From an uncultured delta proteobacterium (GTDB lineage: Bacteria; Desulfobacterota; BSN033; UBA1163), in assembly GCA_963708295.1 (NCBI GenBank), contig CAVPSJ010000006.1, positions 8,635 to 72,634 on the forward strand: a stretch of 64,000 nucleotides of DNA. The letters are read 5' to 3'. This document shows positions 1 through 64,000 of this stretch, one piece after another. A program made the translations under genes and the position numbers. Under the pieces are notes generated by a model. The model ran no database searches, was not told the DNA's origin, and saw nothing but the letters and a program-made list of their open reading frames with translations. Position 1 is the stretch's first letter; each line of letters starts with the position of its first letter.

Positions 1-620
1 GGGAGAACCTCCAAGGAAAGAAGACCCATGACCCTGAGGTCATCCGCTCCCTGAAAAAACCCTACCATCAAACCGGAGGGCTCGCCGTTCTCTTCGGGAA
101 CTTAGCACCCCAGGGCGCGGTCGTAAAACGTTCCGCGGTGGATGACGCCATGCTGAAGCATCGGGGGCCCGCCAGGGTTTTTGATACCGAAGAAGAAGCT
201 CTGAAGATGATCCTGGATGGAAAGATCTTGAAGGGGGATGTCGTGGTCATCCGGTATGAAGGGCCAAAAGGCGGGCCGGGCATGAGGGAGATGCTGGCTC
301 CAACCTCCGCCATTGCAGGGGTGGGAAGAGACCGCGATGTGGCCCTCATCACGGACGGCCGGTTTTCAGGAGGAAGCCGCGGAGCGGCCATCGGTCACGT
401 CTCTCCCGAAGCTGCCGAGGGAGGCCCCATTGCTGCGGTTCAGAACGGCGATCTGATCGAAATCGACATCCCGAATAAGAAGCTGGGTCTCCTCATCTCT
501 GAAGAGGAATTGAAAAAGAGGTTGTCCCAGTGGAAGCCGCCTCAGAAAAAACTCAGAGGATATCTGAAACGGTATGCAAAGCTGGTACAGTCGGCCCACA
601 CCGGAGCCACCTTCGAGTGA
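1..620 (+). CDS. ilvD: Dihydroxy-acid dehydratase, C-terminal part (5' end outside window)
   Basis: Motifs [34 protein letters not shown]. Confidence 0.95.
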
Positions 621-627
621 TAAGAAG

Positions 628-815
628 GCAGTAAGCACTCTGCAGAAAGCAGAAAATGATAAGGCTTCTCACCGCCCTACCTTCGTTTTTGTGCTTTGAG
701 TATTATCCGCCTTCTACTTACCGCCTTTTGTCATGTCTGCCAAGGTGGGCAGGCTCCGCTTTATCAACCCTGCTGTTTTTATGTTTTCTGCCTACTGCAT
801 ACTGCCTACTGCTTT
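628..815. repeat. Inverted pair of 7-bp periodic repeat arrays (GCAGTAA/GCAGAAA ... CTGCCTA/CTGCATA)
   Basis: gcagtaagcactctgcagaaagcagaaa near 628-655 and tctgcctactgcatactgcctactgc near 787-812 are reverse-complementary heptad arrays between convergent genes. Confidence 0.55.
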
Positions 816-2234
816 CAGGACGGGCACGGCGTACGGGCCTTCGCGGATGACCCCCATGGTCGGCTGAATGCCTTTCTCCCGGTACCGGTAAATCGCAAAC
901 TGTACGGCCTTCTGGACCATCTCTTGAGCTTTTTCCAGCGAGGGTTTTATCCTTTTCCCCTTCATAAAATCGAGCCCACACACTCCCGGAAGGATGCAGT
1001 AATTTCCTCTTTCAATTTCGAGGGAACAGTAGATCAATCCTTCCTCTCCCACTTTTCTCAAAACCTTTCCCCAGACTTCGGGTTCCCATTGGTCCTTCGT
1101 GAACTTCCAGCTGGATGTCTTCAGCAAATCCAGGTAGCCGTTCGGTCCCTGTAGTTTGAGGAGGTGGATCAGGCTCCGGTATTCCGGGGAACCGATGGGG
1201 TTGATAAAATCACGGTTATTCGCCGCGATGATAATGACGCCGCCCGTTTTCACAGCCGGAAGCGCCCCTACCCCGGCCTTTGCCGTCTGGTAATGATCTC
1301 TCCCGACATACCCGCTGTGAGTGAGCACGATATCGAACTCCTCCCGGAGAGGAATCTCCGCATAGCCCTTGATCACTTCAAAAGCCTTCAAATTCGCTTC
1401 CACGACATTCCCGGCGAACACCCCCAGGAGGCGCAAGTCCTTGTCGAGGTTCACGTTGATCACAAAGTCGACCCCGACCGTCTCGGCCACTTCCAGCGCC
1501 TCTTCATGGCATGGGTTCCCTTCGAGGATGAGATTCGTTGCCCGGGGATCTTCGAGAAAGGCGGGACCATGAAACCTCTGAATCGTTTTGACATCCACCA
1601 ATCCAGGACAGATAGACTTCCTGCCTCCGGAGATCCCGGTGAAAAAATGGCTCTCAACCAGTCCGGTGGCGATCTTCAGGTCCGCAAAATAAAAGTCCCG
1701 ATTGACATAGACATGGGTCCCTCTCTTCGTCGTCCCGATGCTTTCGAGAAGGTCGTTGTTCTCGCAGTCGTGGTCTGTGATGGCGTATCGTTCAACGACT
1801 TCCTTCCCGTACATCTCGATTTTTTCATCTGCGGTGCTCGCCCGGTGCATCCCCGTTGCCACAATAATCTTAACGTTCTCCCTCTTGATCCCCGCAGATT
1901 CCAGGCGCCTGAGCAAAGGGGGAAGAATCCCTGCCTCTCCCTTGTAGGGGACAGGTCGTGTGATATCAGAAACGGCAATCGCTGCGGTCATCTCTCCCGG
2001 AGTCTTCCCTTTTCTTCGGATAATCTCCTCGAGGGGGGGGCTGCTGATCGGATTCAAAAAAGCCTCCTCAAACGCCGCCTTGGGATCCGACAAAACAGGA
2101 ACGTCCTTCATGGTCAGCTCAACACAGTTTGGAGGCACCGAAACCTCTATCGCGTCTCTTCCAAACTCCACCAGAACTTTCTTCCAATCCTTCGTATCCA
2201 TTTTTTGGATGGCCTTTTTTAGGTCCTTTCGCAT
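792..2234 (-). CDS. larA: Nickel-dependent lactate racemase (LarA) family protein
   Basis: SDITRP, ATGMHR, HFFTGISGGRKSICPG, GNPCHEE, YQTAK motifs; AGGAGG RBS upstream of ATG at 2234; substrate not determinable. Confidence 0.85.
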   Translation of the reverse strand: MRKDLKKAIQKMDTKDWKKVLVEFGRDAIEVSVPPNCVELTMKDVPVLSDPKAAFEEAFLNPISSPPLEEIIRRKGKTPGEMTAAIAVSDITRPVPYKGEAGILPPLLRRLESAGIKRENVKIIVATGMHRASTADEKIEMYGKEVVERYAITDHDCENNDLLESIGTTKRGTHVYVNRDFYFADLKIATGLVESHFFTGISGGRKSICPGLVDVKTIQRFHGPAFLEDPRATNLILEGNPCHEEALEVAETVGVDFVINVNLDKDLRLLGVFAGNVVEANLKAFEVIKGYAEIPLREEFDIVLTHSGYVGRDHYQTAKAGVGALPAVKTGGVIIIAANNRDFINPIGSPEYRSLIHLLKLQGPNGYLDLLKTSSWKFTKDQWEPEVWGKVLRKVGEEGLIYCSLEIERGNYCILPGVCGLDFMKGKRIKPSLEKAQEMVQKAVQFAIYRYREKGIQPTMGVIREGPYAVPVLKAVGSMQ

Positions 2235-2278
2235 CGTGGTCCTCCTGATCATCACCTGGGATCATGAAATCTTGATAA

Positions 2279-2380
2279 GCTGTTGAAAAACCCCCATCTG
2301 CGGCGATGTCCGGCCGCCTCACCCTCTCGGCGGCGTGGCAAGATGTCGCTCCTTATTCGTCGCGACGCCACCCCTTGCTC
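2279..2380 (+). mobile_element. Partial MITE-like element (GCTGTTGAAAAA...CATCTGCGGCG start)
   Basis: 5' end matches the element at 27781 (ggctgttgaaaaa..atctgcggcg). Confidence 0.5.
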
Positions 2381-2668
2381 CGATAGTCCTTTCTGCGAAC
2401 CCAATGGTTTGGATGCCATCTGAGCGACTTCCTATTATTACGTAACCTCAAATCCTCTTAAGATCAACAGTGAGTTGGGTCCTTCGCTTCCTGACGGGTT
2501 GAACCTGAGAGACGCGGGAAGGCGTGATGGATTGAGTTTAATCCAAAACAACCGTTCGGGAGGCTTAGAGATCTCACGGGCGCCTCTTTGGGTACAGGCA
2601 TGAGAGGAAACTCCTTCGATGGAAGATCAGATGGTCGTAGGTGAAAGGAAAAAGCCGGAAACTGTCGT

Positions 2669-2932
2669 TTATGAGGAAGCCATTTGTCTTGGATACAGAC
2701 GCAGATACATCCCGAACATGTCATCGGCCATTTTTTCGGTTGTCTCTTTAATTTCGTTTAAACCGGATACGAAGGAATGCAGTGATTCGTCAAGCTTCGT
2801 CAGATTCTCAGCATTGCTTTTGGCATTCTCCAGCAGTTTTCTCTCCCGCTCACGAGATTCTTCGATAAGATCTCTGAACTTTTCCCTCTCTTCTTCAGTC
2901 CATTCCGACACAAGCTCATCGACAGTCTTCAT
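2669..2932 (-). CDS. Hypothetical small coiled-coil protein
   Basis: 87-aa E/K-rich helical ORF with purine-rich RBS. Confidence 0.65.
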   Translation of the reverse strand: MKTVDELVSEWTEEEREKFRDLIEESRERERKLLENAKSNAENLTKLDESLHSFVSGLNEIKETTEKMADDMFGMYLRLYPRQMASS

Positions 2933-3185
2933 GATCTATCCCCTCTAGGCAATGATAAGAGGGTAGGTAGCAAGATATATACCGGGTTCATTCATCGCCG
3001 AAGCAATCATAAAATGGCCCATCGCTTCGAAGACTTATGCCACCGCAATAAAACTCGGCCCCAAGAGGCCCTATAAAACAGGAGAATCGCTTTACTCTTT
3101 TTAGAAAATTCTTTTCCCTTTTTGGGCCTCACCCTTCCCTCTCCCCGGGAAGACGGTGTTGTAACAAAAAAAGCGCGTAGAAAAC

Positions 3186-3347
3186 GGGACAGACAGACGG
3201 GTGAGAAAGCTTTAGAGCGCAACCTCTAAACCATGAGACTCAGGGACTTCAAGTCAATGAAAAGAGTATCTTTCCTGTGGCAACAAGAGTGACCTCTAAC
3301 CTTAAACGTGCGCATTCTAGAGCTTTGGAGTTCCCGCTGTTTGTCCC
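3186..3347. mobile_element. ~160-bp non-coding element with imperfect terminal inverted repeats (copy 1)
   Basis: GGGACAGACAG...CTGTTTGTCCC termini; homologous to 12922-13082. Confidence 0.7.
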
Positions 3348-3415
3348 TTCCTTCCCTCCCTTCGTTCGATGACAACACACTCTCAAAAGGGAGAGAGTGG
3401 AGGTGAGAGGGGCAC

Positions 3416-4816
3416 CTAAAGTTGCCGCATGAATGCCACAAGATCCTTCTTCTCCTGCTCGCTGAGCCCGAGCTCGAGAATCAAATTAAAAAACTCTACC
3501 GTATCTTCCAAAGTAAGAAGTCTCCCATCGTGCAAATAAGGCGGGGAATCTTTGATGCCTCGTAAAGGAAAGGTCTTGATTGGACCATCTGCAGACGCAT
3601 ATCTTCCGTTGATCATCCGCGGTTTATAGAACCGCTCTACTTTCAAGTTGTGCATCAGATTATCGGTATAATAGGGGCCGGGGTGACAGCTACCGCAGGC
3701 AGCTTTGCCAAAAAAGAGAATCTGCCCCCGCATCTCCGGCTGGCTTGCCTTTCTCGGATCAAGCTTTCCGTCGATCCTGAGTTTAGGAGCCGGCGGGAAG
3801 TCCAGCAATGCCTGAAACTCCGCCATGAAATGGACCTGGCTCCCCCGCTCCAGAATATTGACCCCTTTCTTCGTGGCAATCACCGGATCGCCGTCAAAAT
3901 AAGCAGCCCTTTGTTCAAATTCGGTGAAATCTTCGATCGACCGTAGGGCCCGCTGGGAGCCAAACAGCCGTTGGATGTGCACACCCCGAAGGCTTGGGGT
4001 ATCAAGCCGATGCCGGAACTCCTGGGGCCGGATATCCCCGACAAGGTGCGTCGAGGCATTCGTGTGGCCGTTGGCGTGACAGTCAAAACAGACGACGCCT
4101 CGGCTTGGACGCTCGGACCGGCGGTCCTCGGTCTGGTTGAACTGCTGTTGGGGGAACGGTGTGAGCAATAGCCTCAAGCCTTCAATCTGCTTGGGATTAA
4201 GAATTCCATTGAAGAGCGCATAGTAATTATCCATTGTAACCAATTTCCCCTGGGAGACATCTCCAAGATCCGGACGCGTCGTCAGATAAATAGGCGCTGG
4301 AAACTCAGGAAGAAAATGATCCGGTAAGTCATAATCCAGGTCGAAGCGGGTAAGGTCCCGGCTTTCTTGTTTCTTGATCTCGTCAATATGGAACTTGGGG
4401 AAGAGCATGCCACCCTCAGGATGATTCGGGTGCGGCAGAGGAAATAGACCCGCTGGGAATACGCCCTTCTCACGAATCTCCTCCGGGCTCATCCCACCCA
4501 AATTCTCCCAGCTCATCCCCGCTGGAAGTTTGATCCGGACCCCTTCCTGAACGGCTTTGCCGCGGGACATCGTCACCCCCGTGGCCGCGCGATTGCTCAA
4601 ATCATAACGCTCATTGAGCAAATCCATCTGACGCTTCATCACCCCCGGCGTTGCAGCTTTCATCCGGGACAGGATCGTCTCAAAACTCTCTTTGATCACC
4701 ACGGGAGAGTAACTCGATTCTCCTCTTGAGGGGGACTGGGCAAAAGTGGAAATCGCCACAACCATCAGAGCGAGAGTTCCCGCTGCCCACCCCATGTATT
4801 TTATCGTCTTTGGCAT
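3416..4816 (-). CDS. Secreted di-heme cytochrome c, bacterial cytochrome c peroxidase/MauG-like family
   Basis: Signal peptide; two CxxCH (CFDCH, CGSCH); DTPSLRG and KTFPLRGIKDSPPYLHDG motifs. Confidence 0.85.
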   Translation of the reverse strand: MPKTIKYMGWAAGTLALMVVAISTFAQSPSRGESSYSPVVIKESFETILSRMKAATPGVMKRQMDLLNERYDLSNRAATGVTMSRGKAVQEGVRIKLPAGMSWENLGGMSPEEIREKGVFPAGLFPLPHPNHPEGGMLFPKFHIDEIKKQESRDLTRFDLDYDLPDHFLPEFPAPIYLTTRPDLGDVSQGKLVTMDNYYALFNGILNPKQIEGLRLLLTPFPQQQFNQTEDRRSERPSRGVVCFDCHANGHTNASTHLVGDIRPQEFRHRLDTPSLRGVHIQRLFGSQRALRSIEDFTEFEQRAAYFDGDPVIATKKGVNILERGSQVHFMAEFQALLDFPPAPKLRIDGKLDPRKASQPEMRGQILFFGKAACGSCHPGPYYTDNLMHNLKVERFYKPRMINGRYASADGPIKTFPLRGIKDSPPYLHDGRLLTLEDTVEFFNLILELGLSEQEKKDLVAFMRQL

Positions 4817-5006
4817 TTTTCCTTCCCTCCTTCTTATGGAATTTTATCGGTTCCGAGGTTCATCATCGTCTCATGACCCCTCTGCCTGCCTTTGGTCCTA
4901 TCAATATACACGCAGGCAACAGATACAATAATATTTTCGGCGATTCTGAATAAATGGGGTGAACACTGTATTTCTCTTGGAGGGAAACAGTATTTTGAAA
5001 CTTTTC

Positions 5007-5053
5007 CCCTCGCCCTTTCCCTCTCCCCAACAGGAGAGGGAAAGGGCGAGGGG
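5007..5053. repeat. REP-like GC-rich palindrome (CCCTC-type)
   Basis: ccctcgccctttccctctcc-ccaaca-ggagagggaaagggcgaggg hairpin; relatives near 3127, 18241, 20362, 25621, 26180, 27973. Confidence 0.7.
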
Positions 5054-5091
5054 AAAAACAGGGGCGATAGGGGATTCCGTCGGGAGATTTT

Positions 5092-5304
5092 TTATCTTGA
5101 GGATTTTCGAGGTTTCATCCTGGAAACTACTCCGTAAGTGCTTTTATATATCTCTATCCATTGATCCCTGAATTTTTCATAATTCAGCGTCTCGTTTCTT
5201 TCTGACTTGAGCAGTTCAAGGACTAAGTAACAGGAAGCAAGATTTGAGGAAATAATAATATTTCTCAGCTCATTGAATTCCGGTGGCAAGGGTTTTAGCT
5301 CCAT
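5092..5304 (-). CDS. Hypothetical protein
   Basis: 70-aa ORF with strong GAGGAGG RBS. Confidence 0.55.
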   Translation of the reverse strand: MELKPLPPEFNELRNIIISSNLASCYLVLELLKSERNETLNYEKFRDQWIEIYKSTYGVVSRMKPRKSSR

Positions 5305-5436
5305 GGTTGACCTCCTCTGATGATGGGATGATTTTTCTTCCCTTCGGTTCCTGATCCTCCCTTTGCCGTCAGGGCTTCCTGTCGGACGGCCTGGACATGG
5401 GAAGATCTCAAAAGAAAACGCTCGGGGGAGTGGAAG

Positions 5437-5766
5437 TTATCCTTTATCGCAGCCAAGATATTTGAACAGGCCGCTGATATAGTTTCCCCAGGTTGGAATC
5501 AATCTATCAATTTCATACGACAGCAGAGTTAATTTCCCATTATGGACCTTCGTATGGACCTCTTCCAGCTTTTCATATCTCAAAGGCCATGTCATCTTCC
5601 CTGATTGATTCATCATGTAGAAAGTTTTCTGTTTTTCGTCCAATCCGAGGACTCGCAATTGGTTAAGGCCATCCGCAGCCCAGAATTTTACACCCTGATC
5701 CTTCATCTCCTTCAATTTTTCCCAACTAAAGGGGCACTTCGGAACAATCTCCAGGATTTCAATCAT
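5437..5766 (-). CDS. Hypothetical protein
   Basis: 109-aa ORF, GAGGA RBS, protein-like composition. Confidence 0.7.
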   Translation of the reverse strand: MIEILEIVPKCPFSWEKLKEMKDQGVKFWAADGLNQLRVLGLDEKQKTFYMMNQSGKMTWPLRYEKLEEVHTKVHNGKLTLLSYEIDRLIPTWGNYISGLFKYLGCDKG

Positions 5767-6076
5767 GATTTCCTCTTATTCTCTACGCCTTCCTGTTCGT
5801 CTTCTACATCAAAAGTGTATTCGACCAGAACCATGGGCCAACGAAAACTCCGTCCGGCTCTCCCTTCTTGACATTGACTATCTGCGCGGTGGGGAAAAGG
5901 AAAAGTTTTCGGATTCCCCCCGCCGAAATCAATCCCAAAAAACGATTGAAGTTCTTGATGGGACCTCGGAACTCTGAAGGAACAATCGGTAATTTCTCGT
6001 GCCGCGGAGTGATCTCTACAAGATATAAGAAAACGGTTACACGCCGCTGATCGAACTTGTAACCCGTTATTTCTTC

Positions 6077-6151
6077 TGGAGGCGGCAACCGGATTTGAAC
6101 CGGTGAATAACGGTTTTGCAGACCGTCGCCTTACCACTTGGCTATGCCGCC
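6077..6151 (-). tRNA. tRNA-Cys (GCA)
   Basis: GGCGGCATAGCCAAGTGGTAAGG...CTGCAAAA...GGTTCAAATCC...CCA. Confidence 0.97.
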
Positions 6152-6153
6152 AT

Positions 6154-6228
<75 letters not shown>

Positions 6229-6415
6229 GTCTTCTTTTCTTTCAACGTTAAAAATTACAAGATTTGCCCTTCGATGTCAATAGGAAAAGGAACAAAAGAT
6301 GGGGGGGGTTGAAAACACTGGGCCGGGCTGATCAGGAGAGAGAGAGACCTGAAGACGAGGGGATGAGGAAGATAAGGGGATAGGGGGATAGGGAGAAAAA
6401 AGACAATACAAAAGT

Positions 6416-6952
6416 TCAGGCAATGATGGACTTCAGATATTTCCGAAGATAGTCAACTCCGGAGACAACGGCTACGATCAGCGCAACCCACAGAAAAACG
6501 ATCCCGACCGGATAGAAACTGACGGAAAAATACTTCCCATTGAGGATGAGAAAGAAGATGGAGGTCACTTCGAAAACCGTTTTATATTTTCCCAGTTGAC
6601 TCGCCGCAATGACAATACCTTGAGTGACCGCAATTCCTCTTAAGCCGGTGATGGCAATCTCTCTTCCGACAATGACAATGACCATCCAGGCTGGAATCTC
6701 TCTCGCCGGAATGAGCGCGATCAATGCCGTCACGATCAAGAGCTTGTCCGCAAGGGGATCAAGAAATTTCCCCAAGGTCGTCTCCATGCCGCGCCGTCGC
6801 GCGAGATATCCATCGAATGTATCCGTCACAGCGGCTCCGAGAAACAGGAGCGCCGTAAAGAGCTGGTATCCCTTCCACGCGTCAGAAAGGAGGGCAAGGA
6901 TGAGGGGAATAGCCAAAATCCTGAGGATGGTTACCCCGTTCGGCAGACTCAT
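6416..6952 (-). CDS. pgsA: CDP-diacylglycerol--glycerol-3-phosphate 3-phosphatidyltransferase
   Basis: MSLPNxxTxLR start; DTFDGYLARR...GKFLDPLADK CDP-alcohol phosphotransferase motif. Confidence 0.93.
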   Translation of the reverse strand: MSLPNGVTILRILAIPLILALLSDAWKGYQLFTALLFLGAAVTDTFDGYLARRRGMETTLGKFLDPLADKLLIVTALIALIPAREIPAWMVIVIVGREIAITGLRGIAVTQGIVIAASQLGKYKTVFEVTSIFFLILNGKYFSVSFYPVGIVFLWVALIVAVVSGVDYLRKYLKSIIA

Positions 6953-7025
6953 GATCTGCTCGTGATTCAGTTTTTCCACAGAAGGGATTATACTACCGGA
7001 TTGATTTCTCGGCAAGCTTTAATAA

Positions 7026-7646
7026 TCAAGGCAGGTAGGATTGATAATAGGCTAACACTTTCTTGACGTAATCCACGGTTTCTCGATACGGCGGGATCGA
7101 ACGCACCTCGGCAACGACATTCTCTCCGGCATTATAAGCGGCCAGCGAGAGCCGGAGGTCATCGTTGAAAAGGGAAAGGAGATACTTAAAATATCTTACT
7201 CCCCCCTCAATGTTCTCTCTCGGATTAAAGCTGTTCGAAACGTTCAGCCGGGAGGCGGTCTCCGGCATCAATTGCATCAAACCCCTCGCTCCTTTTCTTG
7301 AAACGGCCGCGGAGTTGAATCCTGACTCTGCCCGGATGATTGCCTTGATTAAGGCAAAATCCACCTGGTACTTCTTGGAGAATTCAGCGATCAGTGAGTC
7401 ATATTGATTCGAATCTTTCGAAGAGAAAAATCGGCTCTTATTCTCAACGTCATCTTTGCTCTCCCGGATGTAGAGCTTAAATTTAGGGTCTCTAGGACAG
7501 TTGGTAAAATGAATGACCCCATTTTCATCTTCGTAACGATAAATACCCGCTGTGGAAGCCAAAGGCATGAAAAAAATACTAAATAAAATCAACAAGGTGG
7601 CAATGCAATACATTAAATTCCGGTCCTCGATGTCAATATTGGCCAA
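7026..7646 (-). CDS. Lytic transglycosylase (SLT domain) with DUF4124-like N-terminus
   Basis: IYRYEDENGVIHFTN; AESGFN, GARGLMQLMP, LAAYNAG; start uncertain. Confidence 0.9.
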   Translation of the reverse strand: MANIDIEDRNLMYCIATLLILFSIFFMPLASTAGIYRYEDENGVIHFTNCPRDPKFKLYIRESKDDVENKSRFFSSKDSNQYDSLIAEFSKKYQVDFALIKAIIRAESGFNSAAVSRKGARGLMQLMPETASRLNVSNSFNPRENIEGGVRYFKYLLSLFNDDLRLSLAAYNAGENVVAEVRSIPPYRETVDYVKKVLAYYQSYLP

Positions 7647-7995
7647 AAACTACCATAACTTGTCACTTTCGTCAACAAAACTTCAGTCTCAAGTAATTTC
7701 AAAATTCTCTCAACTGGATGAAATCAAAGGATATTTCTTGAACTATATGAAATATCGCTGAATGGAATATTGCAATCTCTGTGCCTATTGATCGTTAAAG
7801 ATCTCTCTGCCAAATGGATAGGAAAGGTCTCTTCCCCCGGTCCCGGATTCAATCGCAGAAATCCGTCAGATCCAGGGCGCAGGTCTCGATGAATTCAAAC
7901 ATGATCTTATGCGAACCTGCCTCTCCGGCAAGATCTCCGATATTGACATCTTTGCAGTCGTCCAAATCGACGCCTTTCCGGGATACGAACTGGCT

Positions 7996-9318
7996 TTACG
8001 GGTACATCTTACCCATGCCTCGTTCCAATTGTGCCTTAGCGATGTTGAAATCACTCAACGCGCCATAGTAATTGACTCTCGCCTGGGCGAGCAATGTGAC
8101 CGCAATTAACACATCGGTTTGCGTCGCCACCTGATACCGATACCTTTCTTCAAACATCCTCAGGTTCTCTTCTGCCTGCTCGATGGCCTTCTCCGCGGTG
8201 CCGATGTTCTTTTCCGCCACCAGCATGTTGAGATAATCATTCTTTACTTCTAATGTGACCGAGTCGATGAGTTGATTTTTTGAATCTTCAGCCTGGGTGA
8301 CTTTGACCTTGTTCTCTCCAACCTTGAACGCTGTATTCCCCCAGTCCCAAAGAGTAAAGGTGGCTAAGGCCTGGATCGTCCACCTGTCGCTAAAACCAAC
8401 CCCCCCGCTCAGGTCCGCGTTGTCGGAGAATCGACTATAGTTGCCCGAAAGGCTGACCGTTGGGAAGAATCCACTCCTGGCAATCTTCACACTCTCTTTT
8501 GCCTGGTCGATGGTTAATTGAGCGGCCTTGATCTCTGGCCTTAGTCGGAAGGCTTCTTCAAGAGACTGCTCGAACGACAATGGGAAGGCTTTGTGTGCAA
8601 GGATGTCGACCACCTCGAAGGGCATGTTGACGTCTCTCCTGAGCAGGATATTGAACGAAGCCTTGGCCGCAGTCACGTCATTCGCTGCCTTGACCAGGCT
8701 TTGCTTCGCATTGGCAAGTTGCACCTCCCCTTGAAGCACATCATTCTTGGGAACAATTCCAACGTCGAAAAAGGCTTTGGTCACTTCCAATTGAGCCTCA
8801 AAATTTTTCACTTGCTGCTCAGCTACTGCTAAGAATTTCTCCGCCCTTAAGATTATGAAGTACCCCACCCTCACCTGAAGGACCAAATCCACTTTTGCCG
8901 TCTCCAAACTCTCTTTTGAAAGATCCACACCTAACTTCGATGAACGATAATTCGCTAGGTTCTGCCCCCCGGTAAAAAGAGGTTGATAAAGGGTCGTATT
9001 GAAATTGTAAATGTCTCTACTCGTGGGGGTGATAAGACCAGGAACAGCGGCCTGCGTCACTCCTATCGAAATGGGTGCGTTATATCGGTTCCAATAATAT
9101 TGCCCCGTCCATTGAGGGAGGAAATTTGTGATTGCCTCCTTGCGCCTAAATTCAGAGCCTATAATTCCCATCGAAGCAGAATGAAGTGTCCAACTTCTCT
9201 CCATGGCGATCTTGATGCTCTCCTCCAGGGTGAGAGGTGCCTGAGATTCTTGTGCCTGGGCGGCACCTGCGAAAACCATTGCCCCTAGAATGAATCCTAC
9301 GAACCATCTCATTTTCAT
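7996..9318 (-). CDS. TolC-family outer membrane efflux protein
   Basis: Signal peptide, LTLEESIKIA, two OEP repeats (QPLFTGG; RPEIKAA...FFPTVSL). Confidence 0.9.
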   Translation of the reverse strand: MKMRWFVGFILGAMVFAGAAQAQESQAPLTLEESIKIAMERSWTLHSASMGIIGSEFRRKEAITNFLPQWTGQYYWNRYNAPISIGVTQAAVPGLITPTSRDIYNFNTTLYQPLFTGGQNLANYRSSKLGVDLSKESLETAKVDLVLQVRVGYFIILRAEKFLAVAEQQVKNFEAQLEVTKAFFDVGIVPKNDVLQGEVQLANAKQSLVKAANDVTAAKASFNILLRRDVNMPFEVVDILAHKAFPLSFEQSLEEAFRLRPEIKAAQLTIDQAKESVKIARSGFFPTVSLSGNYSRFSDNADLSGGVGFSDRWTIQALATFTLWDWGNTAFKVGENKVKVTQAEDSKNQLIDSVTLEVKNDYLNMLVAEKNIGTAEKAIEQAEENLRMFEERYRYQVATQTDVLIAVTLLAQARVNYYGALSDFNIAKAQLERGMGKMYP

Positions 9319-9583
9319 CGACCTGTCTCCTCCATCGCTTATATCCTTAGACGGGGACTAAGAACATTTATTCACTTTTTGAATGGTTATTTATCGTATT
9401 GCAAAAAAAGAGTGCTGTCAAATGGAATTCGAGAGGCATTTCGAGTGATCTGGCCGTAGCTTGAAACACTCCTCCGTCTCCGCCATTCCTTTCACCCGAA
9501 GTTGATTTAAGCGGTCTCACGAGGCCCGGGGCATCGCCTTCCCTCTCTACGACGTCTGCGGGGATCGCCTGAAATCCCGTACG

Positions 9584-10198
9584 TCAGGTCTTGGACGAAA
9601 GCGAAACGATCTTTCCGCCCACCGCCAGGGTCTGGACGATGACCCCTTTCAGGGATTCGATGATGCCTAGATACAGGGGTGAATGCTTTGGCACACAAAT
9701 CCCATTAATCAATCTTTCCTCATGGACTTCGGAATAACCGTCCGCGATCTTGAACATCGACCTTCCCTGCTCGCCGACTTGTTGGGCGAGGGATTTACTC
9801 CCGGTGGCGAACAGGTTCGGCAGATTTTTCAGAAGTTCCGTCGTTTCTTGAAAGAGATCGTTCACCTCTTTATCAGCCTGATCACTGAAGACGATATGGT
9901 TTTCAAATTTCCCCCTCACCCGATCCAAAGTACTCTGAATATTGTAAGTCAAGAGACCCAGGCTGGAGGCGATGGAAAGATAAGGCTTGATCTGTTCCTT
10001 CTCCTTTTCAGCCGGCGGGGTCTTCGAAATAATGAACCCGGTTAATTCTGAAGAGGTTTCGTAGATCTTATCTTCGAACACTTCCACTTCTCTGAACGAC
10101 GCCTCTGTGGGCCTCTGAAACCCCTCAAAGGCCAATTCCAGCATCCTCATTAAGTTCTGACAAACCAGGATCATCTTTCCCTTTATTTCCTTATCCAT
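9584..10198 (-). CDS. Stand-alone PhoU-like domain protein
   Basis: FSDQADKEV and HEERLINGIC...LYLGIIESL resemble Na/Pi-cotransporter PhoU repeats. Confidence 0.6.
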   Translation of the reverse strand: MDKEIKGKMILVCQNLMRMLELAFEGFQRPTEASFREVEVFEDKIYETSSELTGFIISKTPPAEKEKEQIKPYLSIASSLGLLTYNIQSTLDRVRGKFENHIVFSDQADKEVNDLFQETTELLKNLPNLFATGSKSLAQQVGEQGRSMFKIADGYSEVHEERLINGICVPKHSPLYLGIIESLKGVIVQTLAVGGKIVSLSSKT

Positions 10199-10311
10199 CT
10201 TCCCTCTCTCCAATGAATTTAAGGATCTTTCCGCCCAAAGATGACCGGCCTTCCGCTTCACCTGTCTTTCCAAAGACTAAGACCTGCTCTATGAGAATTC
10301 TAAACCTTAAC

Positions 10312-11566
10312 CTAAAACAAGTTCAGTTGCTCTTTGACTTCCGCTTCTCCTCTTCTCTCGGGAAAGAGATTGATTTTGCCGTAGACGCCATCATGGCCCG
10401 GAACGATTGAAACCTTTCCCTGCCTCATCCGGACAATCCCATCCAGGATCGGGGGGGGGAGCAAAGGAAGCCAGTTCATCCGGAGTGGCGTCGAGAAGAA
10501 TTCTAAATTCCGATCCCCCCCTCTCGATCAGCCTTTCATACTCAGCTTCGACTGCCTTCGTCCCAACTCCAACGGCCAGAGCTTCCGCGACGATCTCCTC
10601 CAGAGGAATAAGGTGGATGGAGGGAATGGCGTTCTTCGGAATAAAGCCCTCCGGTCGGTCGGCGAGTTCCTCCACGCGGTGCATCACCCCGATCGTCAAC
10701 TTTTTGCGGCAACTGGGGCAAAGATACTGGTGTGCCTTGGTCTGAGACGGAGAGAAGCACACGCCGCATTCCCGATGACCGTCGTAATGATACTTCCCCT
10801 CCTCCGGAAAAAATTCGATGGTGAAGAGAAGTCTCCTCCGGTCCTTCTTTCGAATCGTTTCGGCGATCTCCCTGTAATCCAGCGGGCAATCGAAGACGTT
10901 CGCTTCCCGTCCCAGCCGGTTCGGGGAGTGGGCGTCGGAATTGGACAAGAGGGTCAGGGAATCGAGAGCGGACAACCTCCAGTTCATTTCAGGATCCGAT
11001 GAGAGGCCTGTTTCAACGGCATGAATATGCGAAGACAGTTCCTCGAAACATTCCTGAATGGAGTCGAACCCCGAGTTCGCTCCAAAAATCGAAAACCAGG
11101 GTGTCCAGATATGAGCGGGGATGATCAGGCAATCCGGGGAGATATCCAGGACCATCTTCGCCAATTCCTTTGCTGTAAAACCAAAAATAGGTCTCCCATC
11201 CGATGAGAGTTTCCCGAGGTTTCCCAGCCTGGAACGGATGGCCTCGACCACTTCAAAGCCGGGGGCAAAAATGAGAGTGTGGATCCGTCCTGCCCCTTTC
11301 CATTCTGAGTATAAATATTGCAGACCTCGGTCGTTAAAATGATACTGAACTCCCGTTTCTTCCTTCTTCAGCTTGAAGAGCCCATTCCCTGACGGCTCCA
11401 GCTTGGACCTCAGTTCCGCGAAATAAGTGGGATGGGTGAAGTCCCCCGTACCGAGGAGAGCAATCCCTTTTTTCTTTGCCCACCGCGCAAGGGTTTCTAC
11501 CTCCATCTCCTTGCTGGTGGCCCGACTGTATTTGGAATGAATATGAAAATCCGCAATAAATCGCAT
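10312..11566 (-). CDS. Endonuclease Q / PHP-domain protein (frameshifted as assembled)
   Basis: ADFHIHSKYSRATS, GTGDFTHP, PAHIWTPW, NSDAHS, GKYHYDGHR, Zn ribbon; compensating shifts near 11290-11340 and a shift in the G-run near 10451; true C-terminus GHDGVYG...EQLNLF. Confidence 0.85.
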
Positions 11567-11579
11567 CGTCTAACCCTTG

Positions 11580-11711
11580 AAATCCGAAGCACGAAATCCG
11601 AAATACGAAACAATTTCAAAATTCTAAATCCGAATGTTCAAAACTTGTTTAGAATCTTCGTCATTCGGAATTCGAGTTTGTTTCGTGCTTCGATATTCGA
11701 ATTTCGAATTT
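11580..11711. repeat. Palindromic 7-bp-periodic element (AAATCCG/AAGCACG type)
   Basis: aaatccgaagcacgaaatccgaaatacgaaac ... gtttcgtgcttcgatattcgaatttcgaattt; relatives at 36022 and 51678. Confidence 0.75.
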
Positions 11712-11724
11712 GAGAGAGCAAACA

Positions 11725-12810
11725 TTAGCATGCACTCTTGGAGAATGTTGCTAGACGTTTTATAGCGTCCATCTTTTCCCGGTCGCCCACCTTGGCTTTT
11801 TCAACCGCGGACTTCAATACCTCAATCGTCCGATCATAGACTTGTCGATCCACGGGATAGGGATGGCCATCTTTCCCTCCATGGGCAAAGCTGAATCGCG
11901 TCGGATCTCTGAAGCTGGGTGAGATTCCGTGAATCAGCTCCGAGATGAGAGCTCAAGGCCCGCAGGCTTTTCGGGCCCACTCCCCGGATTCCAAGAAGTT
12001 CCTCAAAATTCCGGGGCAATGCTCATAGATTTGAATAAACGTTTTCTCCAGCCTCTCCAGGCGAATCTCTTCCATGGGAACGGGATGCTCTCTCGGAAGG
12101 AAAAGCTCATTTACCTTCTTCCCTTCGGCGATCAAAAACTCGGGTTTCTCGTGGGAAAGGTCGGCGATGGATTGCCTGGTCCCCTTACTCTCAGCCGCGA
12201 CGAGATTGAGACCTCTCCTTTTTCTGGTCGCAGCAGACTGCCCAGTGCGGTTCACAGACAAAATCTTTTACCCCCAGGCTCAACCAATGGTATCTCCGGG
12301 CATATCGGTGTCTCTTCATTCATGCCCTGCTGGACCACGGCCCATGGACCCTGGATGGGTGAAAAAGAACGTGTGATGATAGATCTGGTACCCATCCTGA
12401 ACGGCGGCACTATCGACCTTTGCAGACATCCGGCTTGCATAGATCAAGGGGCCTCCGTCCACCGACCCTCCGGTCGCAAATCTCCTCGATCTCAAGCGGG
12501 GTCTTTCGTGGAGGTCCTTCCTTTCCCGCCTGCGATGATAGAATCCCAGCTCCTCCTCCATCCCTTTGATCCCCTCTTTCAGGGCACCACAGACGGTCGT
12601 GGTCACGCCGCTCGAATGCCAATCAAACCCCAGCGCACAGCCGAAGGCCTGAAACCAGAAGGGATCGGAAAGCCGGGAAAGCATTTCTTCCGTCCCGAAA
12701 ACGTCGATGATGAAAAGGGTGATCTCTTTCGCGAGGCTCTTCATCCTCTGAAAGAGCCATGAGGGCGCCTTCCCATAATGGAGCGGAAGATGAGCCACGC
12801 CTGTCTTCAT
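11725..12810 (-). CDS. DUF763 family protein (multiple frameshifts as assembled)
   Basis: LPLHYGKAPSWLF, GFDWHSSGVTT, KVDSAAVQDGY, GVGPKSLRAL, FAHGGKDGHPYPVD spread over several frames. Confidence 0.85.
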
Positions 12811-12921
12811 CTCTACCCTCTTCGCCTACGGGAATAAAATATCAGACCCTTCATTTCGTCTTACGATCTTACTCGCTCCCCTCCCCCGTCAAGAGACGGT
12901 GTGGCTGAAATTCCAAAAAAC

Positions 12922-13082
12922 GGGACAGACAGACGGGTGAAAAAGCTTTAGCGCGCAACCTTTGCCCCTTAGGACTCAGGGGCTCTAAGTCCATTCAAAA
13001 ATCGAATTTTTTGAGGCAACGACAGTTCCCCCTACCCTTAAACGTGCGCATTCTAAAACTTTGGAATCCGGCTGTTTGTTAC
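12922..13082. mobile_element. ~160-bp terminal-inverted-repeat element (copy 2)
   Basis: Shares gggacagacagacgggtga.aaagctttag.gcgcaacc and cttaaacgtgcgcattcta...gctgtttgt with 3186-3347. Confidence 0.7.
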
Positions 13083-13134
13083 GTCTTTATCTTCCTTTGA
13101 TATACGAATGCAATCTCTCAGTGATAGGTCGGGG

Positions 13135-13392
13135 TCACCCCGCGAGCTTATAAACGACGTCGTGTTCTCTCACCCGGTCTTTGATCTTAATCCCGATGTC
13201 CGCACCCGGCCCCGCCTCCTGGACACTCGCGTTTTCAATCTGCATGGAGTCGATTCCTTGAGTGACATCGGTCGTGTGGCCTACGATGTGGATGGTCTCC
13301 CCCACCTTCAACGACCCCTCGGATAGCCGTATCGCGGCAACGCCGATTTTTCCAAAATATTTGATCACCTCGCCTATTTTCTTCTCCTCCAT
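13135..13392 (-). CDS. Small translation-elongation-factor-like beta-barrel protein
   Basis: IGEVIKYFGKIGVAAI...LKVGETIHIVGHTTD...SMQIE...VREHDVVY. Confidence 0.8.
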   Translation of the reverse strand: MEEKKIGEVIKYFGKIGVAAIRLSEGSLKVGETIHIVGHTTDVTQGIDSMQIENASVQEAGPGADIGIKIKDRVREHDVVYKLAG

Positions 13393-13415
13393 CTTCCCCC
13401 TCCTTTCTTAGAACT

Positions 13416-14453
13416 TCAACGGATGCCTATTTCCTCGAGGCCTTCCAAAACGTCCTTCACTTCGACCGCCCTGAGACACTCCGGGTCCCTGCATTGGAAG
13501 AATTTCTCTTGAGAACACGGAGAGCAGTGGATTCCCCTCCAAACCACAAACGTCTCTTCCCCCCTCGGGGACCAGACGCTTTGGTCCGTGGGACCAAAGA
13601 TGGCCAGTGTCGGAAGTCCTAACGCAGCCGCCATGTGAGAGATACCGGAATCATTTCCAACGAAAAACCGGCATCCGTCCATCACAGAGGCCAGCTGGAG
13701 AAGCGTCAGCCCCTTCGCCAGGACCGGGGAGTTGGGTCCCGTTGTTTCAAACGCCTTCCGGACCTCTGGCCCCTCGGCCGGGCCAAGAACGACAAGGATT
13801 TTTGAGTGATAACGATCTTGAAGGATACGAGCGAGATTCAAGAATCGATCCAGCGGCCACGCCTTCTTCTTGCTCCCGCTCCCCGGATGGAGGATGAACA
13901 CCTTCGACCGTTCTCCCGGGGACACCCCCCGGCTTTCCCAGAAATTTCTTGCCCACTCTCGGTCCGACTTCTTTAAATAGAGCCTGGGATTGGGTCCGGA
14001 GGGGCGAATCCCGTACTGGTCAAGCTGCTTGAGAAGATGATCGGTGATATGAACCTTCTCATCCAAAGGCGGAAAGGGGTGGATGGGAAGGATTTGTCCC
14101 TGACACACTCTCTTCAAATTTCCGATCACCGTTCCCTCTCCGTCCTTTCCAAAGGCAACGATGAGATCGAATGTCTTGAAGAACTCCGAGAGCGTAAAAT
14201 CTAGATTCCCTTCTCGAGTAAAGAAGGAGGCCATTCCTTTTTGGTCCACCGAGAAGATGTCATCCGCGTAGAATCGCTCGTGCGCCAACTCCAGGATTCG
14301 CGGATATCCCATGATCACTGATTTCGCATGCGGAAAAGCCTTTCGAAGGGTTTCGAGGGTGGGCAACGCAAGAATGAAATCACCCAGGGCGCCCTGGTGA
14401 AGGATCAGGATGGATTGAACCTCAGGGTCTTTTTTTGAATCAGGAGAGGCCAT
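13416..14453 (-). CDS. Glycosyltransferase family 9 (ADP-heptose:LPS heptosyltransferase-like)
   Basis: GALGDFIL, HPGSGSKKKAWP, GNDSGISHMAAALG, FGPT; start uncertain (ORF open to 14633). Confidence 0.9.
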   Translation of the reverse strand: MASPDSKKDPEVQSILILHQGALGDFILALPTLETLRKAFPHAKSVIMGYPRILELAHERFYADDIFSVDQKGMASFFTREGNLDFTLSEFFKTFDLIVAFGKDGEGTVIGNLKRVCQGQILPIHPFPPLDEKVHITDHLLKQLDQYGIRPSGPNPRLYLKKSDREWARNFWESRGVSPGERSKVFILHPGSGSKKKAWPLDRFLNLARILQDRYHSKILVVLGPAEGPEVRKAFETTGPNSPVLAKGLTLLQLASVMDGCRFFVGNDSGISHMAAALGLPTLAIFGPTDQSVWSPRGEETFVVWRGIHCSPCSQEKFFQCRDPECLRAVEVKDVLEGLEEIGIR

Positions 14454-14660
14454 CCGTTTTTTCCTCTCAGTCAGGAAATTTTTCCCGGATGCTTCCGATG
14501 AAGCACCCCATGGAAGGCCCCTTGCTGAAGACCATTCCTTCACCGTCCCAAAAGTGACCCCGGAATCATCGATATTGCTCCGGTTCATGACCTGGCAAAC
14601 ACTCGCCTGGATGACAAAATCCTTTTCTAACATCGGACCTCAGCCACGATTCCTTCGGCT

Positions 14661-15050
14661 TTAAGAGGGATCGACCTCTTTCTCCAACGCCCTCTCGATC
14701 GCGTCCAATAGCTCCTCGGGGTCGTAAGGTTTCTTTACGTAGAAACGAGCCCCCAGCGCCATAGCCTTTTCCTCCGAGTTCCTATCCGGGCTCCCCGTCA
14801 GAAAGATCACCGGAACAGCAACGGTATCCGTGGACTCCCTCAATTTCTCGGCAACGCTGAATCCATTCCCCGCCGGCATTCGGATATCCAGGAGGATGAG
14901 ATCCGGTTTTTCTTTGAGGGCCATGAAAATACCCTGAGCCCCGTCAAAGGCGGTGACGACTTCATATCCCGCTCGACTGAGCCGGATCGTCAACGCCTTG
15001 ACAATATCCCGCTCGTCATCGACGATAAGAATCCTTTTTTTCTCCCCCAT
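14661..15050 (-). CDS. Single-domain response regulator (receiver)
   Basis: ILIVDDE, PDLILLDIRMP, VIFLTG, KPY. Confidence 0.93.
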   Translation of the reverse strand: MGEKKRILIVDDERDIVKALTIRLSRAGYEVVTAFDGAQGIFMALKEKPDLILLDIRMPAGNGFSVAEKLRESTDTVAVPVIFLTGSPDRNSEEKAMALGARFYVKKPYDPEELLDAIERALEKEVDPS

Positions 15051-15121
15051 ATTCTCCCCACTCTCCCCCTCGGCTCTTTATGATCTCCCGGCTATTCTTG
15101 AACCATGCATCGGGCCATGCA

Positions 15122-16432
15122 TCAAGGGCTCATCCCCTTCGTCTCCTGCGAACGCGGGTCAGGGGAGTCCCCCTGAAGCCAGCCTGCCATCTCGTCCCTT
15201 GTTTGATGGAAAGCCTCCATCTCTCCCTTTTCGATGGGAAAGCCCGTAGGAAAGATTTCTCTCAGCGGATTCCGGAAATGTCCATCTTTGGACAGCCGAT
15301 AGTCCAGATGGGGCCCGGTGGAAAGACCGGTCGATCCGACATATCCGATGATCTGTTTCTGGCTCACCCGCGCTCCCCTTCTGATCCCAGGGCCAAAACC
15401 GGAAAGATGACCATAGTAGGTGGTATACCCGTTCATATGGCGGAGGATAACCTGATTCCCGAATCCACCATTCCATCCGCACGACGTAACGGTTCCGTCG
15501 GACACAGCCCATATCGGCGTACCGGGCGGAGCCGCGTAATCCACGCCATAATGGGGTCGCAGTCCTCCCAGGATCGGGTGTTTTCTGGCCTGGCTGAATT
15601 TCGAGCTAATCCGGTTAAACCTCAAAGGAACTTTCAAGAAGGCTCGCTTCAAGGAAATTCCTTTCCCGTTATAATATCCGTCCTTATACCGGATTCCTTG
15701 AATGATCCTTTCTCCCCTCTGGTACTCTACGGCACGGATCGGTCCATATTGGATAAATTGATCTCCTTTATAAAGTTTCTCCACGACCACTTTGAATCGA
15801 TCCCCCTCCCGGACATCTTTATAAAAATCGATTTCCCAGGCCAGGATTTCCGCAAAGGCAATCGTCAAGGGATCCTGCTCCCCGGCCGCGTCCATCGCCT
15901 CGAAGAGAGAGGAACGAATCTCTCCAACGACTTTGACCAGACGGCTTTCCAGGAGAACTTTCTTTCTTTGGACAACGTACCCTTCGGAATCTTTCTCAAT
16001 CTCATAAATCTCCGTAGGACTCGCTTCATAAATGAACCTTACCAGCTCTCCCTTCATATCATGGAAGTACTGGTAAGTTCCTCCTTTGATCTTCCTAAAA
16101 TTAACGTGCGGTTTTAGTTTCGAGATAATGAGATCGATCCATTGAAGAGGAATGCCCTTCTCGGATAAGGATTGGAAAAGGGTGCTCCGGTCTTTCACCT
16201 TCCCTTCAATGGTTTGGAGCGGGGGCTCCTGTGAAGCCGACGAAACGGGAGCAGGAGTAGGAGCGGTAGCGGGAGGCGGTGGAGGGGTGGAGGGGATGAC
16301 AAAAAAGTAGACCAGGAAGAAAAGGCCGACGAGAGAAAATCCTGAGAGAAGAAACCATTTCCGCCTCTTCCTCTTGGCCTTAAAAGGTCTTCCTTCGAAC
16401 CGACCCAATTTCCCCGACTCTAATGGCTCCAT
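15122..16432 (-). CDS. M23 family peptidoglycan DD-endopeptidase (MepM-like)
   Basis: N-terminal TM; HYGVDYAA, YGHLS, STGPHLDY. Confidence 0.92.
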   Translation of the reverse strand: MEPLESGKLGRFEGRPFKAKRKRRKWFLLSGFSLVGLFFLVYFFVIPSTPPPPPATAPTPAPVSSASQEPPLQTIEGKVKDRSTLFQSLSEKGIPLQWIDLIISKLKPHVNFRKIKGGTYQYFHDMKGELVRFIYEASPTEIYEIEKDSEGYVVQRKKVLLESRLVKVVGEIRSSLFEAMDAAGEQDPLTIAFAEILAWEIDFYKDVREGDRFKVVVEKLYKGDQFIQYGPIRAVEYQRGERIIQGIRYKDGYYNGKGISLKRAFLKVPLRFNRISSKFSQARKHPILGGLRPHYGVDYAAPPGTPIWAVSDGTVTSCGWNGGFGNQVILRHMNGYTTYYGHLSGFGPGIRRGARVSQKQIIGYVGSTGLSTGPHLDYRLSKDGHFRNPLREIFPTGFPIEKGEMEAFHQTRDEMAGWLQGDSPDPRSQETKGMSP

Positions 16433-16480
16433 GTTGGGCTCTTCATCTTAAATTTGCAGAAAAACCATCCCGAAAAGGTG

Positions 16481-17467
16481 TCATAGCATCCCCCTCAAGA
16501 AACGCGAGGCATCTTCGGGAGGCGTGGGATTGACAAAAAAACCCGTCCCCCATTCGAACCCTTCCCTCAGTCCGATTCGTAATCGGGTTTCCATGTGCCA
16601 GTGGTATTCCGACCGGTGGAATCGCTGGACGGGAGAAGTGTGCAACGTAAGACTATAGGGCGGATCCGCAAGGAGTTCAAAGAAACAATGGAACAGCGAC
16701 TGAATCCCGGCGGATAGGTCCGCCACCTGTGCTTCGGTGATGTTGTGAAAATCAGGGGAGTGAAACTTTGGGACGATCCAGGTTTCAAAGGGGTAGCGTG
16801 AGGCAAACGGGGAGAAGATCAAGAAATGGACGGTTTCCAGAATCACCCTTTTCTTAACCGAGATTTCTTCCTTAAGGATGTCACAGAAAATACAGCGCTC
16901 CTTCCGTTGATAGTAATCCAGCGTCCCGTAGATCTCCTCGTCGATTCGCTTCGGGATGACCGGCATCGCCAGGATGTGGGAATGGGGGTGGCGGTTAAAG
17001 ATGCCCGGGTAATTCTTCAAGATCAGGAACTGCTCAAATCGCCGATCCTTTCCCAACTCGATCAGCCTCCCCTTATAGGCCAACAGGATTTTCTCAATCT
17101 GCCTCGGATCAAAAGTGGCCAGGTTCTGATCATGCTCAGGAGCCTCGACAACGATCTCATGGGCGCCGATGGCCTCCATGACATCGTACATCCCCTCCGG
17201 TCTCCGGTCGAAAGTCCCTTCGATATGGAAGAAAGGGAACTTATTCGGAATCACCCGAACGGACCATCTTCCCCCTCCCTCCTGTTTCAACGAAAAAGTC
17301 TCCTGGGGGGTCATCCCTTCGTTGCCCGGACAGAAGGGACAGGGCCCCTCCGTGTCACGGCGGCCGAAAGGCGGCTTGAAGGAAAGGTAATCCGCCGGCC
17401 CTTTGGGATCGTCGTTGGTCACCACCACCCACATTCCTGTCACAGGCTCTCTTCTCAGTTCTGCCAT
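16481..17467 (-). CDS. GalT-like nucleotidyltransferase/phosphorylase (divergent active site)
   Basis: ELRREPVTG, CPFCPGNE, RVIPNKFP, GAHEIVVE, HPHSH, CIFCD, GFEWGTG. Confidence 0.85.
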   Translation of the reverse strand: MAELRREPVTGMWVVVTNDDPKGPADYLSFKPPFGRRDTEGPCPFCPGNEGMTPQETFSLKQEGGGRWSVRVIPNKFPFFHIEGTFDRRPEGMYDVMEAIGAHEIVVEAPEHDQNLATFDPRQIEKILLAYKGRLIELGKDRRFEQFLILKNYPGIFNRHPHSHILAMPVIPKRIDEEIYGTLDYYQRKERCIFCDILKEEISVKKRVILETVHFLIFSPFASRYPFETWIVPKFHSPDFHNITEAQVADLSAGIQSLFHCFFELLADPPYSLTLHTSPVQRFHRSEYHWHMETRLRIGLREGFEWGTGFFVNPTPPEDASRFLRGML

Positions 17468-17477
17468 CGCACCCTTT

Positions 17478-18065
17478 CTAAAAGAGGAGGGACTGGTAAA
17501 TATATTGTCTTCCCCGATGGGAATCTTCTTTTCCCATGATCGCCCCCTCGACTCGCACAACGAGACGCTTCTTGTAAAGATTGAGAAGCCGCGTGCCGCT
17601 CGTGTTCATCTCAATCCCTTCCTCCTCCGATAATTCCCTGAGCGTCAACTGCCTCCTCTTCATCACCCGGGTCAGCGTGTGGACCAAATAATTATTCAGC
17701 GAACCGATCAGTTCCCATTCTTCCGTCCCCGTGGCCAGGACCGCCAATTTTTTTCTTTCCAGGGCGACGCCGATGTTCTCCACTTGTGAGGGACTGAGAT
17801 TTTTCAGGAGAAGAAACTTTTCGCCGTATTCACCACTCCACAACCGGGAGACCATCTTGGCCACAACCTCGTCGGCCCAGGAAAAATCGATGGGCCCCAT
17901 CCCGGAGAAATCGAGGACCAGGCAAACCGATCCCTTCTCCTTTCCCAGAATCCTCTCAAGGCCCTCCCGGATCCGGATACCCCGTGAGCGGCCGGCCATC
18001 TCCTTCGACCCGTTTCTCAACAGGGCGTGGGTCAGTTTCCTCAGAGAGAGGGTGCGCTTTTCCAT
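17478..18065 (-). CDS. Hypothetical protein, STAS-like N-terminus plus winged-helix C-terminus
   Basis: LDFSGMGPIDFSWADEVV; LTLRELSEEEGIEMNTSGTRLLNLYKKRLV. Confidence 0.6.
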   Translation of the reverse strand: MEKRTLSLRKLTHALLRNGSKEMAGRSRGIRIREGLERILGKEKGSVCLVLDFSGMGPIDFSWADEVVAKMVSRLWSGEYGEKFLLLKNLSPSQVENIGVALERKKLAVLATGTEEWELIGSLNNYLVHTLTRVMKRRQLTLRELSEEEGIEMNTSGTRLLNLYKKRLVVRVEGAIMGKEDSHRGRQYIYQSLLF

Positions 18066-18465
18066 CGTCGTCTTCTTCTTCTTCTTCAATTGATTCAGTT
18101 GAACCAATTAACCACAATCCTCAGCGCTTGTCAAGTGATTTTTAGGAAACAGTGTCGCCCATTGCAGCCCTGAAGGAAGAGACAATCGAGTTCCTGGCTC
18201 TTATGAATAGGTCCACGAATGAGTAGACATCTGACTAACCCCACCCCCACCCTGCCCTCCCCCTGAAGGGGAGGGAAAGCATTATGTTCCTCCCCCTTCA
18301 AGAGGTTAGGAGGGGGATGGGGATTTTGCCCGAGCAGTATAATCATCTTCTCAATGACGGCCTTATTGATAGCATGCGGTCTTCGAGGAATGGCCAAGCG
18401 TTGCTTGCGGAGAATGGAATCAGGGACCTCAGGTGTTCCATCAAGAGGGCTGCGGGGACACGGTT

Positions 18466-18777
18466 TCAATGAAGAACGGAGTCCGGATCTGTTCGAATCC
18501 GAAAGGGGCCTTCCCAGGGGTGCCGAATCTCATCTACGAGCCGATCCCGGCAGCTCTTGCACATGATCAGGGTGATCTCTTCATAGACATCTTTCTCCAT
18601 CTCCTTAGGGTCCGCCTGTTCAACTTCCTCAAGCAGACTCTTCAATTGTTGATCGACATCCCCGGCCGGTTCTGAAAGGATCCCGTCAAAACCCGAAAAA
18701 ACCTTGATATGGACGACGTAGAATAAGCCGCCCGGCTGGAGACCTTTCCCGCATCTGGAACAATTTCTTCCTTTCAT
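18466..18777 (-). CDS. Small zinc-finger-like hypothetical protein
   Basis: CSRC and CKSC pairs; GGAG RBS. Confidence 0.65.
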   Translation of the reverse strand: MKGRNCSRCGKGLQPGGLFYVVHIKVFSGFDGILSEPAGDVDQQLKSLLEEVEQADPKEMEKDVYEEITLIMCKSCRDRLVDEIRHPWEGPFRIRTDPDSVLH

Positions 18778-18979
18778 CGTTTCCTCGTTAGACTCCCCTC
18801 CCCCTGAGAGACCGTGTCGCAGTATGAAAATGCGCCATTTTCCCCCTTCTTCAAACTTCATTCCAGCTTTCCGGAAAAGGAGAGAGGCGGTCGGGTGAAA
18901 AAGATTTAGAGCGGCAACCTTTAACCGTTTGGATTCATGGTGCTAACCCTATGAAGACGTTCGATTGCGACACAGTCTC

Positions 18980-20287
18980 TCATATTTCATTCTTCTTTTT
19001 CCACGCTTCCATTTCTTTCAGAGCTCGCTTTGCCAGAAGAAGCCGTTTCCCCTTGCCTCTGTTCTTACCCCCTAAAGGAGGGAACAGACCAAAGTTGATG
19101 TTCATGGGTTGAAAGGGAACAGCACCGGAATGGGTGATGTAATCGACTAATGCTCCGATGGCAGTCGTGAACGGGGGAACAAGGGGCGTCATCCCGTTCG
19201 CGTGTCGATGAGCGTTGATTCCGCAGAGCAGCCCGATCGCTGTCGATTCCATGTATCCCTCTACCCCGGTCATTTGACCGGCGAAGAAGAGGTTCGGATG
19301 GGTTGTCAGCTGGAGGGATTCACTCAATAATCGGGGAGAGTCGATAAAGGTATTGAGATGCATGGAACCCAGCCGAACAAATTCTGCTTTCTCTAATCCC
19401 GGAATCATTCGGAATACCCTCTTCTGTTCTTCATGCTTCAACCGAGTCTGGAACCCTACTAGATTGAAAAGCGTTTCAAACCGATCCTCCTGCCTCAGCT
19501 GGACGACGGCAAAAGGCTGTTTTCCCGTCCTCGGGTCGATGAGGCCCACCGGCTTGAGGGGCCCAAAGGCAAGAGTCTCCCTCCCCCGCCCCGCCATCTC
19601 CTCAACAGGAAGACACCCTTCAAAGAGATATTTTTTTTCAAACGGATGAACCAGGGCTTTTTCCGCCTGATTCAAGGCCTCTACAAATCGGTGATAGACT
19701 TCTTCATCCATCGGGCAGTTGACATAGTCTTCTCCCCCTTTCCCATACCTGGAGGACCTGAAGGCGTTCTGATAATTGATCGAATCCGCAGTCACGATGG
19801 GTGAGATGGCATCGTAGAAAAAAAGGTGACGGGACCCCGTCACCTTCTGAATTTCCCTGCTCAAACTTTCTGAGGTAAGAGGACCCGTCGCAATAATCGT
19901 AATCCCATCCTGGGGAAGAGAAGAGACTTCCTTCCGGATCACCTCTACATTCTCCATGTTTTCCAGGGCCTGGGTGATCTGTTTTGAAAAAACTTCTCGA
20001 TCCACGGCCAGGGAGTCGCCTGCTGGAACCCTTGCCTCTTTTGCTACTTTTAAGATGAGGGATCCCATGAGAGCCATTTCCTCTTTCAGGACCCCCGAAG
20101 CGTTCTCAATGGATTGTGATTTAAGAGAATTGCTGCACACCAATTCGGCAAAGAAGGGAGACTTGTGGGCCAGAGAATAGACCTCCGGTTTCATCTCATA
20201 GAGGGTGACCTTCCCTCCCCTCCTGGCAATCTGCCAGGCCGCTTCGCACCCCGCCAGCCCAGCACCGATGACGACAACCGGTTCCAT
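18980..20287 (-). CDS. trmFO: Methylenetetrahydrofolate--tRNA-(uracil-5)-methyltransferase
   Basis: GAGLAGCEAAWQ, AELVCSNSL, FFYDAISP, FGPLKPVGL, FQPMNINFG. Confidence 0.96.
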   Translation of the reverse strand: MEPVVVIGAGLAGCEAAWQIARRGGKVTLYEMKPEVYSLAHKSPFFAELVCSNSLKSQSIENASGVLKEEMALMGSLILKVAKEARVPAGDSLAVDREVFSKQITQALENMENVEVIRKEVSSLPQDGITIIATGPLTSESLSREIQKVTGSRHLFFYDAISPIVTADSINYQNAFRSSRYGKGGEDYVNCPMDEEVYHRFVEALNQAEKALVHPFEKKYLFEGCLPVEEMAGRGRETLAFGPLKPVGLIDPRTGKQPFAVVQLRQEDRFETLFNLVGFQTRLKHEEQKRVFRMIPGLEKAEFVRLGSMHLNTFIDSPRLLSESLQLTTHPNLFFAGQMTGVEGYMESTAIGLLCGINAHRHANGMTPLVPPFTTAIGALVDYITHSGAVPFQPMNINFGLFPPLGGKNRGKGKRLLLAKRALKEMEAWKKKNEI

Positions 20288-20577
20288 CGCCCTCTATTCT
20301 ATTTGGTCTCTCCTGAATTTGCAAAATAAAATTCCAAGCCCGAGATGACCACGAAATGTCCCCCCTCATCCTTCCCTCTCCCCCAAGGGGAGAGGGATAA
20401 AATGAGGGGATACAACCCCGATAAAAAAAGACCTTTCCCTGATGTCAAAGGATCATGTCTCACTCAATGGCTGGAGGGATATGAAAGTTGCCATGAGATT
20501 AAATTCTTGGTATAGATGAGTCTACTTCCGGTGAAAAAGTGGGGGGATGTAATCAGATCCGTTAAAAAAAGGGACAA

Positions 20578-21045
20578 ATGAAAAAAATAGAACTTACCAA
20601 TCCTGCCGGAACAAATGCCCCGATCATCACCCACGCGTTTGCGGTGGATAAGGGCCGTTACGGATCGATCTGGAAAATTTATATCGAGGCAGAGGACGCG
20701 GATGGAGATATGGACAAAATTGCCGTGGTCGTCGACCAGACGGGTTACGGTCATTACCCGACGGAATGGATTTTCCTAAAACCCAAATTTAGAGAATATC
20801 TGATTGGATATCTTCAATGGAATACCTTCAGCTCAAAAGCCTCGAATTTTCCGGAATGGACACAGATCACCGTGAAGGTTTCCATTTTTGACAAAGCTGG
20901 GAATGAAAGCAATCAGGTGGTTTTCCCGTTTACATTCGAGTCCGGAGCAAAAAATCAAAAATACGAACTCCCAGCTCCGTTCGATAAAGAGAACATCCCC
21001 CGGTTAGGAAATATTGCGATTGATCTTCATTATGTCACTTATTAG
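20578..21045 (+). CDS. Hypothetical protein (beta-rich)
   Basis: 155-aa ORF with GGGA RBS. Confidence 0.7.
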   Translation: MKKIELTNPAGTNAPIITHAFAVDKGRYGSIWKIYIEAEDADGDMDKIAVVVDQTGYGHYPTEWIFLKPKFREYLIGYLQWNTFSSKASNFPEWTQITVKVSIFDKAGNESNQVVFPFTFESGAKNQKYELPAPFDKENIPRLGNIAIDLHYVTY

Positions 21046-21246
21046 CAGGTTGCTCGAAAAGTGATTATTTCGCAGACTGCTCAAACATGGACCTGCCTTC
21101 GTCTCGCAGGGCGGGACTTCGCGCAGGTAGGCGAGATCCTTCTTGGGGAACGCATATATGCGTTCCCTGACAATGTACGCCGCAACGACGAAGGATGAGG
21201 GAAATCCCGCGAAGCGCGGGACTGATGGGCGTTTTTGAGCAGCCCG
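21045..21246 (-). mobile_element. MITE-like element with nested small hairpins
   Basis: Reverse complement shares cccTCATCCTTCGTCGTTGCgGCGTACATT and the double 3' end with 27781-27931; bounded by TAG/CTAG. Confidence 0.75.
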
Positions 21247-22827
21247 CTAGACCTTGAATGCCCCTTCGCTTCCGATATATCGCTTCCTCAACTTTGTCTT
21301 TTCCAATTTGCCGGTAGGGTTCCGCGGGACCTCTCCTAAAAAGATCTTTCGGGGCCGCTTGTATTTCGGCAGTTTCTCACAGTATTGAAGGATCTCTTCT
21401 TCGGTAAGTGATTTGCCCGGAACCACATCTATCACGACGGCAACAATTTCACCCAGTCGCTCGTCAGGATAGCCAATGGCCGCCACATCCTTCACGCCTG
21501 GATGGGTATGGAGGAAATTCTCCACTTCAATCGGGAAGACATTCTCGCCGCCGACGATGATGACATCCTTCTTTCTGTCTACGATATAAATGAAGCCGTC
21601 TTCATCCTGTCTCGCCATATCTCCCGTGTAGAGCCATCCATCCTTTAGTGCCCGCGCCGTGGCTTCAGGGTTCTTGTAATACTCCCGCATCACCCCGTTC
21701 CCACGAAGGAGAAGCTCGCCGGTCTGTCCCCGGCTGACGTTCTTGCTATCTTCGTCTACAATACGGGTCTCCCAGTTGAATCCCGGCCTGCCGATGGCCC
21801 CGACCTTATGGATATTCTCAATCCCGAGGTGCACGCAGTTCGGGCCGGTGCTTTCACTCAACCCGAATGTCGTGTCATAGGCCATCTCCGGAAAATACTT
21901 CCTCCAGTGCGTGATCAGGGAAGGTGGAACCGGCTGCGCCCCGATATGCATCAGGCGCCACTGGGAGAGCTTGTAATCTTTCAGCTTCAGCTCGCCGCTG
22001 TCCAGTTTGACCAGGATATCCTGCGCCCAGGGGACCAGAAGCCAGACAATGGTGCCCCCTTCCTCGCTCGCGGCTTCGAGAATCGATTCCGGAGAGATGC
22101 CCTTCAGGATCACCGCGGCCCCTCCGACGATAAAGCTGCCCAGCCAGTGCATCTTCGCTCCTGTATGATAAAGGGGAGGGATGAGGATGAAGATATCCTT
22201 CTTGGTCTGAAAATGATGGATGTTCTCAGTGATACATGCATTGGCCATGTTCAGGTGGGTCAACAGGATCGGTTTGGGCTGGCCCGTCGTCCCGGAAGTA
22301 AAGTAGAGCCCGCAGGGATCGTCAAACGTGATAGGCACTCCAGGCGGCGTGGCATCTGATCCGGATAGAACTTTGGAAAATGATTCCGCATAAGGAGGGA
22401 TCTTCTCCCCCACACAGATAAGGTGTTTGACAGACGAAAGGCCCTCCCGGATCGGCCCTACCCTCTCCGCGAATTCCTCGCCGAATACGAAGACGGCCGG
22501 CTCTGCCACATCGCAACAGTATTCAATGTCGCTGCTTGTGAAGCGAAAGTTGAGAGGCACCACCCATGCCCCTGTCCGGATGATCCCGAAATAGACGACG
22601 AGCCAGTCGATCGAGTTGTTCATGAGGTGTATGACTTTGTCGCCTTTCTTGATGCCCCTGGACGAAAGACCGTTTGCGAAACGATTTGCGCGCTCGTCGA
22701 ATTCACGCCAGGTAATCGTGCTTCTTTTCTTTTCCGCCGGTATCCTTTCGATAAGAGCAACGTCATCGGGATACATCCGGGCATTCCTTGCCAGCATCTC
22801 ACCGATGTGGATCTGGATATCCCTCAT
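21247..22827 (-). CDS. AMP-dependent acyl-CoA synthetase
   Basis: YFTSGTTGQPK, FGLSES, GWLYTGD, DRKKDVIIVGGENVFP, GKLEK. Confidence 0.92.
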   Translation of the reverse strand: MRDIQIHIGEMLARNARMYPDDVALIERIPAEKKRSTITWREFDERANRFANGLSSRGIKKGDKVIHLMNNSIDWLVVYFGIIRTGAWVVPLNFRFTSSDIEYCCDVAEPAVFVFGEEFAERVGPIREGLSSVKHLICVGEKIPPYAESFSKVLSGSDATPPGVPITFDDPCGLYFTSGTTGQPKPILLTHLNMANACITENIHHFQTKKDIFILIPPLYHTGAKMHWLGSFIVGGAAVILKGISPESILEAASEEGGTIVWLLVPWAQDILVKLDSGELKLKDYKLSQWRLMHIGAQPVPPSLITHWRKYFPEMAYDTTFGLSESTGPNCVHLGIENIHKVGAIGRPGFNWETRIVDEDSKNVSRGQTGELLLRGNGVMREYYKNPEATARALKDGWLYTGDMARQDEDGFIYIVDRKKDVIIVGGENVFPIEVENFLHTHPGVKDVAAIGYPDERLGEIVAVVIDVVPGKSLTEEEILQYCEKLPKYKRPRKIFLGEVPRNPTGKLEKTKLRKRYIGSEGAFKV

Positions 22828-22920
22828 ATGTCCCTCCTCAGGATAGTTATTACAAGGAGCATGAAATAGCCTCCATCTCGGGATTGGATCTTCACCGCCC
22901 ACTCGTCCTCGAACAACAGG

Positions 22921-23108
22921 ACTCGTTAGAGACGCGGAGGTCGCTGAGTAGGATATCTTTCTTATGAAGAATCGGGAGATGCCGATTCTTCATAAGCCTA
23001 TGGCCTTCGGCTAGGAATCTTTCCAGCCCGGTTGGAGTGTAATTTGCCTGTCGGTATCTCTCGACAAGCAAATTAGCTTTTCTCCGCGTTCTCTGCGACT
23101 CTGCGGTG
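22921..23108. repeat. Intergenic imperfect inverted-repeat element
   Basis: agagacgcggag ... ctccgcgttctct arms. Confidence 0.45.
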
Positions 23109-23132
23109 ATTGAAAACAGTTCTCTGCTCTTC

Positions 23133-23730
23133 TTAGCAACTGGCTCTTCTTCCTTCATGGAAGGCTTTGATGTTCAGGTCATGCAGCTTTGCCGGCAGGA
23201 GTGCCCGGATGGCGTCGGTCCACTGCTCTTCCTTGATTTCCGGGAAAAAATTGGAGAAGGCGCCGATGAGAACCACGTTCGCAGCCTGGATATTGCCGAG
23301 CTTTCTCGCGATCTCCTGTCCGTTGATGATCCGGACATTGTCTTTGAAGTATTTCTTGAACGTCTCTTCCACGTCCTTCGGATACTCCATCTGCCCGAGG
23401 CTGACGGCAGGCGGCAAGATCGCCTGTTGATTGAGGACGACCTTTCCGTTCGGCTTTACCCAGTTGATGTAGCGCAGCGCTTCGAGCAGCTCAAAGGAGA
23501 TGAGAAAATCGGCCTCCCCGTAGGCAATGAGCGGGCGAGTAAACTTTCTTCCCGAACCGGAAATGGGTGGTCACATCTCCACCCCGCTGGGCCATCCCGT
23601 GGACCTCGGACTTTTTCACATCGTACCCGGCTTTGAGGAAGACTTCACCGAGGATATTGCTCGCAAGGATCGTCCCCTGGCCGCCAACTCCTGACAAGAA
23701 TATGTTTGTCACTTTCCCGTTTTTTTTCAT
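23133..23730 (-). CDS. iorB: Indolepyruvate ferredoxin oxidoreductase beta subunit (one frameshift near 23535)
   Basis: GVGGQGTILAS, SEVHGMAQRGG, ELLEALRY, ANVVLIGA. Confidence 0.9.
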
Positions 23731-23741
23731 GGCTCCTCTCC

Positions 23742-25563
23742 TCACTTCGTACCCGGGACGATCGCTTCGAATTTGCAGATCTGAACACAGACCTCGCAGC
23801 CCACGCACTGATCCTTGTTGATCAACACGGTCCCTTTCCTCTTGTGGCCGTCTTTTGTCTGGCCTGCACCTTCGAGCCAGCTCATCGCGGGACAGTTGAT
23901 CTCAAGGCACGCCTTGCAGCCCCTGCACTTCTCGGCGTCAATCGCGTAGACATGGGCTCTTGAATTTTTCCAGCGGTTTGGCCCTGCGGAGCAAGATGCA
24001 GGGACTATTTTCTGTGACGATGACGGAGGCATCATCCCTGTTTACCTCTTCCCTGATCACCTCCATCGTTTCGTTCACCTTATAGGGATCCACCTTTCGC
24101 ACGTGCTTGATGCCGACCGCCCTGGCCAACTGCTCATAGTCGATCATGGTTGCGGGCTCGCTTTGTATCGTGTATCCTGTCCCCGGGTGGTCCTGCTGGC
24201 CCGTCATGGCTGTGATCCCGTTATCCAGAATGATCGTCGTGGAATAGCCTTTATTGTACGCGGCGTCTATCAGCGGGGTGACGCCGGAATGAAAGAACGT
24301 CGAGTCTCCGAGCACGGCACAGATCTTCCCGAGCCCGTCTTTGCCGATCACTTTTCCTGCGCCATAGGCGCCCCCGATACCGGCACCCATGCACGTTGAC
24401 GCGTGCATGGCCGAAAGCGGGGGCGCAACCGCCAGGGCATAACACCCGATGTCGCCGAACACATAGAGTCCGAGCTTTTTAAGAGCATAAAACAGCGGCC
24501 TGTGAGCGCAACCGGCACAGAGGTTCGGCGGTCTTCTCGGAAGGTCTTCCGGTTTTACCCGCACTTTCGGCGCCTGGTAGCGTTTGCCTTCCACAGCCTT
24601 CACCAGTGACTGCTTAAGGATATTGGGCGATAACTCGCCTATGGCCGGGATCAAATCCTTACCATGCCGTACTTTATAGCCCATGGCTTTGATCTCCGTC
24701 TCCAGGAAAGGGTCAAGCTCCTCCACCACAATCACCTTCTTCACTTTCTTGAAGAAGGCTGCGATCTTTTTCTTCGGCAGGGGCCAGACCATTCCCAGCT
24801 TCAGGAATGAATACTGCGGGAAAACCTCTTTGGTATAGAGATAGGTAACCCCTGACGTGATAAAGCCGATCGAGGAATCGTTGATCTCCATCGCATTGTA
24901 CGGAAACTCTGAATCCGCGTAAGCGGCGAGTTTGGCAATTCTTTCTTCGATAGCAACCCGCTTCACCCTGGCATACATGGGCACCATGACATACTTCGGC
25001 GTCTCTTTCTGGTCGAGGCCTTTTTGAATCGTCGATTCCTTTCTTTCTCCCAGCTCCACAGGAGAATCGCAGTGAGAAACCCTGGTCTCGGTCCTCAGGA
25101 GCACAGGGGTATCGAATCGCTCGCTGATCTCGAAAGCGGTCTTCGTAAAATCCTTGCACTCCTCGGAATCAGCCGGTTCGAGCATGGGAACCTTTCCAAA
25201 ACGGGTCCAGTTTCTGCTGTCCTGCTCGTTCTGAGAACTGTGCTGCCCCGGATCATCGGCCACGACAATCACAAAACCGCCTTTGACGCCCGTGTAAGAA
25301 ATCGTCATAAAAGGGTCGGCGGCAACGTTCAACCCCACGTGCTTCATGCAGGCCAAGGCTCTTCCGCCAGCAAGAGAAGCGCCATGGGCGACCTCCACGG
25401 CAACCTTCTCATTGGGAGACCATTCCGTGTAGATTTCCCTGTACCTGGATAATTCAGCCATAATTTCGCTGCTCGGCGTCCCGGGATAGGCGCACCCAAC
25501 CACTACCCCCGCCTCCCATGCGCCTCTGGCAATCGCCTCATTCCCCTGCAATATCTTTTTCAT
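23742..25563 (-). CDS. iorA: Indolepyruvate ferredoxin oxidoreductase alpha subunit (one frameshift near 23955)
   Basis: GNEAIARGA, YPGTPSSEI, MKHVGLNVAADP, RPPNLCAGCAHR, GDSTFFHSG; C-terminal ferredoxin CRGCKAC/CVGCEVC in next frame. Confidence 0.93.
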
Positions 25564-26454
25564 TCATTCTCCTCTCTGCCTGATTCTCACAACCCTTCCA
25601 ATTAATCGGTCCCGTCTCCACCCCACCCCCACCCTTTCCCTCCCCCTGAAGAGGAGGGAAAAACCGTTGTGCTCCTTCCCCGAAGGGGGAAATCTTTATA
25701 TTCCTCCCTCTTCAAGGGGGAGGTTAGGAGGGGGATGGGGACGGTTTCATCAGTAACTCATCCTCAACGTTTGGCCTGAACTATTGTCAATATATAATCG
25801 TTACAAGAACCGTTTGCCCATATCTCGTTGAGACCTAACCCCTATGGCCTCCCGCTTCATCTATCCTTTCTAAATATCTTCTTAAAGATATAAATAGCCG
25901 CTAGTAGCGTACCACCCTTCTTACGAGGTAACCAAGGTCAGGACCCAACATTCAACAAGGCTTCCTTTTCTATGTTCCGGGTTTTCTGGCGCGACTCATC
26001 ATATTCCGTATGAGGGCATATTAGCGAAAGCATTGAGGCTCGTCAACGAGAATTATTGCTAAGTAATCCACAATCAAGAAGACGTATGCTTCAGAGAATC
26101 TCCCCCCTGCCTTCGCCGAAGCGGCTTCGCGCAGGCAGGTCGCCCCTCTTTGCCAAAGAGGGGTAATTCCTCCCCAGTACCTCCTTTCCCCTGGAGGGAG
26201 AGGGTGCGGGTGAGGGGGACTATACCGTTTTCACCCCCACCTCGATCCTCCCCGTCAAGGGGGAGGAAAATACAGAGTAATTTCTTGCTTTGGGGGTAAC
26301 CCCACGGCCACGAAAAATCAATTAGGAGATTGCTTCAACCAGGACCTACTTTGCCCTCCGAGGGGAGAGGAGGTATTGGTAGTGTGAAACGGGGAAGGGA
26401 GTAAGACTCTGGAGGCTTTGACATTTCCTTGGGAAGGCGGTTACGATTATTTTT

Positions 26455-27762
26455 GTGAAGATTGAACTGATCCTTCCGGCCGTTGAAGAGAATGCCCGTG
26501 TCCCCAGTCTCGCCCTGCCCATTCTTGCAAGTCTTTCTCCAGCAGATGTGGAGATTTCTTTCACCGATGACCTCTTGACTCCCATCGATTTAGGAAAGGA
26601 TCTCAAGGACGTCGACCTGGTCGGCATCACGGTTTTATCCAAGACGGCCTTGCGGGCATACAACATCGCTGATGCCTACCGGAAAAAAGGAATACCCGTT
26701 GTTCTCGGTGGTATTCATCCTACAGCCGTTCCGGAGGAAGCCAAAGAACATGCCGATTCGGTCGTTCTCGGAGAGGCTGAAGAAGTCTGGCCTCATCTCA
26801 TCGAAGATGCCAGAACGGAAAATCTCAAGCCCTTTTATCGACAGGACGGTTACACAGATTTGTCAAAAATGCCAATGCCTCGGCGAGACATTCTCCCCAG
26901 GAAGGGATATTTTCCCGTGGATGTCGTCCAGGTCACACGGGGATGTCCCTCTCGGTGTGAATTTTGTTCCGTTCAGAATTTTTTTGGAGAAACTTATCGG
27001 TTCAGGCCCGTTTCGGATGTCGTCGATGAGGTCCGCCGCCTCCCACACCGATTAATGATGTTCAACGATGACAATATCATCGGAAATCCCTCCTACTCGA
27101 AAGAGTTGCTCAAGGCGCTCATCCCTCTGAAGAAGAGATGGTTCAGCCAGGCGTCCTTAACCGGATTGAAGAAGGTCGAAAATGTGGAGTTGCTCGCAAA
27201 AAGTGGGTGCAACGGCCTGCTCATCGGGTTTGAATCGCTCTCCAAACCGAACCTGATCCGGTCTCAAAAATATCAAAACGATCCGACAGAATATCGCGAA
27301 ATCATCCATTCCCTCCACCGATCCGGCATTGCCGTCTGCGGGTCTTTCATCTTTGGATTTGATGAGGATGATCCCTCCGTATTTGAAGAGACGGTCTCTT
27401 TCGCCATCCAGACCAAGCTCTTCTCAGCGATCTTTATGATCCTCACGCCCTACCCGGGAACAGCCCTTTACCATCGAGTAAAAAATGAGGGACGTCTGGT
27501 TCAGGATCGATGGTGGTTATTGGAAAAGCCGGAGGACTCATCCCCCTACTTCCTTCCAATGAAGATGGGCACGGAGACACTTCGAGAGGGCTGGAAAAAG
27601 GCATGGAAAGACTTCAATTCGTTCCCTTCCATTTGGAAACGGTTTCATTGGAATTACTCTCCCACCTTGGCCAACCGATTCGTCTACTTCCCTTTTCAGT
27701 GGATGCAGCACCGGTTCACGAAGAAAAAGATCCTTGAGGACAGACGAAGGTTTCGTAGATGA
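26455..27762 (+). CDS. B12-binding-domain radical SAM protein
   Basis: GGIHPT, GEAE, TRGCPSRCEFC, DDNI, GFES, TPYPGT. Confidence 0.9.
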   Translation: MKIELILPAVEENARVPSLALPILASLSPADVEISFTDDLLTPIDLGKDLKDVDLVGITVLSKTALRAYNIADAYRKKGIPVVLGGIHPTAVPEEAKEHADSVVLGEAEEVWPHLIEDARTENLKPFYRQDGYTDLSKMPMPRRDILPRKGYFPVDVVQVTRGCPSRCEFCSVQNFFGETYRFRPVSDVVDEVRRLPHRLMMFNDDNIIGNPSYSKELLKALIPLKKRWFSQASLTGLKKVENVELLAKSGCNGLLIGFESLSKPNLIRSQKYQNDPTEYREIIHSLHRSGIAVCGSFIFGFDEDDPSVFEETVSFAIQTKLFSAIFMILTPYPGTALYHRVKNEGRLVQDRWWLLEKPEDSSPYFLPMKMGTETLREGWKKAWKDFNSFPSIWKRFHWNYSPTLANRFVYFPFQWMQHRFTKKKILEDRRRFRR

Positions 27763-27780
27763 AGCAATGACAAATTTTAC

Positions 27781-27931
27781 CAGGCTGTTGAAAAAAGCCT
27801 ATCTGCGGCGTTCCCCTCATCCTTCGTCGTTGCAGCGTACATTCAAGTACGCCTCACTCCTCAGGATTTCGGGCGCCTTGCATCTGGGCATTTTTGATCA
27901 GCCTGAAAAAAAATGACTTTTCCAACAGGCT
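27781..27931 (+). mobile_element. MITE-like element
   Basis: CAGGCTGTTGAAAAA ... TTTTTGATCAGCCTG inverted ends plus a second end ttttccaacaggct. Confidence 0.75.
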
Positions 27932-28098
27932 TTCAAAGTTCAAATGAAATTCAAAGGGCCCACCCGAACTAATCCCTCCTTACCTTCCTTTAGAAAAGGT
28001 CCCGCCTTTCGCGGGATTTTGTAAAGAGGGTTAGGGGAGATGATCAGAAGATGTCTTCTCAATTATGGTTTAATTAGAAGCCATGACCTGTGGGTTCT

Positions 28099-30320
28099 TT
28101 ATTCTGTGGCGCGATAGCCGCATTCTTTTTGGGGGCATCGCTTGGCGGCTCCGCCCTTCCCCACTTTCTCAACCAGGAGAGGGAAACCGCACTGGGGACA
28201 TTTCTCCGGAATGGGCTTATCCCATAAAGCGTAGGTACAATTGGGGTAATTGGAACAGCCGTAAAAAGTTCTTCCCTTACGGGACCTTCTCTCAACAATC
28301 AGCCCTTCACACCCTTCCTGAGGACACCGGACACCCGTATCCAGAGATCGGGTGAATTTGCACTTCGGGTAGTTGGAACAGGCGAGAAATCTTCCGAACT
28401 TTCCATTCTTGATGACCATCGGACTTCCGCATTTTTCACACTTCGCGTCGGTTTCCACTTGATTCTCTCCGTTCCCTTCCACCTCTCTCGTATATCGGCA
28501 TTCTGGATAACTCGAACAGGCCAGGAAATATCCTCGTTTTCCCCAACGCTTCACCATCTTCGAGCCACATCGTTCGCAAACCTCTTCCGTGGGGATGAGT
28601 TCTCTCTTCACATCCCTCATGGAGACCTTGGCCATCTCCAGGTCTTTCTCGAAAGGGACATAGAACTCTTTTAACGTCTCCACCCAATCCTTTTCACCCT
28701 CTTCAATGTGATCCAGATTCTCTTCCATTTGTGCGGTGAATTCGATGTCAAAAATATCTGGAAAATTGACGACGAGGAGGTCATTCACCAGACACCCCAA
28801 TTCCGTCGGGAAGAACTTCCCTTTCTCCAGCCGAACATACTCCTTTTCTTTGATCGTGCCAGGATGGCTGCATACGTAGAAGGTCTTCCAATTCCCTTCT
28901 CTTCCAGCTCCTTAATCAACGTCGCTTCCGAATACCGGTAAGGCGGTTGGGTAAAATGCTGTTTGGGATTCAGACCCAGGAGCTCAAGAACCTGCCCTTC
29001 GGTAAGGGACGGGAGGTTCTTCTCTCCATTGCCATTCTCCTGGTCATCCTGCCCTTCCACGTAGAGGGCCATGAAACCCTGGAAAACAGGGACCGTCCCG
29101 ACGGCTGTGAACGTACCATCATCTGCTTTGATCTCGACGGTGGTCTGGAGGAAGTCGGCTGAAGGCATCTGCGAAGCAACGAAGCGGTCCCAGATCAGTT
29201 TATAAAGTGCCCATTGGTCCTTCTCTAAAGAGGCCTTCACCTGGTCGGGCTCCAAATCAATCGAAGTGGGCCGGATCGCCTCATGGGCCTCCTGGGCTCC
29301 TCTGCGGCTTTTGTAGACATTGGGTTTAGGGGGAAGATAAGAATCCCCGAAGCGGTCCTTGATCCACCCCCTGACCTGCTGAATGGCTTCCGTGGACACC
29401 CTGAGCGAATCGGTCCTCATATAGGTGATCAGCCCGACCGTGCCGAGGGGACCCAGGTCCACCCCCTCGTATAATTTCTGGGCGACCCACATCGTCTTTT
29501 TCGCGGGGAAGGAGAGCTTTCGATAGGCCTCCTGTTGAAGCCGGCTGGTAATAAAAGGAGGGAGGGGATGTCGCTGTTTTTCCTGCTGAACAATCTTTGA
29601 AACGGAATAAGGAGCGCTCTCCAGGGCCTTCCGAATGGCCAGGGCTTCCGCCTCGTTGGCCATTTTCACCTTCTTCCCCTTCCATTTCGCCAACTTTGCA
29701 TCGAAGGAGACCGGCGAATCTTTTCCCTTCAGCGTGGCGGTCAGGCTCCAATACTCCTCCGAGACGAAATCCTGAATCTCCCTTTCCCTCTCGCAGACGA
29801 TTCGAACGGCAACGGACTGGACCCGGCCCGCGCTCAGCCCCCGCCGGACCTTCTCCCAGAGGATCGGGCTGACCTGATAGCCCACCAGCCGATCCAGGAT
29901 CCGCCTCGCCTGCTGGGCTTCGTACTTGGATTGCTGCAGCTTGCCCGGGTGCCGAAGGGCATCCAGGACTGCCTTTTTCGTGATCTCATTGAAGAGGACC
30001 CGGTAAATCTTCTTGTCCTCGTCTCCGATCTCTTCGGCAATGTGCCAGGCGATCGCTTCGCCCTCGCGGTCCGGGTCCGGCCCGAGGTAAATGTTCTTCA
30101 CACCCTTGCTCGCCTTCTTCAATTCCCGGATGACCTTCGCTTTTCCTGTGATGGTGACATATTGGGGTTGAAAATCTTTTTGAAGATCCACTCCCAGCTC
30201 ACCCTCCGGAAGGTCTTTGATATGACCCACGGAGGCCTTGATGACGTAATCTTCCCCCAAAAACTTTTGAAGGGTCTTCACCTTCGCAGGAGATTCTACA
30301 ATAATCAAACCTTTTGACAT
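28099..30320 (-). CDS. topA: DNA topoisomerase I (one frameshift near 28858)
   Basis: IVESPAK, DPDREGEAIAWH, SAGRVQS, ITYMRTDS, GIGRPSTYA; C-terminal Zn ribbons in next frame. Confidence 0.96.
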
Positions 30321-30389
30321 CCGATTCCCGATCCTTTCATCTGTATTGTTAATTGTATTGTTAATTCATAACTCATAATTTTTCATACG

Positions 30390-31490
30390 TCACATTTTTT
30401 TGCTGAAACATTTGCCCGGCCACTGGGAGATCAGCCCTTTTAATTCCAGATCCAAAAGGAGGCTGGACACTTTTCCCGGATCCAATCGGCTCTCCCGTAT
30501 GATGGCGTCGATGTGCAATGGGGTCTCTCCCAAGAGCTCGAAAAGAATCTTCTCCCCTCCCGCGAGCCCATGACCGGGAGCCTCGGCTTTTTGGGCGGTC
30601 TCCTCCTGCCTTCTCCATTGAGGCAAAATCTCCTCCAGAATGTCCTCACTCGACTCTACCAGTTTCGCCCCTTCTTTGATCAATCGATTCGTGCCGCGGC
30701 TGCCATCGGCTCCCACATTCCCTGGAATCGCAAAGACCTCTCTCCCTTGCTCCAGGGCATACTCGGCGGTAATCAGCGAACCGCTCTTCGCACTGGCCTG
30801 GACGATGACCACTCCGATCGAGAGGCCGCTGATGATCCGATTTCGTCTCGGGAAATGTCCGCCCTCGGGACGTGATCCCATCGGAAATTCAGAAAGGACA
30901 GCCCCGTGTTCGACGATTTGCCTGAAGAGATCACGATTCTCAGAAGGATAGATGACATCGATCCCGCAGCCGAGGACGGCAATCGTCCTCCCTCTCCCGT
31001 CGAGGGCCCCCTTGTGAGCCACTGAATCGATGCCCCTCGCCATTCCGCTGACAATGGTAACGCCCTGCCCGGCGAGATCCCGGCCTATCTTCTCCGTAAT
31101 CCATCTGCCGTACGGAGAGGTCTTTCGGCTTCCGACGATGGCCACGGCGAGTTCGTCCTCTCCTCTCAGCTCTCCCCTGACATAAAGCAGGGCCGGAGGG
31201 TCGTAGATATCCTTCAGGCGCTTCGGATAGGCATCGTCCCCTAAAGTAAGAATCGTTCCTCCCACCCGATTCAGTAAAGCAAACTCTCGCTTGACCGCTT
31301 CTTCCTGCGGGCCTTTCCGGATTTCACCGGCCACCCTTTCCCCCAGTCCTTCAATTTGGATCAAATCTTTCAGCGGTGCCTGGAAGACAGCTTCCGGGGT
31401 CTTGAATCGATCTAGGAGTCGCTTGATGAGGATACTCCCAAGCCCGTGGGTAAGGCTTAAGGCCAACCAATAGAAAATATCTTCAGCCAT
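30390..31490 (-). CDS. dprA: DNA-processing protein DprA
   Basis: AIVGSRK, VSGMARGID, FPRRNRIISGLS, SGSLITA, GREVFAIPG. Confidence 0.95.
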   Translation of the reverse strand: MAEDIFYWLALSLTHGLGSILIKRLLDRFKTPEAVFQAPLKDLIQIEGLGERVAGEIRKGPQEEAVKREFALLNRVGGTILTLGDDAYPKRLKDIYDPPALLYVRGELRGEDELAVAIVGSRKTSPYGRWITEKIGRDLAGQGVTIVSGMARGIDSVAHKGALDGRGRTIAVLGCGIDVIYPSENRDLFRQIVEHGAVLSEFPMGSRPEGGHFPRRNRIISGLSIGVVIVQASAKSGSLITAEYALEQGREVFAIPGNVGADGSRGTNRLIKEGAKLVESSEDILEEILPQWRRQEETAQKAEAPGHGLAGGEKILFELLGETPLHIDAIIRESRLDPGKVSSLLLDLELKGLISQWPGKCFSKKM

Positions 31491-31767
31491 GAAGATCCTC
31501 GGGGGAGAAAGTACCCTGTTGAACGAATGGAGTCAGGTGACAAAAAAAGGCTCGGGAGACAGAGAAGATCTCCAAAGCCCAGGTGAAAATTCCAATCACC
31601 ACCCGCTGTCTACCGCAGGCAGGTTCGGGCGAAAATTTCAGGGACCCTATGACAACAATGCTTGGGCCTCACCCGCGAAGCCCGTTCTCGCCTGCCAAAG
31701 AAAAATTGCTCGCGGGCAGGTAGGCAGTCGAAAGCAGATGGGTCTTCATGACAAACGGACCGTCTTC

Positions 31768-32619
31768 TTACTTTAAGGCACCCTCCATCTTTTCCTTCGA
31801 ATAGGCTTGGATATAGTCCCCTATCCAAACGGCATCGAAGCACTCAATCACTCTTGCACTGAAGAAATTCTCGTGCTGTTCAATGAGTTGAACTATTCCT
31901 ACGATGTTATACTTCCTCCCAACCCTTCTTCCAGTAACGGGGTGTGTAATCTCCCTCGCAGGGCGAAAGACCGTATATTTGTCTCCGATCGCAATAGGTT
32001 CTCCGGTTTTTAAAGTCAGGTAAAGGATGTCGCCCTCGGACATTAGATTCTTCCCCTCCCGGCTCTCTAATACAATCCCGATTCCCCGGTATTCGAGATT
32101 GCTCATGAACCCTCCGGAGCGAGCTTCTCGAAAATAACCAGGTTTTTCCCCCGCAGGAGCAGGCTTTGCCTCGGGTTTAACCTCGGGTTTAACTTCAGGT
32201 TTAACCTCGGGTTTGACTTCGGCGACCTCTTCTTGTTTCTTCTCGACCGGAGGAGGCGCGGGAGATTCTACTTTTTCGACCCCGGGCTCCTTGACCCCGA
32301 GTTCCTCAACCGGTTCCGAAGGCTTCCCCGCGGCGGCCTTCTGAGTCTCCTCCTTCTTCGCCGTCTCAACATCGGTCAGCTGGATCGTGTTTCCAGGGTA
32401 AATCCAGTGAGGATTGGTAATATAGGGGTTCTTCTCCCACAATTTTGGCCAGAGGAAAGGATCTTTTAGGAATTTCGACGAGATATCCCACAGGGTATCC
32501 CCCTTTTGGATGGTATAAACCCCTTCCTTTTCCTTCGCTTCCTGTGTCAAACCCGAAAGAACAAAACAGAAGGAGAACATCAAAATCATGGCTAAAAGGA
32601 AACCAACGAATCTTCTCAT
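31768..32619 (-). CDS. LysM peptidoglycan-binding protein
   Basis: [13 protein letters not shown]...PFLWPKLW...NPHWIYPG; usual neighbour of dprA. Confidence 0.9.
32162..32218 (-). repeat. In-frame 12-bp tandem repeat encoding (VKPE)n linker
   Basis: gtcaaacccgag gttaaacctgaa gttaaacccgag gttaaacccgag on minus strand. Confidence 0.8.
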
Positions 32620-33109
32620 AACGACTTCCTCCTTTTCCCAAAAGGCTTTATAATTTCTAAAGTGGCAAAATTTTGTTGAAATTTAGCGCTTTATCTTTAT
32701 TTTGTCAAGGAAAATATAAAGCAATATCCATACCAACACTCAGGCTACTCTTTTTAATTATCGAAAAGTATTAGAACTTTTTAGAAGTTAAGGAAAAAAC
32801 CGGATTCTCCTGCCAAATTGGTGTGGATAATTTTTGTACAAAGTCTTCATTATTTTGAACAAATTTCAGCCTTTTTCTGAATATCGAGACCGAAACGACA
32901 GTGATGTGAGGGAGACACCTACTCTTTGGAATAGATAACGGAAAATTCATTGACACGTGAAGCTCAGCGTGATAATTAAATGCAATCCTTCGACTCTCGG
33001 CCCATGGGCGCAATCTTCATATGAGACTTCGGCAAGCTGCTCAACCCGGAGGATCTCGACCGGCTGATCCGGGTCGCCCGGTTGAGGGCTCGACTTTATT
33101 GTTCAGTCT

Positions 33110-33823
33110 ATGAACCTTCTCCCTTCAGCAGATGAGACCTTAGAACCTTTCTTCAACGGAAAACTCCAAATCATTCAGAAGAAAAAGGGGTACCGGTTTT
33201 CAGTGGATCCGGTGCTTCTCAGTCAATTCGTAAGAATTCGAAAAAATGAAAGGGTGATTGACCTGGGAACCGGCTGTGGCATTCTACTGTTGTTATTGTC
33301 ACAGAACGCAAACACCCATTCTTTTGTCGGTGTTGAAATTCAAAGGGGACTGATAGAATGTGCCGAGAAAAATGTGGTCTTGAATCACCTTGAAGATCGC
33401 ATATCCATTCTCAAACAGGATTTCAGAGAGTTGAAAAGGATCTTCCCGCCGGGTTCTTTCGACGTCGTCCTCTCCAACCCCCCTTATCGAGAATATCGGA
33501 CTGGCAGGATCAACCCTTTGATGGAGAAGGCCATTGCGCGCCATGAGATCAAGGGAAGACTCGAAGACCTCATTACTGTTGCTTCCTATCTGGTCCCCCC
33601 CAAGGGGAGATGTTACCTGATCTTTCCAGCCTTAAGAACGGTCGATCTCTTCGTCTCGTTGAGAAATGGCAAGCTGGAGCCAAAGCGAATTCAGTTCGTT
33701 CATCCTCGCATTGGGGAAGAAGCGAAATTCATCCTGACCGAATCCCTCAAGGCGAGCGGGGTGGAGTTAAAGATCAGGAGCCCCCTGTTCCTCGAGGAAC
33801 CCCATCCCCTCGCGAACGAGTAG
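33110..33823 (+). CDS. tRNA1(Val) A37 N6-methyltransferase family (YfiC/TrmN6)
   Basis: GYRFSVDPVLL, DLGTGCG, NPPY, ARHE. Confidence 0.87.
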   Translation: MNLLPSADETLEPFFNGKLQIIQKKKGYRFSVDPVLLSQFVRIRKNERVIDLGTGCGILLLLLSQNANTHSFVGVEIQRGLIECAEKNVVLNHLEDRISILKQDFRELKRIFPPGSFDVVLSNPPYREYRTGRINPLMEKAIARHEIKGRLEDLITVASYLVPPKGRCYLIFPALRTVDLFVSLRNGKLEPKRIQFVHPRIGEEAKFILTESLKASGVELKIRSPLFLEEPHPLANE

Positions 33824-33935
33824 AAGATCCATCAACCCCCCGAGAGAGCTCCGAGAACAGAACAGGGTCTCCCCTTCGCTTTATTTCGCTTTATTTCGGT
33901 TGACAATGATCGGCGAACAAGATAGAATTTTCTTT

Positions 33936-34949
33936 ATGAATCCGTTAGCTATAGAGTCTCTCCAGCCAGAGCAGAGGCCTTCTTCATCCGAGGAAACTCT
34001 GAAATTGATCCGGGATGATTTAGAAAAAGTCGATCAGGAGTTCCGAAAGAACTTGAGGTCCGGCGTTCCTATCATTGCTGCCATCGGGGAACATCTTCTT
34101 CGAAGCGGCGGAAAACGATTTCGGGCAAAACTCCTGCTGCTTTCGGCGAGATTATGCGGGTATTCCGGAGACAACCATATCTCCATGGCCAGCCTCATCG
34201 AATTTGTTCATACCGCCACCTTGCTGCATGATGACGTGGTGGATAAGGCCCAGTTGCGAAGGGGCATTGAATCCGCCAATTCAAAATGGGGGAACGAGGC
34301 CTGCGTCCTCGTCGGAGATTTTCTCTTCACGAAGTGTTTCACCCGGATGGTCGAAAGTGGCAATTGGAAGATCCTTCACACCATCTCGAGAGCGACTACG
34401 ACGATGGCGGAAGGGGAGCTGGAGGAGTTGATCAGAACCAACGACCTTTCCCTGACGGAGGAGGATTACCTGTCGATTATCGCCCGTAAAACCGCCTACC
34501 TCATTTCAGCGGCCACACAGATCGGGGCCATCCTTGGAAATGTCTCAGAGGAAAAAGAGGAAGCGTTAGCTCAGTTTGGGATGAATGTGGGAATCGCTTT
34601 TCAGCTCATCGATGACAATCTCGATTACACATCGAATAAATCAGGGAAGAAAATCGGCATCGACCTCCAGGAAGGCAAGATCACCCTTCCCCTGATCACC
34701 GCCCTGAATCAGTGCAACGAGGAGGAAAGGGCGTTCATCCGGAGGTTGACCGACTCTCAGCCTTTTACCGAAAAAGCGTTCTCCCATGTCGTCCAGATTA
34801 TTGAAGGATATCACGGAATCCGTTACGCGTGGGAAAAGGCGAGGACCTATGTTGAAAGGGCGAAGGATTGTCTTCATCTCTTTCCAGAGTCAGAAGAGAA
34901 AGAAGCCCTCTGTGCCCTGGCCGAATACGTATTGGAGAGACGGCTGTGA
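33936..34949 (+). CDS. Polyprenyl diphosphate synthase (IspB-like)
   Basis: GGKRFR, LLHDDVVD...RRG, FQLIDDNLD, GKITLP; start uncertain. Confidence 0.92.
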   Translation: MNPLAIESLQPEQRPSSSEETLKLIRDDLEKVDQEFRKNLRSGVPIIAAIGEHLLRSGGKRFRAKLLLLSARLCGYSGDNHISMASLIEFVHTATLLHDDVVDKAQLRRGIESANSKWGNEACVLVGDFLFTKCFTRMVESGNWKILHTISRATTTMAEGELEELIRTNDLSLTEEDYLSIIARKTAYLISAATQIGAILGNVSEEKEEALAQFGMNVGIAFQLIDDNLDYTSNKSGKKIGIDLQEGKITLPLITALNQCNEEERAFIRRLTDSQPFTEKAFSHVVQIIEGYHGIRYAWEKARTYVERAKDCLHLFPESEEKEALCALAEYVLERRL

Positions 34950-35094
34950 GGGTTTGGCCGGATTCGCTGGCCCCCATCGCCCCCAGAAATCATGGATCCC
35001 ATCCTGAACGCCATGCACCGACCGGGGTGGGTGGCGGAATCCACTTCGCGTAAGTTATACTGTTAATCATTAAACTGAACTCAAGGAGCAGAAA

Positions 35095-35427
35095 ATGGCA
35101 GACGAGGTAAGTTTGGTTCACGTCAGTGATAAGACTTTTGTGTCCGAGGTCCTCAATTCGGACCTTCCCGTCCTGGTCGATTTTTGGGCAACGTGGTGCG
35201 GTCCCTGCCGAAGCATCAGTCCCATCGTTGAGGAGTTGGCAAAAGAGTTTTCGGGTAAGGTAAAGGTGACCAAGCTCAACGTCGATGAAAGCCCCGCAAC
35301 ACCCGCCCAATACGGAGTGAGGGGAATTCCTACCTTAATTCTATTCAAAGGTGGAAAAATCCTCGACCAACTTACCGGTGCACATCCCAAGGCCCGTTTA
35401 AAGGCCCTGGTTGAAAAGGCCCTCTAA
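35095..35427 (+). CDS. trxA: Thioredoxin
   Basis: [15 protein letters not shown]. Confidence 0.94.
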
Positions 35428-35478
35428 TCACGTAAAATCCCGAACACAAAATCTGAAGACCCGTGAAAACGCGAGGAG

Positions 35479-36003
35479 ATGAAGCGAACGTTTCTGACAT
35501 GGTTTTTGATCTTTAGTTTCTGCATGGGAGGTGCGTTCTTTCTCTCCGGTTGTTCCAAAGAAGAAAAAGAACCCTTTTCAGCGTTGGCCCCCGATTTTTC
35601 CCTCAAGTCCTTTGACGGCCGAAACATCACCCTTTCCCAACTTAAAGGGAAGGTTGTCCTTCTCGACTTCTGGGCAACCTGGTGCGGCCCCTGTAAAGAA
35701 TCGATCCCCCATTTGATTCAACTGTATAAGGATTATCGAGAAAGCGGATTTGAGTTGGTGGGGATGAACATCGACAAAGGAGACGGGGAGACCGTTCGCC
35801 GCTTCGTCACGTCGATGGATATCCCCTACCCTATCGTCATCGCCCCCGAAGATGTCGTCAGGAACTACCGGGTAACCGGGATCCCGGCTACTTTTCTCAT
35901 CGATAAGGAAGGCAAGATTCGAGAAAGAGTGGTCGGGTTTAGCGGCGCCATCGCTCAACGGTTAGACACCCGAGTGAAGGACCTCACCTCAGAAAAACCC
36001 TAA
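35479..36003 (+). CDS. TlpA/ResA-family thiol-disulfide oxidoreductase lipoprotein
   Basis: Lipobox LSGC; APDFSL; FWATWCGPC; IPATFLIDKEG. Confidence 0.9.
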   Translation: MKRTFLTWFLIFSFCMGGAFFLSGCSKEEKEPFSALAPDFSLKSFDGRNITLSQLKGKVVLLDFWATWCGPCKESIPHLIQLYKDYRESGFELVGMNIDKGDGETVRRFVTSMDIPYPIVIAPEDVVRNYRVTGIPATFLIDKEGKIRERVVGFSGAIAQRLDTRVKDLTSEKP

Positions 36004-36021
36004 GCCCTGTCTTTCCCGGGG

Positions 36022-36253
36022 AAACTCGAAGCACGAAATCGCGCGAAATTCTAAACTCGAAACCCTAAACTCTAAACAACCTCAAATGTTCAAAACACAA
36101 AACTCCAGACCGTATGACATAGAAAAGGTTCGGTTCAATTGTTGAGAAATCAAAATTGCCCTTTGAGTTTTATATTTTGGATTTGTTTAGGATTTAGAGT
36201 TTAGTGTTTAGAGTTTAGCCAATTTCGGATTGCCATGTTTGAATTTCGGATTT
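36022..36253. repeat. Palindromic 7-bp-periodic element (AAACTCG/AAACTCT type)
   Basis: aaactcgaagcacgaaatc...aaactcgaaaccctaaactctaaac ... gtttaggatttagagtttagtgtttagagttt...gaatttcggattt. Confidence 0.72.
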
Positions 36254-36269
36254 AACGAAAGGGATGGGA

Positions 36270-36869
36270 TTATTTCTTTCTGGATTCTTCCATAGAGCGG
36301 ATGTATCCCTCAACGACCTTCTGAGGATCCAACCCAAGAGATTGGGCATAGCTTTTCAAGAAACCCTTGAGATAAACCGAAGGCGGTAGCGCCTCAAAGA
36401 CTTCTTCTTCGATCCACTCCAATGTCTTCATGCTGATCTTCGTCTCCCTGGAGATGGCCTGGCGCTCAACGCCCATTCTTTCCCGGGCCTCCTTCAGGAC
36501 CTTCCCCCGATAGGCCTCCCTCTCGGTATTAAACAAAAGACCTGAAAAGGCGAGCGAAGTCTTTTTCTCTTCAGCGACCTCCTGGGTTTCAGGAGGCGCT
36601 TCCGTCGGCGGCTCGGTCCCTCTCTGGAAGTGGGACTGGTCATAACTTTTCCTCAATTCCTCATCCATGAGAATTCGACGGGCCTCTTCAACGGCCTCCT
36701 GGATTTCCTTCACCTCCGCTTCCGAAAAAAGGGAATAGATCGCCAAGGAATCGACGGCAAAGGTCTCCCTGGCCTGTTCGTAAGCCCTCTGGATCTCTTT
36801 GGGTGTCGCCGCACGGCTGACTTCTAAAACCTCATAATACGTCTGGTCTTTAATGCCCTTGAGGCTCAT
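36270..36869 (-). CDS. DnaJ-like domain plus RodZ-type HTH protein
   Basis: YYEVLEVSRAAT...RKSYD; GKVLKEARE...VYLKGFLKSYAQSLGLD. Confidence 0.8.
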   Translation of the reverse strand: MSLKGIKDQTYYEVLEVSRAATPKEIQRAYEQARETFAVDSLAIYSLFSEAEVKEIQEAVEEARRILMDEELRKSYDQSHFQRGTEPPTEAPPETQEVAEEKKTSLAFSGLLFNTEREAYRGKVLKEARERMGVERQAISRETKISMKTLEWIEEEVFEALPPSVYLKGFLKSYAQSLGLDPQKVVEGYIRSMEESRKK

Positions 36870-37809
36870 ATCCTTGAAATGGAGTCGACGCTTTATGACT
36901 ATTGGCTAATTTGGAGGCAATTTCCATCACGCATTGAGAAGCCCTGGATCTGGGATTCTCCAGGACCAGAGGTTGCCTTCGCCGGATGGAATGGCTCACG
37001 TCCTGGTCGTAGACGACATAGCCCAAATAATGGAGGTGGATACCAAAATATTTCTGACAGGCACTTCGAATCGAAAACCCGATTTCAATATCTTTCTTCG
37101 ACCGGACTTGATTCAGAATCAGATTCGGGTGGAAGGTTTCGATTTCCTCGGCCATCTTTTGGCCGTCCCCTTCATCCATTCCTCTTGCCGCACGGATGAG
37201 GTCATAAGGGTTCTGAATCCCCATCTCATTCTTCCGATCCATGGCGCCATCGATCAGAGCCTTTACAGACGAAGAAGAAACCGAGTGTCTCAGCCTCCGA
37301 TAAAAGGCGCTCTTGAGAAACCGATAAGCATTTTCGATGGAAGTGGGCTCGGGAGTCACCACCAAAATCCCTCCGTCCGATATCAAAAAGAAATCCAGGA
37401 CACTCAACGAATTGCCCGCTCCTAAGTCCACTAGAGCGGTGTCGCTGTTCAGGCTTTGTATGGAGCGAATCAGTTTTCGCTTCTGAACGCTCTTCGCATC
37501 CGCCGCATTCAACAGGTCTTGTGCGCCTGTCAGGAGCTGGAGGCTGGGAACGGCTGTGGGAATAAGCACCTCCTCAAGATGAGAGACCCTCTTCTTAATG
37601 AAATCAGAAAGGGAAAGCGCGGGGGGAGAAATCCCAAGGAACGTATGGAGATTCGCTCCCCCTAAGTCCGCGTCGACGAGGACCACCCGGATACCCAGTT
37701 TGGAAAGACAGACTCCGACGTTCGTCGTGATGAAACTCTTTCCGCTTCCTCCCTTGCCACCTCCGATGGTCCAGATCATTTTACGGCGGCTCGCCCGGTC
37801 CTGCCCCAC
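36850..37809 (-). CDS. MinD/FleN(FlhG)-family ATPase
   Basis: GGKGGSGKS, DADLGGANLHT, DLGAG, PEPTSIENAY. Confidence 0.88.
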   Translation of the reverse strand: MGQDRASRRKMIWTIGGGKGGSGKSFITTNVGVCLSKLGIRVVLVDADLGGANLHTFLGISPPALSLSDFIKKRVSHLEEVLIPTAVPSLQLLTGAQDLLNAADAKSVQKRKLIRSIQSLNSDTALVDLGAGNSLSVLDFFLISDGGILVVTPEPTSIENAYRFLKSAFYRRLRHSVSSSSVKALIDGAMDRKNEMGIQNPYDLIRAARGMDEGDGQKMAEEIETFHPNLILNQVRSKKDIEIGFSIRSACQKYFGIHLHYLGYVVYDQDVSHSIRRRQPLVLENPRSRASQCVMEIASKLANSHKASTPFQGYEPQGH

Positions 37810-37866
37810 TCTGTTCCTTTCTGTTGAAAAAATGAAAAATTCAAAACTAAAATGAAAAAGAAGAAT

Positions 37867-38880
37867 TTAGCTCCAAATCCCGTCAATTTGACCATGGCAA
37901 TGACGGCACGCTCCACCCACCACATCGTTTTTCCCCACTCGAAACCCTTCCCGTTCAATCAATCTCCGGCCGCAGTGAGGGCAGAACGTATCCTCGCCTT
38001 CCTCGCCGGGAATGTTTCCACAATAGACATACCGGAGCCCCTCCCTGATCCCAATCTCTCTGGCCCGATGAAGCGTCGCGGCAGGGGTTCTCGGAAGGTC
38101 GAGCATTTTATACGTCGGATAGAAGGCCGAGATGTGCCAGGGCACCTCCGGCCCCAGGGAGAGGATGAATCGGGCGATCTCGTGAAACTCCTGATCGGAG
38201 TCGTTCAGTGTCGGGATGACAAGGGTGGTGATCTCCACCCAGATCCCCATCCGTCTCATCCGTTTCAGGTTCTCCAGAATCGGCTCCAATCTTGCCCCGC
38301 AGACTTCCTTATAAAATTTCTCTCTGAAACTCTTCAGATCCACATTGGCTGCGTCTAAAAAGGGCCGGATCGTCTCGAGGGCTTCCTCCGTCATGTAGCC
38401 GTTGGTGACAAAGATATTTTTCATCCCTTCCTGACGGGCCTCGCGAGCGATATCGTAAGCATACTCGAAGTAGATGGTGGGTTCGGTGTAGGTGTAGGAG
38501 ATCGTTTGGCATCGGGATTGTTTGGCTAACGAAACAACTTTGGAAGGAGAGACCTCCGAACCTTCAATCCGACCCTTCGGATCCCTCGGCAACTGGGAGA
38601 TCTCGTGATTTTGACACTGGAGACAGCGGAAATTGCAGCCCACAGCCGCGATGGAGAACGACGTCGACCCCGGAAAGAGATGAAAGAGCGGTTTCTTTTC
38701 AACCGGGTCCACGTTGAGAGAAATCGCACGGCCGTAGACGAGGGTGTAGAGCTTTCCTTCCCGGTTCTCCCGCACTCCACAGACTCCCCGCTTTGCGGGT
38801 GAAATAACGCATCGGTGGTTGCAGAGATGGCATTGCACTTTTCCGTCCTCTAGGGGGCTATAAAGCATGGCTTCTTTCAT
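37867..38880 (-). CDS. amrS: AmmeMemoRadiSam system radical SAM enzyme
   Basis: CHLCNHRC...CGVREN, DPVEKKPLFH, GCNFRCLQCQNHEISQ, YTYTEP, YVYCGN. Confidence 0.92.
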   Translation of the reverse strand: MKEAMLYSPLEDGKVQCHLCNHRCVISPAKRGVCGVRENREGKLYTLVYGRAISLNVDPVEKKPLFHLFPGSTSFSIAAVGCNFRCLQCQNHEISQLPRDPKGRIEGSEVSPSKVVSLAKQSRCQTISYTYTEPTIYFEYAYDIAREARQEGMKNIFVTNGYMTEEALETIRPFLDAANVDLKSFREKFYKEVCGARLEPILENLKRMRRMGIWVEITTLVIPTLNDSDQEFHEIARFILSLGPEVPWHISAFYPTYKMLDLPRTPAATLHRAREIGIREGLRYVYCGNIPGEEGEDTFCPHCGRRLIEREGFRVGKNDVVGGACRHCHGQIDGIWS

Positions 38881-38934
38881 ATCCTCTTCCCTATCCCCGG
38901 ACGGGGCACATCCTGACGAATCTACCGGCGGTAT

Positions 38935-39143
38935 TGAGAGATCGAAACGGGAAAGTTGTTCGAGAACATATCGCCGCACGGCCCGTGGCTTGGGGAGGTC
39001 AATCCTCCGGGAACCGTTTGGCAAAACATTCGGCTTTCACCCACCCATCCATCCTTTTGGCCTTGAGGACTTGCACCGTCCTTGTGAAATAGACATCGGT
39101 ACGTCTCCCGGACTTAATGTCCTCGGGGTCCGCGATGGAACAT
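38935..39143 (-). pseudogene. Nicotinate phosphoribosyltransferase remnant (N-terminus joined to C-terminus)
   Basis: IADPEDIKSGRRTDVYFTRT followed by LPKPRAVRRYVLEQL in another frame. Confidence 0.6.
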
Positions 39144-39293
39144 CTGTTTTTCCCAGAAATGAAATCACAATTTCTTTCCATATAACAGAAATTTGCCGAA
39201 CCTGTCTATAAAAATATTCAGAGAATGGCTCTTGGGAAACCGAAAGGATAATTCGGTGAGAAGTTATAAATCTTGCCGGTGTTTATACTGTGT

Positions 39294-40193
39294 TTATAAT
39301 TGTTCGATCACATATCCTTTCCCTTTGAGGATCTGAATGATCCCTCGGTCGCCCACCAGATGACCTGCCCCGACAATGACAAAGGAGGTCGCTTCCGTTC
39401 GAATGAAATCTTCGATCTTGGAAGCCATCTTCGTGTTTCTTTCGTAAACGATTTTTTCAAAAATGGGTGATAGTCTCTTGTCTTCCGAAACGCTTCTCGT
39501 CAGGATGGACTCCATGCTTCTTGTATCTCCCGATGTCCATGCCCTGGTCAACTGCTCCAACTCCTGCTCAAGGATTCTTAAGTCTTTTAACGTATACGAC
39601 AGAAGCAACTCCTGGTCTTTATCCGAAAAGCCGGAGAGGAGGTCGAGCTGATAATCAAGACTCTCCAGTTCTGATATCTTCTTCCGACCTTCAGCCTTCG
39701 AGAGAAAATACTTATCTATCCCCAGCTCGGGGTCAAGCCCCAATTTCAGGCTCTCCAATGCCACGAGCGTCATCGCCAGAAACCAGGGTTTCTGTTTGAC
39801 AAGAAGCTCGGCAGGAATACCCAGCCCTCCCGTTTCTTTCAGGAGCCGTTCATAGATTTCGGGGGAAACATGCTTTTCCAGCGTATCGTTCTCCGGATAG
39901 AAGGCACGGGCTGCGAATTTTTGGATATCCAGTTTCTTCATATCATTCACATCCGCCTCTACGACTAAAATCTCCGATTCACCAAAGGCTTTTTCGATTT
40001 TCTCACTCAGCGGGTAGATCTCTTTTTTGGAATAATGAAGCGAACCCAGGACATACACCGTGTTCGTTTTTGATTGAATTCTCCATAAAAAGCTTTTCTG
40101 GGGCGCAGAAAGAGTTTCTTGAGCGAGCACGGACGGTCCAAGGAGAGCAAGGATAAATCCTATGGGCAATAATTTTGATTTCCTATTTTTCAT
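39294..40193 (-). CDS. TraB/GumN family protein
   Basis: FLWRI...YVLGSLH, KPWFLAM, GIDKYF, ELESLDYQ, ERN, VGAGHLVG. Confidence 0.9.
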   Translation of the reverse strand: MKNRKSKLLPIGFILALLGPSVLAQETLSAPQKSFLWRIQSKTNTVYVLGSLHYSKKEIYPLSEKIEKAFGESEILVVEADVNDMKKLDIQKFAARAFYPENDTLEKHVSPEIYERLLKETGGLGIPAELLVKQKPWFLAMTLVALESLKLGLDPELGIDKYFLSKAEGRKKISELESLDYQLDLLSGFSDKDQELLLSYTLKDLRILEQELEQLTRAWTSGDTRSMESILTRSVSEDKRLSPIFEKIVYERNTKMASKIEDFIRTEATSFVIVGAGHLVGDRGIIQILKGKGYVIEQL

Positions 40194-40451
40194 TGTTAAA
40201 CCTCTCTTTCGTTCAGACAGGCGCCAATCCCATCCATCCGTTTTGGCATCGCCTCTCATGATTCGCTCATCCCCACTGATCAATTTTAGTCCAACTCTCC
40301 AACAATTACAATGCGGGTGCTTTGGCACTTAAATTGCTCTTTCACTCTCTTAGCTTTCGGTCTCTTCCAAGAAAAAAAGGGTCGTGCCAAATTAGGTTTG
40401 TTTTTCCGCTGTTTCATCTCCAATGCTCAAAAGGGCCGGGGGAAAGGGTTT

Positions 40452-41036
40452 ATGAAAAAGGTTTCAATTTTGTTAACCCTGTTCATTTTTGCGAGTATCA
40501 ACCACGCGCTGTGTGATCCAGTCAAATCAATAAAGGGCGATGAAGCTCAAGTCACGGCGAGGGAAATGGGAAAAAATGGGGTGGTCATGCAGAAAAAAGC
40601 CGCACCTGCAAAAAAACCTACCGGGTGGATAAAAAAGAATCAGACCGCACGCAGCGACATAAACTTCCTAAGAACCCTTGAGGAAAAGGAGAGGTCCCCG
40701 TGGGTAGAATCGCCGGATAAAGTAATTTCCTTCCGTGATTTTTCGGAGAATGTCTGGAAAAATCAATTCTCCAGCTCCCCCCAAATGAAGGAAATCAAGT
40801 CTTCAGGCTCCAATTCCAGAAGATTCGTTTTGACGTCCAATCGATACGGAAATGGTTCATTCGAAGAAGGAAATATTCTGACCACCTTAAGACTTCTGCA
40901 CTCGAAGGAACACACGTTCAAAGAAATATTTATGGGATTCCGTTTTTCATTGGATCTGACGAGTCGGCGTCTGTTCCTACAGATGAATGTCGCCCCTTCG
41001 ACTGAGACAACGTCTGGTTTCATGATCCGGTTTTGA
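40452..41036 (+). CDS. Hypothetical secreted protein
   Basis: Signal-peptide-like MKKVSILLTLFIFAS; ends in F. Confidence 0.55.
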   Translation: MKKVSILLTLFIFASINHALCDPVKSIKGDEAQVTAREMGKNGVVMQKKAAPAKKPTGWIKKNQTARSDINFLRTLEEKERSPWVESPDKVISFRDFSENVWKNQFSSSPQMKEIKSSGSNSRRFVLTSNRYGNGSFEEGNILTTLRLLHSKEHTFKEIFMGFRFSLDLTSRRLFLQMNVAPSTETTSGFMIRF

Positions 41037-41128
41037 CCGGACACGCCCCCCCGCGCCCTGCCGGAGATCCTTGACTGCGACGGCGCAGGACAAGAGGGGG
41101 GCTCAAAGAAAGGAACAAGGGTTTCTTC

Positions 41129-41683
41129 ATGGATAAAGAATGTGTCAATATTCTCGTCTTCGGTCACACCCCCTTCGGCATCAGGCGCTTGAGGATAAAA
41201 AAAGAAACTCTTCGAATGGCTGCTTATCTCCTCGTCTTTTTTCAATTCGCTATTACATTCTTCTTCTGCGACTACGTGCAGGTCAGAAAGAAGACCTTTC
41301 TCCTGAGTCGATTGCGGCAGGAGTCGCAGATTCAGAAGTCCCACATTAACCTCTTTTCAACGAGGATCGACGAACTGGAGAAAAAGCTCTCCCGGTTGAA
41401 GGAGATTGACCAGAAGATCCGCGTCATCGCCAATCTGGAAAGAGGTCAGGAGGCCCTCCCTTTCATCGGCATGGGGGGGTCGTCGTTTTCTGTGACCCGG
41501 GCAAAATCGGTGACTCGTGTAAAACCAGCAGAAGAACCCAGAGTGGGAAAATCCAAAGTAGAGGAACCCAGGATAGAAGAACCGAAGGAACAAGAACCCA
41601 AAGAAAATGCTTCTGCCAAAAAGGGGGATGAAGTCCTCTCCCCAGATAGCTTTCCCTTGGAGACTACCCTAGAGTCGCAATGA
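41129..41683 (+). CDS. Membrane-anchored coiled-coil protein resembling the N-terminal half of M23 peptidases, without catalytic domain
   Basis: TM, coiled coil, DQKIRVIANLE...GMGG then EEP-rich tail; no HxxxD/HxH. Confidence 0.5.
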   Translation: MDKECVNILVFGHTPFGIRRLRIKKETLRMAAYLLVFFQFAITFFFCDYVQVRKKTFLLSRLRQESQIQKSHINLFSTRIDELEKKLSRLKEIDQKIRVIANLERGQEALPFIGMGGSSFSVTRAKSVTRVKPAEEPRVGKSKVEEPRIEEPKEQEPKENASAKKGDEVLSPDSFPLETTLESQ

Positions 41684-43151
41684 CATGGTCTATGGTCTTC
41701 TTGTCAAGGGATACCTCTCTGTAGATGCTCTTCACTTCCTCCCTGTCCAGTCGTTCGAAATCCTTTTCCACGGGGGTGATCAAAAGGCCTCCCATATCGA
41801 TGACCCCGGGGCTGACCACCACCCGATCCTTCCCCTCTCTGAAAAAGGCCTCCGGACGGTGCTTTCGGCGCGGGAAGATCAGGACGCGCCATTTTCCCTC
41901 TTTTTGAAAACCGGCAATATTCACCATAGGTTCCTCGTCGACGACAAGGACCTTCTTGAGACTGTCCAAGAACTCCTTTAAAACAACCTCGACGGCCAGC
42001 GGGTCGTCCCCTTCCAGCAGGATGACTTCCCTTCCCAGATCTCTTAAGCGATAGAGCAAAACACCACCCTCGCGTTGCCTAAGAGGAACGCGGTTCTCGC
42101 GGCGCATTTCTTTCTCGATGGGCATCTGTCCCGTCGGGCTCGCATGAAAATGAAGGTGGTCCGGTGCGGAAGCGCCACACTTTGGCCCGTTGTAGAGAAT
42201 CGTCCAGCCGGGGCTAAAATCGGCGATAAGCCGGAGGAGGAAATCGATTTGCCCGGCGATGGCCTGGAGACGATGGTCTACATGAGAGACGATGAAGTGA
42301 GAGGGGAAAATGGGCATCGGGTTGCAGAGGATCAGATATTCGCTTCGGTAGAAGATCCCTCTCTGGCCTGAGGGCAGGCGATCCAGGCAGAGAAAACATC
42401 GTCGTTCGTGGGTTTGTGTTCCGCCTACGGCGGCGAGACTACTCTTGATTCTCCCGGGATTGTACTGGAGGCGGATAGAAAACTTGCCACAGAATAAATC
42501 CCGTTCTCTAACGTTCTTAAGGGATTCGTAGCCCAGGCGGAGGCCCTGCCAGCTCTTTTTCTGGTCCGAAAGGAGTTCGAGACAGAGCCCCGGTAGACTC
42601 TTTCCTCCTTGATCAAACGTGGCGTAAATCTTCTGCGGAAGCAGTGTGCTCCCTTTTATTTTCTTGTAGCCGATGAGATGACTCACCGTCGTTTTCCCCA
42701 TCGTGAAAGGTTCTTCCCGGACAAATTGAAACCCCATTTTTCTATAAACATCGAGGGCCCGTCTGTTTTCGACCATCACCCCGATCCACAATTCATCGAG
42801 GCTTTTTTCGGAGGCATAGCCTTCCGCGGCTTCAATGAGCTGGCTGCCCATCCCCTGCCCCTCACACTCCGGGAGAAGATACAAAGAGGAGACGTAGAGA
42901 CGATTCTCCTCTCGGCTGAAAAAGAGTCGTGCATACCCGGCAACCTGACCGTCCGTCGCCGCAACGAAACCCTGCATGGATGGGTCATCGAACAGGTTGA
43001 GGAGGGATTCCTCTGAGTAGTGAATCTCAAAGTAGGACTTGAGGTCCCTTTCGGGAATGAAGCTCAGGTACGTGGAAACCCAGGACTCCCAGGTGATTCT
43101 GCGAATGGATCCGAGATCGCTCTTTTGCCAGGGCCGGACGACGATTCCCAT
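41664..43151 (-). CDS. GNAT acetyltransferase fused to DUF4922 (HIT/GalT-like phosphorylase)
   Basis: LYLLPECEGQGMGSQL...YRKMGF; QYNPGRIKSS, CFLC, LCNPMPIF, YNGPKCGASAPDHLHFH, SPGVIDMGG. Confidence 0.85.
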   Translation of the reverse strand: MGIVVRPWQKSDLGSIRRITWESWVSTYLSFIPERDLKSYFEIHYSEESLLNLFDDPSMQGFVAATDGQVAGYARLFFSREENRLYVSSLYLLPECEGQGMGSQLIEAAEGYASEKSLDELWIGVMVENRRALDVYRKMGFQFVREEPFTMGKTTVSHLIGYKKIKGSTLLPQKIYATFDQGGKSLPGLCLELLSDQKKSWQGLRLGYESLKNVRERDLFCGKFSIRLQYNPGRIKSSLAAVGGTQTHERRCFLCLDRLPSGQRGIFYRSEYLILCNPMPIFPSHFIVSHVDHRLQAIAGQIDFLLRLIADFSPGWTILYNGPKCGASAPDHLHFHASPTGQMPIEKEMRRENRVPLRQREGGVLLYRLRDLGREVILLEGDDPLAVEVVLKEFLDSLKKVLVVDEEPMVNIAGFQKEGKWRVLIFPRRKHRPEAFFREGKDRVVVSPGVIDMGGLLITPVEKDFERLDREEVKSIYREVSLDKKTIDHVIATLG

Positions 43152-43160
43152 TGCCGTGAT

Positions 43161-44648
43161 TCATCCTCCCTGATTCATTTTCTGCCGGGCGAGAATCTCC
43201 TCGGTACGAATCTTGTCCTTAAAAGCATTGTTTCGGTTGGCCTCTCCAACGCTGAGCGCCGAGTCGGTGTTACCCGACCAGCGCCTGCAGAGGTAGAGGC
43301 TTTCATAGATCCGCCCGATCCGGTATTCCCGCGAGATCCGGAGCGCTGCCGCATAATCCTCGCCGTAGCTTACATTGAGAAATCCGATGCTGCGCATCAA
43401 GCTCGTGTTGAAAGCCCGCGGTGCGCCCAGCCCATTGATACGCAGCGCATTGTTGTGACCATTCTCATCGGTCCATTCTTGGTGGTCGATGAGCCCCGGC
43501 GGGATCTCCTGCAGCCCGGAATCGACGAGGGTGTAGGAGCCGATCACCATGGCATAGTTGCTCTGACGTAACATGTTGACCATCTTCTGCAAGGTGTATT
43601 TATTGCTGTAAAGATCGTCCGAGTCGAGCTGTACCGCATAGCGGCCGCAGACTTGATTTTGAATCGCTTCATTCCAGCAGCCGCCGATTCCAAGGTCGTT
43701 TCTTTCAGGGATGATGTGCTTCAGGCAGGAATGTTGCCTTCCCAGTTCGGAGAGAATAGCCGTTGTTCCGTCTGCCGAGTGATTGTCCACGACGATGACG
43801 TTGAACGGAAAATCTGTTTCCTGAGACAGGGCGCTTCTCACGGCCTCGGCAATCGTTTCTTTTCGGTTCAGCACGGGAATGATGACAGAGGCTTCCACGG
43901 AGAAGGAGTCCGGTGTTTGCTCGGCCTCCCTCAAGCGATCGGGCGGCAGATGGGCCCCAATCTTCTTCAAATAGTCGGTGAAGACGACTTCCATCTCGCT
44001 TTGAGCGGCTTCATTCCGGGGATCCACGTAAGCAAATATCTTTTCTTGTAGGGGCAATTCATGGATTGCCCCTACGTTTCTGATCACGGAATAGAGGGCT
44101 TCCCGCAGGTGATAGATAGGGTGGTCTATGGAAACCTTCAACCGAAGGTCGTAGAGACCGGCAAATCTCACTCCCGAGACAACGCCGTATTTTCTCATGC
44201 CTTCCCGAACGGCCGCGGCCCGGAAGAGCATCATGGCGCCGAAGTCAAAATCATCACGGACGCTGCCTAACTGATAATCACAGAGTGGATGAAGGGTCTT
44301 CCCCTGTGGGCCTTCATCATAATAATCCGAATAGACCACGCCTGCCTGTGACGCGTCCGCTTTCTCCAGAAGTCTCTCCAGGGTCCCGGGCCCGATCGAA
44401 ATTTGTTGAGGCCCCGGCAGGAAAAGAAGATACTTTGTTTGGGTTTCGGCCACAATCTGACTGAGTGTCTCGTGCGCGTGAAGGGGGCGGCCAACAAAAA
44501 TACGGCACTTAGAGATTTCCAAACGAAGCGGCTCCTGACGGATAATCAGGATACGCTCAACGAGGTCCGACTGCGTGAGAGAAAGCAGGACCTTTTCGAA
44601 GTATGGTTCCGGGATATGGGGAATGACCACAGCAATAGGCTTCATCAT
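43161..44648 (-). CDS. Glycosyltransferase family 2
   Basis: YQLGSVRDDFDFG, SVIIPV, VVDNHSADGT, QLDSDDLY, INGLGAPRAF, YGEDYA. Confidence 0.88.
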   Translation of the reverse strand: MMKPIAVVIPHIPEPYFEKVLLSLTQSDLVERILIIRQEPLRLEISKCRIFVGRPLHAHETLSQIVAETQTKYLLFLPGPQQISIGPGTLERLLEKADASQAGVVYSDYYDEGPQGKTLHPLCDYQLGSVRDDFDFGAMMLFRAAAVREGMRKYGVVSGVRFAGLYDLRLKVSIDHPIYHLREALYSVIRNVGAIHELPLQEKIFAYVDPRNEAAQSEMEVVFTDYLKKIGAHLPPDRLREAEQTPDSFSVEASVIIPVLNRKETIAEAVRSALSQETDFPFNVIVVDNHSADGTTAILSELGRQHSCLKHIIPERNDLGIGGCWNEAIQNQVCGRYAVQLDSDDLYSNKYTLQKMVNMLRQSNYAMVIGSYTLVDSGLQEIPPGLIDHQEWTDENGHNNALRINGLGAPRAFNTSLMRSIGFLNVSYGEDYAAALRISREYRIGRIYESLYLCRRWSGNTDSALSVGEANRNNAFKDKIRTEEILARQKMNQGG

Positions 44649-44925
44649 AAAGGCCCGCAAGGTCGCGAACTGGCAATGATGCTTTGCATTGTACAATATG
44701 CTTACCCTTTTTGGAAATGCGATTTCACCTGACCCCCTCAACGCGGGCCTTATGAAGCCGCGAAGGGATTTGCCTTGGTGGCAGACAAGTGAAAACGGGT
44801 GGCGGGCAAGGGGCTTCGTTCGATTGACAAAGACTCATGAGATGTGCTTTAGTTTTGATATCAGGATATGGCAGATAGGGAAGTCCCACCAGACTTACCA
44901 GAGTCATGACAAAGGAAGGAAACCA

Positions 44926-45672
44926 ATGGACAAATCAGTTGCTGTCGTCACCGGGGGAACGCGAGGCATTGGCTTGCGGATTGCCGAGCGCTTGGTGCAG
45001 CGGGGATATTCTCTGGCGGTCACTTACCTCAGCGATGAGAAATCGGCGGAGAAGGCCCAGCAGCACCTTACTCGCCTTAGGAAAAAAGATCGGCAAATCC
45101 TAACGCTCAGAGGAGATGGCGGCGATGCGGAGAGAGTTGCGGAACACCACCGCTCGATTCTCAAGAAATTGGGGCCCGTCAGCGTTCTTGTCAACAACGC
45201 CGGGATGATGCCGGTAAGATCCTTTGAAGAAATCGCCGTCAAAGACTGGGATGAAACCATTCGAGTCAACCTGAACAGCGCTTTTTACTGGTGCCGGCAG
45301 GTCGTGCCGGGGATGAAGGAGATGAAATTCGGCCGGATCGTCAATATATCCTCCCTCGCAGCGCGGGGAGGCGGCGTGATCGGGCCGCACTATGCGGCGT
45401 CCAAGGCGGGAATGTTAGGATTGACCCGCTACGCAGCCCGAGAACTGGGTCCATGCGGTATTACCGTCAATGCCATTGCGCCCGCTTTCATCATCGATGC
45501 CGGGGTATTTACGGAGTGGCCGGAAGAATAGAGAGCCTCTCTGAAGGACAAGATTTTTGTGCCTCGCCTGGGAACTTCCGATGATGTCGCCCGTGCGTTT
45601 GAATACCTGCTGGATTCGCCTTTCGTCACCGGGGTCACATTAGACGTCAACGGGGGCGCATTTATGATCTGA
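44926..45672 (+). CDS. SDR family oxidoreductase (FabG-like) interrupted by in-frame TAG at 45529-45531
   Basis: TGGTRGIG, NNAG, YAASK; frame continues past TAG as RASLKDKIFVPRLGTSDDVA...FVTGVTLDVNGG. Confidence 0.85.
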
Positions 45673-45709
45673 CCAAAGTGGTTTGAAACCCTTGAAAGGA
45701 GAAAAGGCA

Positions 45710-46107
45710 TGATCAAAGGGATCGGTCATCTGGGTATCGTCGTTAAAGATTTGGAAAAAAGCCTGAAGGCATTGTCGCAAATCATTGAATTTGAAAAACC
45801 GGCCGTCAAAGAGTTCCCGGACAAGAAGATGAGATGTGCCATCGTAGAGACCCAGGGAGTTTTCCTGGAGTTTCTACAGGATAATAGTGACAATGGATTC
45901 ATGGCGCGTTTTAACCGGGAGAAAGGGGACGCCATTCATCATTTCTGCGTGGTGTCGGACAACATCGAAAAAGACGTAGAGGTGTTGAAGAAAAGAGGCG
46001 TTGAGATGATGGACCCAAAGCCCCGAATAGGCCTGCGGGGAAAAAAGATTGCGATGACCATGCCCAACGCTTTGAACGGTATTACGATAGAACTTTCAGA
46101 GCCGTGA
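45710..46107 (+). CDS. VOC family protein, methylmalonyl-CoA epimerase-like
   Basis: IGHLGIVVKDLE, LEFLQ, IHHFC, GITIELSE; ORF track gives 45709 as start. Confidence 0.8.
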
Positions 46108-46190
46108 TTCACATTTCCGGCGATGGTTTCTTACGATTTCTACAAGGAAGGGCAACACGCGGGAAAATGAGTATGGGTGTGATCTCGGGA

Positions 46191-46448
46191 TCACTTCAGA
46201 TTGACAGGATAAGGTTCTTCGGCACCGTTATTTCGTGGAGACGGACGGAGCCCAAACGGGGAGGCCTTTATTCTCTCAAAGCTGACTAAATTTGTTGTTA
46301 CGAACGAACTCAATTTGAGCATTTCGAACTCACATTCCGCACGGAGATAGCCTATCACGTCGTCTATGCTCCGGCTCCTCAAGACAGAATCCTGCGGCAT
46401 CCATCGGCCAAAGTACATTAGAGATTCCACCAGTTCTTCATTTTCCAT
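46191..46448 (-). CDS. Hypothetical protein
   Basis: GAGAGGTG RBS before MENEELVES. Confidence 0.45.
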   Translation of the reverse strand: MENEELVESLMYFGRWMPQDSVLRSRSIDDVIGYLRAECEFEMLKLSSFVTTNLVSFERIKASPFGLRPSPRNNGAEEPYPVNLK

Positions 46449-46914
46449 CTCAGTACACCTCTCTTCCAAAAACACTCGTGAAAGTTCTTTCAATAATGAC
46501 GCAGATGTGGCCAGCCCTCTTCCTCCCGATGAGCTTGCCAAGACGATACTGAAACGACAATATTTTGTTGACGATCGTACTTCTCACCGTCCCTACTTCC
46601 TGACCCCTGAGATGAAAAATCGGATTGCTTTCTTAAACACACGACAAAAGAATTTTTCTTATGATATGAGCAATTTCGATGCCAACAACCATAAATCCGC
46701 ATAACCATCTGATACTGAATGGTTTTCTAAAGTAATGGCGATCCGGAAAGAAATATTTCATGACGTTTTTTGACTTCATTCCGATCGCCAATCCTACGAA
46801 AGGTCTGGGGGAGGTGGACCGCCATTCGAGGTCTCTCCGGAGGGCGGGACCTTTCTGTTTATTTCCGCAGGGGCTGGGCCAATTCCTTAAATTCACCCCA
46901 TTCCCTATTTTTGC

Positions 46915-47115
46915 TTACGTTACCCCACGGGAAAATTTCCCCATTCCCATCGTCTCGAGACTGTCCTTGAGCATGACCTCCTCCAGAACGAATCTTACTT
47001 TACATCTGACTTGACTCAACATCTTGGATAAATGGGACCCGAAAAAAATCAACTCACCGGTGAGTGGAGCATATTCTTTATCAATCGTCCCGCCCGTTAT
47101 CAAGATTCTGACCGT
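46915..47115 (-). pseudogene. Asparaginase N-terminal fragment
   Basis: ITGGTIDKEY...LKDSL then loss of homology. Confidence 0.65.
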
Positions 47116-47384
47116 ATCTCCACCTTCCGTATTCCCGTTCCTTGATAACCCCCAGTCGATGAACGCTGAGCCTGATGGATAGATTATTTCGAAAAGAGTT
47201 CCCTCCTCTTATCCACTTCACGCTATGCCGCGCGAGCTCAAAGATAAATAGGACGAAATCACTATTTTCTTAACCCAAGGACTGTATTATTGATTTGTAA
47301 CGATCTGAAGTGATGAATGTTCGGATGTTACTTGGAAAATCAGTGTTTTGATGATGTGATGGGAATCAGCGATGAAGAGGACTG

Positions 47385-47891
47385 TCATGGCGAACCCGAA
47401 AGGAATTTTAATTTAATTCTCATCATCCTCTCAGAGCCATCCAGGTCGAAATATTGGAAACCGAGCTTCTTGTAGAGTTTAATCGCGATGAAGTTTGACA
47501 CACTAACCGTCAGCCAAACCGAGTCATAGCCGAGTTGCCTGGACGCTTCCAGGGCGAACCGCGTCAGTTCCGTTCCGATCCCGAGATTCCTCTGCTTTTG
47601 ATCAACGAAGATCACAAATTCACACGATTCGCGCTGTCTATCGGGCACCAGTGAGACATGTCCGATCACGTTCTTTCCTCTCCAAGCGAGATAGTTCTCC
47701 CCTATTTCTAAGAGACTCTTCAGCCAGTTCTGGCAGACCTCAGGGTCTTCAGGCGGCAGTCCCTGAGAGGCGGGTTTCGGGCAGAAGTGGTCGTACATCT
47801 CCAAAAGAAACGGGAAATCTTCAGAGCCATAGATCCCCATTCCAAAGGAGCCTCCAGACTTGTCAGCTCTGGTGATCTGTTTTGACTTCAT
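47385..47891 (-). CDS. GNAT family N-acetyltransferase
   Basis: IFVDQKQRNLGIGTEL, NFIAIKLYKKLGF. Confidence 0.88.
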   Translation of the reverse strand: MKSKQITRADKSGGSFGMGIYGSEDFPFLLEMYDHFCPKPASQGLPPEDPEVCQNWLKSLLEIGENYLAWRGKNVIGHVSLVPDRQRESCEFVIFVDQKQRNLGIGTELTRFALEASRQLGYDSVWLTVSVSNFIAIKLYKKLGFQYFDLDGSERMMRIKLKFLSGSP

Positions 47892-48091
47892 TTAAGAAAG
47901 AATCTTGAAAAGGCACAACCCTGGTCCCACCCAGTGGTTTCTGACCCAATATACCTCAATTTTTTCGGAAATACAATCTCTCTCGTCCAGCCTCCTGACC
48001 CTGTCTTTTTGCTATCCAGAGGTAATCTGTATTATAAATAATCAGAAAAGCAAGAAGTCATTTCTTTGGAAACAGACGGATAAGAATACCG

Positions 48092-49642
48092 ATGATCCTC
48101 GTCCACCCTCCTGTTGCAAAACCATGCGAACCCCCGGCAGGCATAGCGAAACTCTGTGGCGCCCTGGATCGTCACGGAGTGACGTACAGGGCTTTGGATG
48201 CAAATCTTGAAGGTCTCCTCGACCTCCTGAATGCCTCACCTGCGCCCTCCGATACCTGGACGTTCCGGGCGATCCGTCATCTTTCAAAACATCTCGCCTC
48301 GTTCAACGGTTGGAACGTTTACCGGAATCAGGGCCGTTATCGCCGCGCGATAAAAGACCTGAGTCGGATTCTTGAGATGACAGGGCGTCCCGACCGCGCG
48401 CACCTCGGCCTGGCGAACTATGAGCACGAAGAGCTCTCTCCTGCGAGGAGCGTAGACCTTCTGGGCGCTGCAGAAAGTCCTGAGGACAATCCCTTCTATC
48501 CTTATTTCAAAAAAAGATTGATAGAGCTTCTGAAGAACCGACAGCCTTCGGTGATTGGATTTTCAATGAACTATTTAAGCCAGGCCCTATGCACGTTTGC
48601 AATGATCGGTTTTCTTAGACAAGAATTCCCCGGGGTGAAATTGGTTTTGGGCGGAGGACTTGCCACTTCCTGGATGAGAAGGCCTCAATGGAAAAACCCG
48701 TTTGATGGCCTCGTGGATCATCTCGTCGCCGGGCCTGGAGAATCACCTTTGCTATCTCTGATGGGGGTAACGCCATCCGGAGAGAATCACTATAGCCCCA
48801 ATTATGATACCCTCCCTGTAAGAAACTACTTTGCCCCCGGGCCCATCCTCCCCTACAGTTCCTCAAGCGGATGCTACTGGAACAAGTGCTCTTTCTGCCC
48901 GGAAAGGGCCGAAGGAAATCCGTATCTTCCTGCTCCTGTGGGAGAAGTCTTCGCCGATCTTTTTCACCTGGTGGACAAGCAAAAACCGGTCCTCATCCAT
49001 TTCCTCGATAATGCTATCAGCCCATTGCTGATGAGGGCAATCACCGAACGTCCTCCTGGCGTGCCATGGTATGGCTTTGCAAGACTAACACGTCATCTTT
49101 CGGATCTGGATTTCTGTATGGCCCTGAGGCGATCAGGATGTGTGATGTTAAAACTCGGGCTCGAATCAGGGGATCAGGCGGTACTTGATTCTTTGCAAAA
49201 AGGCATTGACATCGAGGCGGCTTCATCGGTCTTAAAAAATTTGAAAAAGGCAGGCATCGCCACCTACGTCTATCTTCTTTTTGGAACGCCACCCGAAGGC
49301 CAGACGGAGGCGCGAAGGACTCTCGAGTTTGTCGTGAAACATCATGATCGCATCGGTTTCTTGAACCTTGCCATATTCAATATGCCGATCGATGCGCCGG
49401 AAGCCCGGCACATGAAGACAAAATCCTTCTACGAAGGGGACCTCTCCCTTTATGCAAATTTCGATCATCCAAAAGGGTGGAGCAGGCCACTGATCAGGCA
49501 ATTCTTGGACAAGGAATTTAGGCGACATCCTGCCGTTGCACCGATTCTGAGAAGAGATCCTCCTGTGTTTACCTCGAATCATGCTCCGTTCTTTGTCATG
49601 GATCGGGACTGGATAAGACACGGGGATAGGGGGATGGGGTGA
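48092..49642 (+). CDS. Radical SAM protein with B12-binding-like domain
   Basis: GCYWNKCSFC, FLDNA, LGLESG, YLLFGTP. Confidence 0.87.
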   Translation: MILVHPPVAKPCEPPAGIAKLCGALDRHGVTYRALDANLEGLLDLLNASPAPSDTWTFRAIRHLSKHLASFNGWNVYRNQGRYRRAIKDLSRILEMTGRPDRAHLGLANYEHEELSPARSVDLLGAAESPEDNPFYPYFKKRLIELLKNRQPSVIGFSMNYLSQALCTFAMIGFLRQEFPGVKLVLGGGLATSWMRRPQWKNPFDGLVDHLVAGPGESPLLSLMGVTPSGENHYSPNYDTLPVRNYFAPGPILPYSSSSGCYWNKCSFCPERAEGNPYLPAPVGEVFADLFHLVDKQKPVLIHFLDNAISPLLMRAITERPPGVPWYGFARLTRHLSDLDFCMALRRSGCVMLKLGLESGDQAVLDSLQKGIDIEAASSVLKNLKKAGIATYVYLLFGTPPEGQTEARRTLEFVVKHHDRIGFLNLAIFNMPIDAPEARHMKTKSFYEGDLSLYANFDHPKGWSRPLIRQFLDKEFRRHPAVAPILRRDPPVFTSNHAPFFVMDRDWIRHGDRGMG

Positions 49643-49842
49643 TACGGAGACACGGCGATGCGGAGATCAGGAGATGAGGGAATGAGAATCTCGCAAGGTG
49701 AAGATAGGGTGAACTCAACAGAAAGAAGATGAGAGAGATTTTTTTAAAAAAATAACTTATAATGAATAATTAAGTTTCTCCGAAAGGTTCCTCGCTCCTT
49801 TAAGACCACTTCGGAAGACAGCCGGATTTCTAAAATAAATTT

Positions 49843-51642
49843 GTGAAAAACATTCGTAACTTCAGCATCATTGCACATATTGATCACGGGAAATCGACCC
49901 TCGCGGACCGTCTCATCCAATACACCGGCGTGGTGGATGCGCGGAACTTCAAAGACCAGATCCTGGACAATATGGACATTGAACGCGAGCGGGGAATCAC
50001 CATCAAAAGCCAGGCCATCGCCCTCCCGTATCACGCCCAGGATGGAGAAGAGTATGTTCTTAACCTGATCGACACGCCGGGTCATGTCGATTTCTCCTAT
50101 GAGGTCTCGCGCTCCCTGGCCTCTTGCGAAGGCGTCCTTCTTCTGATCGATGCTGCCCAGGGCGTGCAGGCCCAGACGATTGCCAATCTTTATCTGGCCA
50201 TGGAGAATAACCTGGAGATCATCCCGGTCATCAATAAGATCGATCTTCCCACGGCAGATGTCGAACGGGTGGTGGAGCAGATCGACTCGGAACTCGGACT
50301 GGATCCCTTTGGTCATCTGAAATGCTCGGCGAAAGAAGGCATCGGCATCCCAGAGATTCTAGAGGCCATTGTGAAAAGGATACCTCCTCCGAAAGGGGAT
50401 CCGGAAGGACCGCTGGCGGCCTTGATCTTCGATGCCCAATACGATCCCTTTCGCGGCACGGTTATTCATTGCCGGGCTTTTGATGGAACCGTAAAAAGCG
50501 GGGATATTATCCGCTTGATGTCTAATCAGGGAACCCACAAAGTCGAGGAGGTGGGTCGATTCCTGCTCTCCAGAGAAAAACGAGACAGCCTCTCTGCGGG
50601 AGAGGTGGGTTATATCTTTGCAGGGGTTAAAACGGTCTCGGACGTACATATCGGGGATACGATTACACTCGACAACCGACCCTGCGACAAGCCGCTGCCC
50701 GGCTTCAAAGAATTCAAGCCCGTAGTGTTTTCTTCCATCTATCCGATCGCTCCTGAGGACTATGGGGACTTGGTCGTTGCCCTTGAAAAATATAAGCTGA
50801 ATGACGCAGCCCTTGTCTATCAGAAAGATTCGTCCGTTGCCCTGGGGCATGGCTTCCATTGCGGATTTCTGGGTCTCCTTCATCTCGAGATCGTCCAGGA
50901 AAGGCTTGAGCGTGAATATGATTTATCCATCATCCTGTCCGTTCCGAGCGTTCGCTACCGGTTTACACTGAAAGACGGGAGCACCGTGTTCGTTGACAAT
51001 CCCGCTCATTACCCGGATCCTAACACCATCGAAAAAGGAGAAGAGCCCTTCATTCGCGCCACCCTGCTGATGCCTGAAAAATATCTGGGCGCTGTGATCA
51101 AACTCTGCCTGGAAAGACGCGGTGAAAACTCGAAGCTGAACTACCTGAGCCCGGGCCGCGTGGAGTTGATTTACGAGATGCCCCTGGCCGAGGTGATTTA
51201 TGATTTTTACGATCGTTTCAAATCCATCACGCAGGGATACGGGTCCTTTGATTACGATGTCCTTGACTACAGAGAAAGTACCCTGGTCTTGGTGGATATC
51301 CTGGTCAACGGCGAGAAGGTCGATGCCCTGTCGCAAATCGTCAATCGAGATCAAGCGCGCCCCCGTGCCCTGCGGGCCTGCGAAAAATTGAAGGAAGAAA
51401 TTCCCCGGCAGATGTTTAAAATAGCGATCCAAGGGGCGATTGGAGGAGAAATCATCTCCCGTACCACGATCTCTCCATTTCGTAAAGATGTGACAGCGAA
51501 GTGCTACGGCGGAGATATCACCCGCAAGCGAAAACTTCTGGAAAAACAGAAGAAGGGCAAGAAGCGGATGAAAACCATCGGGTCGGTTTCTATCCCTCAG
51601 AGCGCCTTTCTCGCGGTGTTGAAAACGGATACGGATGACTGA
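49843..51642 (+). CDS. lepA: Translation elongation factor 4
   Basis: IAHIDHGKSTLADR, ERERGITIK, DTPGHVDF, KCYGGDITRKRKLLEKQK. Confidence 0.98.
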   Translation: MKNIRNFSIIAHIDHGKSTLADRLIQYTGVVDARNFKDQILDNMDIERERGITIKSQAIALPYHAQDGEEYVLNLIDTPGHVDFSYEVSRSLASCEGVLLLIDAAQGVQAQTIANLYLAMENNLEIIPVINKIDLPTADVERVVEQIDSELGLDPFGHLKCSAKEGIGIPEILEAIVKRIPPPKGDPEGPLAALIFDAQYDPFRGTVIHCRAFDGTVKSGDIIRLMSNQGTHKVEEVGRFLLSREKRDSLSAGEVGYIFAGVKTVSDVHIGDTITLDNRPCDKPLPGFKEFKPVVFSSIYPIAPEDYGDLVVALEKYKLNDAALVYQKDSSVALGHGFHCGFLGLLHLEIVQERLEREYDLSIILSVPSVRYRFTLKDGSTVFVDNPAHYPDPNTIEKGEEPFIRATLLMPEKYLGAVIKLCLERRGENSKLNYLSPGRVELIYEMPLAEVIYDFYDRFKSITQGYGSFDYDVLDYRESTLVLVDILVNGEKVDALSQIVNRDQARPRALRACEKLKEEIPRQMFKIAIQGAIGGEIISRTTISPFRKDVTAKCYGGDITRKRKLLEKQKKGKKRMKTIGSVSIPQSAFLAVLKTDTDD

Positions 51643-51677
51643 AAAACATAAGACATGGGGCATGGCGTAAATATATG

Positions 51678-51787
51678 AAATCCGAAGCACGAAATCCGAA
51701 TTTCGAAACAATCTCTGATGCTCAAAATAGGATATATGAACATTTTTTCTCTTTCGGAAATTTGACCACCTGGATTTCGGATTTTTC
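51678..51787. repeat. Palindromic 7-bp-periodic element (AAATCCG type, shorter copy)
   Basis: gaaatccgaagcacgaaatccgaa identical to the start of the 11580 copy; ends ggatttcggattt. Confidence 0.65.
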
Positions 51788-51850
51788 TAATTCCTATGGC
51801 CTGTTTGGCTTAGGCGATGCGAAGCTAGTCTCTGAAACCCGAGTAACCCA

Positions 51851-52981
51851 ATGAACTCAGAACAAATTCCCGGTCTCTACATTCATATTCCTTTTTGTCA
51901 GAGCAAATGCTTTTATTGCGACTTCTATTCATCAACCTCCCTCTCTGCCCTTCCCCTTTTTCTCGAGGCCCTCTTCAAAGAAATGGAGATCTACTCCAGC
52001 CAATTTAGCTCTTTTGATACGGTCTACATCGGGGGCGGGACGCCTTCTCTTCTCAGCCATCAACAATTGGAAAGCATGCTGGCAGGAATAAGGGAAAACT
52101 TCCACCTCACGTCGGACATGGAAATAACCCTGGAAACCAACCCGGCTGATCTCAATCGATCTTATCTTGAATCGTTACGCGAGATCGGAATCAACCGGCT
52201 GAATATCGGAATCCAATCCTTTGATCAGGAAGTGCTCCGCTTCCTGGGAAGACGTCACACTCTGACGCAGGCCATTTCAGCCGTTGAGGCTTCAAGAAAA
52301 GCAGGGTTTCACAACGTAGGGCTCGACTTGATCTACGCTGTCCCGGGGCAGACCATCGATTCATGGCTCGATACCTTGAAACAGGCTGTTGCCTTTGCAC
52401 CGGAGCATCTCTCCTGCTATCAACTCACCCTTGAATCTAAGACGCCTTTGGGGAAAAGATACGAGGTGGGGGAGTTTTCCATTCCCGGAGAAGATTTACA
52501 GTATGATTTTTTTATGAAGACGTCTCAGGTCCTCGAGGACGCTGGGTATATTCATTATGAGGTATCGAACTTTGCCAGGGAAACAAGGTACACCTCCCGG
52601 CATAACCAAAAATATTGGGACCACTCTCCTTATCTCGGTCTGGGGCCTGCCGCCCATTCTTTCTGCGACAATCGTCGCTGGTGGAACTACCGTTCTGTCG
52701 ATCGATACATCACAGCGGTCAACGGGGAAAATCTTCCGGTTGAGGAAACAGAGATCCTCACGATGGAGCAACTCCGGCTGGAGGCGCTCTATTTTGGCCT
52801 AAGGACAAAAAAGGGAATTCATCTCCAGGATTTTAAGAATTTTTATGACTACGATCTTTTCGCCGAAAAAAAGAAAATGCTGAGTAAGCTCCAGGAGGAA
52901 GGATTGATCTCCATTCAGAACGGCCATCTCTGCCCTACCCCAATCGGCCTCGCCGTCGCCGACAGCCTGTCGCTGATTTAG
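51851..52981 (+). CDS. hemW: Radical SAM heme chaperone HemW (HemN-like)
   Basis: LYIHIPFCQSKCFYCDF, GGGTPS, YEVSNFA, HNQKYW, YLGLGPAAHS; follows lepA. Confidence 0.9.
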   Translation: MNSEQIPGLYIHIPFCQSKCFYCDFYSSTSLSALPLFLEALFKEMEIYSSQFSSFDTVYIGGGTPSLLSHQQLESMLAGIRENFHLTSDMEITLETNPADLNRSYLESLREIGINRLNIGIQSFDQEVLRFLGRRHTLTQAISAVEASRKAGFHNVGLDLIYAVPGQTIDSWLDTLKQAVAFAPEHLSCYQLTLESKTPLGKRYEVGEFSIPGEDLQYDFFMKTSQVLEDAGYIHYEVSNFARETRYTSRHNQKYWDHSPYLGLGPAAHSFCDNRRWWNYRSVDRYITAVNGENLPVEETEILTMEQLRLEALYFGLRTKKGIHLQDFKNFYDYDLFAEKKKMLSKLQEEGLISIQNGHLCPTPIGLAVADSLSLI

Positions 52982-53153
52982 GGAAACCCTCTTCCATTTC
53001 GAACGAGGTTGCCCGATTATATTTGCATTGCCTGCGATTGTGTGTTATATAAGCAGTGTTCTCGTGTTTTCAATTCATTCCCGCCTCAATGACTTCCAAT
53101 TGATTACGCGTAAACAGATCCATAAATAAAACCAAATATTTGAAAGGAAAATT

Positions 53154-54362
53154 ATGCAAACGGAGAAGTTTGAAGCTCTCGGAATTTCTATGGAATTGCG
53201 CAGAGCCGTAAAGGATATGGGGTATGAAGCCATGACGCCCATTCAGGCAAAGGCTATCCCTCTGATCCTTCAAGGGAAAGATATTATCGGACAGGCACAG
53301 ACAGGGACAGGGAAAACGCTCGCTTTCGGCCTCCCTCTGCTGAATTCGATACAACCCGGCAACAGGAAAACCCAGGCAATCGTTCTGTGTCCCACCCGTG
53401 AGCTGGCTGTTCAGGTAGCAGACGAGCTCAAAAGAGTTCTCATCCACAAGAGAGAAATTAAAGTGCTGCCTATTTACGGAGGGCAGCCGATCGCACAGCA
53501 GATTCATGGACTCAGGGCCGGTGCCCATGTCATCATCGGAACCCCCGGCCGCACCATAGACCATATCAACAGGGGTACGTTGAAACTCGATCAGGTGAAA
53601 ACCGTTGTCCTGGACGAAGCGGACAAGATGCTCGACATGGGTTTTGTTGACGATGTCGAGAAGATCCTTCGGAAGATCCCCACAGAGAGACAGACCCTGC
53701 TCTTTTCGGCGACCATGCCCAAACCGATCCTCGACCTGACCCGAAAATATCAGCGGGAGCCGGAGTTTGTCAAAATGGTCCAGAAACAATTAACCGTGCC
53801 TCATGTAGAGCAGTATTACCTTGGAGTCCAAGAGGGCATCAAGCTGGATGTCCTGTGCCGCCTCATCGATCTGCACAGCTTAAGGTCCTCCCTCGTTTTC
53901 TGCAACAGGAAAAGGAGCGTGGACGAAGTGGTCAGGAAGCTTGGGGCAAGGGGGTATCTTGCTCAAGGTCTCCATGGAGACATGACCCAGCCTCAGAGAG
54001 GGCGTGCCATGGACAAGTTCAAGAGGAATATCTCAGAGATACTCGTGGCTACGGACGTCGCGGCAAGAGGCATCAATGTGCAGAACATTCAGGCTGTTTT
54101 TAATTACGACCTTCCCCTGGATAAAGAATACTATGTTCACCGAATCGGCAGGACCGCACGCGCAGGGAGGAAAGGACATGCTTTCTCCTTCGTGGTGGGG
54201 AGAGAAATCGGAAAGCTCCGGGCAATCGAAGCCTATGCTGCCACAAAAATTGCCTCCATGCCTGTCCCTTCCATGGCGAATGTGAATAAGGTAAGAACCA
54301 TCCCGTCTCAAAAGGGCAAAGGCATGGGCGGATACAGGCAATCCCAAACGCTATACACATGA
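53154..54362 (+). CDS. DEAD-box RNA helicase (core only, short C-terminus)
   Basis: Q motif, AQTGTGKT, PTRELA, DEAD, SAT, HRIGRTAR. Confidence 0.93.
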   Translation: MQTEKFEALGISMELRRAVKDMGYEAMTPIQAKAIPLILQGKDIIGQAQTGTGKTLAFGLPLLNSIQPGNRKTQAIVLCPTRELAVQVADELKRVLIHKREIKVLPIYGGQPIAQQIHGLRAGAHVIIGTPGRTIDHINRGTLKLDQVKTVVLDEADKMLDMGFVDDVEKILRKIPTERQTLLFSATMPKPILDLTRKYQREPEFVKMVQKQLTVPHVEQYYLGVQEGIKLDVLCRLIDLHSLRSSLVFCNRKRSVDEVVRKLGARGYLAQGLHGDMTQPQRGRAMDKFKRNISEILVATDVAARGINVQNIQAVFNYDLPLDKEYYVHRIGRTARAGRKGHAFSFVVGREIGKLRAIEAYAATKIASMPVPSMANVNKVRTIPSQKGKGMGGYRQSQTLYT

Positions 54363-54369
54363 TAGAAAT

Positions 54370-54577
54370 CAGCTCCGGCTGGAGGCACTCTATTCTGGCC
54401 TACGGGTAAAGAAGGGGCTCTCCCTCAAGGACTTCCAGAACCCAATATGGCTTCGATCTCTTCACCGAAAGGCGGACCATTCTGGGTAAACTCCAGGAGG
54501 AAGGATTGATCTCCGTCCAAGATGGCCGCCTCTACTCTACCCAACCGGCCTCGCCGTCGCCGACTGCCTTTCGTTGA
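54370..54577 (+). repeat. Degenerate direct duplicate of the hemW 3' end
   Basis: ctccggctggaggc...ctccaggaggaaggattgatctcc...cggcctcgccgtcgccgac shared with 52769-52977. Confidence 0.85.
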
Positions 54578-54779
54578 CCGTCCTCTCGAGAAGATGCAAA
54601 TCAAGACCACACGGGCAGGAGATATTCTTAACCCAGGGATGGGCTTGCCTTATCATTCGTGTTGACTTTTCCAATGGGAGCTATTAGGATTTTCTTTAAG
54701 AGATGGCGCTTTGAAAAATAATTCCACAGACATATAAAAAATCACGTTTGTGATCCCTTGATAGAAAGAGGACTTAATT

Positions 54780-55601
54780 ATGCGAATGATCGATACCCAC
54801 TTCCACATCGGCGTCATCCCCCATGAATGGCAGCATATCCTCGGGCTCTGTGAATTGGACACGGTGATCGTTCCCTCGGATCAGATGATTCCCGACTACT
54901 CTACCCTGGACATGGTGAAGGACCATTATGACCGGATCCTCACGGAAAAAACTGAAAATGCCCATGACTTTGGGATATTCAACGTCTTTCTGGCTGTCAC
55001 TTATCCTATGTGGGGACTCCCCGTGACCTTGCTGGACAAAGGCATCGATCTCATGGAACAGTATATCGGAAAACCTCGGGTCGTGGGCGTTGGCGAGGCA
55101 GGAATGGATACGGTGACCGTTGAGCACGAGGAGGTCGTTTTCAAGGCAATGGTCGCGTTTGCCAAGGCGCATCATGTGCCGATTATCGTCCACACCCCGC
55201 CCCCGCGCCATTCGCCCTATCTTGGTCGTGAGAAAACCGATTATGACAAACGAAAGGTGATGGAACGGATAATCAAAATTCTTGTCACTTCCGGAATCGA
55301 TCCCAAGAAGGTAATCCTCGACCATATGAACAAGGAAACCCTTGAGATGGCCTGGGGCTATGGTTCCTGGCTGGGTCTGAGTTGCTGTCTGGACAAACTG
55401 AGCGGGCCGGAGATTGTTTCCTTTTACAGAGAGTATGGACCAGATCGCTTTATCGTCAATAGTGAGTGGGGATTCTCTGGAGGGGGCAACCGATCCGTCC
55501 CCAAAGTCGTTGTCGATATGAAGGCCGCCAACGCGCCTCTTGAAGATATCCAGAAGATGGTTTTCTACAATGCGAAAACCCTCTTCAACCTTCCGATCTG
55601 A
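54780..55601 (+). CDS. TatD-related metal-dependent hydrolase
   Basis: IDTHFH, VGEAG, IIVHTP, LDH, VNSE. Confidence 0.82.
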   Translation: MRMIDTHFHIGVIPHEWQHILGLCELDTVIVPSDQMIPDYSTLDMVKDHYDRILTEKTENAHDFGIFNVFLAVTYPMWGLPVTLLDKGIDLMEQYIGKPRVVGVGEAGMDTVTVEHEEVVFKAMVAFAKAHHVPIIVHTPPPRHSPYLGREKTDYDKRKVMERIIKILVTSGIDPKKVILDHMNKETLEMAWGYGSWLGLSCCLDKLSGPEIVSFYREYGPDRFIVNSEWGFSGGGNRSVPKVVVDMKAANAPLEDIQKMVFYNAKTLFNLPI

Positions 55602-55706
55602 TTCTGGGCCAATCCATCTACTCGCAAAGCCCAGGTCAAGAGGAAGCGGGCTGTTGTTCTCCGGCTTTCAGCCTTGGCACTTCGCCGTCTTCGTACCACA
55701 CCTTCC

Positions 55707-56234
55707 TTATCGGATTGCATTTCTAAAATCCTGGTCCCCCATGATTGCGACGATCACCTTGTAAACCGCTCCATCGATCGCCCGGTTAAGGTTGCCGGAA
55801 GCATTATTTCCTTCGTAATTCTTAGACCATGTCCCGTCCATCTTGTCAACCCGTGCCCGGACGATACAGCGCTGTGAGAAGGCTCCCCAGAAGAGACCCA
55901 CGCTCTCAACGGAAATCTTAAAGCCTACTTCACTCTGGGGTTTTACCTGAACTCCTCTTCTTCTAAGTTCGTCCTCCATCTGGCTGACAATAGAACCCGT
56001 CCAATGCTTATAATCTACAAAATATCTTTGGTTTCCTTGAGTGGCGACAAGCGTGAGCTTGGATTCGGGTACACTGTTGGTAAAGGAAACCACTTTCTTG
56101 GCATCCATCGCACCGACGACTTCGATCTTGACGGGTATCGCACCCCTTGGATAAACCACCTGAGAACACCCTGAAAAAAGAAAAGCGAACAACACCGTCA
56201 ACAAGGGAAGAACAAGTTTTGCTGTCTTCAGCAT
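55707..56234 (-). CDS. Hypothetical lipoprotein
   Basis: Lipobox FSGC after a hydrophobic stretch. Confidence 0.7.
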   Translation of the reverse strand: MLKTAKLVLPLLTVLFAFLFSGCSQVVYPRGAIPVKIEVVGAMDAKKVVSFTNSVPESKLTLVATQGNQRYFVDYKHWTGSIVSQMEDELRRRGVQVKPQSEVGFKISVESVGLFWGAFSQRCIVRARVDKMDGTWSKNYEGNNASGNLNRAIDGAVYKVIVAIMGDQDFRNAIR

Positions 56235-56612
56235 TTTCCATTCTCCTCTCTCTTTTGATAGCAAGAATCCCGCATTACTTCTAGGATGCTAACAGCAAAC
56301 TCCGTGCCACAGGAGAAATTCATGACATAAAGCAGTGTAACATATTATAATTAAACAAGATTTGTCTTGCTGACGGATGGGAGATGTGGTTATTGACTTA
56401 AGAAGGCGCACAATCCATGGGTTGACAGGTGGTCTATTTTTTACCAATGGTTTTTTTGGGGAATGAGTATTCTTTCAAGGATACAGAAGGGTGAATTGCA
56501 GGAGGTTGTTGACAAAAAAAGGGTGAGATAACCTTTGGAGGGGGAAATGATTATTTTTAAATTGAAAGTGTTCAAGCCAAGTCGACATTTTTTCTTAAAG
56601 GAGGTGTTGAAC

Positions 56613-56798
56613 ATGGCAAAAAGTTTAAGCTGTAAGGATGTAGGATCAGATTGTGATTTCTCCGCCTGTGCTAATACAGAGGGTGAACTTTTTGACAAGG
56701 TGAAAGATCACGCCAGGAAAGATCACAATATGAACGAATTTTCGAAAGACTTTTACGACAAGGCCCGTTCAGCCATTCGCGATGTCGAACGGTGTTAG
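56613..56798 (+). CDS. DUF1059 small metal-binding protein
   Basis: SCKDVGSDCDF...HARKDH; AGGAGG RBS. Confidence 0.85.
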   Translation: MAKSLSCKDVGSDCDFSACANTEGELFDKVKDHARKDHNMNEFSKDFYDKARSAIRDVERC

Positions 56799-56825
56799 CA
56801 GAGGGAAACGTCGTTACCATTTTGA

Positions 56826-56861
56826 GAGGCCACCCGAGACGATCTCGGATGGCTTCTTTTT
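56826..56861 (+). terminator. Rho-independent terminator
   Basis: gaggccacccgaga-cga-tctcggatggcttc followed by a T run. Confidence 0.75.
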
Positions 56862-56872
56862 ATCGATTTATC

Positions 56873-56914
56873 GGCCAGGACTTGATGGGATCTGCTTGAT
56901 GGCCATAGGCTCAT
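56873..56914 (-). pseudogene. Truncated HicA toxin N-terminus
   Basis: ATGA overlap with hicB stop; MSLWPSSRSHQVLA resembles HicA starts, then runs into the host terminator. Confidence 0.5.
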
Positions 56915-57111
56915 GCTGAGACCGCGAACACTTCCTTAAGCTCTGGAATTTCTTCCCCATGTTCAAGACGGTCAGCCAGGACTCGCAGGGCTAATGCTTC
57001 CGCCTTTGAAATAGCTTCGTTCCGACTATCGCCGTACACGATAACTCCAGGAAGTTCTGGGATTTCAGCAATCCAGCGGCCATCCTCTTCTCTGTCAATT
57101 TCGATCTTCAT
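56911..57111 (-). CDS. HicB-family antitoxin
   Basis: IDREEDGRWIAEIPELPGVIVYG...EA. Confidence 0.88.
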   Translation of the reverse strand: MKIEIDREEDGRWIAEIPELPGVIVYGDSRNEAISKAEALALRVLADRLEHGEEIPELKEVFAVSA

Positions 57112-57175
57112 ACAGTCACCTTAGAGATATGATATCTCACTCCACGAGTGGCATGCAACCCCGTATTTCTCATTC

Positions 57176-57232
57176 GCCGAACAGTGAAGGTCAGGCGCGC
57201 TGCAAAGCGTCGCCTGCACCCTCTTGTTGGCC
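57176..57232 (-). mobile_element. Integron attC site 1
   Basis: R'' GGCCAAC, L'' GGTGCAGG, L' CCTGACC, R' GTTCGGC; both extrahelical bases present. Confidence 0.85.
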
Positions 57233-57740
57233 ATCCGCTTTGAATCCTTCGTGGAAAGTGACGGTGCCCTGCGGAGTATGCCCGTCGAAAGACAGAGCAA
57301 AGAAGACCTCTTGTGGCACTCCCTCATGCACAAGTCCAGACATGTTTGTGAACCCGAATTTCTTGTAGTAATCCGGATGTCCCACGAGACAACATCCTTG
57401 AGCATTCATGTCTTTCAGACGTGACAACCCTTCCTGTATCAGCGCTTTACCGATGCCCTGCCGCTGGTACGCCGGCAACACCGAAACAGGTCCAAGTCCA
57501 TACCAGTTAGGAGGTGCCATCGGAAATGGTCACGGGAGAGAAAGCAATATGTCCTATCACTCGGCCATCCATTTCTGCGACCAGCGATACCGTAAGAGCT
57601 TTGGCGGCACGTAGCGCCTCGATGATGAACTGCTCCGTGTGGTTGCTGATCTCCAAGGTCTTGAACGCTGCGATAGTCACCTCAGTTATCGCGCAAACAT
57701 CGTTATGCGTCTCGTTCCTGATAACGATCTTTGGATTCAT
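57191..57740 (-). CDS. GNAT N-acetyltransferase cassette (YhbS-like), frameshift near 57510
   Basis: IRNET, VIGHIAFSPV, GLGPVSVLPAYQRQGIGKAL, GHPDYYKKFGF. Confidence 0.88.
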
Positions 57741-57764
57741 GGTCTCATATTCCTCTTTCTTGCA

Positions 57765-57856
57765 GGCCAACAAATTAGATGAGGCGCAGGGGCACAGGCC
57801 TATAAACAGAAAACGAAAAGACGTTATTCCCTGTCGCCTCGATTTGCTTGTTAGAG
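57765..57856 (-). mobile_element. Integron attC site 2
   Basis: R'' CTCTAAC (contains the ORF stop), L'' AATCGAGG, L' CCTCATC, R' GTTGGCC; extra C and A. Confidence 0.88.
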
Positions 57857-58480
57857 CTTCCTCATCATTTCATCGAACTCATCCATGTGACGCGTGAACT
57901 CCTTATCCATGACATGCAGCAAGAACTTCGATAGGAAATCACAGATCCTCTTCACGCTGTTAGGGTTTGTCTGGTCTGCGCTTGGCGTGAGGGAACCATG
58001 GACGAAGACATGTCGCAGGGACGATGCGAGATAGGTAACGTTACATTCCCTCCCTTTTAGATATTCCTCAAGATGCTTCTTGTTAGTCTGGTTTGTTCGC
58101 TCTTGGACGAACTTATAGAACCGATTGCCTGTATCTACCGTCCTGATTGCAGACAGGAGCTTTCTTGTGTTGTACTTTTCCAGTACTTTTAAAAATGTCG
58201 ACTGCTTCGTCTGAGTGATTTTCATGAATTGTTCAAGTGCAGACCACATAAAGAACAGCCTCAGGAGGCCTTCATAGCCAGACGCTGTAGCCTCTGAATA
58301 GGAATCGAAAGAAACCGAGGAGAACGACTTTGCAATTCGATAGCGCGCCGCAAAGCGATTCACTTCGCCTATGTCGTCGATGAACCCAAAGGCACGCGGT
58401 GGAGGCCCGTTCACATGTCGGTCAAACCGATGCCAGTCTGTTGGCAGGTTCTTAGGATATGCTGAGACTATCAATCCCAT
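57851..58480 (-). CDS. Cassette-encoded helical protein with HEPN-like RxxxxH motif
   Basis: WSALE and RHVFVHG. Confidence 0.7.
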   Translation of the reverse strand: MGLIVSAYPKNLPTDWHRFDRHVNGPPPRAFGFIDDIGEVNRFAARYRIAKSFSSVSFDSYSEATASGYEGLLRLFFMWSALEQFMKITQTKQSTFLKVLEKYNTRKLLSAIRTVDTGNRFYKFVQERTNQTNKKHLEEYLKGRECNVTYLASSLRHVFVHGSLTPSADQTNPNSVKRICDFLSKFLLHVMDKEFTRHMDEFDEMMRKL

Positions 58481-58490
58481 ACTTTCCTTG

Positions 58491-58580
58491 CTCTAACGAT
58501 AGCCTTAACCAGCGGGCTATATTAACAAAAATGATAACCATAGAGGGCTATTCCCCGTCTGGTTAAAGGCTGTGTTATAT
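58491..58580 (-). mobile_element. Integron attC site 3
   Basis: R'' ATATAAC, L'' CTTTAACC, L' GGTTAAG, R' GTTAGAG. Confidence 0.87.
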
Positions 58581-58593
58581 GTTTATTCATTTC

Positions 58594-59007
58594 TTAATTG
58601 TCAGCGTAAGCGAGGGCCTCGGAAACAGCCTTGTCTGTTACGGAATGATTTGTCACTCTAGGAAATTGTGATCGATAATCTTTTGCGACCTTTAACGCCT
58701 TTTTAACATCCTTTCTTAAGTGTTCTGAACTGTGGATGCCCACGGAAAAATTCATAAGATCATGATCAAGGGTCCTTTCAAGGGTTTCGGTGGCCTCATC
58801 CATTTTTCCGTCATGTATCTTGCTGAGTACGAATACTTTTTCCTTGATCGCCAATATCGTCGATAAGTTTGACCCATCGCTGAAAAAGGAGCCAAGAAAA
58901 CGCGATGCTCTATGTTCCCCTATGGATTCCCCTATCGCTCCTCCGATTATTGCGCCCAAAATGAAGATGCCTATTAATAAGAAGATTTTACGCCGAGTAA
59001 TGATCAT
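58594..59007 (-). CDS. Cassette-encoded membrane-anchored hypothetical protein
   Basis: N-terminal TM; fills the space between attC4 and attC3. Confidence 0.75.
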   Translation of the reverse strand: MIITRRKIFLLIGIFILGAIIGGAIGESIGEHRASRFLGSFFSDGSNLSTILAIKEKVFVLSKIHDGKMDEATETLERTLDHDLMNFSVGIHSSEHLRKDVKKALKVAKDYRSQFPRVTNHSVTDKAVSEALAYADN

Positions 59008-59025
59008 TTGTCATTTCCTTCTTTC

Positions 59026-59106
59026 ATATAACGGCAGAAAGATCACCCGTTGACAATAGCGTGCTCGGCATGCCTATTGTCAATCGGGTGGATTTGCTTG
59101 TTAGGC
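59026..59106 (-). mobile_element. Integron attC site 4
   Basis: R'' GCCTAAC, L'' AATCCACC, stem TTGACAATAG/CTATTGTCAA, L' GGTGATC, R' GTTATAT. Confidence 0.88.
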
Positions 59107-59171
59107 CATGATGCTCTTCGATTAAAAATCAATAATGATGTTTGCCGCCGCATACTTTTTCAAATGTGCAT

Positions 59172-59378
59172 CTAACTCATCATTTTATCGATTATTATGA
59201 AACATAGGACAAAGGCAAATACGTGAATCAAAAACCATAATATAGCAATACTCTTCTCTTTCAAGGCTGCCTTTAAAAATCTCACATAAATTGGTTGCAC
59301 GAAAAACGGATTATAGCTGGTGACAATTTTCCTTTTCATCAGAAATCTATACATAGCAGTATATGACACAACGACCAT
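59172..59378 (-). CDS. Small hydrophobic cassette ORF, probably 5'-truncated
   Basis: AT-rich hydrophobic ORF upstream of attC4. Confidence 0.45.
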   Translation of the reverse strand: MVVVSYTAMYRFLMKRKIVTSYNPFFVQPIYVRFLKAALKEKSIAILWFLIHVFAFVLCFIIIDKMMS

Positions 59379-59499
59379 GAGAAGGATAATGCGGCTACAT
59401 AAAAAAGACCGATCACGACAGTGAATTCCCTTCTGGTGTATTTAAGATTGGATTCAAACAAACAATTCCAATTTCGACTGGACCCCTCCAATCCGAAAT

Positions 59500-60020
59500 C
59501 ACTCTTGTCCAAGATAGGTTTTGAAAAAGAAAAGGCCCTCGTTTAATAATGTGGTGGAGGATTTCTGCCAGGGAATCCCATCACACATAAAGGAGGGCCC
59601 GCGATGAATAATTTTTGTAGCATATTCAGCCAACTCTTACAACTTTTTCCAAGAGTTGAGTTCCAACACATGGTGAAAGAAACCCATGCCGAACGTCATG
59701 CGAAAGGATTTACTTGCTGGGGTCAATTTGTCGCCATGCTGTTTTGTCAATTGGGCCGCGCCCATTCCCTCCGGGAGATTAACGGGGGACTCCGAAGTTG
59801 CGAAGGCAAACTCAAACACCTGGGCATCACCGCTCCGAGTCATTCCACCCTGGCTTATGCCAACCAACATCGTCCCTGGAAACTTTATCAGGAACTGTTT
59901 CTTCGACTCTTTGAACGATGCCATATCCAGGTCGTTGGGAAGAAAACGTTCCGGTTTAAAAAGAAATTGATCAGCATGGATTCGACCACCATCGATTTGT
60001 GTCTGGAGATGTTTGATTGC
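59500..60020 (+). mobile_element. IS4-family element, 5' portion only (DUF4372 transposase from 59604, truncated)
   Basis: Left end CACTCTTGTCCAAG; FTCWGQFVAMLFCQL...SLREI...STLAYAN...DSTTIDLCL, then an abrupt break. Confidence 0.85.
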
Positions 60021-60021
60021 G

Positions 60022-60064
60022 TACACACCCAGTGTCATACACACCCAGCACACACCCAGTGTCA
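60022..60064. repeat. Three tandem ACACACCCAG(TGTCA) units at the IS4/RAYT junction
   Basis: tacacacccagtgtca tacacacccag cacacacccagtgtca. Confidence 0.8.
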
Positions 60065-60071
60065 GGTCTTT

Positions 60072-61696
60072 ACGGGCTGTTGCCCAAATGATGCTTGCAA
60101 CGATTATACATTCGAGCTATAAGCATGGCAACACAAATCAGGAATGGAGATTTTGCCATGATGGGTCAACAGACAGGAATTCAGCCGAAGATCTTCTATC
60201 CTCATATGAACCTTGAGCAAAGGGTTCCCCGGACACATCTTCTGAGAAGGATTCAAGAGCAGATTGACTTTAACTTCATCTATGCGGAGGTCAGAGACAC
60301 CTATGGGGGCAATGGGAATGTTTCCATTCCTCCTCCTGTGATCCTGAAGATGATGTTGCTTTTGGTTCTTTACAATGTTCGATCGGAACGGGAGTTGATG
60401 GAAACGATTCCCATGCGATTAGACTGGCTATGGTTTTTAGGGTACGACATAGACAGTGAAGTGCCGGATCACAGTGTTTTGAGTAAAGCCCGGGCGCGGT
60501 GGGGAGTGGAGGCGTTTCGGAGGTTTTTTGAGCGAATTGTTTGGCAATGTGTGGAAGCAGGGTTAGTGGATGGCAGTAAGATCTTTGTGGATTCGAGCCT
60601 GGTGGATGCGGATGCATCGAATAACTCTGTGATCGACACTCGATCTCTAAAGGTTCAACTTCAGGAGAGCTACAAGAAGTTGGAAGCCCGTTTGGAGGAG
60701 AAGAGCGAGAGCACGGATTCCTCGAGGAGATACGTTAAAGAGAACAGTCGTTATATCTCTACCACCGATCCGGATGCGGCGATTGTGAATCGGGGGAAGC
60801 CGAAACTTTCCTATCAGGTTCATCGGGCAGTGGATGGGCGGAGTGAAGTGATCACAGCCACGGAGACGACCTCTGGAGATGTCAATGAAGCCCATGAGAT
60901 GATTCCTTTATTAGAGAGTCACCATTTAAACACAGGGATCAAGGCGGATACGGTGGTGGCGGACAGCAAATATGGGACGATCGAGAACTTTTTGGCCTGT
61001 CATGATCAGAGGGGTAGAGGCACACATGCCGGATTTGAAGGAATCGACGGCGAAGCGAATCGAGAAGCTCAACATCTTTTCGGAAGAGCGGTTTGAGTAT
61101 GATGGGGAGAGCGACACCTATCGTTGTCCGGCAGGGAATCGGTTGAAGCCTAGATCCTTACATCATGAGTCGGCAAAGTAGAGATTACGCTGCATCCAAG
61201 AAGATTTGTGCTGCATGTCACTTAAGAGAGCAGTGTACCAGGAACAAGTCGGGTCGGACGATCAAGCGACATCTGAGGCAGGAAGAGCTAGACAGGATGC
61301 GGGAGGCGAGTCGATCGGCCAAAGCGAAGCGGGATATCAAAATGAGGCAGCACTTGATGGAGCGTTCCTATGCCAGAGGGACGCGGTATGGATTTGACCG
61401 GGCACGATGGAGAGGGCTTTGGCGGGTGCAGATACAGGAATACTTGATCTCTGCTGTCCAGAACATTCAGGTTTTGCTGAGGTATGGATCTTATCTAAAG
61501 AGAAGTCCATCGGTCATGATGGAGCAGATCAAAGGGGCTATGACAAGGGATATAAGGTCTTTTTTAGATTTTAAGGAGCTGATGAACTCAAAAATCGGCC
61601 AAAGGGTGCTATTTGGTTTTACTTACCCTCGGCTATCATTCATCGAAACTTAAATTTTCAGATATTTTTGAATTGGGCTTTTGAGCAACAGCCCGT
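60072..61696 (+). mobile_element. IS1182-family insertion sequence (transposase 60158-61653 with two frameshifts)
   Basis: 17-bp TIR ACGGGCTGTTGCYCAAA; SERELM, FLGY, PDHSVLSKARAR, VDSS, STTDPDA, ADSKYG, YRCPAG, CAACHLREQC. Confidence 0.9.
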
Positions 61697-61736
61697 TGAC
61701 ATGAGACAATTTGAGTATCTTTCGGGAAAACCCCGT

Positions 61737-62702
61737 CTAAGAAAGTTCTTTCTCAATCTTGCTCAATTCCCGATCAAATCCTCGGTCTCGCTGCCGCTTC
61801 CCCTCTACCCTCCTGAAGGCTACGCTCACTGCCGTATAGTGCCTTTTGCCAAAGATGGCCCCAATCTCATTGAGCGAAAGATCCGTCTTCTTCCTCACCA
61901 GATACATCGCAACCTGAGTCCCGCGGTGGAGAGGATGCGCTAGCCGTGTGATCCTATCGGCTGGAACTCCATAGAATGATGCTACCTTCTCCACAATCAC
62001 TCCAGCCTCCGTCTTGCGATGAATTTCCTTGAGCACAGGAACCTCATTCCGTCCCTGAAGTCCTTCCACCCGATTCTTTACTCCCACCCAAAATGTCTCG
62101 CCTCCCAGAACAATCCCCCCCGTTACTGCCTCCAAGGGATCCCTGACCTCCCCCTTTAGTCCCTCCTCCACAAACTCTCGATATTTACGCCGCCCCTTAC
62201 CCAGGCTCTTGTCCATCTGTCCCAAAATGTCCTCTCTCCGAAGCCACCCCGGACAAGACCCCGAAGACAGATAACTAGGATAACTGCTCCATCGATAGGC
62301 CTCCGGCCTCTTCACCATTCCCGCCCTCACTGGATTTAGGTGGATGTAACGGGACAGCTCTAACAAATATGGATCCTTTTCCACAACAATGCTTCGATAG
62401 CGACCCTGGAAAAGATGCCCCACCCGATCATGCCTCCGGTTAAAGTAATTTGTATAAGCGGTATTCAAATCGTGCAAAGCGGCAGATAAGTTTGCCCGGG
62501 GGGTTTCAACAAGAACGTGATAATGATTGGTCATGAGGACATAAGAATGAATCACAACGCCGTAGCGCTCGTAAATCGGCTCAAAACGACTAACAAAGCG
62601 AAGATAGTCCTGCTCTATCAGAAAAATCGGCCGCTTCTCGTTTCCCCTTGCCGTAATGTGATAAAAGCCACCTTCCCACTCGACTCGCAGCGGTCTCGAC
62701 AT
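61737..62702 (-). CDS. REP-associated tyrosine (HUH/Y1) transposase with DnaA-C-like HTH tail
   Basis: YHITARGN, LMTNHYH, GHLFQGRY, YIHLNPVRAG, YRWSSY; AMYL...SLNEIGAIFGKRHYTAV. Confidence 0.92.
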   Translation of the reverse strand: MSRPLRVEWEGGFYHITARGNEKRPIFLIEQDYLRFVSRFEPIYERYGVVIHSYVLMTNHYHVLVETPRANLSAALHDLNTAYTNYFNRRHDRVGHLFQGRYRSIVVEKDPYLLELSRYIHLNPVRAGMVKRPEAYRWSSYPSYLSSGSCPGWLRREDILGQMDKSLGKGRRKYREFVEEGLKGEVRDPLEAVTGGIVLGGETFWVGVKNRVEGLQGRNEVPVLKEIHRKTEAGVIVEKVASFYGVPADRITRLAHPLHRGTQVAMYLVRKKTDLSLNEIGAIFGKRHYTAVSVAFRRVEGKRQRDRGFDRELSKIEKELS

Positions 62703-62937
62703 AATACCACACTATCTACCATAAATTAATGTCTCATGTCAAGACCTGACACCGTTTTCCTTTACGACTCCTCATTAATGGACACATCCTACTGGTTATC
62801 GCTGCTAACCAGTCGTTTAATAAAACTTCGATAGGAATGCGGTTCTCGCTTCAAAATCGTTGATAGCACCAGCTTATTGCCTCCTGGAAAACCATGGGCA
62901 TCATAATGCTGAAGCATTTTTAAAAATGTCTCGCTAC

Positions 62938-63504
62938 TAGCCTCCCCCAAGGGATACTCCTTCTCTCACATACTCCTCATATCTCTTAACTGCCCGACGC
63001 CCCTTACCGAAATAGGCCCTAATTGCCTTACTATCCTGCCACTCCTGCCTTACCCTCCCCAGGATCGCGGCATGACCTGTCCAACGATAGTCTCTCACGG
63101 CTTCAAGCTACCCACTATCCTTGCTCTTAACGGATTTAAATGAATGTATCTCGTCAATTCCAGTAGATAGGGGTCGTCTTCACATATGATCGATTTGTAT
63201 CTGTTCTGAAAGAGATGACCATATCTCTTGTGCTAGGCAGATTAAAGTTCACGACGTATCCGTAAGAAGTTTCCTCATGCTCTTCGAAATAGGCTGCCGA
63301 CCCGTCCGAAGCAATAAATGAAAGTGGTTGGGCATCAGAGACCAAGCATAGACGATGAGCTCCCCGCCCATCGACAAATCTGCCAGCCTATTGAACGAAA
63401 TCCTCCCCGGTCTTGATCTGTGCGGAAGATGCTTGTCCGGTCGATGCCTTGGCCTATGATATGATGCAACGCCCCGGGAGCATCAGTCTTGGCTGTCTCG
63501 GCAT
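62938..63504 (-). pseudogene. Second RAYT transposase, decayed
   Basis: MPRQPRL, PGALHHI, LMPNHFHLL, GHLFQNRYKSI, YIHLNPLRA read across several frameshifts. Confidence 0.82.
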
Positions 63505-63510
63505 AAAACC

Positions 63511-63539
63511 ACCTTACAGACTTTCGCTCTAGCTGTCAA
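63511..63539 (-). promoter_or_regulatory. Putative sigma70 promoter for a leaderless RAYT transcript
   Basis: TTGACA-N17-TAAGGT, ATG 6 nt after the -10 box, no SD. Confidence 0.5.
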
Positions 63540-63573
63540 GTTGTTTTAGAACCAACGTCCCCTAGATCTTTGC

Positions 63574-63860
63574 CGCCGGAGGGTTCTTTGCAGCTGCTAT
63601 CCAGGTTCTACACCACTTCCATGGCCTTCGGTATCAATCAGTAACTCGGCTCCCTCTTGCTCCCCTTTTGGGGCCACATTTCGACGCTGCAGGATTCACT
63701 TGATGTTACGGGCTGCTGTTTTGCTCCTCTTCTCAGAGGGTTACATCGCTTCAACACATTCAGTCGCCCGAATGCATTGGATGCCTGCTACATGGCCCCC
63801 TGGCGGTTACCATGACCGGACTTGCACCGGTTCACGAGTAGATAGCTTTGCAGGGCACAC
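63574..63860 (-). mobile_element. Group II intron, 5' fragment (domain I only, no RT ORF)
   Basis: Starts GTGTG; ACCGGTGCAAGTCCGGT hairpin; GCCGAG...CGAAGGC loop holding GATTGA, complementary to the exon end TCAATT. Confidence 0.8.
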
Positions 63861-64000
63861 AATTGACATGTTCGCTATTGATGCCTAATAGCTTTTGATA
63901 CAATGTCCTTCATGATTTTACCATCTTTGCTGTTATTGAAATCTCTTAATATTATTTATCCAGAAAGGCAGGTCTTTTTTTAAACATAGGTCCCTCAAGA

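Follow-up and report, generated by a model that had tools for sequence, protein, structure and literature searches.

A dead group II intron relic at a putative attC site and its relatives in integron cassette arrays

The contig end and its surroundings

The window analysed here comprises 64,000 nucleotides of an uncultured delta proteobacterium (positions 8635-72634 of contig C6 in genome G000), and the contig terminates at its last base. On the minus strand, this end carries the heptamer AGCGAAC (63876-63870), the spacer ATGTC (63869-63865) and the four bases AATT (63864-63861), which are directly followed by the GTGTG start of a group II intron from position 63860 onward. An earlier sequence-only reading had proposed exactly this layout, and it is borne out by the letters at these positions as well as by an Rfam scan of the window, which returned a match to the RNA family RF02003 (group-II-D1D4-4) at 63701-63833 on the minus strand, with 76 bits against a cut-off of 49 and an E value of 7.5e-15. 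Judged by its sequence features, a 5' GUGYG motif (GTGTG at 63860) and a domain I fold (RF02003), the element is the real 5' part of a group II intron.

The stretch homologous to L101, the closest full-length intron among the relatives described below (90% identity over 302 nt), ends at 63574. The intron is thus represented by a 3'-truncated 5' stub of ~287 nt (63574-63860, minus strand) that covers domain I, in good agreement with the previous estimate of a loss after ~290 nt. Domains V-VI gave no RF00029 match in the window at the gathering score, nor in the interval 58000-64000 at E<=1, and domains II-VI of the intron are absent from both the window and the assembly. Similarly, searches with P0001, PF08388 and PF00078 detected no intron reverse transcriptase/maturase in the window or in the 91.5%-complete assembly, and neither the remaining intron nor an attC 3' half was found further down the window. 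The window copy is therefore a dead relic, which has lost everything past nucleotide ~287 as well as the attC 3' half and resides in an assembly without an intron reverse transcriptase. When compared with the R'' consensus RYYYAAC, its AGCGAAC box fits in the AAC and in two of the four other places, and the R' box (GTTRRRY) that would close the hairpin is absent, its half of the site having been lost. The 140 nt between the stub and the contig end contain no long ORF, and a search of 55 genomes of the same order with the stub DNA produced a match in its own genome only.

Downstream of the stub, a 10-nt filler (63564-63573, minus strand), delimited by alignment to L101 and to the copies of element A on contigs C20 and C4, separates the end of the intron homology from the inverted repeat of an IS-like element. 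This element A (62937-63563, minus strand; left terminal inverted repeat 63563-63540) carries a Y1-transposase-type gene and shares 93% identity with C20:73678-74310 and 83% identity with C4:1008176-1008804; in BLAST comparisons within the genome, the repeat shared with C20 and C4 begins at 63569 and runs downwards. The full copies (G000:C20:73678-74745 and G000:C4:1008170-1009245) are ~1.06 kb long and bounded by 24-nt terminal inverted repeats; their product is a 332-aa Y1_Tnp (IS200-like) protein that also matches a DnaA-C helix-turn-helix weakly, the ORF of the C20 copy matching Y1_Tnp. Inverted-repeat ends are not known to be typical of IS200/605-type elements. The C4 copy lies inside a cassette, between two attC sites and adjoining an integrase fragment, while the copy in the window is cut at 62937, frameshifted and abuts the intron stub. 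An L'/R'-like half had been suggested to follow the stub at 63558-63548, and the letters GACGTTGGTTC are indeed present, but they are part of the 24-nt left terminal inverted repeat of element A. Element A has two more copies in the genome, and the reading of GACGTTGGTTC as an attC half is not supported.

Further down, the window contains a second element of this kind (element B; 61696-62758, minus strand), with an intact 321-aa ORF (61737-62702; Pfam Y1_Tnp and Bac_DnaA_C) and 99% identity to G000:C16:103220-104282, and frameshifted DDE-transposase debris on the plus strand (59604-61653; Pfam DUF4372, DUF772 plus DDE_Tnp_1, and DDE_Tnp_1_6). In L020, the stub's closest genome relative, the intron is likewise cut off at nucleotide ~261 by a gene of the Y1_Tnp plus Bac_DnaA_C type.

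The stub is separated from the nearest attC-like site by about 4.7 kb of IS debris, and it shares its strand with the attC-like sites and the cassette ORFs. The interval 57176-59106 contains four attC-like hairpins without an integrase and thus corresponds to a CALIN, whose sites separate small minus-strand ORFs for two unknown proteins, a frameshifted (split) GNAT acetyltransferase and a HicB-like antitoxin. An 81-nt site at 59026-59106 (minus strand), whose opening TAACAAGCAAATC recurs in the site at 57856, was identified by a home-made hairpin finder, as was a 57-nt site at 57176-57232 (minus strand) that reaches from GGCCAAC to GTTCGGC and has a predicted folding energy of -19.1 kcal/mol. 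The 90-nt site at 58491-58580, located after an ORF at 58594-59007, was returned by the finder on the complementary strand and assigned to the minus strand by eye, whereas the site at 57765-57856 (minus strand) was recognized by eye only and not returned by the finder. The finder is unvalidated; in its strict form, it gave only a coding false positive in the window, and its relaxed form called two sites on the minus strand and three on the plus strand. No integron integrase was detected in the window, and none scored over the TIGR02249 cut-off in the assembly (best match 86 bits, partial). The same holds for the six genomes G000 and G055-G059, which yielded partial integrase matches only.

Relatives of the intron and their target site

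Relatives of the stub were retrieved exclusively by intron-internal patterns, so that their flanking sequences can be regarded as unbiased. A 25-nt pattern from domain I identified 23 loci in species-representative genomes, of which 11 show a GTGTGYCC start and 12 have another 5' part and were left out. A 40-nt pattern located deeper in domain I identified 38 metagenome contigs, six of which lack the 5' end and one of which retains only 5 nt of exon. Additional copies came from an RF02003 scan of five genomes behind some of these loci, including 10 matches in genome G058. After removal of duplicates and of copies with less than 25 nt of upstream sequence, 53 non-redundant junctions remained, a set that includes the window but leaves out a second stub in the same genome (C1:44230, see below). 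The relatives stem from metagenome-assembled genomes labelled Chloroflexota, Anaerolineae, NC10 and Deltaproteobacteria and from metagenome contigs. Five of them match RF02003, like the window stub, and the complete relatives carry domains V-VI. Complete copies exist in two forms, one of ~1.93-2.04 kb with an ORF of 432-436 aa and an ORF-less one of 0.78-0.95 kb, and the intron 3' end (...TGACCCTAC) is reached in 13 of the 53 copies. L101, with a full length of 1934 nt, matches RF00029 and encodes a 432-aa protein with RVT_1 and GIIM domains and without an endonuclease domain.

Across the junction set, the position of the intron relative to the R'' box is strikingly constant. An AAC ends 8-9 nt before the intron in 46 of the 53 junctions (9 nt in 37 and 8 nt in 9), compared with a mean of 2.1 and a maximum of 7 in 1000 shuffles of the flanks; two further junctions have their AAC at 10 nt, and five have none. 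The consensus of the relatives at positions -16 to -10, GCCYAAC, is that of the R'' box. The proposal that the intron sits just past R'', a 5-nt spacer and four more nucleotides thus holds for the lineage at large, and the window junction, with its AAC at 9 nt, has exactly the geometry seen in 37 of the 53 cases. The attC identity of the window site itself, whose 3' half is gone, rests on this comparison with the relatives and is accordingly probable rather than directly readable.

The earlier reading had also picked out the domain I loop GATTGA (63639-63634, minus strand) as the EBS1 element for the exon end. In the window, the EBS1 motif GATTG (63639-63635) is presented by a hairpin at 63630-63645 (minus strand) and forms five out of five pairs, one of them G-U, with CAATT, the last five nucleotides (IBS1) of the exon remnant at 63861-63876 (minus strand). 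Among the relatives, pairing of the 4-bp stem of this hairpin is preserved through compensatory changes and extends to 113 of 120 cells, as opposed to 33-35 of 120 cells when the partner is slid by one position. Over 30 junctions, a mean of 4.43 of the last five exon bases pair with EBS1, with complete pairing in 19 junctions; permuting the exons among the introns reduced this value to a mean of 2.96, and none of 2000 permutations exceeded 3.63. EBS1 occurs in 11 variants, each facing a matching exon. When all columns of domain I were scanned against all exon offsets, EBS1 alone stood out (z 6.4-6.8), with a reach to exon position -7, and the same scan revealed no covariation of the EBS2 type. 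Comparative analysis of the relatives thereby shows that EBS1-IBS1 pairing, at a constant distance from R'', selects the target. A second element, a conserved GTTAG located ~40 nt before EBS1, is complementary to the CTAAC of R'' and mutated in the window copy; it and the R'' box do not covary (z -0.2), neither side being variable.

For 51 junctions with at least 300 nt of upstream sequence, the orientation of the intron was judged from whichever open frame was longest in the 500-nt stretch preceding the junction. This frame is on the intron strand in 42 cases and on the opposite strand in eight, with one tie, and in 22 of the 51 an ORF of 60 aa or more terminates no farther than 40 nt from the junction. 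Because the upstream frames share the strand of the intron in 42 of 51 junctions, the intron is placed in the cassette-sense strand, within that half of the site which adjoins the end of the ORF. Together with the minus-strand location of both the stub and the cassette ORFs in the window, these numbers support the previously suggested co-orientation with the cassettes. One mini-copy in G058 has a divergently oriented integrase fragment at a distance of 1.3 kb.

Reconstitution of attC sites and decay of the copies

A further test suggested at the outset was whether the flanks of full-length relatives rebuild attC sites split at the same position. For the 10 complete relatives with both flanks, the flanks were joined, the AAC was forced onto each downstream GTT, and the best energy per base was compared with that obtained for shuffled 3' flanks. 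In this home-made test, six of the 10 gave a clear attC hairpin and two more a weak one. None of 100 shuffles folded as well for L039, L100, L105 and L114, two of 100 did for L101 and three of 100 for L087; the weaker rebuilds were L112 (8/100, with R'' and R' complementary in 7/7 positions) and L083 (7/60). The joined flanks of L109 (40/100) and of L084, for which only 81 nt of 3' exon are available, did not fold as an attC site. The rebuilt sites are 58-131 nt long and close with boxes of the GTTAGGC type. One detail of the earlier reading, an intron start right after the extrahelical base, did not survive: in L114 and L101, the two relatives with a single-base bulge in their predicted folds, this bulge is located 6-7 nt downstream of the insertion. 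In some predicted folds (e.g., that of L114), the R and L boxes are separated by unpaired bases that include part of IBS1.

The 3' exon of L101 is moreover homologous to three unsplit attC sites in the genome of the window stub (C1:42919-43010, C4:1009341-1009432 and C12:88553-88643). Each of these consists of CAAC, a 5-nt spacer and AATC or AATG, followed by an L101-like continuation and a GTT box, and is uninterrupted at the insertion point. We consider this comparison of a filled with empty sites the strongest single evidence for an attC target. The C4 site is located in a small cassette region beside a C-terminal fragment of a tyrosine recombinase, which is the best, partial TIGR02249 match of the genome. 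A second stub of the same intron lineage (C1:44230-44298 of G000; 69 nt, 84-90% identical) follows a PEMT-like ORF, 1.2 kb downstream of an unsplit attC site; with an AAC just 6 nt ahead of the junction, it is an exception to the 8-9-nt rule.

These data also bear on the possibility that the window site is not an attC site, and that the intron instead landed ectopically at a chance match to EBS1 with a coincidental AAC nearby. The missing 3' half, the imperfect R'' box (AGCGAAC) and the 140 nt of upstream DNA without an ORF would all be in line with such an event, as would the deviating geometry of the C1 stub and the fact that a loose form of the window exon motif is unspecific, with 130 hits in the genome against ~38 expected. 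However, chance would then have to account for an AAC at 9 nt, exactly as in 37 of the 53 junctions, and for the 12 of 16 bases that the exon remnant shares with the same part of the C1:42919-43010 site. In addition, an attC-like cluster lies on the strand of the stub, and EBS1 (GATTG) is perfectly complementary to CAATC, which occupies the matching place in two of the three unsplit sites of the genome (C4 and C12). We therefore regard an ectopic landing as improbable and favour the interpretation that an endonuclease-less group II intron of an attC-homing lineage once inserted into the top strand at this site and that the copy in the window is now dead, which we hold to be very probably correct.

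Truncation is not peculiar to the window. Among the 39 junctions that could be judged, 26 are 3'-truncated stubs (0-1305 nt), and genome G058 contains 10 domain I matches compared with two domain V-VI matches. The loci L015-L036 and L056 are mostly 3'-truncated 5' stubs followed by unrelated co-oriented genes, and L056 (G058:C11:16000-35999) represents a single array with at least six stubs spaced about 1 kb or more. The attC finder called no attC site in this array, its sole hit being a coding false positive; its status as an array therefore rests on the repeated junction units and the layout of the ORFs. Two stubs have the same breakpoint and the same hairpin behind it, which gives the impression of a duplicated composite. 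In L027, no more than about 135 nt separate R'' from a GTTAGGC box that comes after a 72-nt stub.

It is conceivable that such 5' stubs are not mere debris but are kept, either because the shortened insert restores a foldable and usable site or because it serves the array in another way. The high share of 3'-truncated stubs, the ratio of domain I to domain V-VI matches in G058, the occurrence of several stubs ~1 kb apart in one array and the closely spaced boxes of L027 are what this idea would predict. Incomplete reverse transcription should bias the outcome in the opposite direction, against 5'-end stubs. However, the searches were anchored on 5' patterns, so that 3' fragments could not surface, and the domain V-VI model, a short one, scores close to its threshold even for copies that are complete; the excess of 5' stubs may thus be an artefact of 5'-anchored searches and a weak 3' model. 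The breakpoints are, moreover, scattered and share no motif, a GTT, as expected from integrase-made deletions, was looked for at the truncation points and not seen, and the window stub is followed by an IS end instead of an attC half. On balance, retention of the stubs appears quite unlikely to us, and we treat the window stub as the remnant of a dead insertion.

Comparison with known introns and proposed mode of insertion

The best-known integron-associated introns, the IIC-attC introns, insert into the bottom strand and antisense to the cassettes (PMC3001079), and attC targeting is listed for class C only in a 2015 review (PMC4424553). As a reference, we used the IIC intron Kl.pn.I3, named as residing in an attC site next to blaIMP-4 on plasmid p1220-IMP (PMC5027574). 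The Rfam scan of this control revealed a domain I piece that matches RF02001 with 134 bits and a domain V-VI piece that is antisense beside blaIMP-4, both of which were taken as parts of Kl.pn.I3; the use of RF02001 as a class C marker rests on this single control. On the plasmid (L125), the intron beside blaIMP-4 is present in two pieces of opposite orientation (22597-22978, minus strand, and 25024-25093, plus strand) with IS6100 between them. A Klebsiella-type plasmid intron initially considered as the IIC-attC control was rejected, as it lies outside an integron and matches RF02005.

IIC-attC introns such as S.ma.I2 and Kl.pn.I3 and the lineage described here are alike in being mobile, endonuclease-less group II introns that home to attC sites. 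This shared targeting raises the question of whether the present introns are simply members of the IIC-attC group, and the best solved-structure matches of the L101 protein, which belong to class C (7uim, 226 bits; 6ar1, 216 bits), point in the same direction; the set of solved structures, however, covers classes C, ML and CL only, with LtrA (180 bits) and a cyanobacterial enzyme (176 bits) next in rank. Against such an assignment, the Kl.pn.I3 control matches RF02001, as opposed to RF02003 for the present lineage, which in addition inserts in the sense rather than the antisense orientation, on the top instead of the bottom strand. Its insertion point lies before the hairpin stem, 9 nt past the AAC of R'', and its covarying EBS1 pairing spans 5-7 nt. 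Membership in the IIC-attC group is thus extremely improbable, and the notion of a different targeting mode, already put forward from the window alone, is substantiated by differences in RNA family, strand and position. We accordingly continue to view the introns as a separate, attC-homing lineage.

A closer precedent is provided by the group IIB introns that Sonbol and Siam (2021) reported from integrons and CALINs of halophiles, namely UHB.I2 (CL1) and H.ha.F1 and H.ha.F2 (class E) (PMC7923331). These introns resemble the present lineage in being non-IIC, endonuclease-less, cassette-sense and adjoining attC sites, and one case beside IS200/605 elements is reminiscent of the present locus. 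By contrast, UHB.I2, with its UUGCG...GU ends, is located 'immediately after an attC site', and the H.ha fragments are 5'-truncated, with attC-like structures upstream, unlike the stubs analysed here (PMC7923331). The accessible text presents single cases beside attC sites and reports no shared split point, base-pairing rule or lineage-wide pattern (PMC7923331). Full-text literature searches, whose coverage does not extend to subscription journals, yielded no closer published account of a sense-strand lineage that splits attC sites.

The nearest plasmid relatives of the L101 protein are from Leptospira (62% identity) and from Bacillus mycoides/thuringiensis (51-52% identity). The corresponding Leptospira and Bacillus introns are similar to the present lineage in matching RF02003 (82 and 115 bits, respectively) and in protein size, while the B. 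mycoides copy differs in that it starts with GCGTG after a run of T and lacks an R'' box. These Bacillus plasmid introns may, as a lead only, be of the g2/former class F type described in PMC3552965. The genome of the window stub itself also contains copies of a GCGTG-starting sublineage, an ORF-less intron of ~770 nt at G000:C5 ~139160-139930 (minus strand; RF02003, 108 bits; RF00029, 39.5 bits against a cut-off of 40) and a 5' stub at G000:C20:75410-75495 (plus strand), neither of which has an R'' box or is located at an attC site. As the B. mycoides, C5 and C20 copies are all devoid of an R'' box, the attC habit is a trait of the GTGTGYCC sublineage and not of the RF02003 family as a whole.

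Based on these comparisons, the intron very probably entered the top strand, which has the sense of the cassettes, at a point 9 nt beyond the AAC of R'', after the 5-nt spacer and four nucleotides of the next box; as the covariation among the relatives shows, the loop GATTG (EBS1) pairs with the 5-7 terminal bases of the exon. The R'' core might be read by the conserved GTTAG ~40 nt before EBS1 or, alternatively, by the intron protein. Lacking an endonuclease, the intron is expected to enter single-stranded DNA at the replication fork by reverse splicing. In sedentary integrons, the attC bottom strand lay on the template for the leading strand in 25 of 30 cases (PMC5371416), which would place the top strand on the lagging-strand, single-stranded template. 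A functional copy would appear in the same transcript as the cassettes, from which it could be removed by splicing, while, at the DNA level, it would place 0.8-2 kb between R'' and L'-R' and thereby probably cripple the site.

What is new in this picture is that an RNA family different from that of the published class C introns hits a fixed point inside attC sites, in the gene-sense strand, by ordinary base pairing, and that this habit spans several phyla. Whereas the published class C type inserts backwards, behind the folded bottom strand, the present lineage would represent a second, independent solution to the problem of finding integrons. It also supplies naturally varying EBS1 sequences that correspond to attC families and suggests a link, open to testing, between intron homing, single-stranded attC sites at the replication fork and the stability of cassettes. 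For annotation, a short domain I stub beside an AAC box may serve as a marker of a former attC site that attC finders will miss. It is tempting to speculate further that the introns form a widespread environmental non-IIC lineage that is specialized on integrons, reads the R'' core, retunes its EBS1 and acts as a regular player in array evolution, although we regard this combined scenario as tentative and, on present evidence, rather doubtful. If it applied, the 5-7-nt EBS1 would be retuned to the attC family of each host, the R'' core would be read by a fixed RNA motif or a protein, and top-strand insertion would make use of the single-stranded lagging-strand template in most sedentary integrons. 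Insertions and their eroded stubs would then freeze, fuse and reshape cassettes, and the intron would be no occasional passenger.

Two minor features of the window lie farther from the contig end. Two stretches of ~200 nt (52769-52976 and 54370-54577) that are 76-89% identical flank a DEAD-box helicase gene (53154-54362), and two adjacent tRNA genes are located on the minus strand at 6080-6228.
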